In this document: positions 1-32,000 of the stretch, one piece after another
How positions within the stretch are numbered: position 1 is the stretch's first letter
Layout: each line of letters begins with the position of its first letter
DNA from: Nitrosococcus oceani ATCC 19707
GTDB taxonomy: Bacteria > Pseudomonadota > Gammaproteobacteria > Nitrosococcales > Nitrosococcaceae
DNA length: 32,000 bases
Direction of reading: 5' to 3'
Assembly: GCF_000012805.1 (NCBI RefSeq)
Contig: NC_007484.1
Coordinates: 3,270,001-3,302,000 of the forward strand
The notes under the pieces: generated by a model
The model's input: only the letters and a program-made list of their open reading frames with translations
What the model was told of the DNA's origin: nothing
Database searches by the model: none
Made by a program: the position numbers and the translations under genes

Positions 1-163
1 GCTTAGTCTCCGCGAGTGAGGCAGCATAAGTATAGTCCTCCGATAATGTAGTGGCCCGCATCCCGGTGGCAAAAATCTGGAGTAATACTCCCAGCGCGAC
101 TCCCAGAATAGCGAAGGCTACCAATACTTCAAGTAAGGAGAACCCCCGCTGGCTCCTAATCAA
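1..163 (-). CDS. gspI: Type II secretion minor pseudopilin GspI (N-terminal part only; the gene runs off the window start)
   Basis: Minus-strand translation from TTG at 163-161 reads IRSQRG/FSLLEVLVAFAILGVALGVLLQIFATGMRATTLSEDYTYAASLAETK. It has a short basic leader, a G/F prepilin-peptidase site, Glu at +5 and a hydrophobic helix. It overlaps the gspH stop by 8 nt, and its position after gspG-gspH fits canonical gsp order. It is absent from the ORF track because it is truncated. Confidence 0.7.
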   Translation of the reverse strand, partial: MIRSQRGFSLLEVLVAFAILGVALGVLLQIFATGMRATTLSEDYTYAASLAETK

Positions 164-665
164 GAATGGCCACCTGACCCGTCAGCCAATTGACATCAAC
201 CCCATATTTGCTCTTGCCCTGGGCAACAGTAATGCGACCACCGGTGGAAGTGCCATCGGGGAAGAAGCGGATTTTGCCGATATGATCGCTATCCAGCTCG
301 GAACGGGCGGTAACGAGGGAGATTTCCAGATTATCTGGAATTGGATATCGGCGCTTTTTGCCGGTAATCATAAAATAGCGGCGCTCTAAATCCACTACCA
401 AAACGGCTTCCTGGTGGTGAGTAATGGCTTGGCTGCGAACGTATTTTAGGGCCGCCGCCAATTTCCGAGCGGTGCTTTTCAACTCGGCGTTGGCAACGCC
501 TCCCTGCAATAAAGGCGGTACCAACGCCATCAATATTGCTGCAAGAGCCAAAACGACCAGCAATTCAAGCAGGGTAAATGCGCGCTGGGGCTGGTGCCGA
601 AAAAGTCCCCGGGAGGCGCTCCCCTCCCGCTGGAAGAGGAGAGCGGAAGACCTCTTCACCGCCAT
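156..665 (-). CDS. gspH: Type II secretion minor pseudopilin GspH
   Basis: The 169-aa ORF carries a prepilin-type N-terminus (QRAFTLLELLVVLALAAILMALV). It lies directly downstream of gspG and upstream of gspI. The leader is unusually long (29 aa) and has Ala rather than Gly at -1. Confidence 0.75.
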   Translation of the reverse strand: MAVKRSSALLFQREGSASRGLFRHQPQRAFTLLELLVVLALAAILMALVPPLLQGGVANAELKSTARKLAAALKYVRSQAITHHQEAVLVVDLERRYFMITGKKRRYPIPDNLEISLVTARSELDSDHIGKIRFFPDGTSTGGRITVAQGKSKYGVDVNWLTGQVAILD

Positions 666-739
666 TGGACTTGGGCCATGGAGGCTTCTTCCCTAGTCAA
701 AAGCTCCCTACCTTACTTGAAAACATGGTGGTCTGGTGG

Positions 740-1174
740 TTATTTCCAGCTGACGATATCCTGGTCTTCACCCTCGCCTCCTTCGGAGTTATCCGCGCCC
801 AGGGAGTAGATGTCGAAAGCACCGTGCTCACCTGGCGAACGGTAATGGTACTCATATCCCCAGGGATCTACTGGCACCTGCTTTTTCTTTAAATAGGGAC
901 CATTCCAGCGAGTAGCCCCAGGAGGCGCTTCCACCAGCGCCTGGAGCCCCTCCTCGGTGCTGGGATAGCGTCCTACTTCCAGCCGGTAGAGATCAAGGGT
1001 AGCAGCTAGATCCTCAATCTGGAGACGGGCTGAATCAGTTTTTGCACTGCCTAAATATTTCATCACCTGGGGACCGATAAGTCCCGCCAATAAACCTAAG
1101 ATAACCAGTACAACCAATAACTCAATAAGGGTAAAACCAAAGCTACCGGCAGGGCTTACTTTCTTTAGTTGCAT
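740..1174 (-). CDS. gspG: Type II secretion major pseudopilin GspG
   Basis: Reads MQLKKVSPAGSFG/FTLIELLVVLVILGLLAGLIGPQVMKYLGSAKTDSARLQIEDL...NGPYLKKK..DPWG..Y.Y, a classic GspG sequence. I chose the ATG at 1174, which has a GAGGAA RBS (complement of 1181-1186), rather than the ORF-track start at 1213, which would overlap gspF. Confidence 0.9.
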   Translation of the reverse strand: MQLKKVSPAGSFGFTLIELLVVLVILGLLAGLIGPQVMKYLGSAKTDSARLQIEDLAATLDLYRLEVGRYPSTEEGLQALVEAPPGATRWNGPYLKKKQVPVDPWGYEYHYRSPGEHGAFDIYSLGADNSEGGEGEDQDIVSWK

Positions 1175-1190
1175 CAAAATTTCCTCGTTT

Positions 1191-2429
1191 TTAAAACGCC
1201 AATTCATTAACACTCAAAATAGCGACCAATATAGACATAATGATCCCGGCGATGACGACACCCAGGGTCAGGATCAGGACGGGTTCCAATAAGGCCAATA
1301 GGCGCTTAATCGTCGATTCCACTTCCAGATCATAAGCCTCGGCGACCTGACCGAGCATATCCTCTAATTGGCCTGTTTCTTCCCCCACCTTAATCATTTG
1401 CACCGCCATTTTGGGAAATAAGGCCGTCTCCAGCAAGGGATCAGCCATTCCATGGCCTTGGCGCAGGGCGTCGGCGACCTCGCTTAGAGCTTCCGCCATC
1501 ACCTGATTGTTCAAGGTATTCTTGATAATCGCCAGCGCCGAAAGCAAAGGCACTCCATTTAGCAGCAAGCTATTCAAGGTGCGAGAGAGACGCGCCACTT
1601 CCAGCTTGGCGATCAAGTCGCCCACCAGGGGCAGCCGCAGCAACCAGCCATCCCAGCGATAACGGCGTTCCGGGATTTGTAGCTGATGACGCATAAACAA
1701 TAAGATGGCCAGAAAACCCAGTAACAGCGCCCACCAATAATTTTGCAGAAGATTACCCGCGGCAATCACGATCTGGGTAGCCACCGGCAAGGCTTTACCC
1801 GCGTCTTCAAATAGCTGCTGGAACTGGGGAACCACAAAAGTTAAGAGAATAATGACGGAAAGACCGGCAACGCCCACCAAAATAGCAGGATAAATGAGGG
1901 CCGAAGTGACCGCGTTTTTCAATGCTTTGGAGCGTTCCATGAAATCGGCGAGCCGCCCCAGGATCACATCCAAAGCGCCTCCCGCCTCGCCCGCGCGAAT
2001 CATGCTGATATAGAGGGGAGAAAAAGTTTCGGCCTGGGTTTCCATGGCTTCCGCCAGGGAAGACCCTCCCCTTACCTGCTCTTGAAGCTGGCTTAAAAGT
2101 TGCCTTACAGGTCCATCATCGGCAATCTCCATCAAAATACTAAAGGCCCTGTCCAAAGGAAGGCCAGCCCGCAATAGGGTCGCCAGCTCTCCAGTCAGTA
2201 CCGCCACTTCGTTCTGACGAACCGTTTTCTTGCGCCCGAACAAGCGCTTTCCGGCTGATCGCCGGGATCGGCCCCGGCCTCCGGCAGTCCCCTCCTCAAT
2301 ACGAATGGGAATATAACCCTGGGAATGGAGCCACTCGACTACGCTGGCTTCATCGTCCGCCCGGCGCTCCCCTTCCAGGATTTCTCCTGCTGAAGTTGAT
2401 GCTTTGTAATGAAAAGCAGCCATGATCAC
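1191..2429 (-). CDS. gspF: Type II secretion inner-membrane platform protein GspF
   Basis: The 412-aa ORF has the duplicated GspF/PilC architecture: two cytoplasmic repeats (LATLLRAGLPL.., LSRTLNSLLLNGVPLL..) separated by hydrophobic segments. It overlaps the gspE stop by 4 nt. Confidence 0.9.
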   Translation of the reverse strand: MIMAAFHYKASTSAGEILEGERRADDEASVVEWLHSQGYIPIRIEEGTAGGRGRSRRSAGKRLFGRKKTVRQNEVAVLTGELATLLRAGLPLDRAFSILMEIADDGPVRQLLSQLQEQVRGGSSLAEAMETQAETFSPLYISMIRAGEAGGALDVILGRLADFMERSKALKNAVTSALIYPAILVGVAGLSVIILLTFVVPQFQQLFEDAGKALPVATQIVIAAGNLLQNYWWALLLGFLAILLFMRHQLQIPERRYRWDGWLLRLPLVGDLIAKLEVARLSRTLNSLLLNGVPLLSALAIIKNTLNNQVMAEALSEVADALRQGHGMADPLLETALFPKMAVQMIKVGEETGQLEDMLGQVAEAYDLEVESTIKRLLALLEPVLILTLGVVIAGIIMSILVAILSVNELAF

Positions 2430-4171
2430 GATTCCTGGCTGACTCGGATCACCTCTTCAATAGTAGTGAAGCCAGAGAGTGCTTTATGAAGACCATCTTC
2501 ATACATAATACGCATGCCTTCTTTCTGAGCTTGCTTTTGAATCTCCCCCGCATCGGTATGCTGGAGCACAAGACGGCGGATAGGATCGCTCATCACCAGA
2601 AATTCCATGATCGCCGCCCGCCCATGATAACCAATCCCGTTACATTGCTCGCAGCCAACGGCCCGATGCAACATCACGGGTTTCTCCTGGCTGAAGCGAT
2701 GCAATTCCAGCTCCTCTATAAGTTCAGGCAGGGCCTCGTAAGGTTCACTGCAATGTTTACAGAGAGTGCGTACCAAGCGTTGGGCCAAAATACCATTGAC
2801 AGTGGAGGTCAGCAGATAATCCTCTATTCCCATATCCAATAAGCGGGTAACCCCTCCAGCCGCATCATTGGTATGGAGAGTGGAGAGCACCACATGACCC
2901 GTCAGGGCCGATTGAACCGCGATGCCAGCAGTCTCCTTATCCCGCATTTCACCAATCATGATGACATCCGGATCTTGGCGCACGATAGACCGCAAAGCAC
3001 CCGCAAAAGTAAGGCCAATCTGCGGTTTAACCTGGATTTGGTTGATCCCTTCAAGCTGATACTCCACCGGATCTTCCACCGTTACAATTTTTCGGTCTGG
3101 AGTATTGAGTTTATGCAACGCGGTATAAAGGGTGGTGCTTTTACCACTACCTGTGGGACCCGTGACGACAATAATTCCATGGGGCTGTTCCAATACATGC
3201 AAAAAACGCTCCAAGGTACTTCCCTGGAAGCCCAGGGAGTCGAAATCCAGCACCACATTGCCTTTATCTAGCAGCCGAAGCACCACGCTCTCGCCATACA
3301 GAGTCGGCACTGTCGAGACCCGCAAGTCCAGCTCCCGCCCTTGGATACGAAGCTGGATTCGCCCATCCTGGGGTAATCGCCGCTCAGCGATATTAAGCTT
3401 AGCCATAATCTTGAAGCGGGAAATCACAGCAGCGGTGGAACGCGCCGGGGGGGCCTCTACATCCCGCAACACGCCATCGATCCGGTAGCGGACCCGAAGA
3501 CTGTTTTCAAAAGGCTCGATATGGATATCCGAAGCTCGGGATTCCACCGCACGCTGAATCAACAAATTCACCAGGCGGACGACCGGGGCCTCGCTGGCCA
3601 TATCCTTCAGGTGCTGGACATCGGTTTCCCCATCTTCGTCCGCCCCCAGATGTTCGACGATCTGTCCCATGGCCGATTTTCCCCCGGCCTGACGATCAAG
3701 GGCCGCTTCAATATCCGAAGGCAAACCGACCCGCAGACTGATGGGCTTGCTGTAAGCCAGGGCAATGGCTTCCTGGACATAATCATCACTAGGGTCGGCC
3801 ATCGCCAGCACCACTGCCTCCTCTTCCTCCAGCACGGGAATGGCCCGGAATTCTTTGAGGAACCGCAATGAAACTTGACCGTTCAGATCGCTATTATCAT
3901 AATCGTTCGTTGCTAGCAGCGGCAGATCGAGCAAGGCGGAAAAGGCTTCCGCCATATCCCGCTCCGAGATCAACCCCAGCCTTATGAGCATAACGGAAAG
4001 CCGCAGCCCTTCCTCCTCCGCCAAACGCCAGGCATGGCGGAATTCACCTGCCCGCAGCTTGCGCCGCTCAATCAAATACTCGCCAAGCTTTTCCTCCAGG
4101 CTTTGGGGAACCGCCTCCTCTTCAGGAGCAGGCGTAATAGGAATAGTTTTGCCAAGTTGTTGCGCCACCAA
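2426..4171 (-). CDS. gspE: Type II secretion ATPase GspE
   Basis: Contains Walker A GPTGSGKST, the Asp box, Walker B (DPDVIMIGEMRD), a His box (LTGHVVLSTLHTND) and the tetracysteine CxxC..CxxC motif (CKHC...CEQC). The start is uncertain. I chose TTG 4171 (GTG 4168 is an alternative) because the residues added by the ORF-track start at 4342 are not GspE-like. Confidence 0.85.
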   Translation of the reverse strand: MVAQQLGKTIPITPAPEEEAVPQSLEEKLGEYLIERRKLRAGEFRHAWRLAEEEGLRLSVMLIRLGLISERDMAEAFSALLDLPLLATNDYDNSDLNGQVSLRFLKEFRAIPVLEEEEAVVLAMADPSDDYVQEAIALAYSKPISLRVGLPSDIEAALDRQAGGKSAMGQIVEHLGADEDGETDVQHLKDMASEAPVVRLVNLLIQRAVESRASDIHIEPFENSLRVRYRIDGVLRDVEAPPARSTAAVISRFKIMAKLNIAERRLPQDGRIQLRIQGRELDLRVSTVPTLYGESVVLRLLDKGNVVLDFDSLGFQGSTLERFLHVLEQPHGIIVVTGPTGSGKSTTLYTALHKLNTPDRKIVTVEDPVEYQLEGINQIQVKPQIGLTFAGALRSIVRQDPDVIMIGEMRDKETAGIAVQSALTGHVVLSTLHTNDAAGGVTRLLDMGIEDYLLTSTVNGILAQRLVRTLCKHCSEPYEALPELIEELELHRFSQEKPVMLHRAVGCEQCNGIGYHGRAAIMEFLVMSDPIRRLVLQHTDAGEIQKQAQKEGMRIMYEDGLHKALSGFTTIEEVIRVSQES

Positions 4172-4421
4172 AATAGAGTCCGTCCCTTGCTTGTGCCGAT
4201 GCCAAATAGCGAAGAAGTACCATGTCTTTAAATATACTTCGGCGAAAAACCACAAAAGAATACCGCATTTCCTGATCAGGCACTCGATTTTATCATTTGC
4301 CACCCTATAATCTATACCCTTCAGACCGATCCAACCGGCCAAGGTTTTCTTTTAATAGATGCCATAATGCCGCTATCTCTATAAAATAGCCCTTATTACC
4401 GAGGATTAAGGATTAAAATTC

Positions 4422-5342
4422 ATGGCTAACACGGTTCAGCATCGGCTCAGAGACTGGCTTCTCAGTCTCTATCAGCACTTACTTCCCCAACGTACCCTGT
4501 CCCAGCTCATGTATCGCCTAACTAGGCATCGGATCGTCTGGCTAACGGGCCTCCAAATCCGCTTATTTGCCCGAATCTTTGGGGTCAACCTGAAAGAGGC
4601 GGAGTTTTCCTCCCCCAAAGATTACCCCCATTTTAATGCCTTCTTTACCCGCGCTCTCGGTAAGGAGGCGCGACCCATAGCAGACTCGGCAGATGCCGTC
4701 GTTTCCCCCGTGGACGGGTGTATCAGCCAACTTGGCTCCCTCACCGATGACCGCTTGCTCCAAGCCAAAGGCTGGAGCTACAACCTAGTAGAGCTGCTCG
4801 GTGGCTCCAAAAGCCGGGCCGCCCCCTTCCGCGGCGGCCAGTTTGCAACGCTTTATCTTTCCCCAAAGGACTACCACCGTATCCATATGCCCTTGGCTGG
4901 ACATTTACGGGAAATGACCTACTTGCCAGGCCGATTATTTTCAGTTAGCCCGAAAACCGTCAATGGAATCCATAACCTCTTCGCCCGTAACGAACGGGTG
5001 GTCAACGTCTTTGACACTGAAGCGGGTCCCCTGGCCATGGTATTGGTGGGCGCTATTTTTGTCGGCAGTATCGAAACTGTATGGGCCGGCCAAATCACCC
5101 CACCCTACCGACATCAACCTCATCACCAGCTTTACGAAGGAGAGAAAGCGATCTCCCTAGCAAAAGGCCAGGAGATGGGGCGCTTTAACATGGGCTCTAC
5201 CGTTATTCTGATTTTCCCCCCCGACACGATCCACTGGCAATCCGAGCTGCAAGCGGAAATGCCGGTACGCATGGGCCAACCCCTGGGGCAACTTATCACC
5301 GCCGTCCAGACAGAGGTAGAAAAACAATGGGCCAATGCCTAA
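4422..5342 (+). CDS. psd: Phosphatidylserine decarboxylase proenzyme
   Basis: The 306-aa ORF has the Psd self-cleavage motif (GRFNMGSTVILIF, the G-S-T site) and is Psd-like along its whole length (YHRIHMP, GARNERV-type segment). Confidence 0.9.
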   Translation: MANTVQHRLRDWLLSLYQHLLPQRTLSQLMYRLTRHRIVWLTGLQIRLFARIFGVNLKEAEFSSPKDYPHFNAFFTRALGKEARPIADSADAVVSPVDGCISQLGSLTDDRLLQAKGWSYNLVELLGGSKSRAAPFRGGQFATLYLSPKDYHRIHMPLAGHLREMTYLPGRLFSVSPKTVNGIHNLFARNERVVNVFDTEAGPLAMVLVGAIFVGSIETVWAGQITPPYRHQPHHQLYEGEKAISLAKGQEMGRFNMGSTVILIFPPDTIHWQSELQAEMPVRMGQPLGQLITAVQTEVEKQWANA

Positions 5343-5463
5343 AAAGGGGAGCATTGAAGCTATAAACAGGGATGTTGAGCGACCCCCTCTGGTGAGGTCG
5401 CGAAGTGATGGCCGTGGAGGATGGGTAATTTCCAGATACGGGCCTAATTAAAAAAATGACGCC

Positions 5464-7632
5464 TCAAGCCAATTCCAGATCGATTTTCTTCTCATCCAGA
5501 TCGACCCGGACGACCATGACCCGGACTTTATCGGCCAAACGGTAAACCTGGCGCGTGTGCTCCCCCAGAAGACGGCGACCCGCAGGGTCAAAATGGAAAT
5601 AATCGTTGCCCAGAGCCGTAACGTGGACCAACCCTTCCACATAAATATCGCTGAGTTCCACGAAGAGGCCAAAAGAGGTGACCCCGGTGATTAGGCCGTC
5701 AAAGGACTCGCCTACCCTATCCTTCATATATTCGCATTTGAGCCAGTCTTCGGCATCACGGGTGGCCTCATCGGCGCGGCGCTCGGTCATGGAGCAATGC
5801 TCCCCCAGGGCCATCATTTCATCCTGGGTGTACAGGAACGTTTTTGCGGATCGCTGTTCTAGCACATGGCGAATAGCACGATGCACCAGCAAATCAGGGT
5901 AACGCCGTATGGGAGAAGTAAAGTGAGTATAGACGGGCAGAGATAGCCCGAAATGCCCATGGTTGTCGGGACTGTAAACCGCCTGCTTAAAGGTGCGCAA
6001 TATCACTGTCTGGATGAGGTGGGCATCCGGGCGCTCCTGAACAGAGCGTAAAAAGCGGGCAAAATCCTTGGCTCCAGGAGACTCACCCCCCTGCAAAGCC
6101 AATCCTAATTCGGCCAGGAACTTGTGTAAATCAACCAATTTATCGTCCGCTGGTCGCTCGTGAACGCGATAAAGGGTGGGCACTTTATGTTGAGTCAGGA
6201 ACCGGGCCGCAGCCACATTGGCCAGGATCATGAACTCTTCAATCAGACGATGGGCGTCATTACGCACCAAGGGCTGAATGTCCTTAATCTTTTGAGCCTC
6301 ATCGAAAATGATTTGGGTCTCGCCCATTTCAAAATCAATAGCGCCCCGCCGGGCGCGGGCTTTATGTAACACCTGATAAAGGCTATGCATTGCCTCAAGC
6401 CCTGGAAGCACCGTCTTATAACGCTCTTGCAGCTTGCGATCACTACCCTCAAGGAGGGCCGCGGCCTGATGGTAAGTCAACCGGGCTGCTGACCGCATTA
6501 CCCCGGAATGAAAACGAAAGCTATTTAATCCCCCCCGCGGGCCGATCACCATTTCACAGACCAAACACAGCCGATCCACCTTCGGATTGAGGGAACACAA
6601 GCCATTAGACAGCGCTTCCGGCAGCATGGGAATTACCCGGCTGGGGAAATACACCGAGTTGCCCCGTTTTTCGGCCTCGCTATCCAGGGCGGAATAAGGC
6701 TGTACATACCAGGAGACATCCGCAATCGCCACCCACAAGCGCCAACCCTGGTCGTGGCGCTCCGCATAAACCGCATCATCAAAATCCTGGGCATCTTCCC
6801 CATCAATGGTCACCAGAGGCAGATCCCGCAAATCCAGCCGTCCCGCTTTTGCTTTTCTAGGCACCGTGGTTTTGAAAACCTTAGCCTCGGTCAGCACTTC
6901 TTCCGGCCAAACATGGGGTAGTTCATGGATTTGAAGCGCAATATCCATCTCCATCCCTGGCGCCATGTGATCGCCGAGCAACTCCACGATTCTGCCAATG
7001 GGCTGGCGCTTGGCGGTAGGCTGCTCCGTGATCTCGGCAACGACAATTTGATTGTCCTGGGCACCTTCCTGATGCTCCAGCGGAATTAGAATATCCTGGC
7101 TGAGGCGCTGGTTGCTGGGCACCAAGAAACCCAATGTATCCTCGGCGACAAAGCGGCCCACAACCCGGTGGTTATTCCGCTCTAACACTTCAATCACGGC
7201 CCCTTCGCGGCGCCCGCGTCGGTCAATCCCGGTAACCTGGGCGACTGCCCTATCCCCGTGCAGGACAGCACGCATTTGTCGCGCGGAAAGATAAAGATCC
7301 TCTCCCCCCTCATCGGGCACCAGAAAACCGAAACCATCCTTGTGACCGATGATCCGCCCCCGCACCAGATCCATTTTGTGGACCAAGCCATAGGCGCGGC
7401 GGCGGTTGCGCATGAGTTGGCCATCCCGCTCCATGGCCCGCAGGCGGCGGCGGAAAGCCTCCCGCACCTCCTCGCCGCTATCAAGCTTTAAGGTTTTTAT
7501 CAGCTCCTTGCGAGTCATGGGTCTACCCCGCCGTTCTAAACATTGCATGATATATTCCCGGCTGGGGATAGGTTGCCCGTATTTCTGGGTTTCACGGGCA
7601 AAGTAGGGGTCCTTTTTTTTCCAATCGCTCAT
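5464..7632 (-). CDS. rnr: Ribonuclease R (3'-5' exoribonuclease, RNB family with C-terminal S1 domain)
   Basis: Shows RNB-domain motifs (TIDGEDAQDFDDAV, YFPSRVIPMLPE, HFGL..YTHFTSPIRRYPDL) and a C-terminal S1 fold (GLITGVTSFGLFVEL). I chose the ATG at 7632 (MSDWKKKDPYFARE); the ORF track begins 16 codons further upstream. Confidence 0.9.
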   Translation of the reverse strand: MSDWKKKDPYFARETQKYGQPIPSREYIMQCLERRGRPMTRKELIKTLKLDSGEEVREAFRRRLRAMERDGQLMRNRRRAYGLVHKMDLVRGRIIGHKDGFGFLVPDEGGEDLYLSARQMRAVLHGDRAVAQVTGIDRRGRREGAVIEVLERNNHRVVGRFVAEDTLGFLVPSNQRLSQDILIPLEHQEGAQDNQIVVAEITEQPTAKRQPIGRIVELLGDHMAPGMEMDIALQIHELPHVWPEEVLTEAKVFKTTVPRKAKAGRLDLRDLPLVTIDGEDAQDFDDAVYAERHDQGWRLWVAIADVSWYVQPYSALDSEAEKRGNSVYFPSRVIPMLPEALSNGLCSLNPKVDRLCLVCEMVIGPRGGLNSFRFHSGVMRSAARLTYHQAAALLEGSDRKLQERYKTVLPGLEAMHSLYQVLHKARARRGAIDFEMGETQIIFDEAQKIKDIQPLVRNDAHRLIEEFMILANVAAARFLTQHKVPTLYRVHERPADDKLVDLHKFLAELGLALQGGESPGAKDFARFLRSVQERPDAHLIQTVILRTFKQAVYSPDNHGHFGLSLPVYTHFTSPIRRYPDLLVHRAIRHVLEQRSAKTFLYTQDEMMALGEHCSMTERRADEATRDAEDWLKCEYMKDRVGESFDGLITGVTSFGLFVELSDIYVEGLVHVTALGNDYFHFDPAGRRLLGEHTRQVYRLADKVRVMVVRVDLDEKKIDLELA

Positions 7633-7717
7633 TGACAAGTAATTTTTGGGTCGGTAAAGTTTGCGTTTGCTTAAAAGCACCTATTATATCTATCTAAGCA
7701 CCCCTAATTTAATACAA

Positions 7718-7804
7718 GCCGAGGTGGCGGAATTGGTAGACGCGCATGGTTCAGGTCCATGTGGGGGAAACCCTGTGGAGGTTCAAGTCCTCTCCTCGGC
7801 ACCA
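7718..7804 (+). tRNA. tRNA-Leu (anticodon CAG), type II with long variable arm, CCA encoded
   Basis: A manual fold gives acceptor GCCGAGG/CCTCGGC, a D arm GCG-AATTGGTAGA-CGC, an anticodon stem CATGG/CCATG with loop TTCAGGT (CAG), a variable arm TGGGGGAAACCCTGT, and a T arm GGAGG-TTCAAGT-CCTCT, ending in ACCA. Confidence 0.9.
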
Positions 7805-8623
7805 CTTCTTAGGGAAATGTGATGAAATCAGTGTTCTAACAGCTCAAACGCACAAGTAATTTAGCTGGGCTCAACTGTAACATACTCTACCGGCACATTC
7901 CCATTATCCATCCCCTTCACTGTCCAAGGCTTCTCATGGGCAAGCAGAAAATTTTTCCGCCTAACTTTCAAATCCAACCCTACCCAGATTTTTCCTTACC
8001 TGCCCTTAAACCCTGCACAATCCATACTTGCAACAGGCACACCCAATCTTTAAATAGCCCCAGATTATTGTCCCACTAGCTCCCCACCGATATAACCCAG
8101 GTTAACGTTATCCTCGTACAAACAGTATCCGTATCCCGGTAGGGGCAGTTTTACACTACTCAACCGCCGCCGCAAAATGCTAAGCAGTGTATACGCTGGC
8201 AACCTGCCAATGATTGTCCTGGATACAAATCAGTCTTCCCCACTGTCACTGCATCCATGAAATCCGTCAATGAGCTATCCCATCCTGCTGTCACAATATG
8301 GTCTTTTCTCGAGCAAACCATTAACCCTCTCAGGGGCAACAGGCACATCCCTAAATAAAAAATAACGACTTGCCTAGAAAAATTAACGAAATTACTGCCA
8401 GCCATTTGCTAATACTTCCAGCAATCAGTTCATTTGGATAATTGTTGATATGTCAAGAATTGTCGTGCTAGTGGATTTATTATCCACGCGCCAAACTGAG
8501 AAGCATTCCTCACAATAAAAAACGATAAAAAAATAAGATATTGAACTGAAAGCCTGCGAAAAATTCCAGGTTGGAATACTTCCAAAAGATTAAGAAATAA
8601 ATAACAAACGAGGAAATTTTTTA

Positions 8624-9943
8624 ATGAATAAATATGCCTCTTATTTACTATTAGCATTTATATGTTTACTGACTCTGCCCTTAAGCCAAGCTAAAGCGGA
8701 GGAACAACAAAATATTTATAATAAATACCTACAGCCCGTGGTAACTGCTATCGATTATCACACACGTATGATATACCTCCTTAATTATGAAAAGGACAAA
8801 ATAATCACGGTAGATCCGTTTTTTATCGAAGGTTGGCCAGGCGATGTTCCCCTGCAACATACCATGATATTACCGGAGGGAGACAGATTCTACGTTACTA
8901 CCGATAATACGGATAATCATCCTTCTTATATTATGGCTTTAAAGGTGGATGATATTAACTGGGATAATGGCACAGCAGACGTCGTACTGGATTCAGTATT
9001 GCCAGTAGATGTTCCGAACACCCCATCAGAATTCCCCTTTGTAGAATCCATCAACCCTATCCAAGCGATTCCTAACTGGATAGTGTCTCCATCAACCCAA
9101 ATTCACGGACCCACATTGTTGCCCTATTCAGATTTTGTCTACTTTACCGAATTGACAGGGGACAAGGTACGCGTCGTTAATTATAAAACCAATGCATTTG
9201 CTAATGCCGATCCCATCAGCATTCCCGGATATACGGAACAGACTCATGGCGTCATGTTCAATAAGTCGGGAACCCTGGGGTTGGGAACAGGCTATTTTTT
9301 TGATAATAGCGTAATCGATTTATATAAAACCAATAGGGAAACCGGTCAATTGGAGGCCGTGAAGCAAATCATGCTAGGTAACGAGAGAAAGCATGCGGCT
9401 TTTTCCCATTATGTTTTTTGGCTGGACGAGCGCTACGCCCTCACCGCCTCGATGCAGCTTGGGAAAACCTCTTTGACACCGCCAACCACGCGTAAGATCA
9501 TCCCGCCGAGCGTGTGGATGATTGATGCCTGGGAGGGAACCGCCACTAGAATTATCAAGCATACCAAACATGCTAATGGGCGTGGCATCTTTCGCTCTGC
9601 CTCTGACATTGCTGTTGTTGGCAACAAACTCTATATTGCAGAGGAAGATTCCATTGACCATACCTTCGGTGATGATGGCTATGTTTCCGTCTTCGATATC
9701 AGTAACCGCTACCGGCCACGGTTTATAAAAAGATTTAAGCCAGGCGCGGAATTTCCCCAGGGATTTGCTATTGCCCACACCCTGAATCCAACGCCAGACA
9801 ACCGCTATTTATTGGTAGGCAGTTGGTTTTCAGGGTACATCATCAAAATTGATACCCTGACGGATACGGTCGCGAAGGTGTTCGGTCCTGGAGACGGCCT
9901 TGTCATGCCGCATGGTTTGTATGCCGCGGGTGGTATGCGTTAA
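8624..9943 (+). CDS. Exported beta-propeller-like protein of unknown function with periodic histidines (candidate metalloenzyme)
   Basis: Has a Sec-type signal peptide (MNKYASYLLLAFICLLTLPLSQAKA/EE) and AT-rich codon usage. His followed by a small residue recurs about every 40-50 aa (H79T, H161G, H208G, H257A, H313T, H346T, H385T, H430G), next to strand-like hydrophobic runs (RFYVTTD, FVYFTE, YVSVFDIS, RYLLVGS). I recognise no family with certainty. Confidence 0.6.
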   Translation: MNKYASYLLLAFICLLTLPLSQAKAEEQQNIYNKYLQPVVTAIDYHTRMIYLLNYEKDKIITVDPFFIEGWPGDVPLQHTMILPEGDRFYVTTDNTDNHPSYIMALKVDDINWDNGTADVVLDSVLPVDVPNTPSEFPFVESINPIQAIPNWIVSPSTQIHGPTLLPYSDFVYFTELTGDKVRVVNYKTNAFANADPISIPGYTEQTHGVMFNKSGTLGLGTGYFFDNSVIDLYKTNRETGQLEAVKQIMLGNERKHAAFSHYVFWLDERYALTASMQLGKTSLTPPTTRKIIPPSVWMIDAWEGTATRIIKHTKHANGRGIFRSASDIAVVGNKLYIAEEDSIDHTFGDDGYVSVFDISNRYRPRFIKRFKPGAEFPQGFAIAHTLNPTPDNRYLLVGSWFSGYIIKIDTLTDTVAKVFGPGDGLVMPHGLYAAGGMR

Positions 9944-10062
9944 TTATTGATGGTCACTTGCTGAATACGCCCACCGGCCCCTATATTTTTCAAGGCTGGG
10001 CCGGTTGGGTGCGGCAGCGATAATATAGCCACAAAAATTGATTCAGGAATCATAACGTAGAA

Positions 10063-10653
10063 ATGAGAAATCGTGCTTTATGTAATCTTGCTGCTATCAT
10101 GATGCTTTTGCTGCTTGCCCCCACTAAGTTAATAGCCTCAACCATCGTGCTGAAGCACGTCGCGCCTTTGCAAAAAGAAACGATAGCCCACTTAAACCAA
10201 GGAAGTAAAAGCGACAGTGGGCAATGGAGGCTGGTTGTTTTTGGCTTTACCAACTGTAGCGATGTCTGCCCCATGTCGCTTGCAAATCTTTCCATGCTAA
10301 TGGGCGCTGCGGAGGAAGAAAATATTAAACTGGCAGGGACTTTTGTAACCATCGATCCTGATAGGGACACCCATGCAGTATTAGCCGAGTACACTGATAA
10401 ATTTAATGCCGATATTGCCTATCTACGCCTAACAGGCAAAGACCTGGAACACCTTAAAAGCACCTTTGGCGTGGAAACTGTTTTCTATACCAAAAATGCG
10501 GGCAACAGAATTCACTACCAGGTTGATCACAGTAGCACCGGTTTTCTCATCGATCCCGAAGGAAGAATTAGAGTTCTGTTCGATGCGGTGGAAGACGCTG
10601 TCGATATTGCTAACATGATCCATGAGCAAGGGACGCTTTTTAGCCATGAGTAA
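10063..10653 (+). CDS. SCO1/SenC family copper chaperone / thiol-disulfide oxidoreductase
   Basis: Has an N-terminal anchor or signal sequence, the CxxxC copper motif in SCO context (VVFGFTNCSDVCPMSL), the downstream IDPDRDT, and the conserved His in YQVDHSSTGFLIDPEG. Confidence 0.8.
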   Translation: MRNRALCNLAAIMMLLLLAPTKLIASTIVLKHVAPLQKETIAHLNQGSKSDSGQWRLVVFGFTNCSDVCPMSLANLSMLMGAAEEENIKLAGTFVTIDPDRDTHAVLAEYTDKFNADIAYLRLTGKDLEHLKSTFGVETVFYTKNAGNRIHYQVDHSSTGFLIDPEGRIRVLFDAVEDAVDIANMIHEQGTLFSHE

Positions 10654-11275
10654 AAACATGGCGTTAACAGTGTTTTTTATGCTGATAGGAATCGCCCCTG
10701 TCTTTGCCATGAGCAATTACGATGATCCTCGTATTCTACCCTCCTTCAAAGATAAAGCCCTGCCGCCAGAGCTTGATATATTACGCGTTAAAACCAAGAT
10801 CTCAGCAGATAATCAACTGATATTTGAAGTCAAAACAAGAGGAGAGCGCACTAACGGGGAAAACGGGGATTATTTCTTGTTACAACTCACGAATGGACAA
10901 TCTTATACGCTCCTTGTCCCTATCAACGAAAAAAAGGGAAACAAAATTTTAGCGTATGAAGAGACCTTCCAGCCTCAACTTAACCCAGCACCTTCCCCGT
11001 CCAGAAAGTTAACAAAATTGAGTCTAACGGCAGGCTTCAAGGCAAGATATATCACGAATGGAATCGAATACCTCATGCCGATGGACTTACTCCATATCAG
11101 CAATGACTTTAGCTATGATGCCTATACTGTCCGGGCGAACAAGCAGGGAGATGCCTTAAGCATTGATAATATCTACGATCAAGCAGGAAAGGGACGCAAA
11201 GAAAAGAAGCGCTTTTCCGCCATCACCTTGCTTAACAAACTCTGCACGACACGTAAAATCATACTAGCCGATTAA
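10646..11275 (+). CDS. Small exported protein, unknown function
   Basis: Has a signal peptide (MSKNMALTVFFMLIGIAPVFA/MS). The start ATG at 10646 overlaps the SCO1 stop (ATGAGTAA), which suggests translational coupling; 10622 and 10658 are alternative starts. It is AT-rich like its two neighbours. Confidence 0.5.
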   Translation: MSKNMALTVFFMLIGIAPVFAMSNYDDPRILPSFKDKALPPELDILRVKTKISADNQLIFEVKTRGERTNGENGDYFLLQLTNGQSYTLLVPINEKKGNKILAYEETFQPQLNPAPSPSRKLTKLSLTAGFKARYITNGIEYLMPMDLLHISNDFSYDAYTVRANKQGDALSIDNIYDQAGKGRKEKKRFSAITLLNKLCTTRKIILAD

Positions 11276-11341
11276 GATCGCTCCATCCAAAACAATCAGA
11301 CGCCACCGATAAGCATCCAGAGGGATTTTTACCTCTCCAAG

Positions 11342-12565
11342 TCAATGACCGCTAGCTAAAGCAAGCGGCTTGCCCGTCCCCTCCCCTGGTTTGGAGCCTG
11401 GATCAACGGGGCGTGCTTCAGGGGTGATTGACAGCACCCCATCCTCGTCAAGAACTTGCCTGGCGAGGACACCTCTCAGGCGAATATTGCGAGAGGCATT
11501 TAAATCAGCGTGTAGTTCATAACCACACGCTTTGCAGAGGAAACGACGTTGATGTCGATTAGCTTTTTCGGTATGGCCACAGCGGGAACAGCCTTGGCTG
11601 GTGTGCTTCGGGTCAACCCCGATCACCTCCATACCGAAGGTGTCCGCTTTATAGCGGATAAATTGCTCCAACTCATAAAAGGCCCAGCGGTTGAGATCCG
11701 TGCGCTGTTGCTTTCTAAGTCTGCGTCCATTGCGGATACCACCAAGGTCCTCAACGGCAATCGTTGGGTTGCCCGTGTCCCTGGCAAAATCGACGAGATG
11801 GCGACTCATCACGTGATTGATATTTCTCATAAAGCGTCGCTCTCGGCCAGACAACCGTTTCAGGACTCGCCGCGTGGAGCGGCTGCCCGTTCGTGCCTTT
11901 TTCTTTTGGAGAGAAGCGCGGGTTTTGGCGTAGCGGTGGCGCACATGGTGGGTGTGTCCGCCACCGAAGAAAAGCTGGCGTTGGCCGTCGGTGACGGTCG
12001 CCAACACCTTGATGCCCCGGTCAACGCCCACCACAGCATCGTTAGGTTTGGAAATAGTCTCGGCCTCATGTTTGAAAGAGACCGACAGAAAAACCTTGCC
12101 CTTGCGAACAAACAAACGGCCATCACCCAGACGCCAATTCGCAACATACGCTTGCAGTTTCGGCGCACCATGATAGACAAGGCTTTTTATCCTTCCGTTC
12201 ACCGTCCACACGCTCAGTCCTTGTTGCGTAAAACTGAAGTCTCGCCCGCGCTTTCCGCCCTGCAGAACAACGGCGCATGGGCGAAAATAAACAGGCTTGC
12301 TAAGGGTCTTTTTGGCCGTGCGCGCTGCCGCGTATTTGCTGGCAACCTGCCGAATACAAGAGACGGCCACTTGCGACGACAGGCCAAAGGATTTGGCCGT
12401 TTCGTAACAAAGCTGTTGCAGTTTGATCGCATTGCTGAGTTTGCCGTTCTCGAAGGCCCTACAGCTCACCGCATTGCAAGCTTCTGTCCAGGCGATGACC
12501 GTGTTCTTTGCCGCCTCAAAGGGCAAATCAACCTTAATCAGCGTTGTTCTAACAATTTCCTTCAT
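11342..12565 (-). CDS. tnpB: TnpB (IS200/IS605-family OrfB, RNA-guided RuvC endonuclease)
   Basis: The 407-aa ORF has RuvC-I VVGVDRGIKV, RuvC-II IAVEDLGGI, a zinc ribbon CSRCGH..x..CKACG, and RuvC-III HADLNASRNI. All catalytic positions look intact. Confidence 0.9.
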   Translation of the reverse strand: MKEIVRTTLIKVDLPFEAAKNTVIAWTEACNAVSCRAFENGKLSNAIKLQQLCYETAKSFGLSSQVAVSCIRQVASKYAAARTAKKTLSKPVYFRPCAVVLQGGKRGRDFSFTQQGLSVWTVNGRIKSLVYHGAPKLQAYVANWRLGDGRLFVRKGKVFLSVSFKHEAETISKPNDAVVGVDRGIKVLATVTDGQRQLFFGGGHTHHVRHRYAKTRASLQKKKARTGSRSTRRVLKRLSGRERRFMRNINHVMSRHLVDFARDTGNPTIAVEDLGGIRNGRRLRKQQRTDLNRWAFYELEQFIRYKADTFGMEVIGVDPKHTSQGCSRCGHTEKANRHQRRFLCKACGYELHADLNASRNIRLRGVLARQVLDEDGVLSITPEARPVDPGSKPGEGTGKPLALASGH

Positions 12566-12610
12566 AGAGGTAACAATATCATAATTGTCGGAATTTTAAA
12601 TACGAGGAGG

Positions 12611-12654
12611 ACGCGAATTCCCCTGCCGCCTAAAGACGCCAGCCCCCTTCGCGT
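12611..12654 (-). repeat. Imperfect subterminal palindrome (LE-like hairpin) of the tnpB element
   Basis: On the minus strand, ACGCGAA-GGGGG-CTGGCGTC-TTTA-GGCGGCAG-GGGAA-TTCGCGT. The outer 7-bp stem is perfect. The inner 8-pair stem has one G.G mismatch and one G.U pair. Confidence 0.55.
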
Positions 12655-12821
12655 GAATTTGTGGAATATGCGGTACTTGGCTCAGCATTAAACCACCCGC
12701 CCCGTTGCCTGCCCATCCTCCTTGCCGGTACACTCAAAGCCATCTTTACTCCCGCGAGGAGGCAAGCGGCTATTCAACCGCCCGCCTTCGCGGCCATTGC
12801 AGTCCAGGAAATCCCTTCTAA

Positions 12822-14546
12822 ATGAGCCACAATATCACCCTACAACAACTGGAATCCTTCCTGTGGGAGGCCGCCGATATTCTCCGGGGCAACATGGACG
12901 CCTCCGAGTACAAGGATTATATCTTCGGCATGATGTTCCTCAAGCGCCTGTCCGATGCCTTTGAGGAAGCCCAGGAAGGGGTTATCCAGTACTACCTGGG
13001 CAAGGGCAAAACTGACGCCGAGGCCCGGGAGCTGGCCAACGATGAGGACGAATACGACAAGACCTTCTACATTCCGCCCATCGCCCGCTGGGGTGCCCTG
13101 AAAGACCTGAAACACGATATTGGCACCGAGCTGAACAAGGCCACGGAAGCCATCGAGGAAGTCAACCCTTCCCTGGAAGGGGTGCTGGTGTCCATCGACT
13201 TCAATATCAAGAACAAGCTCTCGGATAAGAAACTGCGGGATCTGCTCCGTCACTTCAGCCGCCATCGGCTTCGCAATGAAGACTTCGAGCACCCCGATCT
13301 ACTGGGCACCGCCTACGAGTACCTGATAAAAATGTTTGCCGATAGCGCCGGCAAGAAGGGCGGCGAGTTTTACACCCCTTCCGAGGTGGTGCGGCTGCTG
13401 GTGGCCCTGCTCAAGCCCCAGGCCGGGATGCGCATCTACGATCCCACCGCCGGGTCCGGCGGGATGCTGGTGCAGACCCGCAACTATCTGGCCCGTCATG
13501 GTGAAAACCCGGCCAATCTGTCCCTGTTCGGTCAGGAGATGAACCTGAACACCTGGGCCATCTGCAAGATGAATATGTTTTTGCACGGAGTCTACAGCGC
13601 CGACATCCGCAAGGGGGATACCCTGCGGGAACCCCAGCATACCCAGGGCGGTGAACTGATGACCTTTGACCGGGTGATCGCCAATCCCCCCTTTTCCCTG
13701 AAAAAGTGGGGCAAGGATGAAGCGGACAAGGACGCCTACGGGCGCTTCCCCTACGGTACACCCCCCAAGGACGCCGGGGATTTGGCCTTTGTCCAGCACA
13801 TGATCGCCAGCCTGAACGCCGAAGGCATGATGGGGGTGGTCATGCCCCACGGGGTGCTGTTCCGGGGCGCCAGCGAAAAAGCCATCCGCCAGGGCATCCT
13901 GAAGGATGATCTACTGGAAGCGGTGATCGGCCTGCCCGCCGCTTTGTTCTACGGCACCGGCATCCCCGCCTGCCTGCTGATCCTCAACAAAAACAAACCG
14001 GCGGAACGCACAGGCAAGGTATTGTTCATCAACGGCGAGCTGGAATTTCAGGAAGGCAAGAACCAGAACAAACTGCGCCCGCAGGATATGGACAAGATCG
14101 TTCGGACCTTCGATGACTACAGGGAGATCAAGCGGTATTCCAAGGTGGTCAGTTTGGCGGACATTGCCGGGAACGATGATAACCTGAATATTCGCCGCTA
14201 CGCGGACACCTCGCCGCCCCCGGAAATCTTCGATGTCCGCGCCATTCTCCACGGCGGTATTCCCGTGCGGGAAGTGGAAAGCGAGTATATCCGGGAAGAA
14301 ATACTGGAAGACTTTGATGTGACCATGGTCTTTGTGAGGCGGGATGAGCGCTACTTTGAGTTCAAGCCCGAGATCGAGTCCAAGGAAGCCATCCGGGAAG
14401 CGGCTGGGGAAGTTGACGCCAAGGTGATCCAACAACTGGAACGCTGGTGGGACAAGTACCGGGTGTCCCTGCATGAACTGGACGCCCAGGTGGCGGCAGC
14501 TGAGGAAGTGATGAAAGGCTATCTGAAGGAGCTAGGGTATGAGTGA
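12822..14546 (+). CDS. hsdM: Type I restriction-modification system methyltransferase subunit HsdM (N6-adenine)
   Basis: Has the HsdM N-terminal domain ([14 protein letters not shown]), the AdoMet motif [13 protein letters not shown], and the catalytic motif [10 protein letters not shown]. Also [10 protein letters not shown]. Confidence 0.95.
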
Positions 14547-15816
14547 TACGGTTCCTGAGGGGTGGGAAGTTAAGCCGCTAGGAAAACTCGTAGACGTTCG
14601 ATCTAGTAATATTGACAAGAAGACTGAAACGTCGGAAATCCCGGTTCGTTTGTGTAACTACACTGATGTGTATTACAACAACAGGATCACGTCTGCAATT
14701 GATTTTATGGCGGCGAGTGCGAAACAGCGGGAAATAGACCGCTTCTCGCTAGAAAAAGGAGATGTGATAATCACGAAGGATTCTGAAACTCCTGATGACA
14801 TAGCAGTCCCATCGTATGTGAGTGATGATCTTTCTGGGGTGGTTTGTGGCTATCATTTAACCTTATTGAAGCCAGATCAAGATGAATCCGACGGTGAATT
14901 CCTTTCCCATCTATTCCAGTTGCCAAGCGTTCAGCACTACTTTTACATACTGGCAAATGGAATAACTCGCTTTGGTCTGACTGCGGATGCTATCAATGAG
15001 GCCCCACTTCTCACGCCCCCTCTCCCCGAACAACAAAAAATCGCCGCCATCCTGTCCTCCGTCGATGACGTGATTGAAAAAACACGCGCCCAGATCCACA
15101 AGCTGAAAGATCTGAAAACCGCCATGATGCAGGAATTGTTGACCAAAGGGATTGGGCACACGGAATTCAAGGACTCGCCGGTGGGAAGGATTCCGGTGGG
15201 GTGGAGTATTTGCAGCGCGGGGGAAGTCGCTGTTGCCATAATGGTTGGGGTCGTCGTTAAACCAGCGCAATACTATGTTGAATCAGGCGTTCCTGCATTG
15301 CGCTCCGCAAATGTTCGTGAAAACGGTTTAACCATGGATAACTTGAAATATTTTTCAGAAGACTCAAATGAAATACTCAAAAAAAGCCGGCTAATAAAGG
15401 GTGACCTTTTGACAGTCAGAACAGGTTATCCCGGCACGACAGCGGTAGTTACTGATGAATTTGAAGGCTGTAACTGCATAGATGTTGTCATTACTCGTCC
15501 ATCTTCGCGTATTGACTCAGACTTTTTTTGTTTATGGGTGAATTCTGACCACGGAAAAGGGCAAGTCTTGAAGGCACAAGGTGGACTTGCTCAGCAGCAC
15601 TTTAACGTCAGTGATATGAAAAACCTTACAGTGGTAGTTCCTTCACTAACTGAGCAAAAAGCTATCTTCAATGCTGTTAATTCAGTAACTAAGAAAATAG
15701 CCTTAACTGAAAAACGCCTTACTCTCTTGCTCGATACCAAAAAAGCCCTGATGCAAGACCTGCTCACCGGCAAAGTCCGCGTCAACGTCGAACAAGAGGA
15801 ACCAGTGATCGCCTGA
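14539..15816 (+). CDS. hsdS: Type I restriction-modification specificity subunit HsdS (two target-recognition domains)
   Basis: Overlaps hsdM by 8 nt. Two variable AT-rich TRDs are separated by the conserved coiled-coil repeats [37 protein letters not shown] and [37 protein letters not shown]. Confidence 0.9.
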
Positions 15817-15831
15817 TCCAAAAAGCAAAAA

Positions 15832-15853
15832 GCCCCGATGTATTCATCGAGGC
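15832..15853 (+). terminator. Hairpin after hsdS (possible weak terminator)
   Basis: GCCCCGATG-TATT-CATCGAGGC forms a 9-bp stem with one mismatch. It is preceded by an A-run, but no U-tract follows (TGATTGCC), so its function is uncertain. Confidence 0.25.
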
Positions 15854-15968
15854 TGATTGCCGACCGGGAATCCCCCAGTCCATTTATAAAATACTATGGG
15901 TCCGCGCCCTGTAAGGTCAAGCCTGTGGAATATAAAAATATTATGATAGCGCTTTCAGGAGAAACACC

Positions 15969-16388
15969 ATGACTGCGGATATTCGCTGGCAACAGCGCTA
16001 CGCTAACTACCGCCGGGCGCTGGCCCACCTGAACAACGCCGTGGCCCTGAGCCGCGAGCGACCCCTGTCGGAACTGGAGCAACAGAGCCTGATCCAAAGC
16101 TTCGAGTTCACCCACGAGCTAGCCTGGAACTGTCTGAAGGATTACCTGCAATACCAGGGCGAGCAAGGGCTGATGGGTTCCCGGGATGCCACCCGCAAAG
16201 CGTTCTCGGTGGGCCTCATTGGACAGGGAGAGGTATGGATGGACATGATCGCCAGCCGCAACCGGACCACTCATACCTACAATCGGGCCACGGCCCAGGC
16301 TATTGTGGAGGCAGTGATCGAACGCTACCAGCCCCAGTTTGTGCGGCTGGATCAGCGCCTCGCCGAGTTGAAGGCCGCCGGGCAATGA
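15969..16388 (+). CDS. HEPN-domain toxin, nucleotidyltransferase substrate-binding (HI0074-like) family
   Basis: The 139-aa ORF has the Rx4-6H HEPN RNase motif (IASRNRTTHTY). The family-typical N-terminus RWQQRYANYRRAL and the FEFTHELAWNCLKDYL segment are present. Confidence 0.8.
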   Translation: MTADIRWQQRYANYRRALAHLNNAVALSRERPLSELEQQSLIQSFEFTHELAWNCLKDYLQYQGEQGLMGSRDATRKAFSVGLIGQGEVWMDMIASRNRTTHTYNRATAQAIVEAVIERYQPQFVRLDQRLAELKAAGQ

Positions 16389-16741
16389 CCGGCGACGGCC
16401 TCACCGGGCAACAGCGGCAAAATATTTGCCAGGTGCTGGCGCGGTTCCCGGCGGTCCGCGGCGCACGATTGTACGGCTCCCGTGCCTTGGGCCGCTACCG
16501 CCCCGGCTCGGATATCGACTTGGCGCTGGAGGGTGATATCGATCTGGCTACCCTGAACCGGATCAGCCTGGCGCTGGACGATTTGCTGCTGCCCTATGAA
16601 ATTGATTTGTCCATATTCGGGCAAATCGACAATCCAAAACTTCGCGACCATATTCAGCCTGTCGGCCGCTTGTTTTATCAACAAAATGAACCGTCTAAAC
16701 ATCTGGAAAGCCCAAATCGGGCAGACAAAATAAGCGGGTAA
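16385..16741 (+). CDS. Minimal nucleotidyltransferase (MNT) antitoxin partner of the HEPN protein
   Basis: The start ATG overlaps the HEPN stop (ATGA at 16385-16388). It carries the pol-beta-type NTase motif LYGSRALGRYRPGSDIDLAL. The ORF-track extension to 16235 overlaps the HEPN gene in another frame and is not used. Confidence 0.8.
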   Translation: MTGDGLTGQQRQNICQVLARFPAVRGARLYGSRALGRYRPGSDIDLALEGDIDLATLNRISLALDDLLLPYEIDLSIFGQIDNPKLRDHIQPVGRLFYQQNEPSKHLESPNRADKISG

Positions 16742-16795
16742 AATATCCTGTTTTAGAACGAAGATGGCTTGAAATTCGTATTTTAGCCCATTAGG

Positions 16796-17491
16796 TTAAG
16801 CTTGCCGCCATGAGGAATCGAGGCTGATCTGAAAGTGTTGGCTAAAGGCTTGCCGTTTACCGGACCACACATAGCGAAAATGACTGCCCTGGGTAGCCAG
16901 GCTTAACACTGGGGGGCGCAAGGCGGCAATGCAATGAAAACCCTCATGACGCACACTATTGTAATAAAAGCCCCATTCATTGCGCTCTCGCTGCTGCCGC
17001 GCGAAAGCCTGGGCGGGCCGGTAATCATTGGCATCATGCAGGGGGACAAATTCAGGCCCGCTGATGTCCAGCAATGGCTTTAATACCTTCGTAATGTAGC
17101 AGCGCATAGTGAGTTCCATGTCGTCTTCATTCGTGGCGCGCAGGTATCGGCTTTGGTGGTGCATGGTTTCTTTGATGGCGGTGCCCACAGTCTCGGCTGC
17201 GTAGTACACCCCATACCACTTGCCGTCACTAAAACGCGTGTTTCTGCCTAAGTGGGTGAAGGCCGCCATGATGGCCGTGGCGCCAGGGCCACTCACCCAG
17301 TCTTCCTTGGGGATCAGAAGTAAATTACCAGCTTCGGCGCGCAGGCGCTCGTTGGTCATGGCTTCAAGGGCAAAGGCAACCTCGAGTTCGTCGGGGCTAT
17401 CATAGCAATCTTCGAACACGGCAATAGGAGGAAAGTGAGAGGGCACCAAACGAAACCAACTGCCCTCCGGGGTGATGTAGGGCTTGGTCAC
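16796..17491 (-). CDS. RES-domain toxin (NAD+-targeting / ADP-ribosyltransferase-like family)
   Basis: The 231-aa ORF has a region with an Arg-Glu-Ser arrangement consistent with RES proteins (GRNTRFSDGKWYGVYYAAETVGTAIKE). The GTG start overlaps the upstream antitoxin stop (GTGA at 17488-17491). Confidence 0.75.
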   Translation of the reverse strand: MTKPYITPEGSWFRLVPSHFPPIAVFEDCYDSPDELEVAFALEAMTNERLRAEAGNLLLIPKEDWVSGPGATAIMAAFTHLGRNTRFSDGKWYGVYYAAETVGTAIKETMHHQSRYLRATNEDDMELTMRCYITKVLKPLLDISGPEFVPLHDANDYRPAQAFARQQRERNEWGFYYNSVRHEGFHCIAALRPPVLSLATQGSHFRYVWSGKRQAFSQHFQISLDSSWRQA

Positions 17492-17877
17492 CCCCGCCAG
17501 GCATCCAGATAGTGGCGTACCCGGGCCAAATCAGTGATGGAACCGCCCAGCATGGCGTCTAGGGCACTGGCGTTGCCGAAGTCGCGGTTAGGTTTAGTGA
17601 TCCAGGCATCAGCCCGCTGTTTGTTAGGGAACAGAGTCATCAAGGCTTTGCGAATACCCAGAATGTAGGAGATACGCTCCAGGATATCCTTATTAAGTTT
17701 AACGTCGGGCAGCCTTTTGTACTTATAGAAGGTCTGCTCCGGGATATTGCCGAGCAGGATACGTTGCTGTTGGTTATTAAGCCCCCAGTCAGCGGTGATT
17801 TTAAAGAAGCCTTTTAAGGCCACGTAACCCGTGAAACCGGAGTCCTGATCGAGTTTTTTGTGGGGGTTAACTTTCAT
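17488..17877 (-). CDS. Xre/MbcA/ParS-type antitoxin (DUF2384 C-terminal domain) of the RES toxin
   Basis: The 129-aa ORF sits immediately upstream of, and coupled to, the RES gene. The C-terminal part (RADAWITKPNRDFGNASALDAMLGGSITDLARVRHYLDAW) matches the DUF2384 pattern I remember for RES partners. Confidence 0.7.
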   Translation of the reverse strand: MKVNPHKKLDQDSGFTGYVALKGFFKITADWGLNNQQQRILLGNIPEQTFYKYKRLPDVKLNKDILERISYILGIRKALMTLFPNKQRADAWITKPNRDFGNASALDAMLGGSITDLARVRHYLDAWRG

Positions 17878-17992
17878 AAAGCGCCTTTATCTATAATCTA
17901 TTTTTAAGCTTATAAATACATATTTATAGTATACAAATAAAAATATATAAATATATAGTAAAAATAGAAAACTTGCGCGGTATACCGATAGC
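17878..17992. promoter_or_regulatory. Very AT-rich divergent promoter region between the xre-RES operon and hsdR, with a candidate operator palindrome
   Basis: About 115 bp that is almost entirely A/T. It contains the inverted repeat TATAAATA-CA-TATTTATA (17911-17928, perfect 8-nt arms), TATATA-AA-TATATA (17944-17957), and -10-like hexamers on both strands (TATAGT at 17955-17960; TATAGA on the minus strand). Confidence 0.45.
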
Positions 17993-20900
17993 ATGGTGGT
18001 CCTACCGGCAGGTTTTATATCCGTGCGTACAACTACGGAAAATTTCGGGAGAAGATTAGGCGTGTTTCAGGACGAACTCGATAAAGTAGAAACCCCCGCC
18101 ATTGCCCAGTTGCAACGGCTAGGCTGGCGCTATGTCCGTGGCGTTGAACTGTCACCGGAGGCTGCGGGCGCGGAACGGGCCTACTACCGGGACGTGGTGT
18201 TGGTTGGCCGTCTGGAAGGGGCTATCCGGCGCATCAACCCTTGGCTCAGTGAGGAAAACCTGCGTAAGGTAGCGCGGGAAATCACCCACCCCAACCATGT
18301 GGGTTTGATGGAATACAACCATGCCATTTACCAGATGTTGGTCAATTACCTGTCTATCGAACAGGACTTGGGCAAGGGACGCAAGGGGCAGACGGTCAAA
18401 ATTATTGATTTTGAAAATCCCGGTAACAATGAATTCTTGTGCGTTAACCAGTTCAAGGTTGAAGGACTCAATCAGAATATCATTCCCGATATCGTCTGCT
18501 TTGTGAATGGTTTGCCGTTGGCGGTGATTGAATGCAAATCCCCTTACGTGGCGGATGCCATTAGCGAAGGTATTAAGCAACTTCGCCGCTATGCCAACCT
18601 TCGCTATCCGGAAACCGATGAAGGGGCGCAAAAGCTATTCTGGTACAACCAGCTAATGATCACCACCTGCCGGGATCAAGCCAAGGTGGGCACCATCAGT
18701 TCCAGTGCCCAGCATTACGGGGAATGGAAAGACGCCTACCCCTTTACCGATGGGGACATCCGTGCACATCCCTTCAGCCCCGGTGGCAAATACGAGGTAC
18801 GGGAAATGGCGCCACCGCTCTGGTATGCCGGTGAGTTTGAACAGGCCAGCCCCGTCACGCCCCAACAGCGCCTGCTGGCGGGTATGTTAGATCCCGGCAA
18901 CTTTCTCGACCTGCTCCAAAACTTCACCATCTTCGAAGCCGTTGAGGGTCGCCTGGTCAAGAAGGTGGCCCGCTATCAGCAATACCGCGCCATGAACAAG
19001 GTCATCAAACGCCTTAAAAGCGGCACGGATCGTAAGGAAAAGTCCGGGGTGGTGTGGCATACCCAGGGGTCGGGCAAGTCCCTGACCATGGTGATGCTGG
19101 CGGTGAAGATGCGCCGTGATCCGGCGTTACAGCAATACAAGCTGGTGTTCGTCACCGACCGCACCCAACTGGATACCCAGTTGTCCAATACCTTTCGCGG
19201 CGCCCAGAACGAAACGGTCTACAACGCGGGCTCCGTGGCGGAGTTGAAAACCCTGTTGAGCCGCGATTCGTCCGATATCGTCACCGCCACGGTGCAGAAA
19301 TTCCAGGACGCGGAAGCGGCAGGCGGCTTCAAAGACCTGAACCCCAGCGGCAAGATCATTGTGCTGGCGGACGAGGCCCACCGGACCCAGTTTGGCGGCT
19401 TGGCCATGACTATCAATGCCGCCTTGCCCAAGGCCCCCAAGATTGGTTTTACCGGCACACCGCTATTGAAGACCCAAAAAATGGATCAAGCCTTCGGGGG
19501 CTATATTGACCAGTACAAGATCAACGAAGCCGTGGAAGACGGCGCCACAGTGCGCATCATCTACGAAGGTCGACAGGTGCAAAGCGATGTGGTGGGCGAT
19601 TCATTGGATGCCCTGTTTGAAGCATACTTCCAAGGGTGCAGTGATGAAGAAAAACGGGCAATCAAACAAAAATATGGGGTAGAATGGGCGGTACGGGAGG
19701 CCCCGGCAAGGATTCGCTGGGTCTGTATTGATCTGCTGAAGCACTACCGTGAACACATCCAGCCCAACGGTTTCAAGGCCATGATTGTGGTGGGCAGTCG
19801 CCATGCCGCCACGGTATTCAAGCAAACCCTGGATGAGCTGGACGCGCCGCCGTCGGAGGTGATTATTTCCGGCAAACACAATGACCCGGCAACCCTTGCC
19901 CAGTACACAGACCGGGTCCACCAGAAGCAGGCGATTCAAAACTTTACTAAGCCCCTGGGGGAAGACCCCACCGCCTTTCTCATCGTCAAGGACATGCTGC
20001 TCACCGGCTTCGATGCGCCGATAGCGCAGGTCATGTACATGGATCGCAGCCTGAAAGATCACGCGCTGATGCAAGCCATTGCCCGGGTGAACCGTACCTG
20101 CAAGGGGAAGCAGGCGGGGTTTATCGTAGATTACCATGGCTTGTCTGATGACCTGACCGAAGCCCTCAACCAGTTCAGCAGCGAAGATGTGCAAGGCACC
20201 TACCATACGCTGAAGGACGAAATACCCAAGCTGAAAGCTGCTCATACCCGTGTGGCCGCCATCTTTGCCGGGGTGAAAGGCGCGGATGTGGATGATTATG
20301 TGCTGCGCCTGAAGGATGAAGACACCCGCCAGCAATTTGAACGGGGCTTCAAACGCTTCGCCAAGCAAATGGACGTGATACTGCCGGATGTGGCTGCCAA
20401 GCCCTATGTGCCAGACCTGAAGTTCTGGGGCAAGGTACAGAACGCTGCTCGTAACCGCTACCGCGACCCTGGTTTGAATATTCTCGACGCCGGTGAAAAG
20501 GTGCGCAAGCTGGTGGAAGAGCACATCATCAGCACCGGCGTAGACCCCAAGATACCACCGGTTGATCTGATGGCGGCAAATTTCAGGGAATCGGTAGAGC
20601 AGATCAAGTCGCCGGAATCCCGTGCCTCTGAAATTGAAAGCGCCATCAAGCACCATCTTATCGTTAACCTTGAGGAAGACCCCGAGTTCTATAAGTCGCT
20701 GAGCCTGCGTCTACGGGAGATCATCGAGAAAACCAATGGCAAATGGGAGCAGCAATTGGAATTGCTCCTTCAGATGGTCGATAACATCGAAACCGAACAT
20801 AAGCAGGCAGCGGATGAGGTTGGTCTCACCAAAACGGAATTCGCCTTCTATAATATTCTCATGGCTGAGGTCACTCGGCATGGTGGTGATGGATTAGTCG

Positions 20901-21121
20901 GCGATGAAGTTCATGAGGATATCAAAGCAACCAGCCAATTCCTGGTGAAGACCTTTGATGAGGCAACCCAGATCGTTGATTTCTTCCACAAGCCCGATGA
21001 AGTGAAGCGGATGAAAAAGGAAATCAAGCGGGCGATACTGGATTGTTCCTACGCGGATAAAGCGCTTGTGACCGTTGTGCAAGAGCGCTTTATGGACTTG
21101 GCTAAGCGAAAGTTCGGATAA
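17993..21121 (+). CDS. hsdR: Type I restriction enzyme endonuclease/translocase subunit HsdR
   Basis: The N-terminal nuclease region has PDIVCFVNGLPLAVIECK (a PD-(D/E)xK-type motif). SF2 helicase motifs are present: I (HTQGSGKSLT), II (VLADEAHRTQ), and later motifs (LIVKDMLLTGFDAP, QAIARVNR). The start may instead be GTG at 18062, which is preceded by GGGAGAAG. Confidence 0.95.
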   Translation: MVVLPAGFISVRTTTENFGRRLGVFQDELDKVETPAIAQLQRLGWRYVRGVELSPEAAGAERAYYRDVVLVGRLEGAIRRINPWLSEENLRKVAREITHPNHVGLMEYNHAIYQMLVNYLSIEQDLGKGRKGQTVKIIDFENPGNNEFLCVNQFKVEGLNQNIIPDIVCFVNGLPLAVIECKSPYVADAISEGIKQLRRYANLRYPETDEGAQKLFWYNQLMITTCRDQAKVGTISSSAQHYGEWKDAYPFTDGDIRAHPFSPGGKYEVREMAPPLWYAGEFEQASPVTPQQRLLAGMLDPGNFLDLLQNFTIFEAVEGRLVKKVARYQQYRAMNKVIKRLKSGTDRKEKSGVVWHTQGSGKSLTMVMLAVKMRRDPALQQYKLVFVTDRTQLDTQLSNTFRGAQNETVYNAGSVAELKTLLSRDSSDIVTATVQKFQDAEAAGGFKDLNPSGKIIVLADEAHRTQFGGLAMTINAALPKAPKIGFTGTPLLKTQKMDQAFGGYIDQYKINEAVEDGATVRIIYEGRQVQSDVVGDSLDALFEAYFQGCSDEEKRAIKQKYGVEWAVREAPARIRWVCIDLLKHYREHIQPNGFKAMIVVGSRHAATVFKQTLDELDAPPSEVIISGKHNDPATLAQYTDRVHQKQAIQNFTKPLGEDPTAFLIVKDMLLTGFDAPIAQVMYMDRSLKDHALMQAIARVNRTCKGKQAGFIVDYHGLSDDLTEALNQFSSEDVQGTYHTLKDEIPKLKAAHTRVAAIFAGVKGADVDDYVLRLKDEDTRQQFERGFKRFAKQMDVILPDVAAKPYVPDLKFWGKVQNAARNRYRDPGLNILDAGEKVRKLVEEHIISTGVDPKIPPVDLMAANFRESVEQIKSPESRASEIESAIKHHLIVNLEEDPEFYKSLSLRLREIIEKTNGKWEQQLELLLQMVDNIETEHKQAADEVGLTKTEFAFYNILMAEVTRHGGDGLVGDEVHEDIKATSQFLVKTFDEATQIVDFFHKPDEVKRMKKEIKRAILDCSYADKALVTVVQERFMDLAKRKFG

Positions 21122-21834
21122 TGGCGGTACCCAAACCCGAATACCGCGATGGCAATGGCTTTATCGCTGAAGTCATACGCACCGATCGGCGAAAAACCGC
21201 GGGTATACGGATAGAAGATGGCGCGGTGTCGGTGCTTATCCCGGCCACTCTGCCGATAGAGCGCGTGGATGCGCTGCTGAAGGCGAAGCGACAATGGATC
21301 AAGGAAAAAATCGTCCTGCACCAGCAAGCCCGGCCGGTCAGCCAGAAGCAGTTCGTATCCGGTGAAGCCTTCTCCTATCTGGGACGCAACTACCGGCTGA
21401 AGGTTGAAAAAGGCGCATTCCAGTCAGTTAAACTGTTAAATGGTCGACTGCTGGTTACCAACCCCAAAGGTAAGGACCAGCCCCAGATGATCCGCCATGC
21501 CCTGGTCCGGTGGTACAGGCGACAAGCAGACCAGAAGCTGAAGGAAAAAGTGAAACGCTTTGCCCCGGTAGTCGGGGTACAACCCGCCGGGATGGGCATC
21601 AAGACTTTCAAGTCACGTTGGGGCAGTTGCACCGCAAAAGGACGGCTGGAGTTCAATTGGCGAATCATGATGGCGCCGAATCGCTGTGTGGATTATGTAG
21701 TGGTTCATGAACTGTGCCACCTGATCCGCCATGACCATTCGCCGGAATTCTGGCAGGCAATAGCGCGGATAATGCCAGACTATCGCCAGTGCCGGGAATG
21801 GCTGCGGGAGAATGCATCGCAATTGAGGGTTTGA
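21121..21834 (+). CDS. DUF45 / YgjP-like (M48-related) zinc metallopeptidase, translationally coupled to hsdR
   Basis: The start ATG shares its A with the hsdR TAA stop (ATAATG). It has the family-typical SRWGSCTAKGRLEFNWRIMMAP segment and the HExxH motif in VVVHELCHLIRHDHSPEFW. Confidence 0.8.
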   Translation: MAVPKPEYRDGNGFIAEVIRTDRRKTAGIRIEDGAVSVLIPATLPIERVDALLKAKRQWIKEKIVLHQQARPVSQKQFVSGEAFSYLGRNYRLKVEKGAFQSVKLLNGRLLVTNPKGKDQPQMIRHALVRWYRRQADQKLKEKVKRFAPVVGVQPAGMGIKTFKSRWGSCTAKGRLEFNWRIMMAPNRCVDYVVVHELCHLIRHDHSPEFWQAIARIMPDYRQCREWLRENASQLRV

Positions 21835-21926
21835 TGGATGAACGAACTCAACGCAGCATTCACCCGCCCATCCGGCGGTTGACGGAAACTACTAGGGCAT
21901 GTAACTAGGATTTGGAGTTTCGCCAT

Positions 21927-21964
21927 GACTGACTGCGGTTCGGTCCCACCTCACCTTGTCAGTC
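21927..21964. repeat. 7-bp perfect inverted repeat (GACTGAC / GTCAGTC) enclosing a 24-nt loop, at the distal edge of the R-M block
   Basis: Read directly: GACTGAC-TGCGGTTCGGTCCCACCTCACCTT-GTCAGTC. The loop weakly resembles a tRNA T-arm/acceptor 3' half. Confidence 0.5.
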
Positions 21965-22089
21965 TGGAGAATTCGCGTTTCTCAAACGATTCTTTCCATG
22001 AGACCCCTTAAGCATTTAACAGGATAAATCCACCTGCTGTGATTCTCCTAACTTAGCTATTCACGAGGCAACTTATTATTCGTTCAAAA

Positions 22090-23562
22090 TCAAGCCGCGG
22101 CATCCTTGAAATCATGCTCCAGAATTGCTTCGGCACGCCGGCATAACTCGCGGGCATAATCGGTCCAGATTCCCTGGCCCCAATAGCGGTAACAACTGGT
22201 CTGAATCATCAGGAGATAATAAAGGGCATTGCGATAGCGGTATTCCGAGGTAGCAATGCCTGCTTGACCCAGCACTCTTTCTGAAAATAAAGCACTAACC
22301 CTTTCCATGGGGCCAAGCACGTTTTCATAACCCTGGACCCAGGAAATGTTATTAGTCCAGCTACCCCCATCCATGTTAAATTGAGGGTCGTTATGTTGCA
22401 GTTCCTCAATAAGTTTTTCCAGCTTTTCTGGTCCCCCTCCCGCTTCAAAGTTATCCCAGATTTTTTTCTGCTGCACCGGCTGCACCACTGGAAAATCGCT
22501 TTCCTTGAGACCCAAAGTTTCTAGATATTCCAAGTATTCGCTGACATTCACCGCCGGCGTGGGAGAACCTGTGGCCTCACCCATGACTTCCATGAATTTA
22601 CCTGGAAACTCATTCATCATCACTCCGCCATTTTCGCCATCGCCAATCTGGGTGACCAGAGGTGGAATAAGCTGGCCTTTGAACTCTTGGCGACCCAAGC
22701 CTTGGGCTTCGTAATAAGGCTGCATCTGGGCTACTAACTTGGTGTCCGAACCCTGAGTCTTGATGATGGCAATGATGCTGGCGCTTTCTCCCTTGGAGTT
22801 TTTCGCCACCAGCCGGTGAGGAATATGTGGCCGCCGGGGGTGTCCATCCTCCTCGGGCTGCTCCACCGAATGCTCCTGCACCAGCACCCACTGATAGCCG
22901 TTCTCTTTAAGAGTCTTGACAAACTCATAGCAAACATCAGGGTGATTGGGCAAAGCCATCTCTGCTGGCGAAAACCCCTTCACCCGGCTCAGGGCCTCCA
23001 GGCCAAAAATAGCTGCAAAATGATGACGCCAAGCCTGAACATGCAGGCGATAGTCCTGGACCGGCGTGGAAGGAGCAACCGCATGGCTCCAGGTATTGCC
23101 CAGCCACTCCACGCAGCGCCGATAACGAGGATCGATGGTGACCCGTTTAAGCGCATCAAAAACGTCATCTAACCCCATATCCCGCAAACCATGGAGCAAG
23201 CACCCGGAATAATCCAACATGACCCGGGGATTTTTACCCTCATCCACCAATTGGGGTACAAGTTCACCGATACGCTTATAGCACCAATGAAATACCGGCG
23301 CATTGTGATTATCCCCAATATGCTGATTATCCATCATATATTTAAGGTTACTGATAATCGCCGCGGTATGGAGATCTTCTCCGCCTGCGGGAATCAGCGG
23401 CTGTTGCATATGCAAGGCGATGGCAAAGGCGCTCTGGATATGGCCAAAATCAATGCCGCTCTGGGACAGATAAACTGGCCCTTGGGCACGAGTTCTGGCA
23501 ATGAGTTCTTCAGAGCCACAGAGATTGGGTAGGCCGTCGATATATTCCGGTAAATCACTCAT
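22090..23562 (-). CDS. GH57-like glycoside hydrolase (glycoside hydrolase/deacetylase beta/alpha-barrel superfamily)
   Basis: The 490-aa ORF has segments resembling GH57 conserved regions: LHMQQPLIP (HQP-like), FSPAEMALP (nucleophile region), IGDGENGG (DGE region) and IQTSCYRYWGQG (C..YW region). The ATG has a GAGAGGT RBS. The family call is from memory of the motifs only. Confidence 0.5.
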   Translation of the reverse strand: MSDLPEYIDGLPNLCGSEELIARTRAQGPVYLSQSGIDFGHIQSAFAIALHMQQPLIPAGGEDLHTAAIISNLKYMMDNQHIGDNHNAPVFHWCYKRIGELVPQLVDEGKNPRVMLDYSGCLLHGLRDMGLDDVFDALKRVTIDPRYRRCVEWLGNTWSHAVAPSTPVQDYRLHVQAWRHHFAAIFGLEALSRVKGFSPAEMALPNHPDVCYEFVKTLKENGYQWVLVQEHSVEQPEEDGHPRRPHIPHRLVAKNSKGESASIIAIIKTQGSDTKLVAQMQPYYEAQGLGRQEFKGQLIPPLVTQIGDGENGGVMMNEFPGKFMEVMGEATGSPTPAVNVSEYLEYLETLGLKESDFPVVQPVQQKKIWDNFEAGGGPEKLEKLIEELQHNDPQFNMDGGSWTNNISWVQGYENVLGPMERVSALFSERVLGQAGIATSEYRYRNALYYLLMIQTSCYRYWGQGIWTDYARELCRRAEAILEHDFKDAAA

Positions 23563-23727
23563 ACTTATTTACCTCTCTAGTACCTTATTCACGACACGGA
23601 AGACTTCTACTCCCCTTCGTCAAAGTCTAGCAACATTACTGGGAAACAGGGTTATAATTTTAGCAAAATATCCCTCTACGGCTTCTCTGGGTACTTAGGT
23701 CCTATAGAAAAGATCGCGCTCTTTAAG

Positions 23728-23889
23728 CTAGGCCTTAAAGCCGGACTCCTGTTCCATGGGCTCGACTGCTTCCTTTTCTTCCCTATGGTCACCGGCCACC
23801 ACCAACCCAATATCGAAACGACTCACCGCGCCAGGACCGCTTGCCATCAGCAGGGGAACCATCGCCACTATCATGGAAACCGTTGTCAT
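23728..23889 (-). pseudogene. C-terminal remnant of an RND (AcrB/CzcA-type) efflux permease
   Basis: My own minus-strand translation gives MTTVSMIVAMVPLLMASGPGAVSRFDIGLVVAGDHREEKEAVEPMEQESGFKA. The pattern TT...VPL...SG.GA..R..IG..V.G matches the last transmembrane helices of RND pumps. Only about 53 codons remain and there is no upstream body. Confidence 0.4.
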
Positions 23890-24065
23890 TAAAATAGGGC
23901 ATAAGTTGCAATCAATCGGTTGTCTGTATGTTCGGCTATTTTAACCATACCTACCAGCGTAGGGGCACGTTGTGGGAAGGTCGTGTTAAGTCTTGGTTGG
24001 TGCAAAGTGAATTACAAACACCACATCCTGAATAGCTAGCATGAGGGATATCGAAAAATGGGCGG

Positions 24066-24248
24066 TTGAACAACTACCGTGATTTATTGAATGTCCATGC
24101 AGGAGCAGAACGCCTAAAAGAAATCAGGGAAAGTATTAATAAAGGGCTAGTGCTTGGAAGCGAGCGATTTACATTACCAATAAGCATTGACCCATCAGCG
24201 TGCCACGGCAAGAAAATCGGGAAGACCAAGACAGAGAAATATTGGTGA
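24066..24248 (+). pseudogene. C-terminal remnant of an IS200-like/REP-associated (COG1943-type) Y1 transposase-like gene
   Basis: The ORF starts at TTG with no plausible RBS. The segment LKEIRESINKGLVLGSERF followed by the basic GKKIGKTKTEK resembles the conserved tail (..IR....G.PLGS..F......GRPRK) of that family. The catalytic N-terminal part is missing. Confidence 0.35.
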
Positions 24249-24365
24249 AGCATCATTATCATTCTGACTTTAAATATTTTTGCGTGGTATTTATAATTAT
24301 GCCATAAGCCTTTGATTCGGTTGAACCAACGAATTTCTGCCCGGTTTTTCTGGGGTTTTACCGAC

Positions 24366-24941
24366 TCAAGACCGGCTATTGAAACGTATTCGGTTCGGAC
24401 GCCGTAAACGCAAGGGGTTGATTTCGATTACAAGGGCGACTTTCGACCATCCGGCCCGCTCGAAGGCACGTAATGAAGGAGAGTTGGAGTGCCATATGCG
24501 CGCGTACGTCCTGCGAAAACCTCTTTTGAGCATGTCAAGGCATGACAAGGCGATGAGTTGAGTCGCTACGCCGCTGCGCCGCATCGAGGGTGAAGTGACA
24601 ATCTGTACAAGCTTGGCCTCGTCGTTGCGAAGTGGCCAGAAATCGCGTTTCCGGTAGCGTTCCCCATACCAATAGATGCATACCCCTGCGATACGATTGT
24701 CCAGGTAACAGGCGTACGCATAGGCTTCTTCGCCCAGATAATGCATCTGTTCGCGAATTAGCGGTTCGCTGCTTAGCTCAAGCATTTGCTGATCCGTCGC
24801 GCGGACGCTGAATTTGGGTCTTGATGCAGTTGGTGCCGAATTCTCGCTGTCAACCGGGCTGGCGTAGACGTAGTAAGCGGAATAGTCGCCCAATACTAAT
24901 CGAGCAAGTTTCTTGGAGAGTTCTTTGGCGAGGTTGATCAT
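24366..24941 (-). CDS. GNAT family N-acetyltransferase
   Basis: Has the acetyl-CoA binding motif A (VTSPSMRRSGVATQLI) and the C-terminal NSPSLRAFERAGW. I chose the ATG at 24941 because the ORF-track start at 25109 overlaps the upstream gene. Confidence 0.75.
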   Translation of the reverse strand: MINLAKELSKKLARLVLGDYSAYYVYASPVDSENSAPTASRPKFSVRATDQQMLELSSEPLIREQMHYLGEEAYAYACYLDNRIAGVCIYWYGERYRKRDFWPLRNDEAKLVQIVTSPSMRRSGVATQLIALSCLDMLKRGFRRTYARIWHSNSPSLRAFERAGWSKVALVIEINPLRLRRPNRIRFNSRS

Positions 24942-24952
24942 CGGAGGTTTGC

Positions 24953-25891
24953 TTATCCCGCGAATCGCAGTAGACGTTTGATTCTTGCTTTCAGGCCTAG
25001 CTGGTCGAGCCTGGAACCCAGCCAACCTGATACGCAAGACGAAAAATTGTGGCTGTAGATGATAGCTCCGTTGCGAATCGAATTCTTGACAAAGAATACA
25101 TTGGCGCAATTTTTTTGGTGCGTGGCAAAGAGGCGCTTATGATCCGACTGGCCTTCAGTGAAATCAAAAATTTTAAATCGACCCTCGCCGAAAAGCTCTT
25201 GCAGAGCTAGCCATTGAAGTACTGTGCCGACCGACAGCTTCATGTAGTCAGGATCATAGCCGAGATAGGCATAGATGAGCACATCGTTACGAGCGGGGCA
25301 ATACAGGTACGATACGGGCCGCTCGCCGTCGAATAGGATATAGGCCCGCAAGCGGTCTTCGCCCGCCAGTGCTTCCGCCTGCTGGATGAAGGCATCGGAC
25401 CCAGGGATCCCCGCATCGAGAAGCCGTTCCTGATACGTCAACTTTGACACTCGCCGTGCTTGGCGGAAAAAATCACCGATTTCCCCAGGTGCTTTATAGG
25501 TTTTCCAGCGGATGTTGCCGCCGCAATGTTTGGCGTATTTCTTCACTTTGCGATTAATCGTGGAACGCGTTTTCGAAGAAAACGTCTTCTGATAGTCGTC
25601 ATAGGTCAGGGACAAATCAATATAGTAATGCTGATAATTCAACGGCACGTAACAGAGGTAGCTGCCATGTCTGCTGATTCTGGGAAGTTCAGTGCCTACC
25701 GGTAGCGCACGGACGCTGAATCCCTGGCTTCCCTCCACAAGTTCGTCAGCGGGCGGTTCCAGTGGCAACTGCGGCAACGATTCATCAAACAGATCGACCG
25801 ATCGGCATTGGAGCGGCAATGAAGCGCTCCACAATGTCCGGTCACTGAGCTGATATTTGAAAGGTACCTGGCGTAACTTCCAACCTTTCAT
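24953..25891 (-). CDS. FemAB-like / CelD-BcsL-like GNAT-fold acyltransferase (Acetyltransf_6-type)
   Basis: The 312-aa ORF contains SSKTRSTINRKVKKY...RAYILFDGERPVSYLYC...YAYLGYDPDYMKLSVGTVLQW, typical of the FemAB-like family found next to polysaccharide deacetylases in exopolysaccharide loci. It overlaps the upstream deacetylase gene by 4 nt. Confidence 0.55.
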   Translation of the reverse strand: MKGWKLRQVPFKYQLSDRTLWSASLPLQCRSVDLFDESLPQLPLEPPADELVEGSQGFSVRALPVGTELPRISRHGSYLCYVPLNYQHYYIDLSLTYDDYQKTFSSKTRSTINRKVKKYAKHCGGNIRWKTYKAPGEIGDFFRQARRVSKLTYQERLLDAGIPGSDAFIQQAEALAGEDRLRAYILFDGERPVSYLYCPARNDVLIYAYLGYDPDYMKLSVGTVLQWLALQELFGEGRFKIFDFTEGQSDHKRLFATHQKNCANVFFVKNSIRNGAIIYSHNFSSCVSGWLGSRLDQLGLKARIKRLLRFAG

Positions 25892-26850
25892 TGGTATTTC
25901 CTGCGATAGGCTTGTTCAAACATTCTTATTCCCGTCTTCCATGGCGTTACTTTGAGCGGGGCGGGCTGTGATGGCACAGCTTTGGGAGTCAGCCCCTGAA
26001 ATCCACAGGTGCGGAACGAATCGCGGTTGCGGTCAAGAAATGCGCACAATTTTCTGAAGCGTTCAACGACAATCTCATCAGGCCGGTTCTTGGATGGATT
26101 AAGCAGTTCGAAGCTATGGGACAAAATAACGAAGGAGCTGCGTTTCTCCTCCAGCGCTTTCCACAGCAGAGCCTCAATCTCGCCATAAGAACAGGCGGTC
26201 AGTTGCACATGGCGCAGCGATCCCGTGCCATCCTTGAACACGGTCATGGGATACTCAAAGACGCCTTCACATTCAATTGGCTCGACAACCGTCACATTTG
26301 GCATCACACCGCTGGCGGGTCCGAATCGGGTGGCATTATAACTACTGTCAATGCCAATACCATTGGCGTGCAAGGCGCGAAGAGTATTTCTGCTGAAACC
26401 GAAGCTTCCGGCACGAAAAGCGTTGACTTCAGGCGCCTGCGCTTTCTTGAGCAGAAAGATGCCCGCGCCAACCAATTGCGTCTGCTCCTCCAGCGAATAG
26501 TGGAAAAGATGCCGCCTCTTTGTCGCGGTGTTAGCGATCAGCGGTTGTCTGGATTCGTCCACCCATTCCGTATGCAAATGCAACTGGATCTCCTGGTGGC
26601 TATTGCGAATGAGGGCCACGATCTCTTCAAGTGGCTGATCCCCGAACCGCGTAGAAAAAAGCGGTTCCACAAAAAAACTGGCGGATAGCGCGTGATCTTC
26701 AAGCACCTTCAGCTGGTACGGCAGGCCGTAATCCCCGCTCGAAGTCGGACCGATGATGTATTTACGAAAGGCATCGGGAAACTTCTGATCGATGTCCACC
26801 CAGCCATCGCACCAGATTTCTACATCTACAGTAAAATGAACATCGAGCAT
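25888..26850 (-). CDS. Polysaccharide deacetylase-like (CE4-related) protein
   Basis: Has the N-terminal FTVDVE motif (a variant of the TFDD metal-binding motif), a His cluster EIQLHLHTEW, and FRAGSFG. A strong RBS (AGGAGG) lies 8 nt upstream of the ATG. Confidence 0.55.
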   Translation of the reverse strand: MLDVHFTVDVEIWCDGWVDIDQKFPDAFRKYIIGPTSSGDYGLPYQLKVLEDHALSASFFVEPLFSTRFGDQPLEEIVALIRNSHQEIQLHLHTEWVDESRQPLIANTATKRRHLFHYSLEEQTQLVGAGIFLLKKAQAPEVNAFRAGSFGFSRNTLRALHANGIGIDSSYNATRFGPASGVMPNVTVVEPIECEGVFEYPMTVFKDGTGSLRHVQLTACSYGEIEALLWKALEEKRSSFVILSHSFELLNPSKNRPDEIVVERFRKLCAFLDRNRDSFRTCGFQGLTPKAVPSQPAPLKVTPWKTGIRMFEQAYRRKYQ

Positions 26851-26933
26851 CAGATATACCTCCTAATGTCCGCCACAAGGGGGCGGAAAACCTGGTGAAG
26901 CAAGCCCAGTCCAGCGCACTTATTTGTCCGCTG

Positions 26934-27104
26934 CTACGCTTTGTCATCGATCACTCGATGGCAAAGCGGCCGCACTTGCCGGGGCATCACTCCTGGATCA
27001 GGTAATTTGTTTAGGGTCTTTGCATCCGCTGCCTTTTTTTCGACATTCACCACCGCTTTCGCTTTGTCGCGTACCACCTGATCCTGTTTAACCATTTTTT
27101 GCAT
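26934..27104 (-). CDS. Small hypothetical protein (56 aa), lysine-rich
   Basis: This is the part of ORF 26934-27227 from the internal ATG at 27104, which avoids overlap with the DUF779 gene (MQKMVKQDQVVRDKAKAVVNVEKKAADAK...). It matches no family I recognise and may not be expressed. Confidence 0.25.
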   Translation of the reverse strand: MQKMVKQDQVVRDKAKAVVNVEKKAADAKTLNKLPDPGVMPRQVRPLCHRVIDDKA

Positions 27105-27129
27105 GGATGTGGAAGTTACAAGGAGATTG

Positions 27130-27519
27130 TCAAGCAGAAAGTGGGTCCTGTTTTTCCAGGGCTTGTAGCTCTTCTTCGGTAAACATGCGCGATTGGATAA
27201 TAAAGCGAACGCCCATCGGTATTTCAATGGAAAAGCTGGAGCCTCGCCCAGATTTTACATCAAGCGTAAGCTGGGTGTGTTTCCAGTATTCAAACTGATC
27301 GCGTGCCATATAGAAAGGGCAACCATAGACTTCGCCCAGTTTAATGTCAGAACCGCCTACCTTAAAATCACCATCTTCGTAACACATGGGTGAGGAACCG
27401 TCGCAGCAGCCACCGCTTTGATGGAACATAAGGTCGCCATGTTTTTCCCGCAGTTGGTCGATCACTTTTTTGGCCTCTTTGGTAACCGTCACGCGTTTTA
27501 CTTGGATTGATTGTGCCAT
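27130..27519 (-). CDS. DUF779 family protein (conserved partner of AcoD/ExaC-type aldehyde dehydrogenases)
   Basis: The 129-aa ORF carries the family signature FHQSGGCCDGSSPMCY...GCPFYM...W. It lies immediately downstream of the aldehyde dehydrogenase. Confidence 0.8.
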   Translation of the reverse strand: MAQSIQVKRVTVTKEAKKVIDQLREKHGDLMFHQSGGCCDGSSPMCYEDGDFKVGGSDIKLGEVYGCPFYMARDQFEYWKHTQLTLDVKSGRGSSFSIEIPMGVRFIIQSRMFTEEELQALEKQDPLSA

Positions 27520-27544
27520 CGTCTTAGTATCAGCTTTTAATAAG

Positions 27545-27582
27545 GCTCCGGCCCGGCAAGAGATGCCCGGCCGGAGCTTTTT
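27545..27582 (-). terminator. GC-rich hairpin between the aldehyde dehydrogenase and DUF779 genes (leaky terminator or processing/stability element)
   Basis: GCTCCGGCCCGGC-AAGAGAT-GCCCGGCCGGAGC forms a 13-bp stem with one mismatch. On the plus strand it is followed by TTTTT. On the transcribed minus strand it is followed by the weaker CUUAUUAAAA. Confidence 0.4.
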
Positions 27583-27600
27583 GAGTTAATGTTCTAGCGT

Positions 27601-29160
27601 TTAGAAGAAGCCCTGTGCTTTCTTATCGTAAGAGACGAGCATATTTTTCGTCTGCCGATAATGATCGAGCATCATCTTGTGATTTTCCCGGCCAAAGCCG
27701 GATTTTTTATATCCGCCGAAGGCCGCATGTGCAGGATAGTGATGATAGCAATTTACCCACACACGGCCTGCTTTAATAGCCCGAGGAATGCGGTACAACT
27801 GGTGTGCATCGCGTGTCCATACGCCTGCTCCCAGTCCATAAAGTGTTTCGTTAGAAATAGCGATAGCATCGGCTTCATCCTTGAAGGTTGTCAGAGAGGC
27901 TACCGGACCGAAAATCTCTTCCTGGAACACGCGCATTTTATTGTGTCCCTTAAAGATCGTCGGTTCAATATAGTAGCCGCCGGAAGTGCCGTTGGAGCCT
28001 ACATTTGCTTTTTGACCTCCGGTCAGGACTTGCGCGCCTTCTTCCCGGCCGATCTCCAGGTAGTTGAGAATTTTCTCAAATTGATCATTGGAGGCTTGTG
28101 CACCAACCATGGTTTCGGAGTTTAGTGGATTGCCTACCTTTATTTTTTTAACCCTTTCCACAACCTGTTCAATAAATGCATCGGCAATCGACTCCTGCAC
28201 GAGTATACGGGAAGGAGAGGTACAAACTTCTCCCTGGTTAAGGGCAAACATAGCGGCCCCCTCCAGTGCCTTGTCGAAAAAATCGTCGTCGGCATTCATC
28301 ACGCTTTCGAAAAATACATTCGGACTTTTGCCGCCCAGCTCAAGCGTAACGGGTATCAGATTTTCGGAGGCATACTGCATAATGAGCCGTCCAGTTGTAG
28401 TTTCGCCGGTAAATGCAACTTTAGCAATCCGGGGCGAAGAAGCCAGCGGTTTGCCCGCCTCGGAGCCAAATCCGTTAACTACATTCAATACGCCGTTGGG
28501 CACTACCTCTTTGATCAGATCGGCCAAAATAATGATGCTGGCCGGTGTCTGTTCAGCAGCTTTTATCACCGTACAGTTACCTGCGGCCAGGGCAGGGGCC
28601 ATTTTCCAGGTAGCCATCAGCAGTGGGAAATTCCACGGTATGATTTGTCCCACCACGCCCAGGGGCTCGGGCAAATTTATGCTTACGGTGTCTTTATCCA
28701 GCTCGGAGATGCCGCCTTCTTCGGCGCGGATGACGCCGGCAAAATAGCGGAAGTGATCTACCGCCAGCGGAAGGTCGGCATTTAAGGTTTCACGGATGGG
28801 CTTGCCGTTTTCGACGGTTTCTACACGCGCTAGATATTCGAGATTTTCTTCGATAATATCTGCAATATCGAGCAGTACCTTACTTCGCTCGGCGGCAGAA
28901 GCCTGGTTCCAGTCTTTTGCTGCCTTGTGGGCGGCATCAAGCGCAAGTTCAATATCTTTTTCGTTAGAACGTGCTACCTTGGTAAACGGCTTGCCATCCA
29001 TCGGCGCAATATCATCAAAATATTCACCATCGACAGGCGCTACAAATTTGCCGCCGATAAAATTATCGTAATGGTCTTTGAATTCAGGGCGATCGTAAAG
29101 TTTACCGGTCGTGGACTCGGTTTCCCTTTCTTTAACTTGGGTAGTTTGATTGTTAGCCAT
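27601..29160 (-). CDS. NAD+-dependent aldehyde dehydrogenase, AcoD/ExaC-type (acetaldehyde dehydrogenase II-like)
   Basis: The 519-aa ORF contains [35 protein letters not shown], the catalytic Glu region LELGGKSPN, the catalytic Cys region [11 protein letters not shown], and the C-terminal [11 protein letters not shown]. It resembles remembered AcoD sequences along almost its whole length. Confidence 0.9.
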
Positions 29161-29507
29161 GATGGTCCTCTTTTATCTTAAACTTTCAGGTTAGAATTTG
29201 TATCCCAGGCACACTTGACTTGCATGACTCCCAACTGGCAGGGGTCGGACGGATCGGCGAAGGAATCGGCGGTTCACTTGTACCTTCAGGATAACAAAGC
29301 CTATAGAAGATAGATCCCCCACTTCATGTAACATCACAATGGGGCTGAAATGCCCCTCCATTGTTGCTCATGAAACCATAAATTCGGTACCCGGTCTATC
29401 AGCCCGTCCATATCGCCGCCGATTCCAAGAAATTCTTTTTTCATCATATCTACAAACAAGCCCTAACGGAAATGTGATCTACGTTCAACCCACATGTTAT
29501 CCCGCGC

Positions 29508-29664
29508 GTCTTTGCCGTTACTATGCGCATGGTCACTACTCCAACAATATTTCATGCTGATTTTACCCTTTTTGTTTTTACGGATTTAGTTCTACTTAAG
29601 CCGCTTCTTTGAGCAAATAGTCTTAAAAGGGATTTGCTGTCAGGCACTATTTACGTTCATTCGC
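29508..29664 (+). repeat. Copy A of a block-conserved intergenic repeat of about 160 bp
   Basis: Aligns by eye with 31840-32000. Shared blocks are GTCTTTGCCGTyACTATGCG..GGTCACT, ATATTTCATrCTGATTTTA, ATTTAGTTCTAyTT, GCAArTAGTCTT and GTCAGGCACTATTT..GTTCATTCGC, separated by diverged or indel segments. Confidence 0.8.
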
Positions 29665-29985
29665 AGAGGCTTTGAGCTCATGGAGCCTGTTTAATTCCAA
29701 ACCCAGGCGCGTCTTTTACAGCTCCCTTCCATATTGAGCTTAGGCTCTTCCTTGGCTATTATTCATCAAAGCAACAAACCACGATGGGGTTAACCTAGAA
29801 TCAAGTAATTCTGCTACTCGTGGTTCTCCTCTCCGCCTTTACAATCAGAATAAAAAGCTGGTTATCTTTCCTCTTTTTTTACCTTGTAAACCCTGAAAGC
29901 TTGTCTAGAATTAATGCAACGGATGTCCTGTGCCGCGGTGTCTTTCAGTAACGTTTTTTCCACGATTCATTGAGGAGCTTCTTTC

Positions 29986-30432
29986 ATGGCTTTAGCAGAA
30001 ACCCCCTACCGAGTAGCCGAGCATACCGTCGATGAAGTTAATTGGCGGATTGAAGAGGAAATGCGGGAACGATTACGCCACTATGCCCTTTATCCTGAAA
30101 AAATCGATCAACGTCTGCAAGAACTAGATGAAGAGTGGGACATTGAGAGAACTTTAGAGGCCAATGCCGCCAGCTTATCCCTAGTGGGTCTGACCTTAGG
30201 GCTAGCGGTAAACCGTAAATTCTTGCTATTTCCCGTGGCGATATCGGCTTTTCTGTTGCAGCACGCTATTCAAGGCTGGTGTCCCCCAATCCCCCTATTT
30301 CGCCGCCTGGGAGTACGTACCCAACGGGAGATAGAAACAGAGCGGATAGCGCTAAAGATTTTACGCAGCGATTTTGATGAAATCAGCCACGATGTTCATC
30401 CCGCTACCGTGGTGAATGCCGTACACCGTTAG
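29986..30432 (+). CDS. DUF2892 (YgaP-like) membrane protein
   Basis: The 148-aa ORF has two hydrophobic helices followed by the family GWCP motif (HAIQGWCPPIPLFRRLG). Confidence 0.65.
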   Translation: MALAETPYRVAEHTVDEVNWRIEEEMRERLRHYALYPEKIDQRLQELDEEWDIERTLEANAASLSLVGLTLGLAVNRKFLLFPVAISAFLLQHAIQGWCPPIPLFRRLGVRTQREIETERIALKILRSDFDEISHDVHPATVVNAVHR

Positions 30433-30532
30433 CGCCACGCTAGCAAAGCCTGGAGAAAAATAGGCAAGGTCAACCCAAACAGTGGGTTCAAGGCCCTCTC
30501 AGCAGGACTGCGACTCTGGAGGAAAACAAACT

Positions 30533-31336
30533 ATGGTGAACATAATTTTCATGGCTGCCCTCCTAGTGATAGTACTCGCAACAGGATGCACGGGCAGTGG
30601 CAAAGTTCTACCAGCCCTGGAGATAGAGGGACAACCAGAGAGTATCAAAACAAATGTGTTAGAAACAGGCGCTTTGGCTTTGCAACGGGATGCACCTCCC
30701 GATAAGCTCAATATTTATCTGGTCGGATTCCATCCTCTGAAAAACGATCCGCAGCACCAATTTGAAGCGCACCATTTCTGTCAGCAGGTTAACCAGGATT
30801 TTGCTCAGTGCGTCCTGTATGATGGCAACACGCCGGACGCTAACATGAATGGTATTGAATATATTATTTCTGAGCGATTGTTTAACAGCCTTCCGGAGAA
30901 AGAGCAGCAATACTGGCACCCCCATAATGGCGAAATTCTCTCAGGACAACTCGTTGCACCCGGATTGCCAGAGGCAGCTGACAAGGAGGTGATGCAGGGC
31001 AAAATGAATAGTTATGGAAAAACCTGGCATACTTGGCGAGTCACCCACGGCAATGGGAACAATGATCAGCTGCCCCTTGGCGAACCAGCACTGGCCTGGT
31101 CCTTCAATCGTTTTGGCGAAGCCAAGCCCGGACTCGTGGAAAGCCGTGATCGGCGAATGGATATTAATACCGAGGAACGCCGGCGTCAGCGCCAAGATCT
31201 TACCCCTCTTGCCCACCCTCAGGCGGGGGTCGATGCACTCCAGGGAAAATTTAAAGGGTCTACCCAGCCGATTCCGGGAGTAGTCGATAAGTCTGCCGCA
31301 CCCGGGCTAGGGGGCGAATCTTTTCCCAGCCAATAA
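30533..31336 (+). CDS. DUF1264 (OBAP-like) lipoprotein
   Basis: I chose the ATG at 30533, which has a GGAGG RBS (30518-30522). It has a lipobox (VLATGC). The core HHFCQQVNQDFAQCVLYDG...IEYIISERLFNSLPEKEQQYWHPHNGEILSGQL...SYGKTWHTW matches the DUF1264 pattern from memory. Confidence 0.6.
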   Translation: MVNIIFMAALLVIVLATGCTGSGKVLPALEIEGQPESIKTNVLETGALALQRDAPPDKLNIYLVGFHPLKNDPQHQFEAHHFCQQVNQDFAQCVLYDGNTPDANMNGIEYIISERLFNSLPEKEQQYWHPHNGEILSGQLVAPGLPEAADKEVMQGKMNSYGKTWHTWRVTHGNGNNDQLPLGEPALAWSFNRFGEAKPGLVESRDRRMDINTEERRRQRQDLTPLAHPQAGVDALQGKFKGSTQPIPGVVDKSAAPGLGGESFPSQ

Positions 31337-31839
31337 TTGTCGCCGTCCTAGCAAACTCGTTGATGGTTGCACCAGGGCAGAAGCTGTGGCTATGCAACCA
31401 ATCCTATTCCTATTCTTCGAGCTCTGAGATTGAACCACTTACCCAATAATTCTAAAAGCGGACAGCAAACGCCGTGATAATTTTTAACTCGGCTTTACCC
31501 CTTGCTTTCTAACCTTCTTTTTTTAAATTAAAAGCCCTATCCCTACGCTCGCCATAAACAGATAAGCAGTAGGTAGAGTTATAAATGACTGCCTATAATT
31601 ATACTCTTCAGATAACTCGATATTTTAGATCAAGAAGATTTAATAGAGCATCCAAAGATGGGCAGATACCCCATCATAGAATTCAGTATGATAGGGATTG
31701 GCTGAGTTCAAATTCTCTATTCAGCAGCCTACTTTATTTGAGGCGTGGAGGCAGGGGAGAAAGGATTTAAAAGCTACTATTATCTAAATGCGATAAGATG
31801 AATACGACTGATTTCCTACCACTATGCAATTTACTTCAT

Positions 31840-32000
31840 GTCTTTGCCGTCACTATGCGTACGGTCACTGATATTTCATACTGATTTTATTATTTTCGCT
31901 TTCAAAGAATTTAGTTCTATTTGAACTGCTGCCTTGGGCAAGTAGTCTTTATCTAGATTAAGAGAGAATTTTTTGTCAGGCACTATTTGGGTTCATTCGC
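31840..32000 (+). repeat. Copy B of the block-conserved intergenic repeat (reaches the window end, may continue)
   Basis: See copy A. It has the same orientation, and both terminal blocks are nearly identical to copy A (about 27 of 30 and 26 of 28 positions by eye). Confidence 0.8.

Follow-up and report, generated by a model that had tools for sequence, protein, structure and literature searches.

Two toxin-antitoxin cassettes in the hsdS-hsdR gap of a type I restriction-modification operon in Nitrosococcus oceani

The 32,000-nt stretch of Nitrosococcus oceani ATCC 19707 DNA that we analysed (the window) contains, in the order hsdM-hsdS, HEPN-MNT, convergent Xre-RES, hsdR and a YgjP/DUF45 peptidase gene, a type I restriction-modification (R-M) operon with two toxin-antitoxin (TA) pairs between its subunit genes (Table 1). 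Both cassettes occupy the position of prrC in the E. coli prr locus (EcoprrI hsdM-hsdS-prrC-hsdR), where hsdS and hsdR are likewise separated by a toxin gene, whose product has a HEPN-related toxin domain. The locus raises the question of whether these genes constitute a single multi-layer defence unit with the toxins as back-ups to restriction, as an original prediction made from the sequence suggested, or an R-M operon that carries autonomous cargo. Sequence and profile matches agree with that prediction in the placement of the eight genes and all of their junctions, and annotation with profile HMMs, a check that it had proposed, identified the four small ORFs as two pairs, HEPN/MNT and RES/Xre, whose key residues are intact.

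Table 1. Features of the N. oceani locus, with positions in the window.
Feature	Coordinates	Strand	Size	Evidence
hsdM, type I methyltransferase subunit	12822..14546	+	574 aa	N6_Mtase 3e-106; HsdM_N 3e-32; TIGR00497 above cutoff; PADLOC MTase_I
hsdS, specificity subunit	14539..15816	+	425 aa	Methylase_S, two stretches; PADLOC Specificity_I
Cargo block	15817..18061		2,245 bp	In place of the 18-53 nt hsdS-hsdR spacer of contiguous relatives (gap table, 54 related loci; junction sequences)
Terminator-like GC-rich hairpin followed by a T-run	15831..15854	-		Terminator scan: 10 pairs, tail TTTTGCTTTT; directly after hsdS stop
HEPN toxin, type VII TA, HI0074/NTase_sub_bind subfamily	15969..16388	+	139 aa	PF08780 2e-47; TIGR01987
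MNT nucleotidyltransferase antitoxin	16385..16741	+	118 aa	Polbeta 2e-12; NTP_transf_2; weak MntA and PDC-S09 matches
Imperfect inverted repeat I15, in the 54-nt MNT/RES spacer	16731..16793			15-nt arms, 80% complementary
RES-domain toxin (Noc_2907)	16796..17491	-	231 aa	PF08808 4e-28
Xre-type antitoxin	17488..17877	-	129 aa	Xre_MbcA_ParS_C 4e-12; Xre-like-HTH 4e-8; weak Xre_ParS match
AT-rich divergent regulatory region, xre-hsdR	17878..18061		184 nt	Repeats D2, I5 and I7; direct and inverted, 17896-17971
hsdR, restriction/translocase subunit	18062..21121	+	1019 aa from GTG	HSDR_N; SWI2_SNF2; ResIII; T1R_D3; T1RH-like_C; TIGR00348 2e-161
YgjP-like (DUF45) HExxH metallopeptidase	21121..21834	+	237 aa	PF01863 1e-65; HELCH motif

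The R-M operon itself is, as judged from its gene content, intact, comprising hsdM-hsdS-hsdR and the usual DUF45 peptidase partner. The product of hsdM is 81-89% identical to those of related operons, hsdM and hsdS overlap by 8 nt (ATGAGTGA), and the C-terminus of HsdS is conserved and common to relatives, while HsdR aligns over its full length with 35 relatives at 70-82% identity. Translation of hsdR starts at the GTG at 18062 and not at 17993, the first ATG of the open frame: thirty-odd homologues begin with M-F-Q-D-E at this position, and the GenBank assembly calls the same start. With this correction the hsdS-hsdR gap is 2,245 nt. Among solved structures, HsdR is closest to that of the type IC enzyme EcoR124I (E 1e-35), a further likeness to the prr locus. 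The stop codon of hsdR overlaps the start of the peptidase gene by 1 nt (ATAATG, containing TAATG), and a DUF45 homologue was found in 50 of the 54 loci retrieved with hsdR, adjoining it in most of them and at a distance of some kb in a small number. Two N. oceani assemblies and several sequencing runs all contain the same sequence at this locus. Immediately upstream of hsdM is a TnpB element.

The first cassette closely resembles the type VII TA pair lpg2920/lpg2921 of Legionella pneumophila (PMC11586414), with the same toxin-first order and overlapping genes (here through ATGA); the Legionella paper gives no R-M context, whereas the N. oceani module lies, as known from its sequence, inside a type I operon. 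The HEPN protein matches Legionella HEPN (PDB 8xdj) with an E value of 3e-46, and its residues Q43, E46, Q63, R97, H102 and Y104 correspond to the functional residues Q44, E47, Q64, R98, H103 and Y105 of the Legionella protein. The intact Rx4H motif highlighted by the original prediction is indeed present (RNRTTHTY), but in Legionella, the closest characterised homologue, neither its arginine nor its histidine is needed for RNase activity or toxicity; there the catalytic site is the Mg2+ site formed by Q44/E47, and AMPylation takes place on the RX4HXY tyrosine (PMC11586414). The Mg2+-site Q/E, the acceptor tyrosine and the tetramer-interface Q are all kept in N. oceani, as is the GSx10DxD motif of MNT (GSRALGRYRPGSDIDL), which matches Legionella MNT (PDB 8xeh) with an E value of 9e-18. 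The HEPN RNase would be made first, and the downstream MNT would neutralise it by AMPylating the RX4HXY tyrosine and by binding, both of which were demonstrated for the close homologue in Legionella, where the antitoxin suffices for neutralisation (PMC11586414).

The second cassette has the organization of NatRT (P. aeruginosa), MbcTA (M. tuberculosis), the P. putida Xre-RES system and ParST (Sphingobium): the toxin combines a RES fold with an R/E/S triad, the Xre antitoxin carries an HTH together with a C-terminal domain of the MbcA/ParS type, and the antitoxin gene precedes and overlaps the toxin gene. The xre stop overlaps the RES start (GTGA, minus strand), and this order and overlap occur in all homologous loci; residues R86, E108 and S179 of the triad are invariant in 23 homologues. 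A sequence search of the PDB with RES gave no match; however, the best Foldseek matches of its AlphaFold model (pLDDT 85) were NatT, MbcT, P. putida RES and ParT, each with probability 1.0. At 10-16% identity to the solved toxins, it belongs to a distant subfamily whose sequence does not separate NAD+ breakdown from ADP-ribosylation, and its predicted target is NAD(P)+. The Xre antitoxin would bind RES, as in type II modules, and probably represses its own AT-rich promoter.

To place the cassettes in context, we surveyed related operons using one genome per species and mechanically called ORFs, such that some cargo ORFs carry no annotation. Genes hsdS and hsdR are contiguous, separated by no more than 53 nt, in 17 of 33 close relatives (species with 65-82% HsdR identity) and in 14 of 15 distant ones, and the comparison indicates that the 2,245-bp block was inserted into an ancestrally contiguous operon. 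The other 16 close species contain cargo in the gap, of types that include RosmerTA-like, IetAS, SoFic, Septu and RhuM-Fic. An RmrA-like HTH+M78 protein with a DUF3368 protein is present in six species, IetA/IetS in four and HEPN-MNT with SoFic in one; other gaps hold RhuM-Fic, PtuA/PtuB (Septu), Schlafen/AlbA_2 with DUF3800, or genes without annotation, and a distant Bacteroidota operon has GmrSD-like and PLD nucleases at the same site. The recurrence of TA or abortive-infection genes here, for which the original prediction had proposed such a survey, is thus borne out, since the filled gaps mostly hold TA, abortive-infection or other defence genes. On these comparisons the hsdS-hsdR junction is a hotspot with interchangeable cargo that differs by species. 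Of 134 related loci, that of N. oceani alone combined HEPN-MNT with Xre-RES, which speaks against the double-TA set as one unit.

Both cassettes are mobile. The closest HEPN-MNT relatives (74-76% identity) are outside any R-M context, and the closest Xre-RES relatives (57-61%) are flanked by housekeeping genes or belong to another island, not to restriction operons; additionally, Xre-RES homologues occur on 234 plasmids. One related locus (L036) has a HEPN-MNT pair in the same gap, but its proteins are only 70/65% identical to those of N. oceani, less than the relatives outside R-M, and the two insertions are therefore independent. Mobility, the frequency of homologues on plasmids and of TA cassettes in variable regions, and the TnpB element near hsdM would also suit selfish or decaying passengers, that is, addiction modules or relics in a tolerant intergenic site that have no defence role and, through the uncoupling of hsdR, may harm the operon; the preprint by Payne et al. 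(2024, bioRxiv 10.1101/2024.01.29.577857) likewise discusses a selfish benefit of embedding. We consider this rather unlikely: all four cassette ORFs are undisrupted and retain every key residue, the locus does not vary among N. oceani assemblies and runs, and most of the other cargo that fills the gap in relatives has matches among known defence-system families, an argument for selection of defence functions at this site.

The same data bear on the proposal that contact with HsdMSR holds one or both toxins latent until a phage anti-restriction protein blocks restriction and so frees them, in which case the eight genes would form a layered defence unit. The shared hsdS-hsdR position of prrC (reviewed in PMC12707154) and the recurrent linkage of HEPN genes to R-M, from which Anantharaman et al. 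(2013, PMC3710099) drew the analogy, are consistent with it. Furthermore, of 39 informative metagenome loci of the HEPN-MNT subfamily (those with at least 1.5 kb upstream), 6 (about 15%) are located within type I operons, with hsdM directly upstream and hsdS downstream and with stop and start codons that sometimes overlap theirs. However, PrrC is a single protein with ABC-ATPase and anticodon-nuclease parts that has no antitoxin, is silenced by the restriction complex and, according to Payne et al. (2024), is embedded almost exclusively in type I R-M systems. In contrast, each N. oceani toxin has a dedicated cognate antitoxin, sufficient in the Legionella homologue; most cassette relatives, including the closest (57-76% identity), are outside R-M operons; gap cargo is freely exchanged among species; and the profile matches of the locus genes include no ABC-ATPase sensor domain. 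With half of the close relatives contiguous and the cargo differing by species, neither PrrC-like latency nor a single co-adapted unit is upheld, and we regard this explanation as very improbable.

Because Xre-RES points against the operon, hsdR is most likely transcribed, as originally proposed, from a promoter within the AT-rich region that separates it from xre. Up to approximately position 17990 this region resembles the sequence upstream of xre homologues (a GCTATCGGTATACC-like motif, then an AT-rich tract), on which ground we assign it to the Xre cassette, and among its repeats is the sole plus-strand promoter-like site upstream of hsdR (TATACA-18-TATAGT, 17930-17959). Transcription is probably split, with an upstream transcript of hsdM-hsdS that possibly includes HEPN-MNT; repeat I15, where MNT and RES converge, might terminate transcription from both sides. 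As the promoter and terminator calls match the consensus only weakly, with counts not above shuffled expectation, hsdMS transcripts could still read through into hsdR. This arrangement might suggest that Xre, bound to the repeats, acts on the hsdR promoter as well, in the manner of a controller (C) protein, which would delay or tune restriction relative to methylation and make hsdR expression depend on the TA module and its state. The regulatory region of the Xre cassette does abut hsdR, the promoter-like site lies amid repeats and palindromes (17896-17971), and read-through from hsdMS is improbable given the convergent orientation. Nevertheless, the argument is purely positional, the operator is putative, the promoter scan does not exceed background, and relatives with minus-strand (IetAS) or plus-strand cargo express hsdR without Xre; we therefore judge this control unlikely.

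Neither the embedding nor the HEPN linkage is new. Genes embedded in type I R-M systems were catalogued under 'guilt-by-embedding' by Payne et al. (2024), and extra defence-type genes lie among the subunit genes of type I systems that are otherwise complete, both there and in the cases of TgvAB of Vibrio cholerae VPI-2 (PMC11411939) and the Campylobacter rlo genes reported by Miller (2005). As in N. oceani, homologous operons differ in their cargo and a single gap may contain several cargo genes, although here the cargo consists of two classical TA pairs (type VII and type II) instead of a nuclease or ATPase system. Likewise, Anantharaman et al. (2013) linked at least 16 HEPN clades to R-M operons, often with a DOC/Fic toxin, and had already proposed a multi-pronged defence by analogy with PrrC. 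In agreement with this, we found HEPN-MNT with Fic proteins in four type I operons (L036, L094, L109 and L126), whereas the second toxin of N. oceani is RES-Xre. Also, MNT was described as almost always 5' of HEPN (Anantharaman et al., 2013), whereas HEPN comes first in 78 of 80 loci of the N. oceani subfamily.

Together, these results make it likely that two autonomous, mobile TA cassettes were captured at the hsdS-hsdR junction, a cargo hotspot, and do not form a co-adapted PrrC-like unit; each cassette has its own antitoxin. The recurrence of HEPN-MNT in type I operons, sometimes translationally coupled to hsdM and hsdS, could nonetheless reflect a real functional link that the reading as autonomous cargo underrates. 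The N. oceani operon thus adds an example to a known pattern and does not represent a new system. Its cassettes probably act on their own, without control by the restriction enzyme, and may be abortive-infection or defence modules, addiction modules that travel with the restriction locus and stabilise it, or both.

Profile searches recovered all eight genes of the original prediction (hsdM, hsdS, HEPN, MNT, RES, Xre, hsdR and DUF45), including both toxin-antitoxin pairs among the four small ORFs for which this check had been proposed, and every predicted gene overlap was read directly in the sequence: ATGAGTGA for hsdM/hsdS, ATGA for HEPN/MNT, GTGA for Xre/RES and ATAATG for hsdR/DUF45. The same gene order surrounds the HEPN gene in contig JPGN01000086.1 of assembly GCA_000740745.1. 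HsdM combines the HsdM_N (PF12161, 3e-32) and N6-adenine methyltransferase (PF02384, 3e-106) domains, which identifies it as type I, and scores 264.8 bits against TIGR00497 (cutoff 242.75). HsdS contains two target-recognition domains, with two stretches matching Methylase_S, and the PADLOC Specificity_I models span residues 9-420. Likewise, HsdR has an N-terminal nuclease domain (HSDR_N, 2e-43) followed by an SF2 translocase (SWI2_SNF2, 2e-75; ResIII) with a DEAH motif in its translation, and scores 539 bits against TIGR00348 (cutoff 284.55). The first ATG of the hsdR open frame, at position 17993, was rejected as the start; we place it at the downstream GTG, because more than 30 homologues open with M-F-Q-D-E right there, and the GenBank annotation concurs.

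Features of the operon and its surroundings (window coordinates)
Feature	Position	Strand	Evidence or remarks
tRNA-Leu(CAG)	7718-7804
Low-GC stretch	after tRNA-Leu, within 7718-11300		GC 0.40-0.48, versus ~0.53 around it
ORF, 439 aa	8624-9943		No Pfam match
ORF, 217 aa	10622-11275		No Pfam match
TnpB-type gene, 407 aa	11342-12565	minus	OrfB_IS605 and Cas12f1-like TNB domains
25-nt stretch inside the TnpB-type gene	12327-12351		Recurs at 8184-8208, 84% identity
hsdM, type I methyltransferase gene	12822-14546		Profile searches
hsdS, specificity gene	14539-15816		Profile searches
Terminator-like hairpin, strong	15831-15854	minus	15 nt past the hsdS stop
HEPN, NTase_sub_bind/HI0074 family	15969-16388		PF08780, 2e-47
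MNT, minimal nucleotidyltransferase	16385-16741		GSx10DxD
RES-domain toxin (Noc_2907, strain ATCC 19707)	16796-17491	minus	PF08808, 4e-28
Xre/MbcA/ParS-type antitoxin	17488-17877	minus	PF20432, 4e-8; PF09722, 4e-12
Direct and inverted repeats	17896-17971		In the AT-rich xre-hsdR region
Promoter-like site	17930-17959	plus	Only plus-strand candidate upstream of hsdR
hsdR	starts at 18062 (GTG)		Profile searches and homologue starts
YgjP-like (DUF45) HExxH peptidase	21121-21834		Profile searches

A YgjP-like/DUF45 homologue accompanies HsdR in 50 of the 54 loci fetched with HsdR relatives, on the same strand and 4-54 nt away in most Proteobacteria, versus on the opposite strand and 66-940 nt away in Bacillota. 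So conserved a partnership suggests that the role of DUF45 is tied to HsdR, perhaps to its turnover; a literature search for links between DUF45/COG1451 and restriction returned nothing useful.

The interval between hsdS and hsdR was compared among these 54 loci, which represent one genome per species from a scan covering HsdR relatives other than N. oceani itself, by mapping the window proteins onto each of them. In the close clade, composed of gamma- and betaproteobacteria with 65-82% HsdR identity, hsdS and hsdR are only 18-53 nt apart in 17 of 33 loci, and they are contiguous in 14 of 15 loci from a more remote set (34-46% identity, mostly Bacillota). The 2,245-bp block of N. oceani (15817-18061) fills the whole interval from the hsdS stop to the hsdR start; by this comparison, the cassettes are best described as inserted into an operon that is contiguous elsewhere. 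The original prediction had held that contiguous operons in close relatives, with these cassettes absent or placed at random, would count against a single defence unit, and this is in part what we see, since many close relatives are contiguous and lack the N. oceani cassettes.

Cargo occupies the same gap in the remaining 16 of the 33 close relatives and is of at least nine kinds, varying by lineage. These include an RmrA-like HTH+M78 protein with a DUF3368 protein (RosmerTA-like) in six Halomonas/Vreelandella species, IetA/IetS in three Vreelandella species and a Marinospirillum, HEPN-MNT followed by SoFic in a Pseudomonadales MAG (locus L036), a RhuM-Fic protein (L031), Septu PtuA/PtuB (L055), a Schlafen/AlbA_2 protein with DUF3800 (L044) and unannotated ORFs (L041, L046). 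The corresponding position in a distantly related operon from Bacteroidota is taken up by two GmrSD-like genes together with PLD and PD-(D/E)xK nucleases. The expectation that toxin-antitoxin or abortive-infection genes would recur between hsdS and hsdR was thus borne out, together with other defence genes. The genes are nested within a known system and the cargo differs among homologues, in line with the defence genes embedded in multi-gene systems of Payne et al. (2024), and the pattern identifies the hsdS-hsdR gap as a hotspot for cargo that is interchangeable.

Several of the surveyed loci showed further rearrangements. Two Halomonas/Vreelandella operons (L017, L019) have in common a leader of ~70 nt directly before hsdR (9930-10000) despite carrying RosmerTA-like versus IetAS cargo; the leader would therefore have stayed in place while the cargo ahead of it was exchanged, which fits swapping by recombination. 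Three Alcanivorax operons (L027, 13124-14012; L029, 13124-13997; L046, 9444-10333) have a second insertion gap that separates hsdR from DUF45 and contains the gene for a small MqsA-like antitoxin together with a partner of 111-117 aa with no Pfam match. Other related operons look worn. In L044 (3550-4971), the gap contains an extra ORF that has HSDR_N at its start and runs into a stretch where tblastn matches the C-terminal part of HsdS. The hsdR of L055 (11840-14444) is interrupted by 2.6 kb of inserted sequence encoding two ORFs, and hsdM and hsdR are apparently frameshifted in L053.

The HEPN-MNT pair is closely related to the type VII toxin-antitoxin lpg2920/lpg2921 of Legionella pneumophila (HEPN against PDB 8xdj, E 3e-46; MNT against PDB 8xeh, E 9e-18). 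The Legionella HEPN is a Mg2+-dependent RNase with catalytic residues Q44 and E47; its Y105, within the RX4HXY motif, is poly-AMPylated by MNT, which needs its GSx10DxD motif, and AMPylation is lost in MNT mutants at G36, S37, D48 or D50 (PMC11586414). In the N. oceani HEPN, Q43 and E46 align with the Mg2+-site residues and are nearly invariant across the family, and R97-x4-H102-x-Y104 aligns with R98/H103/Y105 and is invariant in 25 homologues; Q63 is likewise conserved, together with these residues, in the protein and the 25 family members. The MNT stretch YGSRALGRYRPGSDIDL aligns with the AMPylation motif of the Legionella MNT, and the motif GSRALGRYRPGSDID is retained, as it is in family members. 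Family, residues and gene overlap together mark HEPN-MNT as a predicted type VII module. The Rx4H motif singled out in the original prediction is indeed intact, but it is not the most relevant feature, because R98 and H103 of the Legionella toxin are dispensable for activity and toxicity (PMC11586414). The toxin gene comes first in 78 of the best 80 metagenome loci retrieved with this HEPN subfamily, which reverses the rule for HEPN-MNT dyads in general, where MNT is almost always 5′ of HEPN (PMC3710099). The PADLOC candidate PDC-S09 matches MNT weakly; the accessible portion of the supplementary-table text of Payne et al. (2024) contains no mention of PDC-S09, PF08780, PF08808 or HEPN.

For the second pair, searches of the PDB with the single RES and Xre sequences gave no match, and a family-profile search reached NatT only. 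The RES sequence being too distant from solved RES toxins, we resorted to structure prediction. The AlphaFold model (pLDDT 84.9) retrieved RES toxins as its top nine Foldseek matches in the PDB (NatT, MbcT, P. putida RES and ParT), with E 5e-10 and TM 0.61 for NatT, and the protein is accordingly modelled with an ADP-ribosyltransferase-like RES fold. Residues R86, E108 and S179 are invariant among 23 homologues of the subfamily. The antitoxin gene lies upstream of, and overlaps, that of the toxin, and its product combines an Xre HTH with an MbcA/ParS C-terminal toxin-binding domain; this antitoxin-first, overlapping layout was identical in all homologous loci inspected. By domains, residue triad and layout, Xre-RES matches the RES-Xre type II toxin-antitoxins, as far as sequence and model can tell.

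The two cassettes differ in their ties to restriction. RES-Xre shows no tie to restriction systems: its closest relatives (57-61% identity) are flanked by housekeeping genes or belong to an unrelated island, and homologues are common on plasmids. For HEPN-MNT, among the best 80 metagenome loci, hsdM lies directly upstream in 6 of 39 loci with at least 1.5 kb of upstream sequence, and hsdS directly downstream in 5 of 44; N6_Mtase and Methylase_S are among its commonest neighbour families, and a rough estimate, rather than a computed value, is that in a genome with thousands of genes placement beside one or two hsd genes would arise by chance ~100 times more rarely than observed. The order in these loci is hsdM-HEPN-MNT-hsdS, with overlapping stop and start codons in some. 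Several HEPN-MNT restriction operons also contain a Fic-type toxin (L036, L094, L109, L126), in agreement with the HEPN-DOC-restriction neighbourhoods described by Anantharaman et al. (2013; PMC3710099). Most copies, nevertheless, are found outside type I operons, and the nearest HEPN relatives of the N. oceani protein (74-76% identity) also lack a restriction context; the module is only partly tied to restriction systems. Among the other neighbours, genes for GDP-mannose dehydratase/epimerase are commonest; such genes typify surface-polysaccharide clusters. The presence of the pair in the corresponding gap of L036 raised the possibility that HEPN-MNT was inherited together with the operon. 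This was rejected: the L036 copy (70% identity) is more distant than the relatives outside restriction-modification, so the two insertions were independent. The combination of HEPN-MNT and Xre-RES was absent from all 134 other loci examined.

Since Xre-RES is convergent with hsdMS-HEPN-MNT, read-through to hsdR must cross an antisense cassette. An AT-rich region of 184 nt separates xre from hsdR, and the regions preceding xre homologues align with it through a common motif and an AT-rich tract that extends to ~17990; the cassette would therefore have brought its own control region, now abutted by hsdR. From this arrangement we infer that transcription of the operon is probably split, bearing in mind that the promoter and terminator signals are weak consensus matches whose total counts do not exceed the shuffled expectation. 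The hairpin downstream of hsdS does not coincide with the end of any minus-strand gene; it may serve to halt antisense transcription arriving from the Xre-RES side, or may be left over from earlier cargo.

The TnpB-type gene precedes hsdM by 256 nt and has no tnpA in its vicinity. The low-GC stretch after tRNA-Leu may be a genomic island that takes in the restriction operon; a search for att-like direct repeats bounding the cassettes, or a larger island beside tRNA-Leu, found only short repeats at chance level, and scanning as far as 24.5 kb into the window detected no direct repeat derived from the tRNA.

PrrC carries an ABC-ATPase sensor domain and a C-terminal anticodon nuclease in one polypeptide, and has no antitoxin. 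The N. oceani cassettes resemble it in occupying the hsdS-hsdR gap of a type I operon, and in this respect the analogy drawn in the original prediction holds. It fails in the rest: profile searches of the four small proteins reveal no ATPase domain, and both toxins come with a gene for a cognate antitoxin; and, while the PrrC family is embedded almost exclusively in type I systems (Payne et al., 2024, bioRxiv 10.1101/2024.01.29.577857), 6 of 39 informative HEPN-MNT loci have hsdM upstream and the closest HEPN and RES relatives lie outside restriction-modification. In another reading, the cassettes would be wired into the operon as a toxin-antitoxin-based analogue of PrrC, with Xre gating a shared hsdR promoter and/or HEPN-MNT sensing the state of HsdMS. 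We regard this as improbable, even though HEPN-MNT modules of this subfamily turn up repeatedly within type I operons, at times with translational coupling to hsdM and hsdS; were it true, loss or blockade of restriction, or phage-induced shut-off, would raise hsdR expression and free an RNase and a NAD-targeting toxin together. The best reading is that the variable gap between hsdS and hsdR of a probably functional type I operon captured two autonomous toxin-antitoxin modules, which would act as independent abortive-infection or addiction modules travelling with the operon.

Genes embedded in type I operons are known from the Campylobacter rlo genes, from Vibrio cholerae TgvAB (PMC11411939) and from a Shewanella gene table, and have been surveyed systematically across prokaryotes (Payne et al., 2024); the idea of PrrC-like layered defence by HEPN toxins adjoining restriction systems dates from 2013 (Anantharaman et al., PMC3710099). 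The pairing of HEPN-MNT with Xre-RES as cargo appears to be unique to N. oceani. As the principle is published and every component comes from a characterised family, the locus leaves current understanding unchanged; it is a compact natural case of a restriction operon in which extra modules for defence or addiction accumulate at a single junction. The survey, in turn, provides a comparative set for cargo exchange, with one operon family, a filled gap in about half of the species and its diverse cargo, in which cooperation between neighbouring systems can be asked about. Additionally, as the Legionella-type HEPN-MNT module keeps turning up in type I operons, often beside Fic toxins, it is a reasonable candidate for phage-defence assays.
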